This document shows positions 1 through 64,000 of a DNA stretch of 64,000 nucleotides, piece by piece. Every line of letters begins with the position of its first letter. Positions within the stretch are counted from its first letter, which is position 1. A program made the translations under genes and the position numbers. The stretch comes from an uncultured Syntrophomonadaceae bacterium (lineage in GTDB: Bacteria > Bacillota > Dethiobacteria > DTU022 > PWGO01): contig CAZWVJ010000001.1 of assembly GCA_964636865.1 (NCBI GenBank), forward strand, positions 118,687 through 182,686. The letters are read 5' to 3'. Below the pieces are notes generated by a model. That model searched no databases. It was not told the origin of the DNA and saw nothing but the letters and a program-made list of their open reading frames with translations.

Positions 1-2
1 CG

Positions 3-797
3 CTGGTAGTAGCCGCTCTGGTGCTCACTGGTGTTTATAACTGGATTTCACCCCTAATGGAAACCAGCGCGGAAAAGCATAGAGTAGAGGAATTTTTTCC
101 CGGGTATGACTTTGAAAAGGCCGTGGTAGACCATAATCCTATTACCATAGTAGTTTATGATTCTGCCGGGAAAGAAAAAGGCTATGTGGTGGAAAATACC
201 ACCGAAGGTTACGGAGGAGACATACGTTATTACATGGGCCTTGATAATGAAGGGCGCATAAAGGGGGTAAATATTATTGAACATGCCGAAACAGTGGGCT
301 TGGGAGATATAATAAAAAGCGAAAGCTTTCAGGAACAGTTTATCGGCAAACACTACGATGACACTATTGCCTCAAAGGTAGATACTGTCAGCGGTGCTAC
401 TGTGTCGACCCAGTCTATGATAGCTTCAATTCAAAGTACCCTTGATAAAACGGCCAAGGATTACCTGGGCGTTGAAGAGGAAAATATTAAATTGGCGGAG
501 ATACCTGACGGAAGTTATTATGGCTCGGCTTCCGGGCAAATGGGTAACTTAGAAGTGGAAGTAACTGTGAAGAATGAATCCATTCAAGATATTAACATTG
601 TTGGACATGAAGAAACTCCGGACTATTTTGCCAAAGCAAAAGAAGAAGTTCCCCGGCGCATTAAATCCGAACAAAACCTGGAAGTAGATACGGTAAGCGG
701 GGCAACCGGAAGCAGCGAGGGAATCAAGAATGCAGTAGAAGACGCCCTTACTGAGGCAGTTGAGGATGTAGAAACGGCAGAAAAGACAACCAATTAA
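3..797 (+). CDS. FMN-binding domain protein (two FMN_bind repeats, RnfG/NqrC/PplA-like); 5' end lies outside the window
   Basis: The reading frame is open from nt 3 with no upstream stop; the first residues LVVAALVLTGVYNWISPL look like a TM anchor. Two repeats carry the SGATxS(S/T) flavin-attachment motif (DTVSGATVSTQS and DTVSGATGSSEG). Confidence 0.7.
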   Translation: MVVAALVLTGVYNWISPLMETSAEKHRVEEFFPGYDFEKAVVDHNPITIVVYDSAGKEKGYVVENTTEGYGGDIRYYMGLDNEGRIKGVNIIEHAETVGLGDIIKSESFQEQFIGKHYDDTIASKVDTVSGATVSTQSMIASIQSTLDKTAKDYLGVEEENIKLAEIPDGSYYGSASGQMGNLEVEVTVKNESIQDINIVGHEETPDYFAKAKEEVPRRIKSEQNLEVDTVSGATGSSEGIKNAVEDALTEAVEDVETAEKTTN

Positions 798-915
798 TTA
801 TTCGATAAATGTCAAATTGAAATATCTTTTATTCACCCGGCACATATCTCATGCATCTAAGGCAAGAATTGCTGGGTGATTTTTAAAACAAATAATTTTA
901 TGGAGGCGATTTTCT

Positions 916-1563
916 ATGCCTTATAAAGGAACACCGCAAACAATAGTCAAAAGGCTTCCGGTATACCTGCGAGCTCTGGAAAACTTAATTCTCCTTGATG
1001 TTGATATTGTTTCGTCTTACAGGTTAAGTAAGGAAACCGGTTATACCGCGGAGCAAATCCGTAAAGATTTGGCTTTTTTTGGAGCTTTTGGAACCAGGGG
1101 CTCGGGTTATGAGATAATAGACTTAAGGGATCAGCTCTTAAAGATCATGGGGCTGCAGCAGCCGAGAAAAGTTATTTTAATCGGTGCAGGGCAGTTAGGT
1201 ACCGCCTTGGCCCGCTATACCATGGCAAATAACCCCTATGTAATACTGGAGGGAGTTTTTGATAAAGCTCCGGAAGTAATAGGTGGGGAAATTATGGGTA
1301 AAAAAGTAAGAGATGTTTTGGAACTCCCAGATTTTGTTGTGAAAACAGGGGTTAAATTGGCCATCGTAACTGTTCCCTCCCGTGAAGCAGAAGATGTAAT
1401 TAAATTACTGGTTGAAACCGGTATTAACGCCATTCTGAATTTTGCCCCTATAAGCCCTAAGGTCCCTGAAGGGGTTCATCTGCAAAACGTAGACCTTACT
1501 CTTGAGCTGCAAAGTTTAATTTATCATGTTACTTTCAGGGATCAAGAAATTACGGAAGCTTAA
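916..1563 (+). CDS. rex: Redox-sensing transcriptional repressor Rex
   Basis: N-terminus MPYKGTPQTIVKRLPVYLRALENL is the typical Rex winged helix; Rossmann NADH-binding motif GAGQLGTALARY; length 215 aa. Confidence 0.9.
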   Translation: MPYKGTPQTIVKRLPVYLRALENLILLDVDIVSSYRLSKETGYTAEQIRKDLAFFGAFGTRGSGYEIIDLRDQLLKIMGLQQPRKVILIGAGQLGTALARYTMANNPYVILEGVFDKAPEVIGGEIMGKKVRDVLELPDFVVKTGVKLAIVTVPSREAEDVIKLLVETGINAILNFAPISPKVPEGVHLQNVDLTLELQSLIYHVTFRDQEITEA

Positions 1564-1597
1564 TATTCAGAGCCTGCTTCCCTGATTGAATCAAAAA

Positions 1598-1646
1598 AGC
1601 CCTATCCCCATTTATACTTTCGGGAGATAGGGCTTTTTCTCTTTTT
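1598..1646. terminator. Bidirectional rho-independent terminator after rex (+) and after the small minus-strand ORF
   Basis: Stem agccctatccc / gggagatagggct with loop, followed by ttttctcttttt on + and preceded by aaaaaa (a U-run on the minus strand). Confidence 0.7.
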
Positions 1647-1667
1647 AATCCTTTGGTAAAAACTGCT

Positions 1668-1862
1668 TTAGTCAACGTGCGGCAGGTTAAAAGATCCGTG
1701 CTCTATTTCTTTTAAGTAATCGTATCTTAGTAATTGCTGCTTGCTACTACCTGAAAGTCCCTTTAAGCGTTTCTCCGGCCTACTCTGCCAAATGCTCAGT
1801 CCCATAATGCCTGCAAAGAGTGCAGAGAAGGAAAGTTGGCTCAAGTCAAACATTTTATTCAC
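1668..1862 (-). CDS. Small hypothetical membrane protein (64 aa)
   Basis: Strong RBS GGGAGGTG 6 nt upstream of the ATG on the minus strand; hydrophobic segment LSFSALFAGIMGLSIW; terminated by the bidirectional hairpin. No recognisable family. Confidence 0.45.
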   Translation of the reverse strand: MNKMFDLSQLSFSALFAGIMGLSIWQSRPEKRLKGLSGSSKQQLLRYDYLKEIEHGSFNLPHVD

Positions 1863-1880
1863 CTCCCATCAAGAATCTTT

Positions 1881-1898
1881 TGTGAAATGTTGCACAGC
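1881..1898. promoter_or_regulatory. Candidate Rex operator (TTGTGAA-N4-TGCACAG)
   Basis: ttgtgaaatgttgcacag resembles the Rex box consensus TTGTGAA-N4-TTCACAA (13-14 of 18 positions). It lies just upstream of the small minus-strand ORF's RBS and is adjacent to rex. Confidence 0.35.
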
Positions 1899-1986
1899 TT
1901 TTTGAATCTTCAGAACTTTTAGCTTAAAAAAATATAAACTTAATTATTAACTGTGATTTTAGTTTAAAATATAGAGATTTTTCTGT

Positions 1987-2033
1987 CTATTAGGGGAATT
2001 CTTAATTTTACATCAGTGAATTCCCCTATTAAG
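1987..2033. repeat. Inverted repeat TAGGGGAATTC-N16-GAATTCCCCTA between the response regulator stop and the small ORF
   Basis: Perfect 11-bp arms (13 bp with one mismatch). No flanking T-run on either strand, so it is not a canonical terminator; possibly a regulator binding site. Confidence 0.5.
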
Positions 2034-2058
2034 AAGGTGATTTATAAGCGGAAGAGCC

Positions 2059-2739
2059 CTACTCACCCCTGGATTTGCCCAGGTTTACCAGCCCGTTTTC
2101 CAGGGCATAACGAACCAGTTCGTGACGGCGGGTTAGGTTCAATTTTTCCATAATATTAGATTTATGTTTTTCCACGGTCTTGGGGCTTACTATTAGTAGG
2201 TCGGCAATTTCCTGATTGGTATATCCCAGGCAAACATACTGTAGAACTTCTTTTTCCCTTTCAGTTAGAATGTTTCCAGTTCCGGAAACTTCACCTTCAC
2301 TTTCTTTCCGGGCTCCTTTAACCAGAACCTTAACCAGTCTAGGATGGATAACTATTTCTCCTTCCATTACATCATGAATAGCTGATACAAGTTCGGTACT
2401 GGCAGCTTCTTTGAGAATGTAACCGGAAGCATTTGCCTCCATTGCTTTAAACAAATAAGGTTCATCGTCATGCATGGTTAACATGATAATCTTTATAAAT
2501 GGTTGTTTTTCCTTGATAAACTGGGTGGCTGTTATGCCATCCATTCCAGGTAGCCCAATATCCATAAGCACTACATCAACTCGATATTCGTTCAGCATCT
2601 CCAGCGCTTCTTCGGCGCTTTTTGCTTCTTTAACTTCGCCCACAATTTCTTCCTTTTCCAATAAAGCTTTGATCCCGGAAAGGAAAAGGGCGTGGTCATC
2701 TACCAGCAGTACATCAACTGTTTTGGATGAAATTTTCAT
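2059..2739 (-). CDS. Two-component response regulator, NarL/FixJ (LuxR-type HTH) family
   Basis: N-terminal receiver domain (LLVDDH ... MDIGLPGMDG) and C-terminal LuxR HTH (EREKEVLQYVCLGYTNQEIADLLIVSPKTVEKHKSNIMEKL). Overlaps the kinase gene stop, suggesting translational coupling. Confidence 0.9.
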   Translation of the reverse strand: MKISSKTVDVLLVDDHALFLSGIKALLEKEEIVGEVKEAKSAEEALEMLNEYRVDVVLMDIGLPGMDGITATQFIKEKQPFIKIIMLTMHDDEPYLFKAMEANASGYILKEAASTELVSAIHDVMEGEIVIHPRLVKVLVKGARKESEGEVSGTGNILTEREKEVLQYVCLGYTNQEIADLLIVSPKTVEKHKSNIMEKLNLTRRHELVRYALENGLVNLGKSRGE

Positions 2740-4153
2740 CACCTCCCGTTTCCGAAAGAGGTATTTCTATCTTAATAGCAGTTCCCTGATTTAGTGAAGA
2801 TTCCAGAGAGAAAGTTCCTCCTACAAGCTCAATCCTTTCTTGCATGGAAGTAAGCCCCATTCCTATCTTGCTTTCCCGGTTAACATTTTCCAGATCTATT
2901 CCAATGCCGTTATCCTCTATAACTACTTCTGCCATATCGGTAGTGGCATTGATGAAGATCCACACTTTACTAGCCTGTGCATGCTTGTAAATATTAGTTA
3001 AGGCCTCCTGGACGACCCGATAAATAGAAACCTCTATCTCCGACGGAAGCCTTCTTTCGTCCAGCCCGTATATTTGTAGGTTTATTTCCCAATCTTCTTG
3101 GTTTCTCCAGTACCTGTCAATAAAGGACTCGAGAGCCGCTTTTAATCCCAGGTCCACCAAAAGGGTGGGAGTTAGCTTCCAAGCCAGAAGTCGGACTTGT
3201 TCCAGAGACTGCATAAGTAGCTGGCGAAAATCCTCGATTTTTTCTTTTAATTCTGCAGTATCTTTGGAGTCTTCCATAAATTTTAAAGAGATCATGAGTG
3301 TACTTAAAGTGGGGCCTGTTTCATCATGGAGTTCCCGGGCTACCCGCTGCCGCTCCTCCTCCTGAGAATTAATTATCTTACCCAGGAGAGAATCGCGTGT
3401 TTTTTTGGTTTGTGAAAGACGCTGAGTCATAGAATTAAAGGCATCGGCCAGTTCACTTAACTCATCGCCGGTATTTACTTTTACCTGCTGGGACAAATCT
3501 CCTTCGGAAACAGCCTTCACCGAATTAAGGAGAGAATTAATTGGCTTAATAAAGGTAACCGTGGAAATAAAATAAACGCCGGTGCCGGTAACCAGAAAAG
3601 TAACCAGCGAAATAAGCAAAATCTGCCATGTGGTATCCGAGATAGCGGATTGTACGCTATAATCAATTACTCCCAGACGAACCATAATTTCCGGATCGGG
3701 TCCCTCAAACACAGGAGCGGCTATATCTCGGAGAATTCCTTTTTCCGTGGTGAATTTTTTAACATCGACCGGTTCGCTTCCACTTAAAGTATGCTCCACT
3801 TGAAAGAGATCAGGAGGGAAATAATCTTGAAATGTATGCACCAAAATATTTTCTTCTTCGTCCATCATCAACACGTAAATCACGTCCTGGTTGTTTTCTT
3901 TGGTGCTATAAGCCAGGTCATAGAGGTCAAAGATATTGTTGGTTAAAGCCGGTTCTACGCTTCTGGCTGCCAGGTTTTGAGCCAGGGAAATACTTTTTTC
4001 ATTAAGCTGTTCCTCCAGGCGGGCCCTCAATGCCGTGTGAGCGTAAATCATGGTAATAAGAGTAAGAATCAAAGTAATTCCTAACACAATAGCTATAATT
4101 TTTACACGTATTCCCGGTAAAAATTTTTTGAGATAATTAGGCAGTCTTTTCAA
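2714..4153 (-). CDS. Sensor histidine kinase (HisKA_3/HATPase, NarL-partner type) with an extracytoplasmic sensor domain
   Basis: Two TM helices flank a roughly 150-aa extracytoplasmic segment, followed by HAMP, an H-box (RVARELHDETGPTLSTL) and an HATPase_c domain (DNGIGI ... GMGLTSM). Confidence 0.9.
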   Translation of the reverse strand: MKRLPNYLKKFLPGIRVKIIAIVLGITLILTLITMIYAHTALRARLEEQLNEKSISLAQNLAARSVEPALTNNIFDLYDLAYSTKENNQDVIYVLMMDEEENILVHTFQDYFPPDLFQVEHTLSGSEPVDVKKFTTEKGILRDIAAPVFEGPDPEIMVRLGVIDYSVQSAISDTTWQILLISLVTFLVTGTGVYFISTVTFIKPINSLLNSVKAVSEGDLSQQVKVNTGDELSELADAFNSMTQRLSQTKKTRDSLLGKIINSQEEERQRVARELHDETGPTLSTLMISLKFMEDSKDTAELKEKIEDFRQLLMQSLEQVRLLAWKLTPTLLVDLGLKAALESFIDRYWRNQEDWEINLQIYGLDERRLPSEIEVSIYRVVQEALTNIYKHAQASKVWIFINATTDMAEVVIEDNGIGIDLENVNRESKIGMGLTSMQERIELVGGTFSLESSLNQGTAIKIEIPLSETGGDENFIQNS

Positions 4154-5118
4154 TTAAGATCCTCCCAGATTTCCCGTAATTGATTAAAACTTTCATAATC
4201 AACCTCCCCTGGAGAAAGAAAGCGTTCCATTCTCAACTCTGCCAATGCTTTTCGACCTTCTTCTTCTCTGTGCATCTCCACTAAAACATTTTGCAGCTTT
4301 TCCTTCAGTTCTTTCGGTAAATTTTTATTTACAACAAAAGGTACATATCCTACCCGGGAGGAACTTTCGATTATTTGCAGATTTTCTTTCAATTCCGGAT
4401 TATTCTCCACCAGGTAATCGAAAACCAGGCTATTTACTGCGCCTCCTCCTATCCAACCCTCTGCTACCGCCAGGACGGAGTTTTCAGGGTTGTAGCTGTA
4501 AAAATAATCTGCAAAAAATGTGTCCGGCTCTTCTCCAGCTTGTTCCAGTAGATGTATTGGATATAAATTTCCGGAAAAGGAAAGGGGATCTGTAAATACA
4601 AAAGTTTCTCCGTGTAAGTCTTTAAGGCTGTTAAAATCATCTTCTGCAGAAGCTATAATGTGGGTTTTGTAAAATACCTGCCCCTCTATTTGGGGAACTG
4701 CCAGTACTTCATATTCTTCCGTCTCTTTAATTTCCATATAGGAGGCCGGACATATTAGTGCTATGTCAACCATGTTATGCTTCAAAAGTTGAGTTACTTC
4801 TCCATGAGAAGAGCGCATTACCAGTTCCACCGGATGTTCTATTTTTTCCGGCAGGTAAGAAAGTAAACTCCGGTAACTTTCCCGCGACTGAGGAGAAGAA
4901 ATTACTGGCGCTATAGTTATGCGAAGATAAGGCTTATCTTCGTAAAATGAACTATCATTCTGAGGTTCATAATGCGGAGTAGGTGCTGTGACTATATCTT
5001 CCTCCTCCGAAGGTTCCAGGTTAATTTCCGGATATCTTGGCTGGCAACCCGAGGTGCATAGCAATAGGAGGATAATTGTTAAAAAAATAATTTGCAGGTT
5101 AAAAATTTTAATTATCAT
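4150..5118 (-). CDS. PhnD/SsuA-like periplasmic substrate-binding lipoprotein, co-transcribed with the two-component system
   Basis: Lipoprotein signal peptide with lipobox (LLLLCTSGC). PhnD-like SBP fold features (TDPLSFSGNLYPIHLL, VGYVPFVVNKNLP). Its stop overlaps the kinase start in an ATGA arrangement. The likely true start is the MIIKIF Met, downstream of the ORF-track start. Confidence 0.65.
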   Translation of the reverse strand: MIIKIFNLQIIFLTIILLLLCTSGCQPRYPEINLEPSEEEDIVTAPTPHYEPQNDSSFYEDKPYLRITIAPVISSPQSRESYRSLLSYLPEKIEHPVELVMRSSHGEVTQLLKHNMVDIALICPASYMEIKETEEYEVLAVPQIEGQVFYKTHIIASAEDDFNSLKDLHGETFVFTDPLSFSGNLYPIHLLEQAGEEPDTFFADYFYSYNPENSVLAVAEGWIGGGAVNSLVFDYLVENNPELKENLQIIESSSRVGYVPFVVNKNLPKELKEKLQNVLVEMHREEEGRKALAELRMERFLSPGEVDYESFNQLREIWEDLN

Positions 5119-5462
5119 TAGCGGACAATCCTTTTTAGAAGTTCTTTTATAAGCATTATACCAGAAGATTAAAATTCTCCCAATTAAGGCAAATCCCTTA
5201 TTATTTATGAGGGAATTCCCTGATTTCGTGATTGACATTTGACAATTAAATTATAAAAATATAATTTAACTATGGCGAAAGCAGATATTCTAAGGGCTCG
5301 AGCTTTTTTAGTGAAAGGTGAGGCTTAGCTCTTAGGAGTATGTTAAAATCATATAAGAGTTACATGAGTCCTGCTTATGATTCTTTAATTTAAAAGAATT
5401 TAAGTACACCTACATGATTTTTTTGTGTATAAGTTAACACATTAAAAATAGGAGAAATAAAT

Positions 5463-6602
5463 ATGACGCAAAATATAGAGCTGATTGCCACGGCTACTTT
5501 CGGATTAGAGGCTGTGGTTGCTCAGGAAGTTAAAGATTTGGGTTATGGAAACGTTAAAGTGGAAAACGGAAGGGTTGTTTTTGCTGCGGACATGAAAGCT
5601 ATTTGCCGCTCAAATCTTTGGCTGCGGTCAGCAGATAGAGTTCGCTTAAAAGTTGGCGAATTTGAAGCAACTACTTTTGATGAACTGTTTGAAAATACCA
5701 AAGCACTGCCCTGGGCCGAGATTATACCTGCAAATGCCGAATTTCCTGTTGATGGAAAGTCTGTGAAATCCACTCTTTATAGTATTTCTGACTGTCAGGC
5801 AATTGTGAAAAAGGCTGTGGTAGAAAGCATGCGATCCACATTTAATAAAGAATGGTTTGAAGAAAGTGGCCCACTTTATAGAATTGAGATAGCACTATGG
5901 AAAGACATTGCTACGTTAACCATTGACACAAGTGGCCCCGGATTACATAAGCGCGGTTATCGGGAAGAAACAGGCTCTTCTCCTTTAAGAGAAAATCTGG
6001 CGGCAGCTATGATTATGTTGGCTCGTTGGAATCCGCATATTCCTTTAATCGATCCTTTTTGCGGTGCCGGAACTATTCCCATAGAAGCCGCTTTAATGGG
6101 GCGTAATATTGCCCCGGGGATGCAGCGTAATTTTGTTTCGGAAACATGGCCTAGTATATCGAAAAGCTTTTGGAAAGAAGCCAGGGAAGAAGCTTCTAAT
6201 TTAGTAAATAAAGATAATAACTTGTATATTATGGGGATGGACAGCGATTCTCGGGTGTTGAAAAATGCCAGAAAAAATGCTCATGCAGCGGGAGTGGATA
6301 ATGATATACACTTTCAAGAATCTTCAATTTATAATTTAAGTTCAAGGAAAAAGTATGGAAAAATTATCTGTAATCCTCCCTATGGTGAGCGTCAGGGGGA
6401 TTTGCAAGAAGTGGAAGGGCTTTATAAAGAAATGGGGAAGGTTTTTAGCGAGATGGAAACCTGGTCATTGTATATTTTATCCCCGCATCCGAAATTTGAG
6501 CAGTTATTCGGCAAAAAAGCTACCAAAAAAAGGAAGCTATACAATGGTAACATCAAAGTTCATTATTATCAGTTTTTTGGGCCGGCTCCCTCTACTAAAT
6601 AA
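5463..6602 (+). CDS. THUMP-domain class I SAM-dependent RNA methyltransferase (RlmL/YpsC-like, rRNA m2G/m6A family)
   Basis: N-terminal THUMP region; SAM-binding motif DPFCGAGTIPIEAA; catalytic NPPYG motif (CNPPYGER). Confidence 0.85.
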   Translation: MTQNIELIATATFGLEAVVAQEVKDLGYGNVKVENGRVVFAADMKAICRSNLWLRSADRVRLKVGEFEATTFDELFENTKALPWAEIIPANAEFPVDGKSVKSTLYSISDCQAIVKKAVVESMRSTFNKEWFEESGPLYRIEIALWKDIATLTIDTSGPGLHKRGYREETGSSPLRENLAAAMIMLARWNPHIPLIDPFCGAGTIPIEAALMGRNIAPGMQRNFVSETWPSISKSFWKEAREEASNLVNKDNNLYIMGMDSDSRVLKNARKNAHAAGVDNDIHFQESSIYNLSSRKKYGKIICNPPYGERQGDLQEVEGLYKEMGKVFSEMETWSLYILSPHPKFEQLFGKKATKKRKLYNGNIKVHYYQFFGPAPSTK

Positions 6603-6896
6603 ATTTTGCTGTTCGGTGGGGGGAGGTTTGGGAATAAATATATTTGTATAATTAAAGATAGCTAAATAACGTAATAAAACTTGCAGGATATATTGCAAAA
6701 AATTTGGTATATTATAGCATTTTCACTTATTGAATATGGTTGGAGAAAATGATATACTTTGCGTACACGGGAGATAAGGTAAAACTTTAAGAAATATAGT
6801 CTCCAAAAAATATTGTTTATATAACTTGATAGTAAAGAAGAGAAATAGCTAGCGAAAATTTAAGAAATAAGATTTAAAGTTAAAACCTTACTGCGT

Positions 6897-6991
6897 GGAG
6901 AGATGGCTGAGTGGTCGAAGGCGCTCGCCTGGAAAGCGAGTAGGCGGGGCAAAACCTCGCCTCGAGGGTTCGAATCCCTCTCTCTCCGCCA
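6897..6991 (+). tRNA. tRNA-Ser (anticodon GGA), long variable arm, encoded CCA
   Basis: Cloverleaf readable by eye: acceptor GGAGAGA/TCTCTCC, anticodon stem CTCGC/GCGAG with loop CTGGAAA, long extra arm GGCGGGGCAAAACCTCGCC, T-arm GGGTTCGAATCCC, 3' GCCA. Confidence 0.9.
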
Positions 6992-7003
6992 TTTTTAATT
7001 TTA

Positions 7004-7273
7004 GGCCGTGCTAGACGGGAAGATAGCGGTGTCCTGAACCCGCAATCCGCTACAGCGGGGTTGAATTCCTGCCCGCGGCCTTTTAGTTCTCAGGGCTGCT
7101 TCAGGAAAGTGGTGAAGATGGTTTGGTCCTGTGCGGCGCAACCTCATGAACCCCGTCAGATCCGGGAGGAAGCAGCGGTAAGTGAGTAGTTGCGGGTGCC
7201 ACGGGGGCGCCGAACCGGAGCTAACTTCTTGAATTCCGCCTGGGAACGAAGGTCAAAGGTAGGTGCACGGCCT
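7004..7273 (+). ncRNA. ffs: Signal recognition particle RNA, long Bacillus-type (scRNA/ffs, with Alu domain)
   Basis: About 270 nt with terminal helix GGCCGTGC...GCACGGCC. Conserved domain IV sequence CAGATCCGGGAGGAAGCAGCGGTAAG, matching E. coli 4.5S GGAAGGAAGCAGC. Sits immediately upstream of dnaX, exactly as scr does in B. subtilis. Confidence 0.85.
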
Positions 7274-7351
7274 AAATTATTTTTATCCTCAATATATTTA
7301 TAAACCTCCATAGAAGTGAGTTTATGGAAATAACAGGAGGCATATAAAAAG

Positions 7352-9268
7352 TTGTCTTATCAGAGCTTATACCGTAAATGGAGACCAATGCAGTTTAGTG
7401 AAGTTGTAGGGCAGGAACATATTACCAGGACCCTGCAAAATGCAATAGCCCGCTATAATGTTTCGCACGCGTATCTTTTTTGCGGTCCCCGTGGAACAGG
7501 GAAAACAACTGTGGCCAAAATTTTAGCTCGGGCTGCAAACTGCAAAAATTTATCGTTATCGGAGCCTTGTGGAAAATGTGATTCGTGCCAGCAAATTCTA
7601 ACCGGTTCATCTATGGATGTTTTTGAACTTGATGCCGCTTCTAACCGGGGTATTGATGAAGTTCGAGAGTTAAGGGAGAAAACGCGTTATGCGCCCAGTG
7701 AAGGGAAAAATAGTGTATATATAATTGATGAGGTACACATGCTTACCCAGGAAGCATTTAATGCCTTGTTAAAAACATTAGAAGAACCTCCTTCAGGGGT
7801 TCTTTTTGTACTTGCTACCACTGAACCTTACAAGTTGCCCTCCACGGTTGTTTCCCGTTGTCAACGATTAGATTTTCGCCTTTTAACTGCTTCAGAAGTA
7901 AAAGAAAGGCTTAAAGAAATTGCGAATGTGGAAGGATGGGGATATGAAGAAGAAGCAGTTGCATTGATAGCTCAGCTTTCGGAAGGCGCTATTCGTGATG
8001 CATTGGGATTATTGGAGCAAGCGTGTGCTTTTGGTGAAGGTCATGTTAATGCGGAAATGGTCTACACTCTTGCCGGATTAGCCAGGGAAGAAACAGTTAA
8101 GCAAATGGTGGAAGCATTGGCTGAGGAAGATATTGTGAAAGGGCTGAATGTAATACGCGATGTAACTTTTGGCGGGAAAGATTTATACTTATTTCTAAAA
8201 GAACAGATTTTGTTTTTTAAACAGTTACTGGTGGCGCAGGCAGCGGGGCCGGATGTAATTGATGAGCAAAGATACCGAGAACCTGCTTTGGAATATAAAG
8301 ATAGGTTCAATCGCAATTCGATCCTGGAAATGATATCTATTCTTCACCAGGCAATTGGCGAAATTCGCTATGCCGAGCATGCTCATTTTATATTGGAAAT
8401 AGCCTTTTTAAATCTGCTAAAAACCGCGAAAGTTGATACTTATGATGTATCGAAAAGTTTAGAGGAAAAAGCAGAAAGGTTTGAAGAAGGACGGGAATAT
8501 AGAAAAGAAAGAAAAGATGAGGGTAATTTTTCAATTTCAGAGCAGGCAAACCATGAAGACCATGAAAAATTAGGTGAAAAGAAAGAGAATAATTTTCACG
8601 AGGATGATGATTCAACCAGTGCAGAAACTTCCACTGATAAAGATGGTGAAGAGGGCGCCGTTTCTTTTACTGATCAAGATGAGCCTGCTACAGCAGAAAA
8701 GATGTGGGCTCTTATTTTGGAATCTTTTCAAAAAGATCAAAGCACCCTTGCTCTACTTCAATCATTGCAGGTAAAGAAACTGGAAAATAACATTTTATAT
8801 TTGAGCTGTGAGCGAAACAAATATCATTTTATAGAAAAAATGTTTGCTGATTTAAGTAAGCGCAGATATATTGAGAAAGAGGCCAGTGAAGCAGTCGGGA
8901 AAGAAATTCGCTTAATGCTTACACAATCAGATGAGCAGGAACATGAGATTTCTGAATTGAATAAAGAAACAGAGAAAACTAATTTAAAGAAAGCTAATAA
9001 TGTAGAGAAATCCAATGCAGAAAAACCTGATATAGAAGAGCCATTGCAAGAAGATAATCAAACGCAAAGCTTGAGTGAACCGGAAGAAAACAGCTTACCT
9101 TGCGATGATGCTTTACAGGAACCATCCGAACAACCTGAAACACATGGAGAAGATGTAAACAATAAAAATGAGAATGAATCGTCTCGAAATTTACAACATG
9201 ATGAGGTTATTATAAAAGAGGCCTTAAGATTGTTTGAGGGCAGTGAAATAATTGAAAATGATAATTAA
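7352..9268 (+). CDS. dnaX: DNA polymerase III subunits gamma/tau
   Basis: TTG start giving MSYQSLYRKWRPMQF (B. subtilis DnaX begins MSYQALYRVFRPQRF). Walker A GPRGTGKTT; zinc module CGKCDSC; a long acidic low-complexity C-terminal tail. Confidence 0.95.
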   Translation: MSYQSLYRKWRPMQFSEVVGQEHITRTLQNAIARYNVSHAYLFCGPRGTGKTTVAKILARAANCKNLSLSEPCGKCDSCQQILTGSSMDVFELDAASNRGIDEVRELREKTRYAPSEGKNSVYIIDEVHMLTQEAFNALLKTLEEPPSGVLFVLATTEPYKLPSTVVSRCQRLDFRLLTASEVKERLKEIANVEGWGYEEEAVALIAQLSEGAIRDALGLLEQACAFGEGHVNAEMVYTLAGLAREETVKQMVEALAEEDIVKGLNVIRDVTFGGKDLYLFLKEQILFFKQLLVAQAAGPDVIDEQRYREPALEYKDRFNRNSILEMISILHQAIGEIRYAEHAHFILEIAFLNLLKTAKVDTYDVSKSLEEKAERFEEGREYRKERKDEGNFSISEQANHEDHEKLGEKKENNFHEDDDSTSAETSTDKDGEEGAVSFTDQDEPATAEKMWALILESFQKDQSTLALLQSLQVKKLENNILYLSCERNKYHFIEKMFADLSKRRYIEKEASEAVGKEIRLMLTQSDEQEHEISELNKETEKTNLKKANNVEKSNAEKPDIEEPLQEDNQTQSLSEPEENSLPCDDALQEPSEQPETHGEDVNNKNENESSRNLQHDEVIIKEALRLFEGSEIIENDN

Positions 9269-9280
9269 GGGGGAAAAAAG

Positions 9281-9595
9281 ATGGCTGATTTTAGTAAAAT
9301 GATGAAGCAGGTTCAAAAAATGCAGAATCAAGTGGCAAAAATGCAGGAAGAATTAGCACAAAGAGAATTAGAAGCTACCAGTGGAGGTGGTGCCGTTCGT
9401 GCAGTAGCTAATGGTAAAAAACAACTACTTTCTATTGAAATTTCTCCGGAAGTTATAGATCCCGAAGATAAAGATATGCTAGAAGACATGGTGGTTGCTG
9501 CTGTCAATGAAGTAATGGAACGTGTGGATGACATGACTTCTGAAGAAATGAAAAAAGTTACCGGAGGGTTGGACTTACCTCCTGGATTAATATAA
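9281..9595 (+). CDS. ybaB: Nucleoid-associated protein YbaB/EbfC
   Basis: 104 aa; MMKQVQKMQNQVAKMQEELAQRE...GGGAV motif; conserved position between dnaX and recR. Confidence 0.9.
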   Translation: MADFSKMMKQVQKMQNQVAKMQEELAQRELEATSGGGAVRAVANGKKQLLSIEISPEVIDPEDKDMLEDMVVAAVNEVMERVDDMTSEEMKKVTGGLDLPPGLI

Positions 9596-9626
9596 GTGCT
9601 CAGGTAATTTTGAAGGAGGGGCTTCA

Positions 9627-10223
9627 TTGAGTTTTCCACCGGCTTTGGAGGAATTGATTGAAGTCTTTCGCCGTTTTCCGGGAATAGGGGCAAAAACGGC
9701 GCAGAGGCTTTCCTTTTATCTTCTGTCCCAATCTTCGGAAGAAGTGGAGCAGATGGCAAAAACCATGGTTTATGCGAAAAGAAGAATAAGCTATTGCTCC
9801 CAATGCGCCAGCTTTACAGAAAAAGATCCTTGTGAAATATGTACCGATCCAAAGCGTGATCAAGAAGTAATTTGTGTAGTGCAGTTTCCACGGGATGTGC
9901 TTGTTTTAGAAAAAACAGGGCAATATAGAGGCCTTTATCATGTCTTGCACGGAGCCCTCTCACCCATAGACGGTATTGGCCCGGAGGAACTTAAAATACC
10001 GCAGTTAAAGAAAAAAGTAGAAGAAAAAGGTATCAAGGAAATGGTAATTGCTACGAATCCAAATGTTGAAGGTGATGCTACCGCAAGCTATCTTTCACGT
10101 TTGATTAAGCCCTTGGGAGTCAGGGTAACACGGATAGGCTTTGGTTTGCCGGTGGGAGGCGACCTGGAATATGCCGATGAGCTAACTCTGGGAAGAGCCC
10201 TGGATGGAAGGATGGAATTATAA
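9627..10223 (+). CDS. recR: Recombination protein RecR
   Basis: TTG start with RBS GAAGGAGGGG; HhH motif (FPGIGAKTAQRLSFYLL); C4 zinc finger (CSQCASFTEKDPCEIC); Toprim domain. Confidence 0.93.
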   Translation: MSFPPALEELIEVFRRFPGIGAKTAQRLSFYLLSQSSEEVEQMAKTMVYAKRRISYCSQCASFTEKDPCEICTDPKRDQEVICVVQFPRDVLVLEKTGQYRGLYHVLHGALSPIDGIGPEELKIPQLKKKVEEKGIKEMVIATNPNVEGDATASYLSRLIKPLGVRVTRIGFGLPVGGDLEYADELTLGRALDGRMEL

Positions 10224-10247
10224 GAATAAATATAAGGGTGTTTAATT

Positions 10248-10775
10248 ATGGAATTTAAAGATTTGATCAAGAAACGCCGAAGTGTGCGTCGTTTTAAAGA
10301 AGATCTTTTGCCCCGGGATTTATTGCGTGATTTATTGGAGACGGCTCTTTATGCTCCTAGTGCCGGTAATGTTCAACCATGGAAGTTTACAGTGATCCAA
10401 TCAAACCACATAAAAGAAAAATTAGCAGCTGCAGCTTTAAATCAGAGATGGATAGCAGAGGCTCCGACAGTAGTAGTGGTTCAGATTGATCTGGAGCGAG
10501 CATTTAAAACTTATGGCCAACGCGGCTCTTCGCTTTATGCTATTCAGGATACGGCGGCTACTATTCAGACAATGCTTCTGTATGCTACCTATAAGGGAAT
10601 TGCTTCTTGCTGGGTGGGTGCATTTGTTGAAAAAGAAGTGTCAAAAATATTATCCCTTTCTTCTAATTTGAGACCGGTGGCTCTCATTTCATTAGGTTAT
10701 GCTGCAGAGGATCCGCCAGCTCCACCCCGTAGAGCTGCGGAAGAAGTTATTGATTTTGAAGAAGATATTACATAA
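10248..10775 (+). CDS. Nitroreductase family protein
   Basis: KRRSVRRF...PSAGNVQPW motif typical of the NADH oxidase / nitroreductase fold. Confidence 0.85.
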   Translation: MEFKDLIKKRRSVRRFKEDLLPRDLLRDLLETALYAPSAGNVQPWKFTVIQSNHIKEKLAAAALNQRWIAEAPTVVVVQIDLERAFKTYGQRGSSLYAIQDTAATIQTMLLYATYKGIASCWVGAFVEKEVSKILSLSSNLRPVALISLGYAAEDPPAPPRRAAEEVIDFEEDIT

Positions 10776-10868
10776 ATTAACTTATTAAAAAATACTTGAG
10801 TGCATATTCAATGAAACATGATTATTACAATGATCGGGGCAATTAAAGTAAATTTAATTGAGAGTTAA

Positions 10869-11492
10869 TTAAGAGTTAACTTTTAATTCTTTAATTACCA
10901 ATCCCGGTAAATGGGCATAATCTTCTGTGGGAAGATAAGATGAAGCATGGGCATCGTATAGTATATTAGCTGTGGGCGAAAACTCTTCATCACCCGGGTG
11001 AAGAATAAATGCTACCGGTACCCGTGGTAAGACAGGGACAACCATGCTGTATTCTCCCAGTTGAGGATTGTGAAATCCTCCAATTTTAGAAGCTGCTTCG
11101 ATAAAAGTTGAAGGAGAGCTTCCGAATGCTTTTAAAAAAGGATATAAAGCTCTTTTTCGAAAAGGATCGATGTATATTTGCCCTCCAGGAAGTTCTTTAA
11201 AAGAAATCCATTTTCCAGAAAGAGGGTTGCCATTAGAAGTGTTCAGGTAGTGTAAAAGAATGATAGAGATGTAAAGGGAAGCTTTTTCACCTGTTGAATC
11301 CCAAATATCACCGGAAGGATGTTTAATAGTATAATTTTCTTGGAGAAAAAATATATTAAAAGTTTTTTGTTCTTCATTAAATTCTACGGCGCTATTAAGA
11401 GCGACCTTTTGAGGATCTTGAAGCGAAAAATTATTTAGGGCGTATTCCCAAGTTGTTTCTAAATTCATAAACCCTTTGCCTTTTTGTCCCAT
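10869..11492 (-). CDS. Conserved hypothetical protein (possibly DUF3786 family)
   Basis: 207-aa ORF on the opposite strand to its neighbours. No catalytic motifs recognised; the family assignment is tentative and from memory. Confidence 0.4.
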   Translation of the reverse strand: MGQKGKGFMNLETTWEYALNNFSLQDPQKVALNSAVEFNEEQKTFNIFFLQENYTIKHPSGDIWDSTGEKASLYISIILLHYLNTSNGNPLSGKWISFKELPGGQIYIDPFRKRALYPFLKAFGSSPSTFIEAASKIGGFHNPQLGEYSMVVPVLPRVPVAFILHPGDEEFSPTANILYDAHASSYLPTEDYAHLPGLVIKELKVNS

Positions 11493-11840
11493 TATATCCT
11501 CCTTAATAGTTGTAAAGAAATTTATATATATTTATAATATTATTTTGTTAAAGTAATCAGGGTTTTGTTAAGTTTGAAAATAAGTAAACGAAATACTCCA
11601 AAACTGTTGATTACCTTAACCAAAATTAACATTATCTTAACATATCCCTTTTAAGTGAGCAATAAAAATGGAAGTTTACTGCACTTACTTTGCCAACAAT
11701 AAATAATTTGTTGTGGATTTACGAGAATATCAGCGAAACCCATGCTTTTAATAGAGAGATGATGCCTTTAGAAGCGTGTTTAGCTATAATTGACAGTAGA
11801 TAAAAGGTTTGTTATGCTATTTTTAATATGTAAAGATTAA

Positions 11841-14727
<2,887 letters not shown>

Positions 14728-14744
14728 TAAAGGGGGCATGTATA

Positions 14745-15389
14745 TTGAAGAGAAATGCTTTTATCACATTTGAAGGCATTGATGGTTCTGGGAAAACTAC
14801 CCAAATGGAATTATTAAAGCATAAAATGTTGACTTATAATATTCCTAACTTATTTATACGTGATCCCGGTACAACAGTTATTGGAGAAAAAATTCGTGAT
14901 TTACTGCTTTCACCGGATAATAAAGAAATGAGTTTAACTACTGAAATTTTCTTATATGCAGCAGCAAGGGCTCAAATGGTTTATGAAGTAATTCAGCCGG
15001 CTTTGGAAGAAAGCAAAATAGTAGTTTGTGATCGATTTATTCATTCCACTCTGGCTTATCAAGGCTATGGGTCGGGATATAAATTGGAAGCTATAAAATC
15101 CATTAACCGGGAAGCCATGGGAAATATATGGCCCGATTTGACTTTTATAATGGATATTGAAGTTGAGGAAAGTTTTCAAAGATGTTCGCACAAGGGGCTA
15201 AATGGTGATGGAAAGGATCGCATTGAACAGAGAAACTTCGAATTTTACAATAGAGTACGCGAAGGGTATCTTGCTTTAGCCAAAGAAGATGAGAGAAATA
15301 TTGTAGTTTTGCCACCAGGTGTAACAGTAGAAGGAGCGCATCAAATAATTTGGGGGAAAATAAATGAAAGACTCAGCTTGGGGTTTTGA
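14745..15389 (+). CDS. tmk: Thymidylate kinase
   Basis: P-loop FEGIDGSGKTT; TTG start preceded by the AAGGGGG RBS. Confidence 0.92.
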   Translation: MKRNAFITFEGIDGSGKTTQMELLKHKMLTYNIPNLFIRDPGTTVIGEKIRDLLLSPDNKEMSLTTEIFLYAAARAQMVYEVIQPALEESKIVVCDRFIHSTLAYQGYGSGYKLEAIKSINREAMGNIWPDLTFIMDIEVEESFQRCSHKGLNGDGKDRIEQRNFEFYNRVREGYLALAKEDERNIVVLPPGVTVEGAHQIIWGKINERLSLGF

Positions 15390-16371
15390 TCGACTTTTTG
15401 GGCAAGAAAAAAATATAGAAGTGATTAAGAAATTAATTGCTAAAGGTACACTGTCCCATGCTCTTTTACTTACGGGGCCTCCGGGCAGCGGAAAAAGCTC
15501 GCTGGCTTTATTGATTGCACAGGCTTTAAATTGTGCACAGAGCGCAGAAGGCCCATGTGAAATATGCGTTTCATGCCGTAAAATAAGAGATGGAAATCAT
15601 GCTGATGTAATTGTAGTAGAACCTGAAGAGCGTTCCATAAAAATTGACCCGCTGCGGGAAGTAAAAAAAAGATTTATTTATTATCCACAAGAGCAGGGAA
15701 TTAGGGTATGCCTTATTGAAGATGCTCATTGCCTAACATCGGCGGCAGCGGCGGCTCTTTTGAAGATTATGGAAGAACCCCCTGAAAGACTGGTTTTTTT
15801 ATTAACCACATCCTACCCCTCCGGGTTGCCCTCCACTATTTTATCACGTTGCCAGCATTATTTAATGCAGAGGTTAGATAATATGGAAATGGAGGAATAT
15901 CTGCGAGAATTTTCTCCCGGTGCTACCGAAAGTGAAATTACTTTGGCTAAGAATTTAAGTGAGGGGCTGCCGGGTAGAGCTCAAGATATTGTTTTAAATC
16001 AAGTATGGGGAGAACGTCGAGAAATGGTTTATAATGTTGGAGAAAAATTGATATCTCCCGACATATCTGAAAAAGAATTGTTAGGAGAGGCAAAAAAATG
16101 GGTTGATCGGGAAGATCTTACCCAACTGTTAGAACTGCTGGCTAACTTTTTTAAGGATGGCATGGTATGGAAATTAAGTGAAGATTCTTTCCAGCTTTTT
16201 GATAAAGATTTACATGAATTTTGGAGGGAATATAAAATAGGTGCTATGAAATTAAAAAGTTGTTTGGAACTGGTTAATGACACTCGTAAAATGTTATTAA
16301 CAAATATAAACAGGTTGCTGGGAGTTGAAAATTTATTTTTACAAATCAGAGGGAGGATTTTTGATGTATAG
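15364..16371 (+). CDS. holB: DNA polymerase III delta' subunit
   Basis: AAA+ motif GPPGSGK; zinc motif CEICVSC; synteny tmk-holB-yaaT. Confidence 0.88.
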   Translation: MKDSAWGFDRLFGQEKNIEVIKKLIAKGTLSHALLLTGPPGSGKSSLALLIAQALNCAQSAEGPCEICVSCRKIRDGNHADVIVVEPEERSIKIDPLREVKKRFIYYPQEQGIRVCLIEDAHCLTSAAAAALLKIMEEPPERLVFLLTTSYPSGLPSTILSRCQHYLMQRLDNMEMEEYLREFSPGATESEITLAKNLSEGLPGRAQDIVLNQVWGERREMVYNVGEKLISPDISEKELLGEAKKWVDREDLTQLLELLANFFKDGMVWKLSEDSFQLFDKDLHEFWREYKIGAMKLKSCLELVNDTRKMLLTNINRLLGVENLFLQIRGRIFDV

Positions 16372-17170
16372 TGTTATTGGAGTAAGATTTCGTAATGCAG
16401 GCAAAATATATTATTTTGATCCCGTTAATGTAGAATTACATAAAGATGATATGGTTATTGTGGAAACTTCGCGAGGTCTTGAAATAGGGAAAGTGGTGGA
16501 AGAAAAAAAAGAAATAACCAAAGAAGAAGTGGTAAAGCCGTTAAAAAAGGTTATTCGCAAAGCCACCAAAGCTGATTTTGCTCAATTAGAAGAGAATAAG
16601 AGAAAAGAAGAAGAAGCTTTTAATACTTGCCTAAAGAGTATAGCCGAACATAAGATGGATATGAAATTAATTCGAGCGGAATATACCTTTGATCGAAGTA
16701 AGATAATATTTTACTTTATTGCGGAAGGTAGAATTGATTTTCGAGAGTTAGTTAAAGAGCTGGCTTCTATTTTTCAAACCAGAATTGAACTTCGCCAAAT
16801 AGGGGTTAGAGACGAAGCTAAATTAATTGGAGGAATGGGCCCTTGTGGGAGGCCTTTTTGCTGTACTACTTTTTTAGAAGAGTTCGAATCTGTATCTATT
16901 CGCATGGCAAAAAATCAGAATCTCTCTTTAAATCCTACCAAGATATCCGGAGTTTGTGGACGATTAATGTGTTGTTTGCGTTTTGAAGATGATACTTACG
17001 AAGAAGTTAGGGGTGAATATCCCGGAGTTGGAAGTGAGGTAATTACTCCTGATGGAGAAGGTAAAGTGGTTTCTGTTAATATGGTAAAAGAAACGGTTCA
17101 GGTGGAGTTAAAAGAACTTCAAAGCCATCGGGAGTTTCCTTTAGAAGAAGTAGATATTATAGAAGATTGA
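16364..17170 (+). CDS. ricT: PSP1-domain protein YaaT/RicT (stage 0 sporulation / RNase Y regulator family)
   Basis: PSP1 C-terminal domain with conserved Cys (GPCGRPFCC, CGRLMCCLRFED). Likely start at MYSVIG after the GAGGGAGGA RBS. Confidence 0.85.
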   Translation: MYSVIGVRFRNAGKIYYFDPVNVELHKDDMVIVETSRGLEIGKVVEEKKEITKEEVVKPLKKVIRKATKADFAQLEENKRKEEEAFNTCLKSIAEHKMDMKLIRAEYTFDRSKIIFYFIAEGRIDFRELVKELASIFQTRIELRQIGVRDEAKLIGGMGPCGRPFCCTTFLEEFESVSIRMAKNQNLSLNPTKISGVCGRLMCCLRFEDDTYEEVRGEYPGVGSEVITPDGEGKVVSVNMVKETVQVELKELQSHREFPLEEVDIIED

Positions 17171-17191
17171 CAGTAGACATGAGGGAATTAC

Positions 17192-18052
17192 ATGAAATTA
17201 GAAAAAAAAGGTAATCTTTTTATTTGTGCCACCCCCATAGGCAATATGGAAGATATTACCATACGAGTTTTAAACTATTTGCGGCAAGTGGAAATAATTG
17301 CAAGCGAAGACACCCGCAGGACTTTAAAATTATTAAATGCCTATAGTATTAAACCTGCGCGTTTAATAAGTTATCATGAACATAGCCCTCCGGAGCGCAT
17401 TAATGAAATCATTAATTTTTTAAAAGAGGGGCAAGATGTAGCTTTAGTTGCAGATGCTGGTATGCCCGGACTTTCCGATCCCGGAGCCGAACTGGTGAGC
17501 AAGGTGTGGCAGGAAGAACTAAGAGTAACAGTTTTACCCGGCCCCTCGGTCTTAACAGCTGCCCTGGCTATTTCTGGTTATCAGGCGGATCACTTCGTAT
17601 TTTTAGGTTTTTTAAATCGCATTCCTCATAAGCAGAGGCAAAAGGTTCTTCAAAAAAATAGTGAACATGTAATGGTTATGTTTGAATCTCCCCATCAGTT
17701 AAAAAAAACTCTTCGGGAATTGGAGGAATATTTGGGAGATCATGAGTTAGTAGTCATTCGAGAATTGACAAAAAAATTTGAAGAAGTTAAAAGAGGAACT
17801 CCTTCGGAACAAGTAAGTTACTTTTCCGAAAAAGCCCCCCGTGGAGAGTTTACACTGGTTATAAGTGCATCTTCAAAACAACGGGAAGATGTTCCTTCAA
17901 AAGAGTCACTGCAAATAGATTTACAAGAACTCATTAGTGCAGGGCTTTCTCCCAAGCATGCTGTTAAAGCAGTTTCGTTACTAAGGAAAGTGCCTCGAAA
18001 CGAAGCATATGACATTTACTTAAAACTTAAAGACCAACTAAATAAAGAATAA
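17192..18052 (+). CDS. rsmI: 16S rRNA (cytidine1402-2'-O)-methyltransferase RsmI (YabC)
   Basis: Tetrapyrrole-methylase-fold N-terminus (LFICATPIGNMEDIT, DAGMPGLSDPG); synteny before abrB/metG. Confidence 0.88.
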   Translation: MKLEKKGNLFICATPIGNMEDITIRVLNYLRQVEIIASEDTRRTLKLLNAYSIKPARLISYHEHSPPERINEIINFLKEGQDVALVADAGMPGLSDPGAELVSKVWQEELRVTVLPGPSVLTAALAISGYQADHFVFLGFLNRIPHKQRQKVLQKNSEHVMVMFESPHQLKKTLRELEEYLGDHELVVIRELTKKFEEVKRGTPSEQVSYFSEKAPRGEFTLVISASSKQREDVPSKESLQIDLQELISAGLSPKHAVKAVSLLRKVPRNEAYDIYLKLKDQLNKE

Positions 18053-18118
18053 AAAATAAAGGCAGCCTTTTAGCTAAGCTACCTCTATTTTTTTGCACAG
18101 GAAAATATTGGAATGATA

Positions 18119-18370
18119 TTAACTCTTGCTTATATTTGTGGAACAGTCTTTGCAAATGTTTTTTCCCATATATTGCTTTATATGATCAGCATTGCCGCAA
18201 AAGACACATGCCGGCTCATATTTTTTGAGAATAATCTGTTCTCCTTCCACAAAAATTTCTAAAGCGTCTTTAATCTCAACTCCTAAAGTTCTGCGCAACT
18301 CAATAGGAATTACTACTCTTCCCAATTCATCAACTTTGCGAACGATTCCTGTAGACTTCAATGTTTTCAC
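18119..18370 (-). CDS. abrB: AbrB/SpoVT-family transition-state regulator
   Basis: MKTLKSTGIVRKVDELGRVVIPIELRRTLG swapped-hairpin N-domain; 83 aa; located before metG as in Bacillus. Confidence 0.85.
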   Translation of the reverse strand: MKTLKSTGIVRKVDELGRVVIPIELRRTLGVEIKDALEIFVEGEQIILKKYEPACVFCGNADHIKQYMGKNICKDCSTNISKS

Positions 18371-18467
18371 CCCTTTTCTATGTATAATATCCTCTTATTT
18401 ACTGATTTACATAATTATACCAATAATTCTTATAAAGATCAATACTAATTGAAAGCCTTTTTGCAGG

Positions 18468-18495
18468 TTGACACAAAGGCTCATTTTGTTATAAT
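18468..18495 (+). promoter_or_regulatory. Sigma-A-type promoter for metG (TTGACA-N16-TGnTATAAT, extended -10)
   Basis: ttgacacaaaggctcattttgttataat read directly from the sequence. Confidence 0.55.
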
Positions 18496-18615
18496 TACCT
18501 TGACTTTTTGGTTTTCTCCGATTAGTAACGTAAGCTGTATTTTTCCGAGAATGAAAGAATTTTGGCTGTTACAGTAACTATGTAATAATTGAAAGCCACC
18601 AGGGAGGCAACTTAT

Positions 18616-20565
18616 ATGGAGAAAAAAACTTATTATATTACTACCCCAATTTATTATCCCAGTGACAAATTGCATATAGGTCATTCATATACTACTGTAG
18701 CTGCAGATGCCTTGGCGCGGTTTAAAAGATTGACAGGCTACGAGGTTTGGTTTCTCACGGGTACAGATGAACATGGCCAAAAAATTCAGCGGCAAGCTGA
18801 GAAAAAAGGACAGACACCTCAACAGATGGTGGATGAAATAGTAGAGGGGATCAAGGACCTCTGGGCTAAACTGTATATTTCCTATAACGATTTTATTCGA
18901 ACTACTGAACCCAGGCATAAAGAAGCTGTACAGAATATTTTTACTCGTTTTTATGAAAACGGAGATATTTACAAAGGTAAATATGAAGGGTGGTACTGTA
19001 CGCCCTGTGAATCTTTTTGGCTAGAAAGGCAGATGGAAGCGCAAAAATGCCCTGATTGTGGTCGAGAACTGGAAATGGTATCGGAAGAAAGCTATTTTTT
19101 CCGGATGTCTAAATATGCCGATAGATTACGCCAACATATTGAAGACAACCCTGATTTTATTCTTCCCCCTTCCCGGAAGAATGAGATGATTAATAATTTT
19201 ATTGAACCGGGATTGGAAGATTTGTGCGTTTCTCGTACTACTTTTGAATGGGGCATTGAAGTTCCTTTCGACCCCGAGCATGTTATTTATGTGTGGTTGG
19301 ATGCCCTGAGTAATTATATCACTGCTCTGGGGTATGATACCGGTGACGAGAAATTTGAAAAATTTTGGCCTGCAGATGTCCATCTTATTGGAAAAGAAAT
19401 AGTGCGTTTTCACACTATCTATTGGCCAATATTTTTAATGGCTTTAGATTTGCCCCTTCCGCATAAAGTGTTTGGCCATGGCTGGTTAATTTTAGAGGAA
19501 GGAAAAATGTCAAAATCCAAAGGAAATGTAGTAGATCCTTTGCTTTTGATTGATCGTTATAGTACCGATGCAATTCGTTATTACCTTTTGCGAGAAATTT
19601 CCTTTGGTGCAGATGGGGTTTTTAGTATTGAGTCTTTGGTTCAGCGGATTAATTATGATTTAGCCAATGATTTGGGCAATTTAGTGAGCAGGGCTCTTAC
19701 CATGCTCGAAAGATATTTTCAAGGAGAACTTCCGGCTTCAAGCATATCAGATGAAATTGATGAAGAGCTAAAACAAGTTGCTTTAAAGATTCCTGAGAAA
19801 ATGGAATCACTTATGGATGAATTGCAAATTAGCAGCGCTCTTGCAGAACTATGGGAACTTGTACGTCAGTGTAACAGGTATGTTGATCAAACTACCCCAT
19901 GGGACCTGGCCAAAAATGATGATCATAATTCTCGGGAGCGCTTGAAAACGGTGATGTATAATTTAGCAGAAGGGATTCGTTTTATAGGTGTTCTTTTGCA
20001 GCCATTTATGCCTGCTACTTCCCATAGGATATTTCATCAATTAAATTTAACCGAGCAAGATTCACTGCTGAATTGGGAGAGCTTAGGGGATTGGGGAGGC
20101 ATTTTGCCCGGTCAAGTTATGCAGAGGGAGGAAGATCTTTTTCCCCGTTTAAATCTAAATAATGAAATTAAGTGGAGCTCCGGCGAGGAAGAAGGTGAGG
20201 AGGAGGATAAGGAATCTACAACAGATGTTTCTACGGAACAGGTTACATTAGACGATTTTAAAAAACTTGACTTGAGAGTTGGAAAAATTATTTCTGCAGA
20301 GAAGGTGCCTAAAACCGACAAATTGTTATGTATTAAAGTAGAACTTCAGGAGGGGCAGGTAAAGCAAATGGTAGCGGGGATAGCCGCAAATTATTCACCG
20401 GAAGAATTAAAAGGCAAATATGTCGTTGTGGTTGTAAATTTACCCCCTGTTAAATTAAAAGGAATTGAATCAGAGGGGATGTTGCTTGCAGCAAGTGATG
20501 AATCAGGTAATTTAAGCTTGATTACACCGGAAGCAGAACTTCCTTTGGGCAGCAAAATAACCTAA
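18616..20565 (+). CDS. metG: Methionine--tRNA ligase with C-terminal tRNA-binding (EMAP/Trbp111) domain
   Basis: HIGH motif (HIGHSYT), KMSKS motif, zinc knuckles (CTPCE...CPDCG), C-terminal Myf domain (LDLRVGKII). Likely start at MEKKTYY after the GGGAGG RBS. Confidence 0.95.
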   Translation: MEKKTYYITTPIYYPSDKLHIGHSYTTVAADALARFKRLTGYEVWFLTGTDEHGQKIQRQAEKKGQTPQQMVDEIVEGIKDLWAKLYISYNDFIRTTEPRHKEAVQNIFTRFYENGDIYKGKYEGWYCTPCESFWLERQMEAQKCPDCGRELEMVSEESYFFRMSKYADRLRQHIEDNPDFILPPSRKNEMINNFIEPGLEDLCVSRTTFEWGIEVPFDPEHVIYVWLDALSNYITALGYDTGDEKFEKFWPADVHLIGKEIVRFHTIYWPIFLMALDLPLPHKVFGHGWLILEEGKMSKSKGNVVDPLLLIDRYSTDAIRYYLLREISFGADGVFSIESLVQRINYDLANDLGNLVSRALTMLERYFQGELPASSISDEIDEELKQVALKIPEKMESLMDELQISSALAELWELVRQCNRYVDQTTPWDLAKNDDHNSRERLKTVMYNLAEGIRFIGVLLQPFMPATSHRIFHQLNLTEQDSLLNWESLGDWGGILPGQVMQREEDLFPRLNLNNEIKWSSGEEEGEEEDKESTTDVSTEQVTLDDFKKLDLRVGKIISAEKVPKTDKLLCIKVELQEGQVKQMVAGIAANYSPEELKGKYVVVVVNLPPVKLKGIESEGMLLAASDESGNLSLITPEAELPLGSKIT

Positions 20566-20580
20566 CAGAGGTGTTATGAA

Positions 20581-21348
20581 TTGATTGATACTCATGCTCA
20601 CCTTGATTTCCCTGATTTTAAAGAGGAAATTAACGAGGTATTGGAAAGAGCAGATCATAATGGAGTAAAGGGTGTAATTTGCATAGGAATTAGCGAAAAA
20701 TCGTCTTCTGAGGTTTTAGATATAGCCGGCCGTTATTCTCAAATTTGGGCTACTGCCGGCATACACCCGCATGATGCTAATAACGTTTCGGAAAGATATG
20801 AAGAGGTCTTGGAAAAACTTGCTTTATCTTCACAGGTAGTGGCTATCGGAGAAACCGGGCTTGATTATTTTAAAGATCGTGCTCCTCGAGAACTACAGCA
20901 AAATGTTTTTCGAGCTCAATTAAGGCTTGCTCTTAAGGTGCAGAAGCCGGTGATAATTCACTGCAGGGATGCCTATCAAGAGCTCATGAAAATCATGAAA
21001 GAGGAAAATGTCGAGCAGGTAGGCGGAATTTTACATTGTTTTTCCGGAGATGAAAATTTTGCCCGGGAAAGTCTGGAGCTTGGTTTTTATATATCCTTTG
21101 GGGGAATGGTTACTTATCCTAAAGCTCACCGCCTGCGGGAAATAGTTAAAAAAGTGCCCCTAGATCGCATTTTTGTGGAAACAGATTCTCCTTTTTTAAC
21201 TCCGCAGCCTATGCGAGGGAAAAGAAACGAACCTGCGTATGTGAGATATAACTATGATCAGATAGCTTCTTTAAAAAATATTACCAATGAAGATTTACAA
21301 ACGCACTGCCGCAGGAACTTAACCAATCTATTTGACATTACCCTTTAA
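20581..21348 (+). CDS. tatD: TatD-family metal-dependent DNase/hydrolase (YabD)
   Basis: TTG start giving MIDTHAHLD; ETGLDY and HCRDA motifs. Confidence 0.9.
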   Translation: MIDTHAHLDFPDFKEEINEVLERADHNGVKGVICIGISEKSSSEVLDIAGRYSQIWATAGIHPHDANNVSERYEEVLEKLALSSQVVAIGETGLDYFKDRAPRELQQNVFRAQLRLALKVQKPVIIHCRDAYQELMKIMKEENVEQVGGILHCFSGDENFARESLELGFYISFGGMVTYPKAHRLREIVKKVPLDRIFVETDSPFLTPQPMRGKRNEPAYVRYNYDQIASLKNITNEDLQTHCRRNLTNLFDITL

Positions 21349-21543
21349 AATATTATATTAAAATACATGTTAAGTTAGATAGTTTTTTAATGTTGTGAAT
21401 ATCCGGTTGATAAAGGTTAAGCCATTAGTATTGATTTGCTTATACAAGAAATATGTTTGACAAATAATTTTATGTGATTATAATGTTAAGGAGTAAATAG
21501 TATAATAATAAGTAATTATTAATAAAGGTGGTATTTAATAAAA

Positions 21544-22596
21544 ATGCCGGCTGATTTAAAAGAATCATTAAACAACAGAATTCATCGTGAAAATAATTTT
21601 CGTAAGTGGCTGCGCTTTTTTCCGCTGACTTTGTTTTTAGTTTTAGTTGGGTTAGGAATAGCTTTGCTTTACTTGTGGGTTGTGCAACCGGTAAGTATTT
21701 ATGTTGATGGTGAACTGTATAAAGAAATAAAGACTGTTAGTAGAACAGTAGAAGAAGTCCTTGATGAAGTGGATTTAGAACTACATTCCCAGGATAAAAT
21801 ATCTCCGGGAACTGATGAATTTATATCTCGCAATGATAACATTGAAATTTTAAAGGCTTTTCCGGTGCTGGTGAATGCTGATAATGGTATAGAAAGAGTA
21901 TGGACAACGACTTCAACAGTGGAGGAGTTATTGAAAGAGGAAGACTTGGAATTAAGAGAATATGACGAAGTTGAGCCGGGACTACGTGAAAAATTAGAAC
22001 CGTATGATGAAATAAAGATTACCAGGATAGATAAAGTGTATGAAACCGAAGAAAAAACTATTCCTTATGAAACAGTTTATAAAGATAACCCTAACCTTGA
22101 CCGCGGTAGAAACAGGGTAGTTTCCCCGGGAGAAGAAGGAGTTAAAGAAAAAAAGATTGAAGTTGTTTATGAAAATGGAGATGAAGTAGAAAGTTCCGTA
22201 GTGGAAGAAAATATAGTTGCGCCCCCTGAGGAAAAAATCGTAGAAAGGGGGACCAGAACCACTGTTCCGGGAAAACCGGTGGAATTCGAGAGGTCACTCA
22301 ATGTGCAAGCAACGGCATATTGCGCCAATGATCCCTCGGCAGGAACCACCGGTAGAACTGCTACAGGAAGAAGGGCAGTTCCTGGAGCCGGCAGCAGGGA
22401 GAACCCCCACATTATTGCCGTTGATCCCCGGGTGATTCCTCTGGGCACTGAGGTTTATATTGAAGGTTACGGCTATGCCGTTGCTCAGGATACAGGAGGA
22501 GCGATTAAAGGGGAAAGGATAGATTTATTGGTTGGTTCTCAGCAAGCTGCTTATAGTTTTGGTCGAAGAAATTTAAAAATATATATACTTCCTTGA
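21544..22596 (+). CDS. YabE-like cell-wall-associated protein (DUF348/G5/3D domains)
   Basis: N-terminal TM segment; repeated lysine/glutamate-rich G5-like region; C-terminal 3D domain (YGYAVAQDTGGAIKGERIDL); synteny between tatD and ksgA. Confidence 0.75.
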   Translation: MPADLKESLNNRIHRENNFRKWLRFFPLTLFLVLVGLGIALLYLWVVQPVSIYVDGELYKEIKTVSRTVEEVLDEVDLELHSQDKISPGTDEFISRNDNIEILKAFPVLVNADNGIERVWTTTSTVEELLKEEDLELREYDEVEPGLREKLEPYDEIKITRIDKVYETEEKTIPYETVYKDNPNLDRGRNRVVSPGEEGVKEKKIEVVYENGDEVESSVVEENIVAPPEEKIVERGTRTTVPGKPVEFERSLNVQATAYCANDPSAGTTGRTATGRRAVPGAGSRENPHIIAVDPRVIPLGTEVYIEGYGYAVAQDTGGAIKGERIDLLVGSQQAAYSFGRRNLKIYILP

Positions 22597-22682
22597 ATTT
22601 TCCTTGAAATTTTGTGCTTTTGATAATATTTTATTAAAGATTGAAAGAAAGGCTTTGCGAATAAAATATCACTAAATATCTT

Positions 22683-23543
22683 ATGGAAGAAATAAATATA
22701 GATTCTCCCCGTCAAATTAAAAAGATTCTTGAAGACTTTTGCCTCCATCCTCATAGGAAATGGGGGCAAAATTTTCTTGCTGATAGTAATATTGTAAAGA
22801 AAATATTAACTGAAGTTGATTTAAATCATAATGAATGTGTTATTGAAATAGGTCCCGGTTTAGGTGCATTAACTTTGCCTATGGCAAAAAATTCTGTCTT
22901 TATACTTGCTATTGAAATAGACAGGGGATTGGTAGATTTTTTAAAAAGGTTATTGGGGGCTTATGATAATATATACATACTGGAAGGTGATATCCGAAAA
23001 ATTGATAATTCGCGTTTAAGGAGTTTTCTTGATGGGGAAGGAAAACCGGTAAAAATTGTAGCCAACTTACCTTATTATATCACTTCCCCATTTGTTTATC
23101 GGCTTTTTGAAGAAGAAATTTACTGGGAAAAAGCTGTGCTAATGATGCAGAAAGAAATGGCATTTAAGCTTCAAGCATCTCCCGGTTCTTATTATTACGG
23201 CAGCCTTTCTGTATTATGCAACTACTTTACACATATAAGCGCTCCATTTAATGTTTCTTCAAATGTTTTTTATCCTGCTCCTCAGGTAGATTCAACTTTA
23301 GTGGTATTGGAGCCTAAAGAAAAGAGGGAGCTTTTAAATCTGGAAAAAGAATATATTAAACTTGTTTCAGAAGTATTCCGCTATCGGAGAAAGACTATGC
23401 TAAACTCTTTAAGTTATTATTTAAAATGGGAAAGAGCTCTGATCAAAAAAGTTCTACTCGAAGCAGAAATTGATCCTCAACAACGTCCGGATTCAATATC
23501 ATATGAAAAATTTGCAAACCTCTGCAGCTTAATTTATAATTAG
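22683..23543 (+). CDS. rsmA: 16S rRNA (adenine1518/1519-N6)-dimethyltransferase
   Basis: KWGQNFL SAM motif, VIEIGPGLGALT, NLPYYITSP. Confidence 0.93.
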   Translation: MEEINIDSPRQIKKILEDFCLHPHRKWGQNFLADSNIVKKILTEVDLNHNECVIEIGPGLGALTLPMAKNSVFILAIEIDRGLVDFLKRLLGAYDNIYILEGDIRKIDNSRLRSFLDGEGKPVKIVANLPYYITSPFVYRLFEEEIYWEKAVLMMQKEMAFKLQASPGSYYYGSLSVLCNYFTHISAPFNVSSNVFYPAPQVDSTLVVLEPKEKRELLNLEKEYIKLVSEVFRYRRKTMLNSLSYYLKWERALIKKVLLEAEIDPQQRPDSISYEKFANLCSLIYN

Positions 23544-23632
23544 GTACGTAGTGTAGCCATGATTAAGATTATGTTAACAATATAAATAGCAAAATAAAAA
23601 TTTATAACTTATCTTAAAGAAAGGCTAGCAAA

Positions 23633-24109
23633 ATGAGTTTTTATAGTCCAACGAAAGGTAATATGTCTTTTGATGCAGTTTTTGAAGATATGATTTCCTA
23701 CATGAATCAAAATTATCAAGAAACATATAAATTAATTATTGGTTCAGATTCCCATGCTTATCTGGATGAAGGTATTACTTTTGTTACAGCCATTGTTATT
23801 CACCGGGTAGGAAAAGGGGGCCGGTATTATTTTACCAAACAGAAAAAACGTTTCATGGAAAGCATACGTCAACGTATCTTTTACGAAACCTCTTTAAGTT
23901 TAGAAGTGGCTAGTCGTTTAACAGAAAATCTTTCCAATAATGGTTATGCTGATCTAAATATTGAAATTCATCTGGATATAGGCGAAAAAGGGGAAACAAG
24001 AGAAATTATAAGAGAAGTTGTAGGGATGGTTATAGGTAGTGGTTATGATGCCCGAATCAAACCGGATTCTTATGGAGCAACGAAAGTTGCCGATAAATAT
24101 ACCAAATAA
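23633..24109 (+). CDS. YkuK/DUF458-like RNase-H-fold protein
   Basis: 158 aa; SPTKGNMSF...LIIGSDSH N-terminal motif resembles the YkuK family (from memory). Occupies the slot between ksgA and veg. Confidence 0.5.
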   Translation: MSFYSPTKGNMSFDAVFEDMISYMNQNYQETYKLIIGSDSHAYLDEGITFVTAIVIHRVGKGGRYYFTKQKKRFMESIRQRIFYETSLSLEVASRLTENLSNNGYADLNIEIHLDIGEKGETREIIREVVGMVIGSGYDARIKPDSYGATKVADKYTK

Positions 24110-24139
24110 TAAATTTTTTGGATATTTAAGAAGTTTTGT

Positions 24140-24172
24140 TTGACAATTAAGTATAAGGTATGGTACTATACT
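24140..24172 (+). promoter_or_regulatory. Strong sigma-A-type promoter for veg
   Basis: tttgacaattaagtataaggtatggtactatact: TTGACA followed by TACTAT/TATACT at 18-21 nt spacing. Confidence 0.5.
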
Positions 24173-24233
24173 CTTGTGTGAATGTGTAAAGAAAATAATT
24201 TTTATTATTTTATATATATCGAGGTGAAGGACT

Positions 24234-24500
24234 TTGGGAAAAGATGTACTCGGTGAGATTCGTCAAAAGCTGGAGTGCCGGGTTGGAGAGCACATAAAGT
24301 TGAAAGCTAACAGGGGCCGCAGAAAAACGTTTGAAAAGGAAGGAGTATTAGAAAGTACTTATCCTTCAATATTTGTGATTAGAGTAGATGAATCAAATTA
24401 TTACCAAAGATTTACTTTTAGTTATGCTGATGTTTTAACGGAGACAGTCGAGCTTAGTTTTTATAATGATAATGTGATGTTTGCACCGGAAATAAAATAA
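24234..24500 (+). CDS. veg: Veg protein (biofilm/sporulation-associated small protein)
   Basis: LKANRGRRKT...YPSIFVI...FSYADVLTETVEL closely matches B. subtilis Veg; TTG start. Confidence 0.9.
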   Translation: MGKDVLGEIRQKLECRVGEHIKLKANRGRRKTFEKEGVLESTYPSIFVIRVDESNYYQRFTFSYADVLTETVELSFYNDNVMFAPEIK

Positions 24501-24532
24501 AAAATTGATGAATAATCTATAGTAATTAGCTA

Positions 24533-24561
24533 GGAGCCTTAAATTTTAAGGCTCTTTTTTA
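24533..24561 (+). terminator. Rho-independent terminator after veg
   Basis: Stem gagccttaaa / tttaaggctc followed by tttttt. Confidence 0.75.
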
Positions 24562-24677
24562 TGTGGTAAATAGAATTTTAAATCCCTAACTTACTTAATT
24601 AAAAGGATTTCAAAATAAAAGGTGGAATAATTATGCGTATAAAGTTGAAAAATTTAATTTAAACGGGATTAGTTTTT

Positions 24678-25529
24678 ATGATAGCTAAATCATGGGCAAA
24701 AGTAAATTTAGGTTTAATAATTCATAGCCAAAGAGAAGATGGGTATCATGAAATTGAAACTGTTATGCAACAAATCGGGCTATGTGATTATCTTGAATTT
24801 CAAGAAAATAATAATGAAATAGAAGTAACTACTGTGGGGGGGGGTATACCTGAAAAAGACAATTTAGTTTACAAGGCAGCAGTTCTGTTACAACAAAATT
24901 ATTCTATTTCACAGGGCATAAAGGTCAATGTTTATAAAAATATACCTATAGGAGCAGGCTTGGGTGGAGGAAGCGGAAATGCTGCTGTTGCTCTTGCTGG
25001 CCTATGCAAGAAATGGAAGGTTAATTTATCTCTTGAAGACTTGTTTGGAATTGCTGAGAGATTGGGAGCAGATGTCCCCTTTTTCCTGATGGGGGGAACA
25101 GTTTTAGCAAAGGGGAAGGGGGAAAAACTTAAATCTTTGCCGCAGCTGCCTTTTTTTGGCGTGGTTCTTGCCAGGCCTTGTGGGTTATCTATTTCTACGG
25201 GAGAAATATACAATAAGATTTCACTAAATATTCCTCCCGCTAAAATTTCTTATGATGGTTTTATTAATTCTTTGAAAGCAAAAGACAAGAAGGCAATACT
25301 AAACTGGATGGCCAGGGAGAATATGAATATGTTTGAAGAAGTAATTCTAAAAGATTATCCTTCTTTGTTTCATCTTAAAGATCTTTTCAAAAAAATTGGC
25401 CTGACACCTATAATTTCGGGAAGTGGACCTTCTGTTTTTGCAATGACTTCTACGCTAAAAAATGCTATGGAAGCAGCTAATTTTCTTGAGCAATTTGGTT
25501 ATCAAGCTTGGGCAAGTTGGACCTTATAG
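24678..25529 (+). CDS. ispE: 4-diphosphocytidyl-2-C-methyl-D-erythritol kinase
   Basis: AKVNLGL N-terminus; GHMP kinase motif PIGAGLGGGSGNAAVAL. Confidence 0.92.
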   Translation: MIAKSWAKVNLGLIIHSQREDGYHEIETVMQQIGLCDYLEFQENNNEIEVTTVGGGIPEKDNLVYKAAVLLQQNYSISQGIKVNVYKNIPIGAGLGGGSGNAAVALAGLCKKWKVNLSLEDLFGIAERLGADVPFFLMGGTVLAKGKGEKLKSLPQLPFFGVVLARPCGLSISTGEIYNKISLNIPPAKISYDGFINSLKAKDKKAILNWMARENMNMFEEVILKDYPSLFHLKDLFKKIGLTPIISGSGPSVFAMTSTLKNAMEAANFLEQFGYQAWASWTL

Positions 25530-25562
25530 CAGTCAACCTTAAAAAATGGGAGAGTAGATATA

Positions 25563-26318
25563 TTGTTTAATGCTGTTATATTAGCCGGATCATCTGCAAA
25601 GGGAGATTTAGAGAAGCAGGAACAAGTAGAGAATAAAGCTTTCATTTATGTTAATAGTTTGACCATGATAGAAACAATTTTGGTGACCTTGGAGAAAGTA
25701 GAACATATAGATAATATTGCTGTTGTCGGACCTCCTGATGATTTAAATGAAATTAAAAATAAAGGTTATATTTTTGAAATAGTAGAGCAGCAAGAAAGTT
25801 ACCTGGAAAATATTGTAGCGGGATTAGAGAAATTGGATTTGGATAAACCTTGTATTGTAGTTTCGGCAGATATCCCCTTGATAACGCAGGAGTCAGTTGA
25901 AGATTTTCTGGCGCGTTGTGCACCTTATGATCAAGATTTTTATTATCCGATAATTTCTAAAGAAGATTGTGAGAAGAAATTTCCCGAGGTTAAGCGAACT
26001 TATGTAAGATTGAAAGAAGGCACTTTTACGGGTGGTAATATAATGATGATTAAACCCAGTTGGATATTAAATAAAATTGAGGATATCCAGATGTACCTTT
26101 CTTACCGTAAACGACCCTGGAAAATAATTCGCACACTTCCCTATCTTTTAATTGTTAAATTTTTAATTCGTCGTTTGACCATAGAAGACTTAGAGCGATA
26201 TGTTTCTCAACTTATGAATATGAATGCACGGGCAATAGCTTCGTCATATGTGGAAATAGCTGTGGATGTTGATAAGATAGAAGATCTTGCTTTAGTAAAA
26301 AAATATTTTAAAATATAA
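25563..26318 (+). CDS. Nucleotidyltransferase-fold protein (MobA-like NTP_transf_3 family), function unknown
   Basis: N-terminal AVILAGSSAKG motif like the GT-A nucleotidyltransferase P-loop. Occupies the position of purR in Bacillus. Confidence 0.55.
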   Translation: MFNAVILAGSSAKGDLEKQEQVENKAFIYVNSLTMIETILVTLEKVEHIDNIAVVGPPDDLNEIKNKGYIFEIVEQQESYLENIVAGLEKLDLDKPCIVVSADIPLITQESVEDFLARCAPYDQDFYYPIISKEDCEKKFPEVKRTYVRLKEGTFTGGNIMMIKPSWILNKIEDIQMYLSYRKRPWKIIRTLPYLLIVKFLIRRLTIEDLERYVSQLMNMNARAIASSYVEIAVDVDKIEDLALVKKYFKI

Positions 26319-26474
26319 AGCATTTAAAGGTATCAGGCCTTGACATTAAAACAAAAAAATTGGGTCAAGAATGAATGAGGAAAATATGATTTGTTGAGAA
26401 GGAGTTTAGAATAACTTGTTGAAGTAAAGGAAAGCTATAAAAATTATGTTTGTTCTTATCGGAGGTGCAAAAGC

Positions 26475-26786
26475 TTGGATATTACTGATGTAAGAGTTAG
26501 AAAAATTAATAAAGAGGGTAGAATGAAAGCGATTGTATCTATTACCTTAAATGATCAATTGGTAATACATGATGTTAGAGTTATTGAAGGAAATAGTGGA
26601 TTGTTTGTAGCCATGCCAAGTAAAAAGACATCTTCCGGAGATTTTAAAGACATTGCCCATCCCATTAATTCAGAAGCAAGAGCTTATATAGAAAAAAAAG
26701 TAATTGATGCTTATCAAACGGAATTAGTAGAAGAAATAGAAGAAGAAAAGGTAGAATATGGAGAAGAATACGGAGAAATTAATTAG
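26475..26786 (+). CDS. spoVG: Septation/sporulation regulator SpoVG
   Basis: TTG start; [25 protein letters not shown]...[10 protein letters not shown]...[11 protein letters not shown], near-identical to Bacillus SpoVG. Confidence 0.93.
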
Positions 26787-26815
26787 AATAATTGGTAAAT
26801 ATTAAATTTTTTAAT

Positions 26816-26842
26816 CAGGAGTTGTAAACTCCTTTTTTATTG
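26816..26842 (+). terminator. Rho-independent terminator after spoVG
   Basis: aggagttgtaaactcct followed by tttttat. Confidence 0.7.
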
Positions 26843-26945
26843 AGTTCATTTAAATTATGCATTACTTATGATTAAACAGGTAAAAAAACTGATTTGTATT
26901 GTTTTGTAGAATATAATTGATTCTGGGTGTTAGGGGGGAAATTAT

Positions 26946-28319
26946 ATGGATTACTTGGGAGCACTAATACTGGCTGCGGGTCAAGGCACACGCATGAAGT
27001 CTAATGTTCCCAAAGTACTGCACAATCTTTGTGGTAAACCCATGATTCAGCACGTTCTGGATAATACCACCAACATAACGGACAATATATCTTTAGTAAT
27101 TGGATATCAAGGAGAAAAGATAAAGGAATATTTAAGTAAAACTAATTATTACAATATTGAATTTGTATATCAGGAAAAACAACTCGGAACCGGTGACGCA
27201 GTGAAAATTGCTCAAGATTTATTGCCTGATTCCGGGAAGGTTATAGTCCTTTGTGGAGACACCCCGTTAATTTCTGCAGAATCTCTGAAAGGCCTTTTTC
27301 AAAGGGGTGATGAGCATGACGCGGTTATCTTAACGGCTAAAGTGCCTGATCCTTTTGGTTACGGAAGGATTATTCGTGATAGCGACAACCGGGTAACTTC
27401 TATAACGGAAGCAAAAAATCTTACTTCCAACCAAATAGAAATAAATGAAATTAATACAGGAACTTATTGTTTTGACATTGAACAATTAAAGAAGTATCTA
27501 CCACAACTGAAGGCAGATAGTACTAAAGGAGAGTATTATCTTACAGATGTTATTTCTCTTATGGTTAAAGAAAATCATTCAGTAGGCACCTTACTCCTTG
27601 ATGATTATCGGGAAGGCTTGGGAATTAATGATTTGTCCCAATTAGCGGAAGCAGCAAAGGTTATGAGAAATAAAATAAATTATAATCTGATGTTAGAAGG
27701 GGTCACAATTGTTGATCCGGACTCCACCTACATTGATAAAGAGGTTTCTATCGGAAATGATACTATTATATATCCACAAACTTTAATCGAGGGCGAAACG
27801 GAAATAGGGAGCGATTGCCAGATAGGTCCTAATACAACAATTAAAGATACTACTATAAAAGATAAGGTGATGCTAAAAAATTCGGTGGTGGAAGAATGTA
27901 TTATAAGAGAAGAATCTAAAATAGGGCCTTTTGCTTATTTAAGGCCCGGAACGGATATTGGTTGTGGGGTAAAAATCGGCGACTTTGTGGAAGTAAAGAA
28001 CTCTAATATTGCAAGTGGCAGCAAAGTTCCTCATCTAAGTTATGTTGGAGACGCCGATATAGAGGAAGGAGTTAATTTTGGCGCCGGAACGATAGTTGTT
28101 AATTATGACGGGGTCAATAAACATCGTACCCTGGTAGCCAAAAATTCTTTTATTGGATGCAACAGTAACTTAATTGCTCCGATAAAAATAGGAGAAGGAT
28201 CTTATATAGCGGCCGGTTCTACTATTAATAAAGATGTTACCGAAGGTTGCGTAGCTTTTGCGCGTTGTCGTCAGGAAAATAAGCCCGGATTGGCTAAAAG
28301 ATTTTTAAAGAAAGAATGA
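26946..28319 (+). CDS. glmU: Bifunctional UDP-N-acetylglucosamine pyrophosphorylase / glucosamine-1-phosphate N-acetyltransferase
   Basis: LAAGQGTRMKS pyrophosphorylase motif; C-terminal left-handed beta-helix hexapeptide repeats. Confidence 0.95.
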   Translation: MDYLGALILAAGQGTRMKSNVPKVLHNLCGKPMIQHVLDNTTNITDNISLVIGYQGEKIKEYLSKTNYYNIEFVYQEKQLGTGDAVKIAQDLLPDSGKVIVLCGDTPLISAESLKGLFQRGDEHDAVILTAKVPDPFGYGRIIRDSDNRVTSITEAKNLTSNQIEINEINTGTYCFDIEQLKKYLPQLKADSTKGEYYLTDVISLMVKENHSVGTLLLDDYREGLGINDLSQLAEAAKVMRNKINYNLMLEGVTIVDPDSTYIDKEVSIGNDTIIYPQTLIEGETEIGSDCQIGPNTTIKDTTIKDKVMLKNSVVEECIIREESKIGPFAYLRPGTDIGCGVKIGDFVEVKNSNIASGSKVPHLSYVGDADIEEGVNFGAGTIVVNYDGVNKHRTLVAKNSFIGCNSNLIAPIKIGEGSYIAAGSTINKDVTEGCVAFARCRQENKPGLAKRFLKKE

Positions 28320-28435
28320 TTAATAAGAGAGCATTATTATTTTTGCTCAGCAATTAAACATATTTTAGACAAATCAATTGCCGGTTTTTCCTATTATTTG
28401 TGTGGAAAAATAAATTTTAAGGGGAGGTTTTTTAT

Positions 28436-29407
28436 TTGCCGGAATGCGATAATAACATCAAAATTTTTAGTGGAACAGCTAATCTCCCATTGGCCCAAGA
28501 AATTGCTGAATATGTGGGTAAACCCTTGGGAAAGTCATCGCTTAATTATGTTAGTGATGGTGAAATTACTATTCGTATAGAAGAAAATGCCAGAGGAACA
28601 GACTCCTTTATTGTTCAACCCCTGTGTATGCCTGCCAACGAAAATATTATGGAATTACTTATATTGTTGGATGCTTTAAAGCGCGCATCTGCCAGGTCTG
28701 TGAACGTAGTAGTACCATATTATGGTTATGCCCGTCAGGATCGCAAGGCCAGAGCACGTGATCCGATTACCGCTAAGCTGGTTGCAGATCTACTGACTGC
28801 TGCCGGTGCAAGTCGTGTAATTGCTATGGATTTACATGCCGGGCAAATCCAGGGATTTTTCAATATTCCATTTGATCATTTGACGGCTATTACCATTTTA
28901 GGTAGGTATTTCCGGGACAAGGAGGTTGAAGAAGGGGTAGTGGTTTCTCCTGATCTTGGAGGAGTTACAAGGGCCAGGGATCTTGCTAATTATTTGAATA
29001 CGGATATTGCTGTTATAGATAAAAGAAGAAATGCCCCTAATGAATCAGAAGTTATGAATGTTATTGGAGACGTTAAAGGAAGATCAGCTATATTAATTGA
29101 TGATATAATTGATACGGCAGGAACTATAGTGAGGGGTGCTGATGCTTTATTAGAGCAAGGAGCTAAAGAAGTTTTTGCTTGTTGTACTCATCCGGTTTTT
29201 TCCGGGCCTGCTTTAGAAAGGTTATGTTCTTCTGTGTTAAAGGAAATAGTTATTACAAACACTATTCCTTTGCACGATGAACGCTGTAAAACTGATAGGT
29301 TTAAAGTTTTGTCAGTAGCTCCTTTAGTGGGTGAAGCAATTATACGCATTCACCAACAACGCTCTGTAAGTGAGCTTTTTGAGGATACTAAAGAAAAAAC
29401 AAATTAA
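28436..29407 (+). CDS. prs: Ribose-phosphate pyrophosphokinase
   Basis: TTG start after the AAGGGGAGG RBS; KIFSGTAN, the PRPP-binding loop and DLHA motifs. Confidence 0.93.
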
Positions 29408-29553
29408 GAAGTAAGTAAATTATAATAGTTATATAGTTGAAATTTGTTGGGGTAGAGTAAAATAGAGGAAGAATTTTCTTAAAAATTGACGCATACCCCT
29501 TTCTTATTGTATACTGATATAGCTTTTTAAAGTAGATAAGGAGGGTTAAAGAG

Positions 29554-30252
29554 ATGGAAAAATTAAACCTGGAAGCAGAAATGCGATCCGGGCATAATAC
29601 AAAGGGGCAATTAAACAGCCTTCGTAAAGAGGGTTGGATTCCAGGAGTATTATATGGTCGGGGAAAAGATACCATTCCTTTAGTCATAGACGGGAAATTG
29701 GTGCGTCAAGCATTATCTTCTGAAGCCGGAGAAAACGCTGTAGTAGAATTAAAAATTAAAAACGGAAACTCGAATGAAAATATAACGGAAAATGTGATGT
29801 TTAAAGAAATTCAACGTGACATTCTAGTAAAAGATCGTCTGCTTCATGTAGATTTAATCCGCATTTCATTAACAGAAAAAATGCTGGTTAATGTTCCGGT
29901 TCAATTTGTTGGTGAATCCGAAGCACCCGGAGTAAAAGAGGGAGGACTGGTGCAAGCGTTGTTAAGAGAAGTTGAAGTTTATTGCCTCCCGGCTTCTATT
30001 CCTGAATCCCTGGAAGTGGATATTTCTCATTTGAATGTCGGGGATAGCGTAGTTGCCAATGAGTTGGTGCTTCCTGAGGGTGTGGAACTTCGGACGGATC
30101 CGGAAGAAACCTTGGCTCAGGTGCTAATGCCTAGGCAGGAAGAAGAAATAGAAGAAGAAGCAGTTGAGGACCTCACAGAAGAAGTCCTGGGAGAACCCGC
30201 TTCTGAAGAGGAAGAGCCCTCATCAGGTTCAGAGGAATCTACGGAAGAGTAA
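29554..30252 (+). CDS. rplY: 50S ribosomal protein L25 / general stress protein Ctc, with acidic C-terminal tail
   Basis: L25 N-domain (RKEGWIPGVLYG); Ctc-type C-domain; very acidic tail; synteny prs-ctc-pth. Confidence 0.9.
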   Translation: MEKLNLEAEMRSGHNTKGQLNSLRKEGWIPGVLYGRGKDTIPLVIDGKLVRQALSSEAGENAVVELKIKNGNSNENITENVMFKEIQRDILVKDRLLHVDLIRISLTEKMLVNVPVQFVGESEAPGVKEGGLVQALLREVEVYCLPASIPESLEVDISHLNVGDSVVANELVLPEGVELRTDPEETLAQVLMPRQEEEIEEEAVEDLTEEVLGEPASEEEEPSSGSEESTEE

Positions 30253-30258
30253 TAATTT

Positions 30259-30852
30259 ATGTTGAGAAAACGCAAGCAGAATTTTGCATATTTGATTGCC
30301 GGATTGGGGAATCCGGGGAAAAAATATGAAAATACACTGCATAATACCGGTTATCGGGTTATAGATAAATTAGCTCAAAAATTGAATCAAAGGAAAATTC
30401 GCAGAAAAACTTCTTACCTTTATTATGAAGCGGAACAAAATGGAATAAACTTGCTGCTCTTAAAGCCAATTACTTATATGAACTTGAGTGGAAAAGCGAT
30501 AAAGGAAGCGGTTAACCGATATCAGCTTTTTCCCGGTAATGTAATGGTAATATACGATGATATGGACTTGTCTCCCGGTGTTATTCGTGTTCGCCCTCGA
30601 GGAGGAAGTGGCGGGCACAAAGGGATGAAATCTATTATTGAAGAATTAGGAACGGGTAATTTTGCTCGCATACGTATTGGTATTGGCAAGCCTCCTGAAG
30701 GAGCGGACGCAAAAGCTTACGTTTTGGAAACTATAGAAGGTGAATTAGGGTTTAAAGTTTCTGAGGCGGAAAAAAAAGCAGCGGAAGCAGTAATGGTGGC
30801 CATAACCGAGGGAATAGAAGAAGCCATGAATAAATTTAATGTATTGTCATAG
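30259..30852 (+). CDS. pth: Peptidyl-tRNA hydrolase
   Basis: LIAGLGNPG motif and GGHKGM/NG catalytic region. Confidence 0.92.
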   Translation: MLRKRKQNFAYLIAGLGNPGKKYENTLHNTGYRVIDKLAQKLNQRKIRRKTSYLYYEAEQNGINLLLLKPITYMNLSGKAIKEAVNRYQLFPGNVMVIYDDMDLSPGVIRVRPRGGSGGHKGMKSIIEELGTGNFARIRIGIGKPPEGADAKAYVLETIEGELGFKVSEAEKKAAEAVMVAITEGIEEAMNKFNVLS

Positions 30853-30904
30853 TTAATTAATTTTGATATTATCTTAATATAATAAAATAATGATTAGTAG
30901 CAAA

Positions 30905-31195
30905 GAAAGGGCAAAGTAAGGTAGACATTTTATTTCTAAAGAGACACAAGGTCGTGGCTGAGAGCCTTGTGGAAATAAGTCTATCCGAAATTCACCCTGG
31001 AGCTGTCGGCTGAAATTCATATCTGAATAAGTAGGTCGGTCCGGGTTCTTCACCGTTATCAAGAAGCAGGTATAAGGAACCATCATGATAATAAAGTGGT
31101 TCTCGTACCGAGTAGAGAGAGTCGGGTAACCGGCTAAGTAGGGTGGTACCGCGGAAAATCACTTCACGTCCCTAAAGGGCGTGAAGTTTTTTATG
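30905..31195 (+). promoter_or_regulatory. T-box riboswitch leader (Phe specifier UUC) controlling aroF-pheA
   Basis: Canonical T-box sequence AGTAGGGTGGTACCGCGG at 31136-31154. Specifier-loop-like GAAAUUCA at 30986-30993. Terminator cttcacg tccctaaaggg cgtgaag plus U-run at 31162-31195. Downstream genes are Phe-pathway enzymes. Confidence 0.7.
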
Positions 31196-31297
31196 TTTAA
31201 GGGTATTGTTTGTTTCCTACAATAGGGAATATCTATTATACCCGGATAAAGTTAAGGAATTACGATTAAAAATCTCAAAAGAAAGGAAGGGAAAAAC

Positions 31298-32335
31298 ATG
31301 ATCGTCGTTATGAATGTAAATGAAGAAGAACCGAAGGTAGAAGCTGTAAAAGACAAATTGCATCAAATGGGCTATAAAACGCACTTAATCTATGGAACAT
31401 CACGTTTGGTTATTGGTGCTATTGGTGATGAGTCTTCTGGAACTCCCACAGGGATAGAAACTATGCCTGGCGTGGAAAAAGTTATGCGAGTAATGGCTCC
31501 GTATAAGTTGGTAAGCCGGGAAGTTAAGAGTGATGATAGTATCATAGATATTGGAGAAGTAAAAATTGGAGGCAACGAATTAGTAGTTATGGCAGGCCCC
31601 TGTGCAATAGAAAGTTATGAACAGATTAGCGAAATTGCTAGTGGGGTACAAGAGAGTGGAGCCCAAATTCTAAGGGGGGGAGCGTTTAAACCTCGTTCTT
31701 CACCCTATAGTTTTCAGGGGCTTGAAGAAGAAGGATTACAGTTTTTAGCAAAAGTTCGTAGTGAAGTAAATTTGAAATTTGTGACGGAAGTTATTACCCC
31801 GGCTGATGTGGAGTTGGTGTCAGCTTATGCGGATGTAATTCAGGTAGGAGCCAGGAACATGCAAAATTATGCGCTCCTGCGTGAAGTAGGGCGCAGTGAA
31901 AAGCCTGTGCTGTTGAAAAGAGGTTTTGCTTCCACGATAGAAGAATGGTTGATGGCAGCCGAATATATAATGAATGAGGGAAATTATCAGGTCATTCTTT
32001 GTGAAAGAGGTATTAGAACTTTTGAAAATTACACCCGAAATACGTTAGATATTAGTGCAGTGCCTATAGTAAAACAACTTTCCCATTTACCGGTAATTGT
32101 AGATCCCAGTCATAGTGCCGGAAATTGGAAATTAGTTTCTGCACTTTCCAACGCAGCCATTGCGGCAGGAGCAGATGGAATTTTGGTGGAAGTGCACAAT
32201 GCTCCGGATGAAGCACTTTGTGACGGAGCCCAATCATTGACTTTAGAGAATTATCAACAGATGATGGGAGAATTGCAAAAAGTAGCCCGGGCTGTAGATA
32301 GAGATTTACCGCTTTTTACTGCTAAACCTGATTAG
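31298..32335 (+). CDS. aroF: 3-deoxy-7-phosphoheptulonate (DAHP) synthase, type I-beta with N-terminal regulatory domain
   Basis: KDO8P/DAHP synthase barrel motifs (LRGGAFKPRSSPYSFQGL, KRG catalytic region, VDPSHS); N-terminal ferredoxin-like extension. Confidence 0.9.
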   Translation: MIVVMNVNEEEPKVEAVKDKLHQMGYKTHLIYGTSRLVIGAIGDESSGTPTGIETMPGVEKVMRVMAPYKLVSREVKSDDSIIDIGEVKIGGNELVVMAGPCAIESYEQISEIASGVQESGAQILRGGAFKPRSSPYSFQGLEEEGLQFLAKVRSEVNLKFVTEVITPADVELVSAYADVIQVGARNMQNYALLREVGRSEKPVLLKRGFASTIEEWLMAAEYIMNEGNYQVILCERGIRTFENYTRNTLDISAVPIVKQLSHLPVIVDPSHSAGNWKLVSALSNAAIAAGADGILVEVHNAPDEALCDGAQSLTLENYQQMMGELQKVARAVDRDLPLFTAKPD

Positions 32336-32355
32336 AAAGGAGATGAGTTATAAAT

Positions 32356-33213
32356 ATGAGCAATTCTTTAGGGTTTTTAGGACCGCCGGGAACTTTTACA
32401 GAAGAAATAGCTTTAAAATATTCCCAAGATAATTCGTCATTAATACTTCAAGAATATACGGCCATAGACGAATTAATGGAAGATGTGGATGCGGGTAAAG
32501 TTAAAATGGGTATTGTGCCTATAGAGAATTCTTTAGAAGGAAGCGTGAATATTACCCTGGACATGTTTGTTCAGCTTAATGTATATATATATAAAGAACT
32601 TATTTATCCTATTTCTCATTGTTTAATGGCATTGCCCGGGGTAAAACCGGAAGAGATTAAAGAAGTGTATTCTCATCCCCAGGCTTTTTCCCAGTGCCGT
32701 AAGTACTTGAAAGCAAATATGCCCTTAGTTAACCAGTTTCCTATGGAAAGCACTGCCATGGCTGCAGAAAAAATATCCGCTTTGGGTGGGCCAAGAGCAG
32801 CTATTGCCCCGCGAAGGGCAGCTAAGCTTTTTGATTTAGAAATTTTGGCTTCTGATATTCAAGATGGTTATGAAGAGGAGAATAAAACGAACCTCACTCG
32901 TTTTGTAGTGGTTTCTTCCCATGATCATTCTTTAACCGGTACTGACAAAACCTCAATAATTTTTTCCATAAAAGATTCTCCTGGCAGCCTTTATCATATT
33001 CTTGGTGTGTTTGCCAAAAAAGCTATTAATCTTACCCGTATTGAATCCCGTCCTGCCAGGAAAAGGTTGGGAGAATACCTTTTTTTTGTGGACTTTGAAG
33101 GTCATCGAGAAGAAAAGAAAAGTGTGCAGGCCTTAGAATTACTTGAAGACCAGGTCAAATATCTTAAAATGTTAGGCTCATACCCATCGGTTTATTTGCC
33201 CGGCAATTCTTAA
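32356..33213 (+). CDS. pheA: Prephenate dehydratase with C-terminal ACT domain
   Basis: PDT domain (TRF motif TNLTRF); ACT region with ESRP motif (TRIESRP). Confidence 0.9.
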   Translation: MSNSLGFLGPPGTFTEEIALKYSQDNSSLILQEYTAIDELMEDVDAGKVKMGIVPIENSLEGSVNITLDMFVQLNVYIYKELIYPISHCLMALPGVKPEEIKEVYSHPQAFSQCRKYLKANMPLVNQFPMESTAMAAEKISALGGPRAAIAPRRAAKLFDLEILASDIQDGYEEENKTNLTRFVVVSSHDHSLTGTDKTSIIFSIKDSPGSLYHILGVFAKKAINLTRIESRPARKRLGEYLFFVDFEGHREEKKSVQALELLEDQVKYLKMLGSYPSVYLPGNS

Positions 33214-33346
33214 GCCTCCTCCATGTTGTCTGTACCCCTAATTTACGTTATTATTTAATTACATTCATAATATATTGTTATTATTACTCCTTTTTCTTGT
33301 CAAAAATTATAAAGAGTCTATGTGTCAATAAATCAAGGAGGGCATA

Positions 33347-36300
33347 ATGAATTTAAGGCCTCTTTTAAGTATATGGGAAAAAGATGAACAATTTAACCGG
33401 CTTGTAAATGATTTAAAGAAGAATACTGCCTATCGGGGGTTAACTTCCGGTCTGGAAGGGAGCCAGAAGAGTTTTTTTTACGGCTCTTTATATGCTTTTA
33501 CGGGTAAAACCGTTTTTATTATTACAAGTGAATACGATCGAGCAGAAAGGATCCATGAAGACCTTCTCTCTTTTCTCCCGGCTGAGGAATTATTTTTGTT
33601 ACCCTCCCGAGACTTTATTTTAAGAGGTGAAATGCTGGGATACAGTTGGGAAAACTGGGAGCAAAGAATGCAAGCCCTGCAGAATTTAACCATGCAAAAA
33701 AAATCTATTTTTATTGCTCCGGTAAGCACTTTATTGTTTCGTATGATGCCTTATTATGAGTGGCAAAAATATTTTCTTTCATTGAAACAACATCAAAAAA
33801 TAGACCGGGATCGGTTAATAGATCAATTAGCGGCTATTGGGTATTTAAGGGTACCTTTAATTGAAAACAAGGGGCATTTTAGTGTACGGGGAGATATTGT
33901 AGATGTCTTCTCACCGGGGTGGGATAATCCTGTAAGAATGGATTTTTATGATGATATTCTGGAAACAATACGTGTATTTGATCCTGTTTCTCAGAGATCT
34001 TCAACAACTTTATCGGAAGTATATATTTTCCCTTGTGGAGAAACAATTCTTTCCCCGGAAATTCGGCAGAAGGGTTTTGCCAAAATCGAGCAAGAATTGC
34101 AACAAGCATTTAATCGGTTACAAAGTAGCAATCAAGAAAAAGTAGCGGTTAAATTAAAAGAAAAAGTTAATCAGCATTTGCATTCACTGGACAAGTATTT
34201 ATTGAGTGAAACCATGTATGGGTATTTCCCTTTTTTTTATGACCGGGGTCACACCTGGTTGGATTATTTGCCTTCTGATTCATTTGTTATAGTAGATGAT
34301 TATTCAAAAACAAAGGCTGCCGGGGAAGAATTTATGAATAGGGGGAAAGATTTACAAAATGAATTGTTTATGCAAGGAGAAATTTTAAGCAGTGAGATAC
34401 CTTTAACCTGGGAGTTGGATGAAGTAATAACTCGTTTTAAACAACCTTGTCTCTATACCAGTTTGTTTAATGTAAGTGGCTTTAAAATTCCTCAAAAAAA
34501 TACTTTTACTTTCACAGCTAATGCTCTCCCCCGGTATTATGGGCAATGGGAAATGTTGCGAAAGGAATTTACACATTGGAAAAAAGAAGGTTACAAAATT
34601 TTCTTTTTAGCTTCTTCTTTAAAACAGGGGGAGTCTCTGCTTAAGAGTCTTCATGAAAATGATTTCCCTGTAAGCAAAGCGTTTGAAGAAGATCAACTAG
34701 TCTTCGAGGAATCTTCACCTCTTGCCATGGCAACCCTGGGGAACCTTAATAACGGATTTTATATGCCTTTTCTCAAAATAGTGGTTATTACTGAACAGGA
34801 GCTTTTACCTAAAAAAAAGAAAAAGAGAAAATTTTCCCGGCCCAAAGAAGGAAAAATATTAAGTAATTACCGCGAGTTGTCTGTGGGTGATTATGTAGTC
34901 CATGCCCAACATGGTATTGGAAAATATTTTGGTGTCCAGACCTTAAAAGTAGAGGGGATTGAACAAGATTACCTGCATATTAGTTATGCGGGGGAAGATA
35001 AATTGTTTGTTCCCGTAGATCAAATACATTTGATTCAAAAATACAAGGGAGGCGGGACCAAACCTCCTAAGCTGCACCGCCTGAGCAGTAATGAATGGCA
35101 AAAAACCAAGCAAAAGGTAAAATCTTCTGTGCAGGATTTAGCTCGTGATTTGTTATCTATTTATAGCGCTCGTCAGTCTTTGGAAGGTCATTCCTTTTTC
35201 ACGGAGCACCCCTGGAAAGAAGAATTTGATTCATACTTCCCTTATGAGGAAACGGAAGATCAGTTGCAATCCATAAAAGAAGTAAGAGCGGATTTGGCTC
35301 AGAATAAACCTATGGATCGGCTACTTTGTGGTGATGTGGGTTATGGAAAAACAGAAGTTGCAATGCGAGCTGCCTTTGATGTAGTAGTAAATGGAAAGCA
35401 GGTGGCAGTGCTTGCGCCTACCACTATTTTGGCCCAACAGCATTACCGTAACTTTTGGGAGAGGTTCGAACCTTTTCCGGTAGAGGTAGCGATGATAAGC
35501 AGATTTTTAAATAATGCGCAGCAAAAAGAAATATTGCAGAGAGTCAAAGGGGGAAATGTTGATATTTTAATTGGGACTCACAGGTTGCTTTCCAGTGATG
35601 TAAAGTTTAAAGATTTAGGTTTGATCATTATTGACGAGGAACATCGTTTTGGAGTTCGGCACAAAGAAAAATTAAAGAAAATGCGTCTTAATGTGGATGT
35701 TTTAACGCTAACGGCAACTCCAATACCCCGCACTTTACATATGTCTTTGGTAGGAGCAAGAGATCTAAGTTTGATGGAAACCCCTCCGGAAAACCGTTAC
35801 CCGGTGCAAACTTACGTTTTGGAATATTCACATCAAGTTGTTAAAGAAGCTATTACAAGAGAGTTAGAGCGTAATGGGCAGGTATATTTTGTATTTAACC
35901 GGGTGCACAATATAGAAAGTTGGGCTCGGAAATTAGAAGAACTTTTGCCTCAAGCAAGGATAGCGGTAGCACATGGCCAGATGAATGAAAAAAAGTTGGA
36001 AGGTATTATGCATGATTTTTTAGAAGGTTATTATGATGTCTTATTATCTACCACTATCATCGAAGCAGGTTTGGATATACCTAATGTTAATACCTTGATT
36101 ATCTATAATGCCGACCTTTTGGGGTTAGCTCAATTATATCAACTACGGGGCCGGGTAGGCCGTTCTAACCGTTTGGCTTATGCTTATCTTACTTTTCAGA
36201 AACAGAAAGTTCTAACTGAAGCCGCGGAAAAAAGATTGCAGGCCATAAAAGAATTTGCGGAGTTAGGATCAGGATTTAAAATTGCGTTACGTGATCTTGA

Positions 36301-36895
36301 GATAAGGGGTGTTGGTAACATTTTGGGTCCCGAGCAACATGGATTTATGGCTGCAGTTGGTTTTGATTTATACTGTCAGATGTTGGAAGAAGCCGTAAGT
36401 GCTTATAAAGGAGAGGAGCTAACCACCGGTTCTTTTCCCAGTTTGGATTTAAAGATAAGTGCTTATTTGCCGAGCGCTTATATACCGGATCAGGAGCAAA
36501 AAATTGAATTTTACCAGCGAATATATGGTCTGGAGACTTTTAAAGAAATTAAGGAAATTGAGAAGGAACTTGTGGATCGGTTTGGGCCTTTGCCTTTAGA
36601 AGTGGAAAATTTGCTTTTGCTAGGGCGCTTACGCATTATGGCTGTTGAGCTCGGGATTGAATCCATCCAACATGAGAACAAGGAAGTAAGCTTCCGATTT
36701 GCAGACAAGAAAAAGCTTGAGTATTTAGATTCTAATTATCTAACAAATAATAAATATGGGCAATTTTCTGTTTATGCCGGTAAGGGTGGCACATTGAATA
36801 TCAAGCCGACACAGAACAAGAATGAAATAAGCTTGCAGGTAATAGAAGATTTTTTACACCGGTTAAGGGATAAAGTAAAAGATATTGTTATTTAA
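33347..36895 (+). CDS. mfd: Transcription-repair coupling factor
   Basis: 1182 aa; UvrB-homology N-terminus; RNAP-interacting domain; DEAD-box helicase motifs (GDVGYGKTEVA, DEEHRFG); TRG motif; position after pth as in Bacillus. Confidence 0.96.
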   Translation: MNLRPLLSIWEKDEQFNRLVNDLKKNTAYRGLTSGLEGSQKSFFYGSLYAFTGKTVFIITSEYDRAERIHEDLLSFLPAEELFLLPSRDFILRGEMLGYSWENWEQRMQALQNLTMQKKSIFIAPVSTLLFRMMPYYEWQKYFLSLKQHQKIDRDRLIDQLAAIGYLRVPLIENKGHFSVRGDIVDVFSPGWDNPVRMDFYDDILETIRVFDPVSQRSSTTLSEVYIFPCGETILSPEIRQKGFAKIEQELQQAFNRLQSSNQEKVAVKLKEKVNQHLHSLDKYLLSETMYGYFPFFYDRGHTWLDYLPSDSFVIVDDYSKTKAAGEEFMNRGKDLQNELFMQGEILSSEIPLTWELDEVITRFKQPCLYTSLFNVSGFKIPQKNTFTFTANALPRYYGQWEMLRKEFTHWKKEGYKIFFLASSLKQGESLLKSLHENDFPVSKAFEEDQLVFEESSPLAMATLGNLNNGFYMPFLKIVVITEQELLPKKKKKRKFSRPKEGKILSNYRELSVGDYVVHAQHGIGKYFGVQTLKVEGIEQDYLHISYAGEDKLFVPVDQIHLIQKYKGGGTKPPKLHRLSSNEWQKTKQKVKSSVQDLARDLLSIYSARQSLEGHSFFTEHPWKEEFDSYFPYEETEDQLQSIKEVRADLAQNKPMDRLLCGDVGYGKTEVAMRAAFDVVVNGKQVAVLAPTTILAQQHYRNFWERFEPFPVEVAMISRFLNNAQQKEILQRVKGGNVDILIGTHRLLSSDVKFKDLGLIIIDEEHRFGVRHKEKLKKMRLNVDVLTLTATPIPRTLHMSLVGARDLSLMETPPENRYPVQTYVLEYSHQVVKEAITRELERNGQVYFVFNRVHNIESWARKLEELLPQARIAVAHGQMNEKKLEGIMHDFLEGYYDVLLSTTIIEAGLDIPNVNTLIIYNADLLGLAQLYQLRGRVGRSNRLAYAYLTFQKQKVLTEAAEKRLQAIKEFAELGSGFKIALRDLEIRGVGNILGPEQHGFMAAVGFDLYCQMLEEAVSAYKGEELTTGSFPSLDLKISAYLPSAYIPDQEQKIEFYQRIYGLETFKEIKEIEKELVDRFGPLPLEVENLLLLGRLRIMAVELGIESIQHENKEVSFRFADKKKLEYLDSNYLTNNKYGQFSVYAGKGGTLNIKPTQNKNEISLQVIEDFLHRLRDKVKDIVI

Positions 36896-37003
36896 AAATT
36901 ATTATATTATAATCAAAAAAGTATTATTGCCCCGTTTTCCTTTTATGTATAGATATTTTGGTAGCGAGAGCTTAAGGACGTCCCGGAAGAGAGGAACCGC
37001 GTT

Positions 37004-38641
37004 TTGACCAAAACTACATTCGTAAAAGGTGCCATCATACTTGCTTTTACCGGAGTAATAGTCAGGATCATCGGAGCAGCTATGAGAATTGTGTTGGCTG
37101 CTTTAATGGGAGATGAAGGGATTGGACTTTATTCTTATGCTTACCCGATATTTGCGACCCTCCTTACTATTGCTACAGCCGGTATTCCGGTCGCTATTTC
37201 TAAATTGGTGTCTGAAAAATTAGCTTTAAATGATCCTCAAAGTGCTTATAGGGTATTCAAAATAGCATTGCTGATAATAACTTCTACCGGATTGTTAATT
37301 TCTGTGCTTCTTGCCCTGGGTGCAGAATTTTTTGCTATAAATGTAGCCAGGGATCCCCGGGCTTATTATCCTATTTTAGCCATATCACCTGCCATTTTTT
37401 TTGTAGCTATTATGGCTGCTATGAGGGGGTTTTTTCAGGGCCATCAGCTTATGACTCCCACTGCCCTTTCTCAATTTGTGGAGCAAATTGTGCGGGTAAT
37501 TACTTCTGTGGGGTTAGTTTTGTTACTACTGCCGATAAGCCTTGAATATGCGGCTGCAGGTGCTGCTTCTGGAGCAGTCAGTGGTGGCATAATAGGGTTG
37601 CTAGTTCTCGTGGTGTTATTTTACCGCCAGAAATCGGGAATATTTAGTAAGTATAATCATATCTCTGCAGACGACGATATTCCGAAAGCCACTGAGGTAG
37701 TAAAAAGGATAGTTAGTTTATCTGTGCCCATTACCTTGGGATCATTGATGGTTCCATTCTATAATGTAATAGATCTGGTAGTTGTTTCGGATAGACTCCA
37801 AGAAATAGGATTCGCTATGGAGAGGGCTACTGCTCTTTATGGACAATTAACGGGGATGGCTTTAAATTTGATGTATTTCCCTTGTGTAGTCATAGTAGGG
37901 TTGACCATAAGCCTTGTTCCTGCTGTATCTGAAGCTTTTGCTCAAAAAAATATACCGTTACTGCACAATCGTATAGAAACTTCTTCCCGATTAGTAATCC
38001 TTTTTTCTTTACCGTCGGCAGTAGGTCTATTTTTGCTTTCGCTTCCTATTTTAAATAATACGGTGACGGTATTATTATATAATAATGCAGAAGCAGCATA
38101 TCCGGTAACATTTTTAGCTTGGGGAGTTGTTTTCTTTTCCCTTTATTTGGCTACTACTGGAACTCTTCAGGGGATGGGCTATGCTCTTGTGCCTGTCAAG
38201 AATATGCTTTTGGGGGCACTTGTTAAAATTTTTTTAACCTGGGTTTTGACGGGTATACCGGAACTTCATATAGGCGGCGCTGCTCTTGCTACCAGCATTG
38301 GTTTTGCCCTGGGCGCGTTTTTGAATATATTGCAGGTAAGTAAATTATCCGGGTATCGCTTTAAAATCCGGGAATTTTTATTTAAACCGATACTTTCAGT
38401 TTTAATTATGTCGGTATTTGTAATATTTTCATACCGGCTTGTTTTTATGTTTTTAGAGGAAATATTCCCTTTTTCATTGATTAATGGCATTGCTACTATA
38501 ACTTGTATTATAGTTGGCGCTTTAATTTACTTGATTTCGTTATTATTATCGGGTTGGCTTAATTCAGATGATTTAATGTCTATACCTTATGTAGGAGAAC
38601 GCATATTGAAATGGGCCCGAAAGTACAGGTTGATGAAGTGA
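37004..38641 (+). CDS. MOP-superfamily flippase (SpoVB/YabM-like polysaccharide or lipid II flippase)
   Basis: 545 aa with about 14 predicted TM helices; N-terminus resembles MurJ/SpoVB; synteny mfd-yabM-mazG. TTG start. Confidence 0.8.
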   Translation: MTKTTFVKGAIILAFTGVIVRIIGAAMRIVLAALMGDEGIGLYSYAYPIFATLLTIATAGIPVAISKLVSEKLALNDPQSAYRVFKIALLIITSTGLLISVLLALGAEFFAINVARDPRAYYPILAISPAIFFVAIMAAMRGFFQGHQLMTPTALSQFVEQIVRVITSVGLVLLLLPISLEYAAAGAASGAVSGGIIGLLVLVVLFYRQKSGIFSKYNHISADDDIPKATEVVKRIVSLSVPITLGSLMVPFYNVIDLVVVSDRLQEIGFAMERATALYGQLTGMALNLMYFPCVVIVGLTISLVPAVSEAFAQKNIPLLHNRIETSSRLVILFSLPSAVGLFLLSLPILNNTVTVLLYNNAEAAYPVTFLAWGVVFFSLYLATTGTLQGMGYALVPVKNMLLGALVKIFLTWVLTGIPELHIGGAALATSIGFALGAFLNILQVSKLSGYRFKIREFLFKPILSVLIMSVFVIFSYRLVFMFLEEIFPFSLINGIATITCIIVGALIYLISLLLSGWLNSDDLMSIPYVGERILKWARKYRLMK

Positions 38642-38706
38642 TAAAAGTTTATTATTTTTAAAGGGGAGGGATATAAATTTCTAAACATAAAAATGCCAAA
38701 ACAAAA

Positions 38707-39813
38707 TTGAATAATTTTATTTGTGAAAATATGGCATTTGGGGTTACTGTGTTAGATGTTAAATCTCTTGAACATCTTAAAGAGCCTTTACCGCATTTTC
38801 TTGTAATTATTCCACCTTCTAAACAGCATCAATGGGAACGTTTAAAATATTTACTGGAACAAATATATCCCGGCAAGTATCCCGTTATGGTGGTTAGAAA
38901 CCGGGAAAAGCTTCCTTGGAAAAGAAAAAGTGATTCAAAAAAATGGGTTCCCCTATACGCCCTGGAGAAATTGTCATTATCAAAAAGAGGGCGGAGCATA
39001 AATTATTTATGCTTGCCTCCTTTAAACAACCACAGCGTTTCCGAGTTAATGATTATTATGGAAACACTAAGAGGAGAAAAAGGATGCCCGTGGGATAAAA
39101 AACAGGATCATAAATCTTTGAAACCCTACGTAATAGAAGAGGCTTATGAAGTAATAGATGCTATTGACAGTGAAAATCCGGCATTACTTGAAGATGAACT
39201 TGGGGATTTGCTTTTACAGATAATATTTCATGCTCATCTGGCGCATGAGTCCGGTAACTTCGCTTTTTCTCAAGTAGTAAATAATACTATAATGAAATTA
39301 ATACGCCGTCATCCCCATGTTTTCGGCGAATTAAACGGTGTAAATTCTTTAAATGATGTAAGATGTAAATGGGACGAAATAAAAAAAATGGAAAAACAAG
39401 ACTTTGCATCTTCGAAAAATACCTGTGCACAAGAGGACTCTACATTGCCCGCATTAATAAAAGCTATTAAAACTCAAGAAAAAGCTGCTCGCTTAGGGTT
39501 TGATTGGGAGACATTGGAAGGTCCATTGGAAAAACTCAAGGAAGAAGTTAGTGAACTGTATAACGCTTATTGGTTTGGTTCCAGGCAAAATATTGAAGAA
39601 GAACTTGGAGACTTAATGTTTACGCTGGTCAATGTGTCGCGTTTTATGGGAGTTAATCCGGAAATTATGCTGGTTAAAACCATCAATAAATTCAACAAAA
39701 GGTTTGAGTTTATAAATAATAAAGTAAAGCAGGAAGGAAAAGATATGTCGGCATATGACATTGATCAACTTGAGAATTGGTGGAATGAAGCCAAAAAAGA
39801 AGATGAAAATTAA
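38707..39813 (+). CDS. mazG: MazG-family nucleoside triphosphate pyrophosphohydrolase (YabN-type, two MazG domains)
   Basis: Two EExxE/DxxD MazG motifs (EEAYEVIDAI...ELGDLLLQI and EEVSELYNA...EELGDLMFTL). Confidence 0.85.
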   Translation: MNNFICENMAFGVTVLDVKSLEHLKEPLPHFLVIIPPSKQHQWERLKYLLEQIYPGKYPVMVVRNREKLPWKRKSDSKKWVPLYALEKLSLSKRGRSINYLCLPPLNNHSVSELMIIMETLRGEKGCPWDKKQDHKSLKPYVIEEAYEVIDAIDSENPALLEDELGDLLLQIIFHAHLAHESGNFAFSQVVNNTIMKLIRRHPHVFGELNGVNSLNDVRCKWDEIKKMEKQDFASSKNTCAQEDSTLPALIKAIKTQEKAARLGFDWETLEGPLEKLKEEVSELYNAYWFGSRQNIEEELGDLMFTLVNVSRFMGVNPEIMLVKTINKFNKRFEFINNKVKQEGKDMSAYDIDQLENWWNEAKKEDEN

Positions 39814-39969
39814 TAAAGTTTTTGTTCACATTTATAATATGTTAATTGATAAGATAATTTTATTTTGAGTATGTGAAGAAATTTGATATAATAAATCAGA
39901 AAGAAAATTTAGTCATTTGGTATGTTTCAATGACCTTTGCGAAACAAAATCTTATGAAGGGGTAGCTTT

Positions 39970-40279
39970 TATGCAAAAAGGCAAGAGGAAAAAACAGGTA
40001 GTGGAATCATTTCCTCGCTCCAAACAAAAAAGGTGGAATATAAAGAGGGTTTATCTTTATGGGGGAATCATGTTTATTTGTTTCATGATGCTTATAGTAG
40101 GTGTTTATAGTTTTCAGTATTTCCAAAAATCTGCGGAACTTGAAAAATACCAAAAAGAATTGGCCAGAATTGAAGAAGAAAATAAAGAATTAGAAAAAGA
40201 GATTGAGAGGTTATACGATGAAGAATATATTGAGTTTTTAGCCCGTCGGCATTTTGGCTTAATAAAATCAGAGGAATAA
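39970..40279 (+). CDS. divIC: Septum formation initiator (DivIC/FtsB family)
   Basis: Basic N-terminus, single TM helix, coiled-coil region (ELEKYQKELARIEEENKELEKEIERL). Confidence 0.8.
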
Positions 40280-40378
40280 ACTAAAAGGAGTAGTCTTATA
40301 AAAGATTGTATTAAAGTTTTAATACTGTAATATAAATATAGACATAATAAAAATTTGTTAAGGAGGATTTTTTTTAGT

Positions 40379-40747
40379 ATGGCTGTTAAAACTGGAGATG
40401 TTTTAGAGGGGGTTGTAAAAAGCATTACCAACTTTGGCGCTTTTATTCAACTTCCTGATGGAGAAACTGGTTTGGTTCACATTTCTGAAGTGGCCAACAG
40501 TTATGTAAAAGATATTAATGATTATTTACAGAAAGATGATCAGGTAAAAGTTAAAGTCCTTTCTATAGATGACAATGGAAAAATAGCTTTATCTATCAAG
40601 CAAGCTGAGGTGAAAAAAGAGCAAAATAAAAAAACAGGCGCTGATTTTGAGGATAAACTCTCCCGTTTTCTTAAAGAAAGTGATGAACGCCAACATGATA
40701 TAAAAAAGAATACGGAATCTAAAAGAGGTAATCGGCAGGCTTTTTGA
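40379..40747 (+). CDS. S1 RNA-binding domain protein (YabR)
   Basis: S1 fold motif GDVLEGVVKSITNFGAFIQLPDGETGLVHISEV. Confidence 0.85.
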   Translation: MAVKTGDVLEGVVKSITNFGAFIQLPDGETGLVHISEVANSYVKDINDYLQKDDQVKVKVLSIDDNGKIALSIKQAEVKKEQNKKTGADFEDKLSRFLKESDERQHDIKKNTESKRGNRQAF

Positions 40748-40774
40748 TGAAAAAAATTATTTAACCTTCCTTTT

Positions 40775-40803
40775 AGACTCCTGGTATGAGGAGTCTTTTT
40801 TAT
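40775..40803 (+). terminator. Rho-independent terminator after yabR
   Basis: agactcct ggtatg aggagtct followed by ttttttat. Confidence 0.75.
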
Positions 40804-40854
40804 AGAGCATTGATGAATGTAAAATGATGCATAATAAGTTGAATTGGAGATTAA

Positions 40855-41778
40855 ATGGAGAGGCATAAAAGAGGTATTATAGATATTGGAACAAATTCGG
40901 TGCGTCTGCTCCTGGCAAATGTCAATGAAAAAAAACTCCATGTGGAATATCAGACATTAGAAATGACCAGATTAGGAGAAGGTTTGTTAGAAAATAATTT
41001 CCTTTCCCCTTCAGCAATAGAAAGAACCGTAAAAGCGGTAAATAAGTTTTGGACTTTGGCGTTGGAAGAAGGAGCTGTAAATATTTTTTTGGTAGCTACC
41101 AGTGCCGTACGAGAAGCTTCCAACCGAAACGAATTAAGGGATAAAATTTGGGAGATTACCAACCAAGAATTACATATTATTGAAGAAAAAGACGAAGCTT
41201 TATATAGTTATCGCGGCGCTCTGTATTCTCTGGATTTATCGATGCAGGAAGCCGTAGTTTTTGATCTAGGTGGTGGAAGTACTGAATTCATTTGGGTGGA
41301 AGAGGGTAATCCCCAATTTTTAAGCTTACCGGTGGGAGTAGTTAAGCTTCAGGAAAAATTCAATTTGTTGGATATACCAAGTGTAGAGAAAGTGTGGGAA
41401 GCTAGGGAACACCTGATGAAAATGTTAGAAGCCTTGCCACCACTTGATGCCTCTACTGCGCTGGTAGGTGTGGGTGGCACTATTACCACTCTATCTTCAA
41501 TAAATTTAGGGTTGCAAGAGTATGATTCGCAGAAAATACATAGAAGCAAATTATATGATTATCAGGTAAAAAAATGGGAAGAAATTTTGTTAAACTCCAC
41601 ATTGGAAGAACGCAAAAATATAAGCGGGTTAATGCCTGATCGAGCTGATGTTATTGTGTCAGGTGTCCTCATGGTAGATGTTATTATGGATAAATTGGGT
41701 GTATCTATGTTGTATGTAAGTGAAGGAGATTTACTTACCGGGTATTTAGCGGAAAAAGGGCAAAAAATAGTTTTCTAA
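40855..41778 (+). CDS. ppx: Ppx/GppA-family phosphatase (exopolyphosphatase / guanosine pentaphosphate phosphohydrolase)
   Basis: ASKHA-fold N-terminus IIDIGTNSVRLL; DLGGGSTE motif. Confidence 0.85.
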   Translation: MERHKRGIIDIGTNSVRLLLANVNEKKLHVEYQTLEMTRLGEGLLENNFLSPSAIERTVKAVNKFWTLALEEGAVNIFLVATSAVREASNRNELRDKIWEITNQELHIIEEKDEALYSYRGALYSLDLSMQEAVVFDLGGGSTEFIWVEEGNPQFLSLPVGVVKLQEKFNLLDIPSVEKVWEAREHLMKMLEALPPLDASTALVGVGGTITTLSSINLGLQEYDSQKIHRSKLYDYQVKKWEEILLNSTLEERKNISGLMPDRADVIVSGVLMVDVIMDKLGVSMLYVSEGDLLTGYLAEKGQKIVF

Positions 41779-41793
41779 CTTAATATAAGGAGC

Positions 41794-43233
41794 TTGATTT
41801 CCATAAATAAAAAAAAGCCTTTTGTAGAAAAAGTCAGAGAAACTTTAATTGACAATGACCTGCTGCAGGAAGGAGATCGGGTGCTAGTAGGCGTTTCGGG
41901 AGGGGTAGACTCTTTATGTTTATTTCATGTTCTGCTTATGCTCAAAGCAGAATGGAGCATTGAAGTGTTTGCAGGACATCTTAACCACGGATTTCGAGAG
42001 GATGCCCGAGAAGACCTTGAGTTTGTTCGATCAGTGGCCAAAAAATGGAAAATTCCCTTTTATGGTGCATCTATAAATGTACCTTATTACAGTAAAAAAA
42101 TGGGTTTATCTTCTCAACAAGCAGCACGTTATTTTCGTTTCCAATTTTTTTTGAAGGGAGCCCGGTATTTTAGGGCCAATAAAATTGCCCTCGGTCATCA
42201 TCGGGATGATCAAGTAGAAACCGTGCTGCTCAATATTTTAAATGGGACCGGCTTGGAAGGCTTGGCAGGGATGAAAGCCAATCGTAGATGGAAAGGATTA
42301 ACTATTATACGCCCTTTATTATATTACAGCAAAACTCAGATATTAAATTATTGTAAATCAGAAGAGATCGAACATAAGGAGGATTCCAGCAATTTAAAAA
42401 CTATCTATCAGCGCAATAAGATCCGGTTGGAGCTTCTCCCTTATTTAAGGGATTATAATTACCAAATAGATAATGCGATTTTACGTTTATCTGTACTGGC
42501 TCAAGAAGATGAAGATTATTTGCGAAAAGAAGCTGAGAAATACTTAAAAGTTTGTGTGGTAACCCGTACTAAAGGGAAGGTTGTCCTTAATGCCGATAAT
42601 TTGAAAAAATTACCCCTTGCTTTGCAGCGTCGAGTGATTAGAAAAACATGGCAAAAAATTTTTCCGGAAAAAACTTTTCTTAGCTTTAAGCATATTGAAA
42701 CTATTATCCGTTTTTATCAAAAGGGGGAAACGAATAAAGAAATAATTCTTCCTTATCAAGTAAAAGTATACAATCGTCCGGGAGGTAGGTTGGTTTTCAT
42801 AACCGGGGAAGATCCGGGGAAAAAGAAAAGTTTTGCGCCGGTATTACTAAATGTTCCGGGGAAAACTTTTATTCCGGGAATTGAAAAAAAAATAGAGGCG
42901 GAAATAAAAAAGCCTGCCGAATTAAAGTGGCCTCCGGATAATAACAAAGAAGCCTACCTGGATTTGGAAAAAATTAATTTACCATTAAAAATTCGTAGTC
43001 GCTGGAAAGGGGCTCGTTTCTCCCCTCTGGGCATGGAAAATGGCACAAAAAAGATTAAGAATTATTTTATAGATAATAAGATTCCTCATCATAAAAGAGA
43101 TTTCCATCCTTTGGTATTATCGGGAGGAGAAATTGCCTGGGTGGTGGGGATGGAAATTTCCCATAGATTTCGGATTACAGAGAGCACCCGGTGTGTACTG
43201 GTTCTAAAATATTTAAGTACCGGAGAATTCTAA
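41794..43233 (+). CDS. tilS: tRNA(Ile)-lysidine synthetase
   Basis: PP-loop VGVSGGVDSL; position before hpt-ftsH. Confidence 0.92.
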   Translation: MISINKKKPFVEKVRETLIDNDLLQEGDRVLVGVSGGVDSLCLFHVLLMLKAEWSIEVFAGHLNHGFREDAREDLEFVRSVAKKWKIPFYGASINVPYYSKKMGLSSQQAARYFRFQFFLKGARYFRANKIALGHHRDDQVETVLLNILNGTGLEGLAGMKANRRWKGLTIIRPLLYYSKTQILNYCKSEEIEHKEDSSNLKTIYQRNKIRLELLPYLRDYNYQIDNAILRLSVLAQEDEDYLRKEAEKYLKVCVVTRTKGKVVLNADNLKKLPLALQRRVIRKTWQKIFPEKTFLSFKHIETIIRFYQKGETNKEIILPYQVKVYNRPGGRLVFITGEDPGKKKSFAPVLLNVPGKTFIPGIEKKIEAEIKKPAELKWPPDNNKEAYLDLEKINLPLKIRSRWKGARFSPLGMENGTKKIKNYFIDNKIPHHKRDFHPLVLSGGEIAWVVGMEISHRFRITESTRCVLVLKYLSTGEF

Positions 43234-43245
43234 GGGAGGCGAAAA

Positions 43246-43776
43246 TTGGAAGAGTTAGAAAGAGTCCTTATTAACCGTAAAGAAATTGCTCAAAGAGTAA
43301 AAGAGCTTGCTTCTTCCATATCTCAAGACTATCAAAAAGAAACAGTCCTTTTCGTCGGTGTTCTTAAAGGGGCGGTAGTATTTCTTGCAGATCTTATTCG
43401 AAATATGAGCATACCGGTTGAAATAGATTTCATGGCAGTTTCCAGCTATGGTAATTCTACTAAAAGTTCCGGAGAAGTGAGGATTTTGAAAGATCTGGAA
43501 CAAAGCATTGATAATAAGAATGTGCTTATTGTGGAAGATATTATGGATACAGGCCTTACCCTGCAATTTTTAAGTAAAACTTTGCAGCAGCGGCATCCTC
43601 TTTCAATTAGAGTGGTTACACTTTTGGATAAACCCCAGAAGCGCCTGGTGAATATTCAACCGGATTATTTGGGGTTTACCGTAGGTGATAATTTTGTGGT
43701 AGGATATGGCTTGGATTTTGGGGAAAAGTTTCGAGGATTACCTGATATTCATGTGTTAAAAACAATAAAGGGATAA
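43246..43776 (+). CDS. hpt: Hypoxanthine phosphoribosyltransferase
   Basis: PRPP-binding motif VLIVEDIMDTGLT; TTG start after the TAAGGGAGG RBS. Confidence 0.92.
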   Translation: MEELERVLINRKEIAQRVKELASSISQDYQKETVLFVGVLKGAVVFLADLIRNMSIPVEIDFMAVSSYGNSTKSSGEVRILKDLEQSIDNKNVLIVEDIMDTGLTLQFLSKTLQQRHPLSIRVVTLLDKPQKRLVNIQPDYLGFTVGDNFVVGYGLDFGEKFRGLPDIHVLKTIKG

Positions 43777-43926
43777 CATTATTATTAGAGATATAAACTG
43801 CTCCGAAATTAATATTTGACTTCTCATGTGGTTAAGGAGTGAGGTTTCCTCTTTTATTGGCAGTTCAATTTTTGTATGTTAGAATAAATTGAATAGCTTG
43901 TTTTAAGGAAGTTAAGGAGGTTATAA

Positions 43927-45885
43927 ATGAGTCCATTTATGCGTCAGGCAACTTTTTACCTGCTTATTGCCATTGTGGTTATTGCTTTGGTGAGTTATTT
44001 CCAGGGCAGGGAAGAGGTGCCTCAAATTGATTATATTCCAGATTTTATTGAGCTCATTCAAAATGAACAAATAGAAAAAGTTTATTTGGAAGGGGTAGAA
44101 ATTCAGGCAGAACTAACTCAGGAACAAGAATTTGATGGGACTGTTGCTACTCAAATACAAACTAGCAAGCCCCCTGATGATGATTTAACTGCCAGGTTGG
44201 AAGAACATAACATCCGTTTTGAATCTCAAGAGGTTACTACACCCTGGTGGAGTGCTTTAACCTATATGATACCTTTTGTGTTATTAATAGGCCTATTCTT
44301 TTTCTTTATGCAGCAGTCCCAGGGAGGGGGCAGTAAAGTAATGAATTTTGGCAAAAGCAAGGCGCGCCTGCATGAACCGGATCAAAAGAAGGTTACTTTT
44401 GATGAAGTAGCCGGAGCTGATGAAGAAAAAGCAGAGCTGGAAGAAATAGTCGGATTTCTAAAATCCCCTAAAAAATACATTGAGATTGGAGCCAGAATTC
44501 CTAAAGGTATTTTACTGGTAGGTCCGCCTGGAACGGGTAAGACCCTCCTGGGAAGGGCGGTGGCCGGTGAAGCGGGGGTTCCGTTCTTTAGTATAAGTGG
44601 GTCTGATTTTGTGGAAATGTTTGTTGGTGTAGGTGCTTCGAGAGTGAGAGATCTTTTTGAAAACGCCAAGAAAAACGCGCCCTGTATTGTATTTATGGAT
44701 GAGATTGACGCTGTAGGCAGACAAAGGGGAGCCGGTCTTGGCGGTGGACACGATGAAAGGGAACAAACATTAAATCAACTTCTGGTAGAAATGGATGGCT
44801 TTGATATCAATGAAGGAATTATTTTGCTGGCAGCCACCAATAGGCCTGACATTCTTGATCCCGCCTTGCTTCGTCCCGGTCGTTTTGACCGCCAGGTGAC
44901 TGTAAACTATCCGGATGTAAAAGGAAGAGAAGAAATTCTACAGGTCCATATAAGCAAAAAACAGTTGGATGATAATGTAGATCTTAAAACAATTGCCAAG
45001 CGGACTCCCGGATTTACGGGGGCAGATCTGGAAAATGTGGTTAATGAAGCAGCGCTGCTTACGGCCAGAAAAGATAAAAAAGATATCGGCATGCAAGAGT
45101 TGGAAGCCGCTATTGACCGGGTAATTGCGGGTACAGAGAAAAAAAGCCGCGTAATCAGTGAATTTGAGAAGAAATTGGTTGCCTTTCACGAAGCGGGCCA
45201 CGCTTTAGTCGGATATCTTCTGCCCAAAACTGATCCGATTCATAAAGTTTCGGTTATCCCACGGGGTAAAGCAGGCGGGTATACTCTTATGTTACCTGAG
45301 GAAGATCGTTATTATATGACTCGCACAGAACTTTTGGAGCGAGTAAGTACCTTGTTGGCCGGCAGGGTGGCAGAACAGATTGCGCTTGAAGAAATAAGCA
45401 CGGGGGCCCAGAATGACCTGGAAAGGGCCACAGGTGTTGTCCGGCAAATGATTATGGAATATGGCATGAGTGATAAACTTGGGCCTATTACTCTTGGCAA
45501 TAAGCAAAATCAAGTGTTTTTAGGCCGAGATCTGGCCCGGGAGAGGGATTATAGTGAAGAAATAGCCAGGGCTATTGATGCAGAAATTCGTAACACTATA
45601 GATAATTGTTATCATAGGGCGGAGGACTTAATAGAGAACAATAAGGATAAATTATATGCTTTAGCCCATACTCTTTTAGAAAAAGAAACGCTTGAATCTG
45701 AAGAAATAATTGCCATCATTGAAGGTAAAACAGTGGAAAATGTAAGAGAGGATCAAAATTCTAAAGAAAGTAAAAACAATACAGAAGAAAACTATTTAAA
45801 TAAAGAAGAAGTTGATGATTTTGAGGGAGAGTATGAATCTGGTGAAAATGAAAGTTCCCGGGATAGCGAAACATTGCAAGAATAA
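43927..45885 (+). CDS. ftsH: ATP-dependent zinc metalloprotease FtsH
   Basis: Two TM helices; AAA motifs GPPGTGKT and DEIDAVG; SRH; zinc site HEAGHAL. Confidence 0.97.
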
Positions 45886-45905
45886 AGGAATGCAAAAAAT
45901 TTAAA

Positions 45906-46781
45906 TTACTGAGAGAAAATGCGAGCATTATGGTAAAAAAGACGGGCATAAATTTCACCAGGTAAATGCAAGTTTTGAATGTTTTGCATGTCGATGTAAG
46001 GTTCATTTATTATAAAAGGGAAGTCACTGCCGTATATTATCCTGTCTGGATATTGCATGATCATTTTTTTTAGTTCTTCCAGGGGCAATGTAAAAGAATG
46101 GTTGTTAAAAACAAAGGAAGTATCTAGATAAATATGGGGATACTTTTGTAAAAGGGTGGAATATTCTTCAAGCTCAAACAACCCCATATGGGGTATAAGT
46201 ATTTTTAGATTGGGGAAGTAATGCAAAATATTATAAAGATAGTTTATACCTACACAGTCCTGGAGGTGAAGAGGAAAAGTAGAGGTATGAATAATAACCC
46301 CTTTTCCCTTTTGTTCAAGTGCTTCATAAACGGGAAAGAACCTTCCGTCATCGGGAGGGATTCTTTTTACCAGGGAATGAATTTTTAATCCCGGAAAATC
46401 ATATAGATCCAAAGCTTCATAAAGCACATATTCTAAATTTTCATCGGCAGGATGTATGCAACCATAGGGAACAAGCCAGGGGTGTTCTTTAATCAGTTTT
46501 GCCAACCAGCGGTTAAGTTCTAAAGAAATATTGGGTTTGTGTGCATATACCAATACCGATGCACGATCAATTCCGGCATCCTTAAGATAATTAATTAACA
46601 AAGGATGGTAATCGGAGAAGGCTAAATTCCAGCCATAGTTATCTTTAAATACCCGGTAAATAGCTTGAAAGAGTTTGGGAGGAAAAAGATGGATATGCGC
46701 ATCCCATAATAATTCAACTTCCGGAATGAATTTTTTTAAGTTTGATTGTGATAAGTTTCTGAGATTGTTTTCTGCTTTCAT
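45906..46781 (-). CDS. Amidohydrolase-2 (TIM-barrel metal-dependent hydrolase) family protein
   Basis: WDAHIHLFP His-His metal motif near the N-terminus; later conserved His/Asp residues (HTSTF, PHMG, GSDFP). Confidence 0.7.
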   Translation of the reverse strand: MKAENNLRNLSQSNLKKFIPEVELLWDAHIHLFPPKLFQAIYRVFKDNYGWNLAFSDYHPLLINYLKDAGIDRASVLVYAHKPNISLELNRWLAKLIKEHPWLVPYGCIHPADENLEYVLYEALDLYDFPGLKIHSLVKRIPPDDGRFFPVYEALEQKGKGVIIHTSTFPLHLQDCVGINYLYNILHYFPNLKILIPHMGLFELEEYSTLLQKYPHIYLDTSFVFNNHSFTLPLEELKKMIMQYPDRIIYGSDFPFIINEPYIDMQNIQNLHLPGEIYARLFYHNARIFSQ

Positions 46782-47019
46782 ACTATCATTATAACAAAAA
46801 TGATTAAAAAGGAGTTATTTCAAATAGAATAATTAAAGCAGGAAAAATAAACAGTTATATAGAACTATAAGATTTGGAGCAGAGCTCATCTATTAATATT
46901 AGATATAAAATATTAAAATCTTGGTGAAGGGAGTGGTTTACTAAAAGGTGATTGACTAAGTAAAAGCAGTAGTAAGGTGCGAGAATTACTTACATATTAT
47001 ATTTAAAGGAGGAAAATTA

Positions 47020-48786
47020 ATGGCACTAGATCCAACCAAACATGCTGATTGGGAAATTGCTGAAGAAGCAGAGTCCCGTATGAAGACGGTGTATCAGATG
47101 GCTGAAGAATTGGGGCTGGAACAAGAAGAATTATTGCCCCACGGCAACTATGTTGCAAAGATTGACTTTAAGAAACTTTTGTCACGTATGAAAGACAAGC
47201 CTGATGGTAAGTATATTGACGTAACTGCCATCAACCCCACACCCCTTGGAGAAGGAAAAACTACTACGACTATGGGGCTTACCCAGGGTATGGGCAAAAT
47301 TGGCAAAGAAGTAATGGCGACTATTCGCCAACCCTCTGGAGGCCCTACCATGAACATTAAAGGTTCTGCAGCCGGAGGCGGGTTGGCCCAGTGTATTCCG
47401 CTTACGCCTTTTTCCCTGGGGTTAACCGGTGATATTAATGACATTATGAATGCGCATAACCTGGGTATGGTTGCCCTAACTTCCAGGCTGCAACATGAAT
47501 TTAATTCCTCAGACAAGTTTTTGGAAAAACGAGGTTTGAAGAGATTAAATATTGATCCTCGCAATGTCCAATTTAAGTGGATTATTGACTTTTGTGCTCA
47601 GGCACTGCGAAATATAATTATTGGCATGGGCGGCAGAAGAGACGGCTTCATGATGGAATCTGGTTTTAATATTGCGGTTTCTTCGGAAATCATGGCGATT
47701 TTGTCAGTGGCTAAAGATCTAAAAGATATGCGGGAGAGAATGGGCCGTATAGTAGTTGCTTATGATAAGCAAGGAAATGATGTAACTACTGCAGACTTAG
47801 AAGTAGACGGCGCCATGACAGCCTGGATGGTAAATGCCCTGAACCCCAATTTAATGCAGACTCTCGAAGGTCAACCTACCATGGTTCATGCCGGTCCATT
47901 TGCCAATATAGCTATTGGACAATCTTCCATTGTGGCCGACCGGGTAGGATTAAAACTTAAAGACTATGTTATAACTGAGTCTGGCTTCGGAGCTGACATT
48001 GGCTTTGAGAAGTTCTGGAACTTAAAGTGCCGCATGTCTGACTTGAAACCCCATGCAGCTGTGTTGGTTACTACTATTAGGGCTATGAAGTGCCATGGCG
48101 GCGCCCCTGTGCCCGTTCCCGGCCAACCTATTGATCCCGCTTACAATGAAGAAAACGTAGGATGGGTAGAAAAAGGCTGCGAAAACCTTATTCAGCATAT
48201 AAATACCATCAAAAAATCGGGTATTAATCCGGTAGTATGTATTAACCATTTCTACACGGACACTGATAATGAGATCAATGCAGTTCGCCGTTTGGCCGAA
48301 GAAGCCGGAGCCTGGGTGGCAGTATCCAAACATTGGCAGTATGGAGGCGACGGAGCAAAAGAACTTGCTGAAGCTGTAGTAGAAGCAGCTGATAAGCCAA
48401 ATGAATTCCGTTATCTGTATAACCTGGAAACACCATTGCGCGATCGCATTGATTTAATTGTGAGAGAAGTATATGGCGGTGATGGAGTAGAATATTCGCC
48501 TGAAGCTTTGGAGAAGGCCAAGAAAATAGAAGAAGATAAAGAACTAATGAAGCAACTGGGCACTTGCATGGCCAAGACCCACCTTAGCTTAACAGATAAT
48601 CCTGCGATAAAAGGAGCTCCCAAGGATTGGAAGCTTTTTGTGCGTGATATTTTGACCTATAAAGGAGCAGGATTCGTAGTACCTCTTGCCGGTACTATTC
48701 CTATGATGCCCGGTACATCTTCTGATCCGGCATATCGGAAAGTAGATGTGGACACAGAAACAGGTAGGGTTCAAGGACTGTTTTAA
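47020..48786 (+). CDS. fhs: Formate--tetrahydrofolate ligase
   Basis: P-loop [10 protein letters not shown](M)GL; highly conserved FTHFS body. Confidence 0.95.
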
Positions 48787-49000
48787 AAAAATAAAATATG
48801 GGATGGGATAACTACTCAGGCCAAAAAAAACTTGGTTAAGGCACGCTGTCCATGGAAAAGGGATCGAGTATCCCTGAAGTACAGCAAAGGGCCGTATTTT
48901 AGGGCCGGGGGAGGCGATGAAGCCCACCACTTTGGCACAGTGGTGTATAGTAGAGTAGTTACGTTATGAAATATAGGTATTATAAGGACGCTAAAAGCCG

Positions 49001-49046
49001 GGATGCGAATCGGCACATTTAGCGTCCTTACTTTTTGGGAGGGTAA
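49001..49046 (+). promoter_or_regulatory. Hairpin plus U-run immediately upstream of the pabA RBS (possible attenuator or riboswitch expression platform)
   Basis: aggacgctaa [aagccgggatgcgaatcggcacat] ttagcgtcct tactttttggg, then gggagggtaattg ATG. Confidence 0.4.
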
Positions 49047-49049
49047 TTG

Positions 49050-49673
49050 ATGCTGTTGATGATTGATAATTATGATTCATTTACCTTTATCCTGGTGGAC
49101 TATTTTCGCCGCCTGGGCTGTAATATCGAAGTATACCGCAATGATGAATTGACTTTAGCTGAAGTTGAAGAAATGAAGCCACGGGGCATTGTAATTTCGC
49201 CTGGCCCCAAAGATCCCGATCATGCCGGCATAAGTCTACCTTTGGTCAAACAATTTGGCGGTAGGATTCCTTTGTTGGGAGTTTGTTTGGGTCACCAAGC
49301 CATAGGGCAATTTTACGGAGCGAAAGTAGTTAGGGCATCTCGTTTGATGCATGGCAAAACTTCCGCGATTTATCACCAGGGAAAGGGTGTTTTTAAAGAT
49401 TTATCATCTCCCTTGAAGGCTACACGGTATCATTCTTTGATTCTTGACCCGGAATCAATACCGCCTGAGCTTGAGGTAACTGCGCAAACAATGGAAAGAG
49501 AAATAATGGGGGTAAAACATCGATATTATAATGTAGAAGGCGTTCAGTTTCACCCTGAATCAATCCTTACAGAATCGGGGGAAAAAATATTAAAAAATTT
49601 TTTGGAATGGAAAGAGTCAATAGAAGACAGTCGGGATAATAAAGAAAAGGGGGGTAGAGGTTGCAACCCATAA
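49050..49673 (+). CDS. pabA: Aminodeoxychorismate / anthranilate synthase component II (glutamine amidotransferase)
   Basis: Class I GATase triad region GVCLGHQ, FHPES. Confidence 0.9.
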   Translation: MLLMIDNYDSFTFILVDYFRRLGCNIEVYRNDELTLAEVEEMKPRGIVISPGPKDPDHAGISLPLVKQFGGRIPLLGVCLGHQAIGQFYGAKVVRASRLMHGKTSAIYHQGKGVFKDLSSPLKATRYHSLILDPESIPPELEVTAQTMEREIMGVKHRYYNVEGVQFHPESILTESGEKILKNFLEWKESIEDSRDNKEKGGRGCNP

Positions 49674-51070
49674 TAGAGGAAATTCCTTATTATTTAGAAG
49701 GAGAAAAAGTTTATGAAGTTTTTCAAAATGACGCGTACAGTTTTCTATTAGACAGCGGCATCGTGCATCATAATTTGGGACGCTACTCTTTCGTAGGAAG
49801 TGAGCCCTTTTTGGTTTTTCGTTCGCAAGGGTTCAGATGTAACATCCAATACTTACAGGGCCGGGCATATTATGTTAACAAAAATCCTTTTACTTGTTTG
49901 CATGAACTGGTTAACGAATATAAAGAGCATAGTTTAACCGAATTGCCTCTTATCGGAGGAGGCGCAGTAGGATATATGTCTTATGATATGGGGCGTTGTC
50001 TGGAAAAATTACCTTATAAAATTCCTGATGACATTGGAATACCGGAATGTTTGATGGCTTTTTATGATTGTGGTGTAATTATTGATCATTTGCATGAAAG
50101 AACTTATGTATTTTCTACAGGACTACCCTGGAGAGGAAAGGAAAAGGAAAAACATCGTGATCAAAGATTTCGGGAACTGTTTGGCCGAATTAAAAATCTT
50201 CGGGACCTTAGTTTCCATAATTCAGAACAAGCCCGGAACACCGGGAGGGATTTACGGGCTAACTTTTCTAAAGAAAGTTACCTTTCGGCTGTGAATAAAG
50301 CTTTAGACTATATCGGCAGAGGAGATATTTACCAGGTGAACCTTACCCAACGTTTTGAAGCCCGTCTTGACAGTTCACCCTGGGAGTTGTATAAGCGCCT
50401 AAAATCGCTGAACCCTTCACCTTTTGCTTCTTTTTTAAATTTTCCGGAAGTGACGGTGGTGAGTTCTTCACCGGAAAGATTTTTAAGGCAGGAAGGCACT
50501 AAGATGGAAACCCGTCCTATTAAGGGCACACGCCCGCGAGGCAGAACCTCTGATGAAGATTATGCTTTACGGCAAGAATTATGGGAAAGCTCTAAAGATC
50601 AAGCAGAATTAGTAATGATTGTAGACTTAGAGCGCAATGATCTGAGCAAAATATGCAAAACAGGCACAGTTAAAGTTCCGGAACTCTTTACGCTTGAGGA
50701 ATATGCTACGGTTCATCACCTGGTTTCCACCGTAGAGGGAGAGCTTGCACCTGAGAGCAGCGTGATTGATGTTTTGCAAGCTTCTTTTCCCGGTGGGTCT
50801 ATTACCGGTGCCCCAAAGATTAGGGCTATGGAGATAATTGAAGAACTGGAGCCTGTGCGGCGGGGAATTTATACGGGCTCCATAGGATATATTGATTTTA
50901 ACGGGCATGCTGATTTAAATATTGTAATACGTACCATTATAATTAAAAATAACCGGGTGTTCTTTCAAGTGGGCGGAGGCATTGTAGCTGATTCATCTCC
51001 TCAGGCTGAATACCAGGAGACACTTGACAAAGCTAAAGCCCTTTTAGGCGCTTTAGGCTTTGAATATTAA
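49661..51070 (+). CDS. pabB: Aminodeoxychorismate synthase component I
   Basis: Chorismate-binding C-terminal domain (SPERF, PIKGTRPRG, GAPK, GGGIV); short 469-aa PabB-type length. Confidence 0.88.
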   Translation: MQPIIEEIPYYLEGEKVYEVFQNDAYSFLLDSGIVHHNLGRYSFVGSEPFLVFRSQGFRCNIQYLQGRAYYVNKNPFTCLHELVNEYKEHSLTELPLIGGGAVGYMSYDMGRCLEKLPYKIPDDIGIPECLMAFYDCGVIIDHLHERTYVFSTGLPWRGKEKEKHRDQRFRELFGRIKNLRDLSFHNSEQARNTGRDLRANFSKESYLSAVNKALDYIGRGDIYQVNLTQRFEARLDSSPWELYKRLKSLNPSPFASFLNFPEVTVVSSSPERFLRQEGTKMETRPIKGTRPRGRTSDEDYALRQELWESSKDQAELVMIVDLERNDLSKICKTGTVKVPELFTLEEYATVHHLVSTVEGELAPESSVIDVLQASFPGGSITGAPKIRAMEIIEELEPVRRGIYTGSIGYIDFNGHADLNIVIRTIIIKNNRVFFQVGGGIVADSSPQAEYQETLDKAKALLGALGFEY

Positions 51071-51946
51071 ATGGGGGCGGATATAGTGAGTAATTTATGT
51101 TATTTGAATGGAAATATCATCTCCCTTGACGAAGCTTGCATTTCTATCAACGACCGGGGGGTCCTTTATGGAGACGGTTTATTCGAAACTGTTCGCATTT
51201 ATAATGGCATACCTTTTTTAATCGAAGAACACCTACAGAGAATGAGAGAGGGGGCTTTGGCCTTACATATTAGCTTACCGGGAACTTTGCCGGAGATGAA
51301 AGAGGCAGTTGATGAAATTCTGGCTGCTAATGAGATGCGGGACGGATTTATGAGATTAACCCTTACCAGGGGGAGTGATGTGCGCGGAATCTGGCCCAAG
51401 ACTAATGACAATTCTACTTTTTTTATAACTACAAACCCTTCCGTTCCTTATACTCCGGAACAATATCGTCAAGGAATTAAAGCTTCTTTTATAAGCTTTC
51501 CTTTAAACGAAAATTCCCCTCAGGTAGGTTTTAAAACACTTAACTACCTTGATAATATATTGGGCCGTCGTGAGGCATATTATAAAGGAGTGGATGAAGG
51601 AATATTTTTAAACCAAAAAGGCTACCTGGTGGAAGGGACGGCAAGCAATCTTTTTATAATAAAAAACAATGTCCTGTATACTCCTCCAACGGAATCGGGG
51701 TTGCTGCCGGGAATTACCCGGGCTGTGGTGCTAAAACTGGCTTCTAAGACTTATAGGGTTGAGGAGCAAAATTTAAGCCCTGCCTTTTTAAAAGGGGCGG
51801 AAGAAGCTTTCCTAACCAATTCTTTAATGGAGATTATGCCCCTGGTAAAAATTGATGAAGACATCATTGGCTCCGGTTTTGCCGGGGCTATAACAGTTAA
51901 TCTTTACCGAAATTATCAGGAATATATTAAAAGTAATCTTGCCTAA
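51071..51946 (+). CDS. pabC: Aminodeoxychorismate lyase (class IV aminotransferase fold)
   Basis: Fold-type IV motifs (GDGLFET, EGTASNLF); gene order pabA-pabB-pabC. Confidence 0.85.
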   Translation: MGADIVSNLCYLNGNIISLDEACISINDRGVLYGDGLFETVRIYNGIPFLIEEHLQRMREGALALHISLPGTLPEMKEAVDEILAANEMRDGFMRLTLTRGSDVRGIWPKTNDNSTFFITTNPSVPYTPEQYRQGIKASFISFPLNENSPQVGFKTLNYLDNILGRREAYYKGVDEGIFLNQKGYLVEGTASNLFIIKNNVLYTPPTESGLLPGITRAVVLKLASKTYRVEEQNLSPAFLKGAEEAFLTNSLMEIMPLVKIDEDIIGSGFAGAITVNLYRNYQEYIKSNLA

Positions 51947-51947
51947 G

Positions 51948-52481
51948 TTAATTATTGTTTAATAAGAAATGGCTAAATTCATCCCAGGGGTTTTGCAGAT
52001 CCAGCTTGTCTATGCCTTCCGGTGGCCCCAATGCTTGAAGCAATTCTTTTACATTTTGTGAAAATCCCGGCGGGATTAATTGGGGAGCAATTTCGGCCAG
52101 GGGTACCAAAACAAACCAGCGATGGGCGATTAGGGGATGAGGCAATTGAAGGTTTTCATTATGGATTATTGTTTCCGGATAAACCAGTATATCAAGGTCA
52201 ATAAGGCGGGATGCCCAATTTCCCTTTTCCTTTCTTCCCAGTTCATGCTCTATTTGTTTGGTTAAATGCAATAAATCAAGGGGAGAAAGGTTGGTTTCTA
52301 CAGCGCACACAGCGTTTAAATAACGTTCTTGTGCATTAGTTCCCACCGGGTCGGTTTCATAAATAGACGAAAGTGAGTGGAGTTCTACCCGTGGGTGATT
52401 ATTTAATTTGGTTACAGCTTTTTTAAGATAATATAGCCGATTATTTAAGTTAGCTCCCAACCCGATATAAACAATGTTCAT
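51948..52481 (-). CDS. folK: 2-amino-4-hydroxy-6-hydroxymethyldihydropteridine pyrophosphokinase
   Basis: IGLGANL N-terminus; HPPK motifs (GPRxIDLDIL-like, RLIDLDIL). Confidence 0.9.
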   Translation of the reverse strand: MNIVYIGLGANLNNRLYYLKKAVTKLNNHPRVELHSLSSIYETDPVGTNAQERYLNAVCAVETNLSPLDLLHLTKQIEHELGRKEKGNWASRLIDLDILVYPETIIHNENLQLPHPLIAHRWFVLVPLAEIAPQLIPPGFSQNVKELLQALGPPEGIDKLDLQNPWDEFSHFLLNNN

Positions 52482-52549
52482 ATTGATTCCTTCCCCTTCG
52501 TCCTTAAAGGAATGTTGTTTATTTTTCCTGGTCGCGGTTTCATAATAAA

Positions 52550-52915
52550 TTATTTGCTGCCAGATCGAACTACTGTGGCAGAAACACCATCAGTTACCTC
52601 CGGCAAAGGAGGGTTCGGTTTTATCACCGTAACTGTTATTCTTTTTACTTGGGGAAAAAAATATAAAATTTCATGGGATATTTTTTCAGCCAAAGTTTCG
52701 ATTAGCCGGCAGGGTTCTCGGGCGGAAATCTCTTTAACCATGCTACAAATTTTACTGTAATCTACCGTATCTTCTATATCATCTGTTTTACTAATGCCCT
52801 GCAAGTTTACTTCCAGGCTGATAGTTATCAGAAATTCTTGGCCCTGCTCCCTTTCTTCGGGTAAGACTCCGTGGTAATCGTATAGTGATATATTATTTAT
52901 ATCGATCTTGTCCAT
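52550..52915 (-). CDS. folB: Dihydroneopterin aldolase
   Basis: Likely start MDKIDINN after the AAGGAGA RBS; YHGVLPEERE...G motif typical of FolB. Confidence 0.85.
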   Translation of the reverse strand: MDKIDINNISLYDYHGVLPEEREQGQEFLITISLEVNLQGISKTDDIEDTVDYSKICSMVKEISAREPCRLIETLAEKISHEILYFFPQVKRITVTVIKPNPPLPEVTDGVSATVVRSGSK

Positions 52916-52943
52916 TTTTGTTTCTCCTTGAATTAAATAGAAG

Positions 52944-53762
52944 TTAACGTTTGACGATGGCATCAGTCATCATTACTACCCGCCGCATTTCTCTGATATC
53001 ATGGACCCTGACAATATCTACTCCTTTGGTAATTCCATATGCGACAGTGGCGGCAGTTCCTTCGAGCCGCTCGGAAGTGGGTAAATCAAGAATTTTTCCG
53101 ATTAATGATTTGCGAGAAGTGCCCAACAAAATGGGAAAATTCAAGGTTTTTAACCTATCCAAATGGTGCATCACTTCCAGGTTGTGATCCAATGTTTTTC
53201 CAAAACCAATGCCCGGATCAATAATAATATTATTTGCAGTGATGCCGGCATTAAGGGCCATATTAATGCTATCTTGAAGATCGGAAATAACTTCAGATAT
53301 AACATCTTCATAAATTGCTTTCTCTCGATTATGCATCAAGCACACCGGCACATCATATTTTGCTATAATGTCCGCCATTGCTGAATCGGCCTTGAGCCCC
53401 CAAACATCATTAACCATTTGTACGCCTTCTTGCAGTGCTTTTTCAGCTACACTTGACTTGTAAGTATCTATGGAGAGGGGGATATTAATTTCCTTAATTA
53501 TGGCTTTAATGACAGGAATAACGCGGCGTAGTTCTTCTTCTGCAGGAATAGGAGTGGCCCCGGGGCGTGTTGATTCGCCTCCTATATCAATTAGATCTGC
53601 TCCTTCATCAGCCATATAATGCGCTTGTTCTAAAGCTTTTTCCGGTTCTAGAAAACGTCCTCCATCAGAAAATGAGTCGGGGGTAACATTAAGGGTTCCC
53701 ATAATCAGGGTCCTTTTTCCAAGGGAAAGGGTATGATTGCCGCAATTTATTGTTCTGTTCAT
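52944..53762 (-). CDS. folP: Dihydropteroate synthase
   Basis: ILNVTPDSFSDGG and DIGGESTRPG motifs. Confidence 0.93.
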   Translation of the reverse strand: MNRTINCGNHTLSLGKRTLIMGTLNVTPDSFSDGGRFLEPEKALEQAHYMADEGADLIDIGGESTRPGATPIPAEEELRRVIPVIKAIIKEINIPLSIDTYKSSVAEKALQEGVQMVNDVWGLKADSAMADIIAKYDVPVCLMHNREKAIYEDVISEVISDLQDSINMALNAGITANNIIIDPGIGFGKTLDHNLEVMHHLDRLKTLNFPILLGTSRKSLIGKILDLPTSERLEGTAATVAYGITKGVDIVRVHDIREMRRVVMMTDAIVKR

Positions 53763-53788
53763 TTTACAACCTCCCGGCTTTGATATAC

Positions 53789-54355
53789 TTACTTGCCCTT
53801 AATCAAGGTAAAAGCTTCTTCCCGTGAAACGGGGCTGTGACGGAATAAACCTCTTACTGCAGAAGTTACCGTTATAGAACCCGGTTTTTTTACCCCACGA
53901 ATGCTCATGCAAAGGTGTTCGGCTTCAATTACGATGACTACTCCTTTTGGAGAAAGCATTTCCATAATTGTATCTGCGGTCTGTGTAGTAAGCCGTTCCT
54001 GTAGTTGTGGACGGCAAGCAATAACTTCAATTACCCGCACTAATTTACTTAGGCCGGTTATGCGTCCTCCGGCGGGGATATAGGCGATATGGGCCTTGCC
54101 ATAAAAAGGCATGAGATGATGCTCGCACATGGAGTAAAAAGAAATATCTTTAACCAGTACCATTTCATCATGCTCATCAGAAACAAAACATTTTTCCAAA
54201 AGTTCGCGAGCATCTTGATGTACTCCGCCAAAAACTTCTCCGTACAATTTGGCGACCCTTTCAGGTGTTTCTCTTAGCCCTTCTCGGGCAGTATCTTCGC
54301 CGATGGCTTCCAGGATCATTTTAACTGCTTGTTGAATTTTTTGTTCATCTACCAT
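53789..54355 (-). CDS. folE: GTP cyclohydrolase I
   Basis: CEHH motif region (MCEHHLMPF) and the RLQVQERLT-like motif (RPQLQERLT). Confidence 0.93.
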
Positions 54356-54644
54356 TTATAAATTTTCCCCTTCATTTTAAGTAAAAATTATCTTGTATAT
54401 AAAGCTTAGTAATGTTATCAGGTATTTGATTCGATTATTTTTAGCTTTTTCCTGCATATATTAGAGAATGAAAATATCTGTTTTTAAAGCAACACTTTAA
54501 GTGATAATTAACTGAAGCCCGGAATTGAGACCGTATAAAGGTGAAAAAAGTGGGCCGTCTTTTGCCTCCTATAATTAACCGGGCCAGAAATGCTGCAATT
54601 GTAATTTTAGTATGTGTTTGATATATTTGATAGGGGGTGTATTC

Positions 54645-55430
54645 ATGCTGTTAACCATAGATGTGGGAAATACTCATAAAATGCTTGGGGTCTTCAAAAA
54701 AAACGAATTAATGATATGTTGGCGCATTACTACAAGTTGGGAGCGCAGTGAGGATGAATTGGGAATTACCATTAAAAATCTTTTCAAGCATAGTGATTTA
54801 GAATGGAAGGATGTTACCGGAATAGCTATTTCTTCCGTAGTGCCCCCCTTAATGTATTCCTTGGAAAAAATGTCTAAAAAGTACTTCAACATATCCCCTT
54901 TAATCATTGGACCGGGAGTAAAAACAGGGCTTAACATTTTAATGGATGATCCTCGTGAAGTAGGTGCAGACCGTGTTGTAAATGCGGTAGCCGGGTATTC
55001 ACTATATGGAGGACCTTTGGTGATAGTAGATTTTGGAACTGCCACCACATTTTGTGTCATTAATGAAAAAGGAGATTACCAGGGTGGAGCTATAGCGCCT
55101 GGAATAGGAGTTTCTACAGAAGCTCTTTTTAATAAAGCCGCCAAACTGCCCCGCGTGGAAATGGTTAAACCCCGCCATGTAATTGGCAAAAATACCGTTA
55201 GTAGTATGCATTCAGGTATTTACTATGGTTTTGTCGGACAGGTTGACGGTATAGTACAGCGTATCATTAATGAAATGTCCCGTAAGCCCTTAGTTTTGGC
55301 TACAGGGGGCTTTGCCGAAACTTTGGCTGAGGAGTCTGAAACCATTGAAAAAGTTAACCATTATCTTACCCTAGAAGGTTTACGCATTATTTTTGATAGA
55401 AATATGGAGGAAGAGGATAAATTTTACTAG
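54645..55430 (+). CDS. coaX: Type III pantothenate kinase
   Basis: MLLTIDVGNTH N-terminus with RBS AGGGGGTG; ASKHA-fold motifs. Confidence 0.9.
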   Translation: MLLTIDVGNTHKMLGVFKKNELMICWRITTSWERSEDELGITIKNLFKHSDLEWKDVTGIAISSVVPPLMYSLEKMSKKYFNISPLIIGPGVKTGLNILMDDPREVGADRVVNAVAGYSLYGGPLVIVDFGTATTFCVINEKGDYQGGAIAPGIGVSTEALFNKAAKLPRVEMVKPRHVIGKNTVSSMHSGIYYGFVGQVDGIVQRIINEMSRKPLVLATGGFAETLAEESETIEKVNHYLTLEGLRIIFDRNMEEEDKFY

Positions 55431-55546
55431 ATGGTCTATAAATAAAAATAATAAAGCAAAATAAAGTATTTTATAGAAAGAAGGAAATAACCCCAATTCT
55501 TCCCTGCTCATACTCTCTTACGGCATATATTTGGTTTTATAAATCC

Positions 55547-55575
55547 TTGAAACTATAAAAAATGCTAGCTAAAAT
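55547..55575 (+). promoter_or_regulatory. Sigma-A-type promoter (TTGAAA-N17-TAAAAT) for hsp20
   Basis: Read directly; it sits 15 nt upstream of the CIRCE element. Confidence 0.5.
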
Positions 55576-55590
55576 AAAAAATAGAAATGG

Positions 55591-55617
55591 TTAGCACTCG
55601 ATAGAAAAGAGTGCTAA
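55591..55617 (+). promoter_or_regulatory. CIRCE element (HrcA operator) TTAGCACTC-N9-GAGTGCTAA
   Basis: Exact match to the CIRCE consensus with a 9-nt spacer, located 35 nt upstream of the hsp20 start. Confidence 0.9.
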
Positions 55618-55651
55618 CAAGATAAATTTTTTATAGTAGGGGGTGTTATAG

Positions 55652-56095
55652 ATGGCCGAATTGATTAGAAGGGATCCGAGGAGAGATGCCGGTCGGCTGA
55701 GAACAGAGTTAGATAGATTATTTGAAGATGCATTGAGGGCGTGGCCTTTAGGCACAAGAGAAGATCTTTACCCCACAGTTGATATATATGAAGGTGACGG
55801 TAAGTATGAAGCCCATGTGGATTTACCGGGCATAGATCCTGAGGATGTGGAAATAAATGTTACCGGCAACCAGGTAACTGTTAGAGGTGAAATGAAGGAA
55901 GAAGACGAAAAAACTGAAGGAAATGTCTATTGGAAAGAAAGATATAGTGGGCAATTTGCAAGGAGCTTTGAGCTTCCTGTGGCTATTGAATCCGATAATG
56001 TGGAAGCTGTTTATGAAGATGGGGTATTAAAGATTGATTTGCCTAAGGCTGACGAAGAACGTCCTAAATCAATTAAAGTAAAAAGAGGAAAATAA
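55652..56095 (+). CDS. Hsp20/alpha-crystallin family small heat shock protein
   Basis: 147 aa; alpha-crystallin domain with the GVL(K/T)I C-terminal motif (DGVLKIDLPK); preceded by CIRCE. Confidence 0.88.
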   Translation: MAELIRRDPRRDAGRLRTELDRLFEDALRAWPLGTREDLYPTVDIYEGDGKYEAHVDLPGIDPEDVEINVTGNQVTVRGEMKEEDEKTEGNVYWKERYSGQFARSFELPVAIESDNVEAVYEDGVLKIDLPKADEERPKSIKVKRGK

Positions 56096-56245
56096 ATCTA
56101 ATCAAGAAATAGTTCTGAAGATGATTTAGGGGCAGCTAATTGAAAAAGTTGCCCCAATTTTATGTTTGTAAAGAAATAAAATTGATCATAATATTATAGA
56201 AGAACTAATATGTTTTCATGGAAATAGATTAGCAGCACTAAAAAT

Positions 56246-56872
56246 ATGGAAGGGGAGAATATTTTGGAGTTCGATGAAGCTATAGAACAAAGACGCAGTA
56301 TCAGGTGTTATACGGAAGATCCTGTGCCAAAAGAGCTGATAAAAGAACTTATAGAAGCTGCAAGAAAGGCGCCTTCTGCTACAAACAGGCAACCCTGGCG
56401 GTTTTTAGTTGTTCAAGACGAAGATATGAAAAACCGATTGCAAGAAGGAATTGCCCAGTCTTTTGTAGTGAGAGCCCCAACAATCATTGTTTGCTGCCTT
56501 GATCGTCATACTTTTACCCGGCAGCTAATTGAAAAAAGGGTAGAAGAATTAATTGATGCGAATGTGATGAGTCGGGAAGTTGCAAATATGCTTTACCAGC
56601 GCAAACTTCCTCAAACGGTGGAAGAAACCGGGATTCCTGTTTCTGCATACCTCGACCTGGGAATTGCTGTAGAACAAATTGTTCTTAAAGCTACAAGTAT
56701 GGGGCTTGGGTCTTGCTGGGTGCGCATGTTTGATCAAGAAAGAGTTGGTGAGATTCTGAGTCTGCCTGTAGCAATAACACCTGTAGTACTGCTGCCGGTG
56801 GGTTATCCCGCAGAGGATCCATCAATGAGGCCAAGAATGTCTTTGGATGAAATTCTTTTGGACTTTATTTAA
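56246..56872 (+). CDS. Nitroreductase family protein
   Basis: RRSIRCY...PSATNRQPW motif. Confidence 0.85.
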   Translation: MEGENILEFDEAIEQRRSIRCYTEDPVPKELIKELIEAARKAPSATNRQPWRFLVVQDEDMKNRLQEGIAQSFVVRAPTIIVCCLDRHTFTRQLIEKRVEELIDANVMSREVANMLYQRKLPQTVEETGIPVSAYLDLGIAVEQIVLKATSMGLGSCWVRMFDQERVGEILSLPVAITPVVLLPVGYPAEDPSMRPRMSLDEILLDFI

Positions 56873-57056
56873 GAGGTTCAGGCAATGAATTGTGATAATC
56901 GGAATTATTGCATAAGAATTGAGAAAGTAATATAATGAAAACATCTTTTAAAGTAACATGAGATTATCTACGTATGAATATAAAGAGTTTTATATTATGG
57001 TAGTTATCTTTAATGTAGTTACTTCTAAAAGAAAAATTAAGAAAGGGGCATTAAAT

Positions 57057-57374
57057 ATGATTAATGTAACCAACCTAGCAGTGGAAAAATTTAAGGAGAT
57101 TTTGAAACAAGAAAACCAGGAAGATGCTTATATTCGGATTTATGTCAGTGGAACAGGTTGAGGAGGGCCCCAGATGGGGTTGGCTCTGGAAGAGTCAGTT
57201 AATAATGAAGAAGACCATGTAAAAGAGGTAGATGGGGTAAATTTTGTTTTTGCGGAAAAAGTTTTGAAGCACATTAAGGGGAAAGTGCTTGATTACAAAA
57301 ACGATGCTAATTATGAAGGTTTTACCATACTTGATGAAAACCCCGGTTCGGATTGCGGCGGATGCTGCGGTTAA
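57057..57374 (+). CDS. HesB/IscA-like iron-sulfur cluster assembly protein, putative selenoprotein (in-frame TGA at 57159-57161 read as Sec)
   Basis: ATG with RBS AAAGGGG. N-terminal half MINVTNLAVEKFKEILKQ...YIRIYVSGTG-TGA-GGPQMG continues in the same frame to DGVNFVF...DCGGCCG. The TGA falls where the HesB/IscA signature GGGCSG Cys sits. The ORF track shows two abutting same-frame ORFs (56958-57161 and 57174-57374). Confidence 0.65.
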
Positions 57375-57706
57375 ATGTTTGCAATTAACTTCAAAATATT
57401 TATTAATTATAATTATTTTAGTTAGGGCAATGGTAATTTTCTGTTGATATTTGTGCTGCAAAATAAATATATGTAACAATTATTTGTCTTAAGTAAAAGG
57501 TGTATGGCTTAAGATCCAGAAATTTCCTCTGCTGTCAGGCTTTAGCTTCCCTCACATGCGATTATAATTGTAAATATATGTTATGATATACTTAAATCAG
57601 TTTAATTTCTTCCATCTTCCATGATTAATAAATACACTGGTTTATTCAAGTGTGATCAAATTATTTATATTTATAAATATATATTATTCGGAAGGGGGAA
57701 ATAAAA

Positions 57707-58354
57707 ATGGCCAAAATCAGTGTTAGTTGGTTTGGGCATGCCATGTTTTTGATTGAAAGGCCGGGAATAAAGATTGTGACTGATCCTTATTCAACCGAAA
57801 TAGGTTATTCTTTTCCGGATATTGAGGCATCAGTTGTTACAATAAGTCATAATCATTTTGATCATAATAATGTTGAGGCTCTAAAAGGAGGTCCATTCGT
57901 AATAAAAGAACCAATGCCGTTGTTTTTTGGGCCTATACAATTTGAAGGTCTGATCACTGATCATGATAATTTCGGTGGAGAAGAAAGAGGGAAAAATATT
58001 ATATTCCGTTGGCAAATGGAAGGGATAACGTTTGCTCACATGGGAGATTATGGAGAAAACACACTTACCGATGATCAGAAAATGTTTTTGGCTCAAACTG
58101 ATGTATTGATGATTCCGGTAGGGGGAGTTTATACCATAAATGGTGAGCAGGCGCGCCAAATTATAGCGGAGGTAGCTCCAAAAGTAACTATTCCTATGCA
58201 CTATAAAACATCTCCTTTGAATATAAATATTGAGAGCATAGAAAATTTCGTGCAGGGTATGAATAATGTGCAGTATGTGGGTAAGGAAGCTTTTTTTGAA
58301 GCGGGAAAACTTCCAGTTGCTCCGGAAGTTTGGGTTTTAGATTTAGCATCTTAA
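57707..58354 (+). CDS. MBL-fold metal-dependent hydrolase (UPF0173-like)
   Basis: HxHxDH motif (SHNHFDHNN) plus later conserved His/Asp residues; 215 aa. Confidence 0.75.
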   Translation: MAKISVSWFGHAMFLIERPGIKIVTDPYSTEIGYSFPDIEASVVTISHNHFDHNNVEALKGGPFVIKEPMPLFFGPIQFEGLITDHDNFGGEERGKNIIFRWQMEGITFAHMGDYGENTLTDDQKMFLAQTDVLMIPVGGVYTINGEQARQIIAEVAPKVTIPMHYKTSPLNINIESIENFVQGMNNVQYVGKEAFFEAGKLPVAPEVWVLDLAS

Positions 58355-58504
58355 TTAAACAACTAAAAATATTTAATAAAATTAATTAGTTATTCTTTTT
58401 GATAAGGAGGGCAATGTAAATTAATAAATATTCGGGGAGCTAAATTAAAGCAGTTATAATAGATTAGACCGTTGTTGAGTGTTCTTCATTGATGGAGGTA
58501 TCAG

Positions 58505-58930
58505 ATGAAAAGTTCCCATTTTATTCTCTTACTGATTTTAGACTTTGTTTTTTTAATTGCTGTCTTTCTTTTATTTACATATTATGGCATGACTCATTTG
58601 CTGCTTTTTATTATCGGCTTACTTATCTTGATTACGGGTTTTTATGACTTTAAAACCGGGATTTTTTCAGAATTGCTTTGCCAGTTGTTCAATTTTTCGG
58701 GTAAACAAAAAAAAGGGGGAATATATAATTTAATTCCACTGCTGATGTCTTTGGTGGTAATAGCTTATTCTATCCCTCAACTATTAGAACATGGGCTGAT
58801 AAATAGAGGTCAGGAAAGTTTAATGTCAGGAAATTATTTCTTTCAATTTGCGATTTGGTTGGTGGTTTTGAGTTTATTCTTATTAATTGCTGCCATTGGT
58901 TCCCAGTTCTGGAAAAAACGAAATAAATAA
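58505..58930 (+). CDS. Hypothetical integral membrane protein (4 predicted TM helices)
   Basis: 141 aa, strongly hydrophobic; no recognisable motif. Confidence 0.45.
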   Translation: MKSSHFILLLILDFVFLIAVFLLFTYYGMTHLLLFIIGLLILITGFYDFKTGIFSELLCQLFNFSGKQKKGGIYNLIPLLMSLVVIAYSIPQLLEHGLINRGQESLMSGNYFFQFAIWLVVLSLFLLIAAIGSQFWKKRNK

Positions 58931-58975
58931 AATGAAGGTGTGATTAGGGGAAAGCCTCTATGCAATCAACATTAC

Positions 58976-60106
58976 TTATTCCATAGCTCCTATTTCATTA
59001 AGAGATGTTACAATTTCTTGGCGAACCTCTACATTATTTTCCCGGCGGAAGCAGCTATCCAGCGCCTGCTTTGCTTCATTTTCCTTGTACTGACCGAGCG
59101 ACCAGGCGGAATGTAATCTTATTATTGGGGAGGGGTCGTTTTGCAGTAGATTGGTTAAAGGCTTTATAACATTAATATTTTTGCTGTTACCCATGGCTAC
59201 GATAGCATTTCGACGCAATATCTGGCGACCTCGCCAATTTGCGGCGGTGTGGCCAAATGTTTTTTTGAAATTTTCTTTGCTCATATTTGAGCAAGCAATT
59301 AAAGGAAGCTCATCAGGTAAAATGGGAGGGTTTAAATTTTTTAACTGATTTTTATCTATTTTCCGGTTACGAGTGCAAACTTCTTGACATGTATCACAAC
59401 CATATAATTTGACTCCTAAGCTTTTTCTAAAAGCGCGGGGGATAATCCCTTTATTTTGCGTAATAAAAGAAAGGCAGCGCCAGGGATCTATTTGGAAAGG
59501 AGCAAATAAAGCTCCGGTAGGACAGGATTCCCGGCAAAGACCGCAGTTTAAACATGGTGGTGAAGGGGGTGTGATTTTGTGAGGGCTTAGAGGAATGTCT
59601 GTTAAGATCATTCCTAATGATACCCATGAACCACTAAAAGGAGATAAAAATGTAGTGTTTTCACCCAGTTCACCTCCTGCTTTATGTATAAATGCTCGTT
59701 CTAACAGCGGACTTGTATCGACGGAAATAAAGAAATTAAAAGTCGAGGGATAAAATTTTTCTATATACTTTATCAATTGAAAAGCTTTTTCCTGTAAGAC
59801 AGAGTGGTAGTCTTTTCCACGAGCGAATTCAGCAACTTTACCATAGGGCTCATTATTTGCCGGAGGTGATTTGGAAGCTGTCAGATAGGAAAGCGCAAAA
59901 CATATAATGCTTTGGCAACCGGGCAAACTTTGGCGCGGATTTATTCTCTTTTCAATAAATTTATTTTCAAAAGGAGATGCCAACCCTGCCTGAATGCGTT
60001 TCTCTAAATGAGGTTTTAGTTTATAAAGCGGATTGGCATTTATTATACCCGTAATTTCCATTCCAAGATGTATTGATTGATCAAGTATTTTTTTACTTAA
60101 ATCCAT
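58976..60106 (-). CDS. queG: Epoxyqueuosine reductase (tRNA queuosine biosynthesis), 4Fe-4S/cobalamin type with C-terminal HEAT repeats
   Basis: Two 4Fe-4S Cys clusters (CLNCGLCRESCP, CDTCQEVC); DUF1730-like N-terminal region; HEAT-like C-terminus. Likely start at MDLSKK after the AAAGGAGAAG RBS. Confidence 0.8.
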   Translation of the reverse strand: MDLSKKILDQSIHLGMEITGIINANPLYKLKPHLEKRIQAGLASPFENKFIEKRINPRQSLPGCQSIICFALSYLTASKSPPANNEPYGKVAEFARGKDYHSVLQEKAFQLIKYIEKFYPSTFNFFISVDTSPLLERAFIHKAGGELGENTTFLSPFSGSWVSLGMILTDIPLSPHKITPPSPPCLNCGLCRESCPTGALFAPFQIDPWRCLSFITQNKGIIPRAFRKSLGVKLYGCDTCQEVCTRNRKIDKNQLKNLNPPILPDELPLIACSNMSKENFKKTFGHTAANWRGRQILRRNAIVAMGNSKNINVIKPLTNLLQNDPSPIIRLHSAWSLGQYKENEAKQALDSCFRRENNVEVRQEIVTSLNEIGAME

Positions 60107-60180
60107 GAGAGAAACTTCTCCTTTCAGCACACAAATATTAAAGGATGTTTCATAAACTGTCAAATTAAGGAGGTAATTTC

Positions 60181-60411
60181 ATGAGTGAGGGTGAATGGGT
60201 CTTTTTAATAGAAGCAACAAATGAAACGGAAGCAGACATTATTTGTGGTTTTTTGCAGACCCATGAAGTACCGGCAAAAAAAGAATATAGCGGCCCGTTT
60301 TCTGGGTTAAAGGTCATTATGGGTCAGGAAGTAGGTGTAATCAGCATAATGGTTCCTTCAAATTTAAAGTCTCTTGCCCGGGACTTATTAGAGGAAATTG
60401 AGGAGAAATAG
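60181..60411 (+). CDS. Small DUF2007-like protein (putative signal-transducing, PII-like fold)
   Basis: 76 aa, strong RBS AAGGAGGT; family call is tentative. Confidence 0.4.
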   Translation: MSEGEWVFLIEATNETEADIICGFLQTHEVPAKKEYSGPFSGLKVIMGQEVGVISIMVPSNLKSLARDLLEEIEEK

Positions 60412-60580
60412 GAGATAAATATTGTAATATTAACATTTTAGGTTTCGCTTATCCTTGTTTTTGTTATATAATATATAGTAGACTATCGATAAATGGTCAA
60501 GATTTATTAATAGGTGCTTATTAATGTTTCGTAAAAGTAAAAAACGGTAACTATTTTGATGATTAGCTGGGGGTGTTTTT

Positions 60581-60766
60581 GTGTTAGGCAAGATTGGGAT
60601 GATGGAAATACTTATTATCCTGGTGGTGGCACTAATCATTTTTGGTCCCACAAAACTGCCGGAACTGGGTAGGTCTATTGGCCAGGGTTTTAATGAATTA
60701 CGGAAAGCAGGCAAAGATTTAAAACAAAGCGTTGATGTTACTGAAGATATTAACAAAGACAACTAG
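60581..60766 (+). CDS. tatA: Twin-arginine translocase subunit TatA/E
   Basis: ILIILVVALIIFGPTKLPELGRSIGQGFNELRKAG is the canonical TatA TM-plus-amphipathic-helix (FGPxKLP) motif. Confidence 0.88.
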   Translation: MLGKIGMMEILIILVVALIIFGPTKLPELGRSIGQGFNELRKAGKDLKQSVDVTEDINKDN

Positions 60767-60820
60767 TAATTTTTCGGGGGGCAAAGAGTTAAACGGTAGA
60801 GATTTAGGAGGAAAAACAAT

Positions 60821-61711
60821 ATGCATGGATATTCCTTAGAAAAAATTAATAAAGCAATTAAAAAGTATTCAAAGAATAACGAAAATTGTGCCCAGTTGTT
60901 AGCTTCTTATCAGGAATTGTTAGAATTACAATTTCAATACTTAGAACACATAGATGTTCCTTTTAACCTGGAGGAGGAAGATATAAAGGAATATCTTAGG
61001 CAAGGGCATTATCTTTTAGCTGATGAATCGTTAAACTTGGATCTTTCGAAGGTAAGGGAATTAATGTTTAAAATAGCGAAAGTATTATTAAATAACGAAT
61101 CAAATCTTTCTCAAAAACTGGAACTGCTTGAAAGTCTACCGGAACTGCAAGAAGAAAATCTTTCTCAATTATTAAATCGCAAAGGTGGAAATAATCCGGA
61201 AAATGTAGAAAGTTACCTCCGGGATAATGCTGTTCATGATAAATGTAATATTGAACCGGAGGTCATAACAAATATAATATTTACTGCCCTTTCGCCCTTT
61301 TACATGAATTACGCCGGCAAAGCGGCAGAAATTACCGATTTTTCATTATGGTCGAATGGATTTTGTCCTGTGTGCGGTCAAAAGCCCATGATGGCTATGT
61401 TAAGGTCAGAAGATAACGCCAGAATTTTAGAATGCTGGCTTTGCCATACCCAGTGGAAATTTTCACGCTTGGAATGCCCTTATTGCAATAACAAGGATTA
61501 TTATAAAATGGGCTATTTTTTTGTTGATGAAGAGAAGAGTAGGCGTATAAATGTTTGTGAGCATTGCAAAAGCTATATAAAAACAATTTCTTTAAAAGAA
61601 ATTGCAGGAAATGTAATTTTAGATGTGGAAAATCTTTGCACCATGAATCTTGATTTAGCTGCTCAAGAAAAGGGTTACAAGCCAGGGCAGGATCTTTCAC
61701 TTTTAAATTAA
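60821..61711 (+). CDS. fdhE: FdhE-like formate dehydrogenase maturation protein
   Basis: Four CxxC pairs (CPVCGQ, CWLCHT, CPYCNN, CEHCKS) in the C-terminal half with FdhE-like spacing; embedded in the tat operon. Confidence 0.7.
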   Translation: MHGYSLEKINKAIKKYSKNNENCAQLLASYQELLELQFQYLEHIDVPFNLEEEDIKEYLRQGHYLLADESLNLDLSKVRELMFKIAKVLLNNESNLSQKLELLESLPELQEENLSQLLNRKGGNNPENVESYLRDNAVHDKCNIEPEVITNIIFTALSPFYMNYAGKAAEITDFSLWSNGFCPVCGQKPMMAMLRSEDNARILECWLCHTQWKFSRLECPYCNNKDYYKMGYFFVDEEKSRRINVCEHCKSYIKTISLKEIAGNVILDVENLCTMNLDLAAQEKGYKPGQDLSLLN

Positions 61712-61744
61712 TATTTTGACAGAAAATAAAAAGGAGGTAATGGA

Positions 61745-61945
61745 ATGTCTATAGGCAAAATTGGGCCTACGGAGCTTATTTTAATATTGGCGGTGGTACT
61801 GCTAATATTTGGCCCCGGAAAGCTGCCGGCTTTGGCTAAATCTATCGGCAAAAGCGTAACGGAGCTGAAAGATGGTTTAAGCGGTAAGAAAACTGAAGAA
61901 GCTGCTGCTGAGTCATCTGGTGAGAGCCAAAATAACGATGAATAA
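61745..61945 (+). CDS. tatA: Twin-arginine translocase subunit TatA/E (second copy)
   Basis: ELILILAVVLLIFGPGKLPALAKSIGKSVTELK motif. Confidence 0.88.
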   Translation: MSIGKIGPTELILILAVVLLIFGPGKLPALAKSIGKSVTELKDGLSGKKTEEAAAESSGESQNNDE

Positions 61946-61982
61946 TTGGTAAGAGACAACAGGGAAACTGAGGAGTTAAGCT

Positions 61983-62714
61983 TTGGCTAAAAACCATACT
62001 GAAAACATGACGGTATTGGAGCACATAGGGGAGCTACGCAATAGGATTATCGTCATTGTTGTAGCTTTTATTATTGCAGTAGTATTTAGTTTCACCCAGG
62101 CCGATTATATCCGTCATCTGATAGCCAGTCCCATTGAAGGTTTTTCATTAGTATATTTTTCTCCTCCCGAGGCATTCATGGCGAATTTACGTATCGCGGT
62201 AATGGTAGGTATTTTTTTAGTTTTACCGGTTATTATCTATGAAATTTTGGCCTTTTTATTTCCCGGCTTATACAAGAGGGAAAAGAAATTTGCGGTGGGT
62301 GTAAGCGGAGGGATTTTATTTTTTTTCGTTGCCGGAGTGTTATTTGCTTATTTTGTAGTAATGCAATTAGTACTCCAGTTTTTTTTGGGATTTCAAACTG
62401 CTCAGCTAAGTCCTACGTTCAATGTGAGCAACTATATCTCTTTTGTTTTTAATTTATTATTAGTATTCGGCCTTTTTTTTCAACTTCCGGTGCTATTTTG
62501 GGTGTTAGGCAAAATGGGTTTAATTACCGCAGATACTTTAAAAAGCAAAAGGAAGTATGCAATATTAATCATGCTAGGAGCAGCGGCCCTAATAACTCCT
62601 CCTGATGTTATTTCACAGGTAATATTAATTGGCCCTCTATTTGTTTTATATGAGCTAGGAGTATGGGCGGTAGTTATTAATGAAAGGAAAAAAACGGATG
62701 AAACTGCTGCTTGA
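61983..62714 (+). CDS. tatC: Twin-arginine translocase subunit TatC
   Basis: LEHIGELRNRII N-terminal motif; six TM helices. Confidence 0.9.
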   Translation: MAKNHTENMTVLEHIGELRNRIIVIVVAFIIAVVFSFTQADYIRHLIASPIEGFSLVYFSPPEAFMANLRIAVMVGIFLVLPVIIYEILAFLFPGLYKREKKFAVGVSGGILFFFVAGVLFAYFVVMQLVLQFFLGFQTAQLSPTFNVSNYISFVFNLLLVFGLFFQLPVLFWVLGKMGLITADTLKSKRKYAILIMLGAAALITPPDVISQVILIGPLFVLYELGVWAVVINERKKTDETAA

Positions 62715-62743
62715 TAATTTATAACGGGGATGAGGAGTTAACC

Positions 62744-63376
62744 ATGTATAAAAATGATGAAGATAATTTAGGTACAGCAGTCATACTTGCCGGTGGAGAT
62801 AGCAAGCGATTTGGTTCACCCAAAGCCTTGTTAAAGTTAGAAGATAAACCCATTATTGAACTTATAGCTTCCAGACTTAAAGAATGTTTTGGAGAAATAA
62901 TAGTAGTTACCAATCAACCCGAGCTTTTTCAACATATGAAAGTTAGATTAACCGGAGATGTTATTACGAGCTGCAAAAAATCTTCTCTTAGGGGTTTACA
63001 TGCGGGATTGTATTATTCTTCGCATAAAAGGAATTTTGTTATTGCTTGTGATATGCCTTTTGTGAACTTGGAGTTAATCAAATATATGCATGCTTACACG
63101 GAAAATCATCATATAGTGGTGCCTTGTGTAGATAACTATTTGCAACCACTTTATGCTTTTTATAGTAAGGAATGTTTTGATACTATAGAAAAAAATTTAC
63201 GGGCAGGAAAGTTAAAAATTGCTGACCTTTATAAGGAGTTTGATGTTAAATATATTCCTAAAGAAATAATATATAATTTTGATCCGGAAGAAAAAGTGTT
63301 TTTCAATATTAATACCCATCATGATTATGCGAAAGTTCAAGAAAACATTAAGCATGAAAAAATATTGGAGAATTAA
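62744..63376 (+). CDS. mobA: Molybdenum cofactor guanylyltransferase
   Basis: AVILAGGDSKRFGSPKALL motif; follows the tat/fdhE genes. Confidence 0.8.
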   Translation: MYKNDEDNLGTAVILAGGDSKRFGSPKALLKLEDKPIIELIASRLKECFGEIIVVTNQPELFQHMKVRLTGDVITSCKKSSLRGLHAGLYYSSHKRNFVIACDMPFVNLELIKYMHAYTENHHIVVPCVDNYLQPLYAFYSKECFDTIEKNLRAGKLKIADLYKEFDVKYIPKEIIYNFDPEEKVFFNINTHHDYAKVQENIKHEKILEN

Positions 63377-63402
63377 GGATAGAGACGTTCAAAATTTATA
63401 TC

Positions 63403-64000
63403 TTATTTATTTGCTCCAAATTTTATTTTGCCGCCGAAAAAAATAAGGGCCAGGGAAATTAAAAGGCTTCCGTAAATAAAATATTCTCCCAGGATACTAT
63501 AAATGGTATTTCTGCGACTAAAATCAGTTTCTAAAAAAAGTATTTCTTCTGTTTCTATTCCCGAACGTAAAATTTCTTCGCCGGTGTAATCGGCGGAAAT
63601 GGTTATCCCGGTGTTTGCTACCTGCGTAACCCCTATTCCCATTTCGGCAGCGCGTATTAAAATTGTATGAGCATGCTGGTCAAGACCATGAGTGTCTCCC
63701 AGCCAACCATCATTAGTGAGGACAAACATATATTGGGCGCCGGCGGCGGCATACTTTCGGCTATAGTTGCCGAAAAATGATTCGAAGCAAATAATGCTAC
63801 CCAGAGGGCGATCATTAAAGTAGATAATATTTTCTTCCTGTCCCCTGGTATAGTTTCCCAAATTTAGCCCTAAATCCAGCCAGCGATTTAAAAGGTCATC
63901 ATAGGGAAAATATTCTACTATGGGGACGAGATATTGCTTGTAATTTTTTTGGAGTCTTCCCGTGTGGGGACTATAGAAAACCACAGAATTATACAAATCA
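63403..64000 (-). CDS. lnt: Apolipoprotein N-acyltransferase-like CN-hydrolase domain protein; N-terminus lies outside the window
   Basis: CN-hydrolase catalytic region (ICFESFF with the active-site Cys) and a C-terminal TM segment. The ORF is open to the window edge. Confidence 0.6.
   Translation of the reverse strand, partial: DLYNSVVFYSPHTGRLQKNYKQYLVPIVEYFPYDDLLNRWLDLGLNLGNYTRGQEENIIYFNDRPLGSIICFESFFGNYSRKYAAAGAQYMFVLTNDGWLGDTHGLDQHAHTILIRAAEMGIGVTQVANTGITISADYTGEEILRSGIETEEILFLETDFSRRNTIYSILGEYFIYGSLLISLALIFFGGKIKFGANK

What the first reader, a model, noticed from the sequence alone, without database searches (positions are those of the whole stretch)
57057..57374. HesB/IscA-like Fe-S assembly gene interrupted by an in-frame TGA at the position of the conserved Cys: likely selenoprotein
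Two abutting same-frame ORFs (56958-57161 and 57174-57374) make one IscA-sized product of 105 aa if TGA 57159-57161 is decoded. Upstream of the TGA the protein reads YIRIYVSGTG. Immediately after it comes GGPQMG, then the DGVNFVF core and a C-terminal DCGGCCG. This is the HesB/IscA architecture with the signature GGGCSG Cys replaced by the UGA codon. A good RBS (AAAGGGG) precedes the internal Met at 57057, not the ORF-track start. A short GC hairpin (gcccc agat ggggt) begins directly 3' of the UGA and could be a compact bacterial SECIS. HesB-like selenoproteins are reported in some anaerobes, and standard gene callers usually annotate them as two fragments or a pseudogene. The neighbouring tatA-fdhE-tatA-tatC-mobA cluster implies a formate dehydrogenase, typically a selenoenzyme, somewhere in this genome. 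That fits an organism with Sec-decoding capacity.
Basis: partly seen in the sequence, partly recalled or inferred. Interest (0 to 1): 0.75.

Follow-up and report, generated by a model that had tools for sequence, protein, structure and literature searches.

The report
Selenocysteine-encoding HesB/IscA-like gene
A small iron-sulfur-carrier-like gene of an uncultured soda-lake Firmicute uses a conserved in-frame UGA (selenocysteine) where relatives have the key cysteine; this is an ordinary new member of the known "HesB-like" selenoprotein family, which gene callers split in two.

Summary
Window 57057-57374 (+) is one 105-codon frame with a single TGA at 57159-57161. That codon aligns with Cys35 of E. 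coli IscA and gives the motif U-G-G-P, the published HesB-like selenoprotein motif UxGP.

The TGA is not a lesion:
- It is kept in 17 aligned Bacillota homologues, down to about 39% protein identity, and at the equivalent site in three Nitrospirota homologues.
- dN/dS is below 1 on both sides of it.
- Sister Desulfosporosinus genes carry TGT at the same codon, and a Methanimicrococcus gene carries TGC.
- TGA is a normal stop elsewhere in the window.

The next hairpin, 57181-57197 (UGGCUCU-GGA-AGAGUCA), is a better candidate. Its GGA loop lies 26 nt after the UGA, its stem is kept in 17/17 relatives, and its synonymous sites are frozen.

Two relatives carry a tRNA-Sec gene 2-4 kb upstream of their copy. 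selA/B/C/D could not be examined in this genome itself.

Verdict: a new, unannotated member of a known selenoprotein family. Biochemical function, probably an A-type Fe-S carrier with a Sec ligand, is inferred only.

The parts
57042..57048 (+). Shine-Dalgarno sequence AAAGGGG, 8 nt upstream of the true start codon
   Evidence: Read directly. Relatives have AAAGGAG at the same place. Met1 is invariant in the family alignment.
57057..57374 (+). Complete coding sequence of the HesB/IscA-like selenoprotein: 105 codons including Sec35, plus the TAA stop at 57372-57374
   Evidence: Translation. PF01521 34.1 bits. TIGR00049 66 bits; best NCBIfam match NF038090 IscA_HesB_Se 66.7 bits. PDB relatives 1nwb (E=3e-13) and 2apn.
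57159..57161 (+). In-frame UGA, read as selenocysteine (residue 35), in the motif G-U-G-G-P
   Evidence: Aligns with IscA Cys35. TGA 17/17 in Bacillota homologues; TGT in 4 Desulfosporosinus and TGC in Methanimicrococcus. UxGP motif is given in PMC13188914.
57181..57197 (+). Best SECIS candidate: hairpin UGGCUCU-GGA-AGAGUCA, with apical loop GGA at 57188-57190, 26 nt after the UGA. It overlaps codons 42-47 (L-A-L-E-E-S).
   Evidence: The 19-nt stretch 57180-57198 that contains it folds at -7.3 kcal/mol, z = -2.95. The 6-bp core is kept in 17/17 relatives with only wobble-compatible changes. Synonymous sites are frozen: xCT 17/17, CTG 17/17, GAG 17/17. They are relaxed in Cys forms. The motif is unique in the window.
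57167..57180 (+). Probably incidental, or at most accessory.
   Evidence: -8.5 kcal/mol. Only 47% of cells are paired across 17 relatives, no better than slid controls. The Gly-Gly-Pro codons vary freely at third positions.
57354..57368 (+). C-terminal cysteine motif C100-G-G-C103-C104, equivalent to the C-x-C ligands of A-type carriers
   Evidence: C100 aligns with IscA Cys99. C100 is invariant in the family alignment.

Best explanation
Window 57057-57374 encodes a single 105-residue protein of the IscA/HesB (A-type Fe-S carrier) fold. Its first conserved cluster-ligand cysteine is replaced by selenocysteine, encoded by UGA 57159-57161.

Proposed decoding: SelB carrying Sec-tRNA(Sec) is recruited by a SECIS hairpin inside the coding sequence (57181-57197, GGA apical loop 26 nt after the UGA), so the ribosome inserts Sec instead of terminating.

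Proposed function: the mature protein presents Sec35 together with the C-terminal Cys100/Cys103/Cys104. It most likely binds and passes on an Fe-S cluster or iron, or a related sulfur/selenium species, as the Cys-containing A-type carriers do.

Shown here: the frame, the homology, the Sec/Cys column, conservation of the UGA and of the hairpin, and purifying selection.
Inferred: actual Sec insertion in this organism, and the biochemical role. The role is unknown even for the experimentally verified archaeal HesB-like selenoprotein.
For: 1. Single frame with one TGA, a good SD sequence and a start conserved across the family.
2. With C at the TGA the protein passes PF01521 and TIGR00049. Its best NCBIfam hit is NF038090 'IscA_HesB_Se'.
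3. Residue 35 aligns with Cys35 of E. coli IscA (1r94/1s98) and with the equivalent Cys of 1nwb and 2apn. C100 aligns with IscA Cys99.
4. The TGA is conserved in close soda-lake relatives L001-L007 and in 17 aligned Bacillota homologues down to about 39% identity. These are soda-lake 'Syntrophomonadaceae' MAGs, Dethiobacteria, Desulfotomaculum, one Desulfosporosinus and Effusibacillus. Three Nitrospirota homologues also carry it.
5. Four Desulfosporosinus genes have TGT and Methanimicrococcus has TGC at that codon. Hundreds of Cys forms exist in Desulfitobacteriaceae.
6. dN/dS against L012 is 0 for the N-terminal part and 0.10 for the C-terminal part. Against L007 it is 0.20 and 0.43.
7. TGA closes 8 of 46 long frames in the window, so the genome uses the ordinary code.
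8. Hairpin 57181-57197 fits the published bacterial SECIS model: 3-9 nt loop, G in the first two loop positions, 16-37 nt spacing. It is structurally kept in 17/17 relatives, with codon choice frozen only there.
9. tRNA-Sec genes lie 2-4 kb upstream of the orthologue in L017 and L029. ARAGORN and Rfam RF01852 agree, at 74 and 72 bits.
10. HesB-like is a known selenoprotein family with motif UxGP. It was verified by 75Se labelling in Methanococcus maripaludis.
Against: - No selA, selB, selD or tRNA-Sec lies in the 64-kb window or in the loci of the closest relatives. The rest of the genome could not be read.
- The protein scores below the curated cutoffs of both Sec-named NCBIfam models: NF038090 66.7 vs 85, TIGR01911 44.4 vs 66.35. 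So do all clade members tested.
- The SECIS hairpin shows no double-sided compensatory changes. Its stem is nearly sequence-invariant, so the support comes from conservation, not covariation.
- Folded alone in 19 nt, the hairpin gives -7.3 kcal/mol, just short of the model's -7.5 threshold. The 42-nt stretch with both hairpins gives -15.8.
- No Rfam family matches.
- The C-terminal motif is CGGCC, not the canonical CxC.
Confidence: 0.88

Rival explanations
1. Pseudogene or assembly error: a Cys codon (TGT/TGC) mutated or was misread to TGA, and the gene is dead.
For: Gene callers in every public source split the gene into fragments of about 34 and 66 aa.
Against: - The same TGA occurs in independent assemblies and in 17 aligned Bacillota lineages.
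- The frame is intact, and dN/dS is far below 1 on both sides.
- An RNA-level constraint lies immediately downstream.
Confidence: 0.02
2. Two genuine small genes: translation stops at TGA and restarts at ATG 57174, using the SD-like GGAGGG (57162-57167), to give a 34-aa and a 66-aa peptide that assemble.
For: GGAGGG followed 6 nt later by ATG is present in the window. Databases hold many C-terminal fragments of 63-66 aa.
Against: - Codon 40 is Leu, Phe or Tyr (TTC, TAC, TTT and so on) in most relatives, so the restart codon is not conserved.
- The fragments in databases start at different codons.
- The split would cut a single compact domain exactly at its key ligand, where Cys homologues are continuous.
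Confidence: 0.02
3. UGA is read as Trp or Gly (genetic code 4 or 25) or by near-cognate read-through, not as Sec.
For: Several public protein entries show W at this position (P0004, P0005, P0014, P0020, P0026).
Against: - For the two entries checked at DNA level (P0004, P0005), the W is a TGA translated under code 4 by a pipeline, since the loci read TGA under table 11. The same is assumed for the other three.
- TGA terminates 8 of 46 long ORFs in this window.
- W or G at a metal- or redox-ligand Cys position makes no biochemical sense.
- tRNA-Sec sits next to the gene in two relatives.
Confidence: 0.03
4. It is a true selenoprotein, but it is not an Fe-S cluster carrier. It acts in persulfide/perselenide (S/Se) relay or detoxification, using Sec35 as the nucleophile.
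For: - In relatives the gene follows an ArsR/SmtB (weakly BigR-like) regulator in 7 loci.
- In L013 and L014 it follows an arsR gene and an 820-aa fusion of CoA-disulfide-reductase-like, rhodanese, TusA and DsrE domains.
- The function of the verified archaeal HesB-like selenoprotein is unknown, and its mutant has no nif phenotype.
Against: - The window's own copy has no such neighbours. It sits between a nitroreductase and an MBL-fold protein.
- Sequence similarity is to A-type carriers throughout, including the C-terminal Cys motif.
Confidence: 0.2

Closest known systems
HesB-like selenoprotein family (TIGR01911 'HesB_rel_seleno' and NF038090 'IscA_HesB_Se'; described in prokaryotic selenoproteome surveys, PMC1794560 and PMC13188914; 75Se-verified in Methanococcus maripaludis, PMC11097638)
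   Same: - IscA/HesB fold.
- Sec at the position of the first conserved Cys.
- Motif UxGP (here UGGP).
- SECIS inside the coding region just downstream of the UGA.
- Cys-containing orthologues in sister lineages, and Sec-to-Cys conversions with fossil SECIS-like sequence. This was reported for Desulfitobacterium hafniense and is seen here in Desulfosporosinus L026.
- Found in anaerobes.
   Different: - It scores below the curated cutoffs of both models (66.7 vs 85; 44.4 vs 66.35), as does its whole Bacillota clade.
- It carries a C-terminal CGGCC tail.
- The host is an uncultured haloalkaliphilic soda-lake 'Syntrophomonadaceae'/Dethiobacteria-like lineage. I found no report of this selenoprotein for that lineage in the papers I searched.
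A-type Fe-S cluster carriers IscA / SufA / ErpA (PF01521, TIGR00049; structures 1r94, 1s98, 1nwb, 2apn)
   Same: Same domain over its full length. It passes the PF01521 and TIGR00049 thresholds. The ligand positions equivalent to Cys35 and Cys99 are conserved.
   Different: - The first ligand is Sec rather than Cys.
- The C-terminal motif is C-G-G-C-C rather than C-x-C.
- The gene is not in an isc, suf or nif operon.
E. coli fdhF-type bacterial SECIS and the bSECISearch consensus model
   Same: Hairpin within the ORF downstream of the UGA, G-rich apical loop (GGA closed by U-A), and spacing within 16-37 nt.
   Different: - The loop G lies at +30/+31 rather than about +23. That E. coli figure is from my own knowledge, not from a tool result.
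- There is no evident bulged U.
- A separate, non-conserved small hairpin fills the spacer.

Membership tests
HesB-like selenoprotein | In-frame UGA that aligns with the conserved first Cys of the IscA/HesB domain | tested here: met
   Residue 35 aligns with IscA Cys35 and with the Cys of 1nwb and 2apn. The column is invariant C/U in alignments A2 and A5.
HesB-like selenoprotein | Sec-flanking motif UxGP | tested here: met
   The sequence reads G-U-G-G-P. The motif is listed in Table 1 of PMC13188914.
HesB-like selenoprotein | Cys-containing homologues at the same codon (the Sec/Cys pair criterion) | tested here: met
   TGT in Desulfosporosinus L025-L028 and TGC in Methanimicrococcus L030. Many Cys forms in Desulfosporosinus, Desulfitobacterium and Dehalobacter.
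HesB-like selenoprotein | [quoted passage not shown] | tested here: met
   Hairpin 57181-57197 has loop GGA, a 7-bp stem and 26-nt spacing. Energy is -7.3 kcal/mol for the 19-nt stretch 57180-57198 that contains it (borderline) and -15.8 for 57159-57200. It is conserved 17/17, with frozen synonymous sites. There is no double-sided covariation.
HesB-like selenoprotein | Score above the curated cutoff of NF038090 or TIGR01911 | tested here: not met
   NF038090 66.7 vs 85; TIGR01911 44.4 vs 66.35. The same holds for nine relatives. Both models are narrow subfamily models. The clade is best described as a separate branch of the same superfamily that also uses Sec.
HesB-like selenoprotein | Sec-decoding machinery (selA, selB, selC, selD) in the same genome | not testable with these tools
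   None in the window. Indirect support: tRNA-Sec lies next to the orthologue in L017 and L029.
HesB-like selenoprotein | Selenium actually incorporated (75Se labelling or mass spectrometry) | not testable with these tools
   This needs an experiment. It has been done only for the Methanococcus maripaludis member (PMC11097638).
A-type Fe-S carrier (IscA/SufA/ErpA) | Fe-S_biosyn domain above family thresholds | tested here: met
   PF01521 34.1 vs 26.3. TIGR00049 66 vs 58.8.
A-type Fe-S carrier (IscA/SufA/ErpA) | Three invariant Cys ligands, C-x(n)-C-x-C | tested here: inconclusive
   The first ligand is Sec. Cys100 aligns with IscA Cys99. The second C-terminal ligand is displaced (C-G-G-C-C).
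A-type Fe-S carrier (IscA/SufA/ErpA) | Binds and transfers Fe or an Fe-S cluster | not testable with these tools
   This needs a biochemical experiment.

The most novel reading that the evidence does not exclude
The Bacillota Sec-HesB clade may not be a housekeeping Fe-S carrier. It may be the selenium-containing end of a persulfide/reactive-sulfur (or selenium) handling module. In sister lineages the gene is co-oriented with an ArsR/BigR-like regulator. In two of them it also follows a fusion of CoA-disulfide-reductase-like, rhodanese, TusA and DsrE domains. In two others it lies next to tRNA-Sec. The window's solitary copy would then be a dispersed member of that system.
Probability: 0.15. 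Interest if true: 0.5.

Novelty: new member of a known kind. Interest (0 to 1): 0.25.

Why it matters
Mostly it matters for annotation. In every public source examined, this gene and its relatives are stored in one of two wrong forms. Some are split into fragments of about 34 and 66 aa. Others are mistranslated with Trp at the Sec codon. Selenoproteome and Fe-S biogenesis inventories of soda-lake syntrophic Firmicutes therefore miss it.

The result also implies that this lineage decodes Sec, which bears on its formate dehydrogenases and Wood-Ljungdahl metabolism. It provides a clean comparative data set: 17 Sec forms, several Cys forms and a sharply localised synonymous-site freeze. That set pins down the SECIS of this clade.

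It does not reveal a new kind of system.

Tried and rejected
- Rfam at gathering threshold on the window, and at permissive E-value on 57120-57260: no SECIS-like or other relevant family.
- Search for Sec machinery. ARAGORN and Rfam on the window found only tRNA-Ser and SRP RNA. NCBIfam on the selA/selB-sized ORFs at 33-46 kb returned mfd, spoVB, mazG, tilS, hpt and ftsH.
- Scan for other TGA-bridged genes in the window: none credible.
The 70-aa part after the TGA was used instead.
- The search for related loci with the broad alignment A2 failed for lack of a conserved stretch. It succeeded with the four closest sequences.
So I could not check whether RefSeq already annotates any of these as selenoproteins.
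- Promoter and terminator scan around the gene: nothing useful.
- Literature search for selenocysteine in 'Ca. Syntrophonatronum': no paper.
- Structure prediction was not run. Sequence matches to solved A-type carriers already fix the fold, and the tool returns no inter-residue distances.

Full report
**Observation**

Two same-frame ORFs, 56958-57161 and 57174-57374, abut. Translating 57057-57374 gives MINVTNLAVEKFKEILKQENQEDAYIRIYVSGTG*GGPQMGLALEESVNNEEDHVKEVDGVNFVFAEKVLKHIKGKVLDYKNDANYEGFTILDENPGSDCGGCCG*. That is 105 codons with one internal TGA at 57159-57161.

The start is ATG 57057, preceded by AAAGGGG at 57042-57048. Relatives have AAAGGAG there, and gene callers start their 34-aa N-terminal fragment at this Met. 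Met1 is invariant across the family. The longer ORF-track start at 56958 is not supported.

A scan of all six frames for TGA-bridged ORF pairs found no other credible case in the 64 kb.

**What the protein is**

With Cys placed at the TGA, the protein passes Pfam PF01521 Fe-S_biosyn (34.1 bits, cutoff 26.3). It also passes TIGR00049, the A-type carrier model (66 bits, cutoff 58.8). Its best NCBIfam match is NF038090 'IscA_HesB_Se' at 66.7 bits, below the cutoff of 85. TIGR01911 'HesB_rel_seleno' gives 44.4 bits against a cutoff of 66.35.

Against solved structures it matches Aquifex IscA 1nwb (E=3e-13), HI1723 2apn, and E. coli IscA 1r94/1s98. In those alignments residue 35, the TGA, falls exactly on the G-C-S-G cysteine (IscA Cys35). 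Cys100 falls on IscA Cys99.

**Is the TGA a lesion?**

No.
- Six contigs from soda-lake metagenomes and MAGs (L001-L006, 94-95% protein identity) and a more distant contig (L007, about 69% over the full length) carry the same TGA in the same frame.
- An exhaustive HMMER search with the part after the TGA returned 24 relatives. Many are 63-66-aa C-terminal fragments. Several full-length entries show 'W' at the position.
- The DNA of two of those entries reads TGA. The W is a pipeline translating under code 4.
- A scan of one genome per GTDB species found 30 loci. TGA sits at the codon in 14 Bacillota MAGs: soda-lake 'Syntrophomonadaceae', Dethiobacteria, Desulfotomaculum and one Desulfosporosinus. 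It is also TGA in Effusibacillus consociatus and in three Nitrospirota.
- The codon is TGT in four Desulfosporosinus and TGC in a Methanimicrococcus.
- A profile search found hundreds of full-length Cys forms in Desulfosporosinus, Desulfitobacterium and Dehalobacter.
- dN/dS is 0 and 0.10 (N and C parts, against L012) and 0.20 and 0.43 (against L007). Both halves are under purifying selection.
- TGA closes 8 of 46 long frames in the window, so the organism uses the standard code.

**The SECIS**

The published bacterial SECIS model asks for four things (PMC13188914):
- a 3-9 nt apical loop on a stem of at least 4 bp;
- a G in the first two loop positions;
- 16-37 nt between the UGA and the loop;
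- an MFE of -7.5 kcal/mol or lower.

Two tandem hairpins follow the UGA.

Its loop starts only 10 nt after the UGA. Across 17 TGA-bearing relatives, only 47% of its pair cells are standard pairs, no better than slid controls. The Gly-Gly-Pro codons that form its 5' arm vary freely at third positions.

The second is UGGCUCU-GGA-AGAGUCA at 57181-57197. Its GGA loop, closed by U-A, lies 26 nt after the UGA. RNAalifold recovers its 6-bp core as the only consensus structure, and 17/17 sequences keep it. The only changes are U-A to U-G and G-U to A-U, plus one G-G mismatch in L018.

The codons under this second hairpin are frozen synonymously:
- Column 43 is always xCT (ACT 9/9; GCT in all eight Ala forms).
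- Leu44 is CTG 17/17, whereas invariant Leu16 uses six different codons.
- Glu46 is GAG 17/17, whereas other Glu columns are mostly GAA.

In the five Cys-form genes these positions drift (TTG, CTC, GAA, TTA, ACG), and the hairpin drops out of the predicted fold for the two folded. One Cys form, L026, keeps it. That resembles the fossil SECIS reported for the Desulfitobacterium hafniense HesB-like Cys form (PMC1794560).

The Nitrospirota genes have a different sequence after the UGA. They fold into a CCCC-U-GGA-A-GGGG hairpin with the same apical motif, further downstream.

Caveats:
- There is no double-sided covariation, because the stem hardly varies.
- The isolated hairpin gives -7.3 kcal/mol, marginally short of the model's threshold. 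The 42-nt stretch gives -15.8.
- Rfam has no matching family.

**Sec machinery**

The window holds only tRNA-Ser(GGA), SRP RNA and a T-box as RNA genes. The selA/selB-sized ORFs are housekeeping genes. tblastn with E. coli SelA/B/D, recalled from memory, finds nothing in the window or the fetched loci.

Indirect support comes from two relatives, L017 and L029 (46% and 44% identical proteins). Each has a tRNA-Sec(UCA) 2-4 kb upstream of its copy. ARAGORN calls it, and Rfam RF01852 confirms it at 74 and 72 bits.

The tatA-fdhE-tatA-tatC-mobA cluster at 60.6-63.4 kb is real. It is only circumstantial evidence for a selenium-dependent formate dehydrogenase.

**Organism and context**

The closest genome is MAG 'Syntrophomonadaceae bacterium B1Sed10_75' (GCA_003550565.1), from Kulunda soda-lake sediment. 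It belongs to the group discussed as haloalkaliphilic syntrophic acetate oxidisers with Wood-Ljungdahl genes and several formate dehydrogenases (PMC6295475).

In the window and in L001-L006 and L012, the gene stands alone between a nitroreductase (56246-56872) and an MBL-fold Lactamase_B_3 protein (57707-58354).

In sister lineages the context differs:
- An ArsR/SmtB regulator ends about 30 nt upstream in seven loci.
- In L013 and L014 the order is arsR, then an 820-aa fusion of CoA-disulfide-reductase-like, rhodanese, TusA and DsrE domains, then hesB(TGA).

This hints at a link to persulfide or sulfur-relay chemistry, but it does not apply to the window's copy.

**Rivals**

- Pseudogene or sequencing error: excluded by conservation and selection.
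- Split gene with restart at ATG 57174 behind the SD-like GGAGGG. The restart codon is Leu, Phe or Tyr in relatives, and the split would cut a single domain at its ligand.
- Code 4 or 25: excluded by normal TGA stops.
- Function other than Fe-S carriage: this stays open. The function of the 75Se-verified Methanococcus HesB-like selenoprotein is itself unknown (PMC11097638).

**Comparison and verdict**

HesB-like proteins are an established prokaryotic selenoprotein family with motif UxGP. Eleven bacterial members had already been counted in 2006, including Alkaliphilus and Symbiobacterium, with two Sec-to-Cys conversions (PMC1794560; PMC13188914).

This gene has every sequence-level hallmark: Sec at the Cys column, UGGP, a SECIS and Cys orthologues. 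It and its whole clade fall below the curated cutoffs of the two narrow NCBIfam subfamily models. It is therefore best called a new, so far mis-annotated member of a known kind, on a separate Bacillota branch.

Interest is modest.

Noticed in passing
L016, L017, L019, L020, L021, L023, L029 (arsR ends about 30 nt before hesB, e.g. L017 3675-3974); L013 1035-3871 and L014 1058-3875: In sister lineages the Sec-HesB gene follows an ArsR/SmtB regulator that is weakly BigR-like. In L013 and L014 it also follows an 820-aa fusion of Pyr_redox_2 (CoA-disulfide-reductase-like), rhodanese, TusA and DsrE_2 domains. This looks like a persulfide/sulfur-relay operon. The window's copy lacks these neighbours.
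   Followed up: partly
L017 1849-1942; L029 49-142: tRNA-Sec (anticodon UCA; Rfam RF01852 at 74 and 72 bits) lies 2-4 kb upstream of the Sec-HesB gene. It is followed by a transporter (L029 only), a MATE transporter and arsR.
   Followed up: yes
Proteins P0004, P0005, P0014, P0020, P0026 (loci L008-L011 for the first two): Public metagenome protein entries show Trp at the Sec position. For the two checked at DNA level (P0004, P0005) the codon is TGA, translated under genetic code 4 by the source pipeline. This is a database artefact that hides selenoproteins as 'GWGGP' proteins.
   Followed up: yes
L026 (Desulfosporosinus, TGT form), codons after the Cys; compare L025, L027, L028: One Cys-form gene still has the intact GCUCUGGAGGAGUCA hairpin sequence, a fossil SECIS. 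Its sisters have begun to lose it. This is consistent with recent Sec-to-Cys conversion within Desulfosporosinus, where L024 still has TGA.
   Followed up: partly
L033, L037, L038 (Nitrospirota MAGs), match at 4001 onward: These IscA-like genes have TGA at the same Cys column, but the motif is G-U-S-T-S rather than UxGP. They have a different downstream hairpin, CCCC-UGGAA-GGGG, about 37 nt after the UGA, with the same U-GGA-A apical motif.
   Followed up: partly
window 57162-57176: GGAGGG (the Gly-Gly codons right after the TGA) followed 6 nt later by ATG mimics a Shine-Dalgarno sequence plus start codon. This is probably why gene callers confidently call the 66-aa C-terminal fragment.
   Followed up: yes
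window 58505-58930 (+) and 60181-60411 (+): A 141-aa ORF has no family match. Its only Pfam hit is a sub-threshold one, EII-GUT. It is conserved next to the MBL-fold gene in the soda-lake relatives (L001 11287-11712). A 76-aa ORF lies upstream of tatA and also appears in L001 (12961-13191). Both are of unknown function.
   Followed up: no
window 10248-10775 vs 56246-56872: A second nitroreductase-family paralogue lies in the window. It is 33% identical to the one directly upstream of the selenoprotein gene.
   Followed up: no
window 6897-7270 and 30894-31176: tRNA-Ser(GGA) is immediately followed by the large SRP RNA. A T-box leader lies upstream of the ORF at 31298-32335.
   Followed up: no
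window 58976-60163 (-): A QueG-like epoxyqueuosine reductase (DUF1730, 4Fe-4S and HEAT domains) lies 1.6 kb downstream of the HesB-like gene. It is an Fe-S enzyme, but there is no evidence of a functional link.
   Followed up: no
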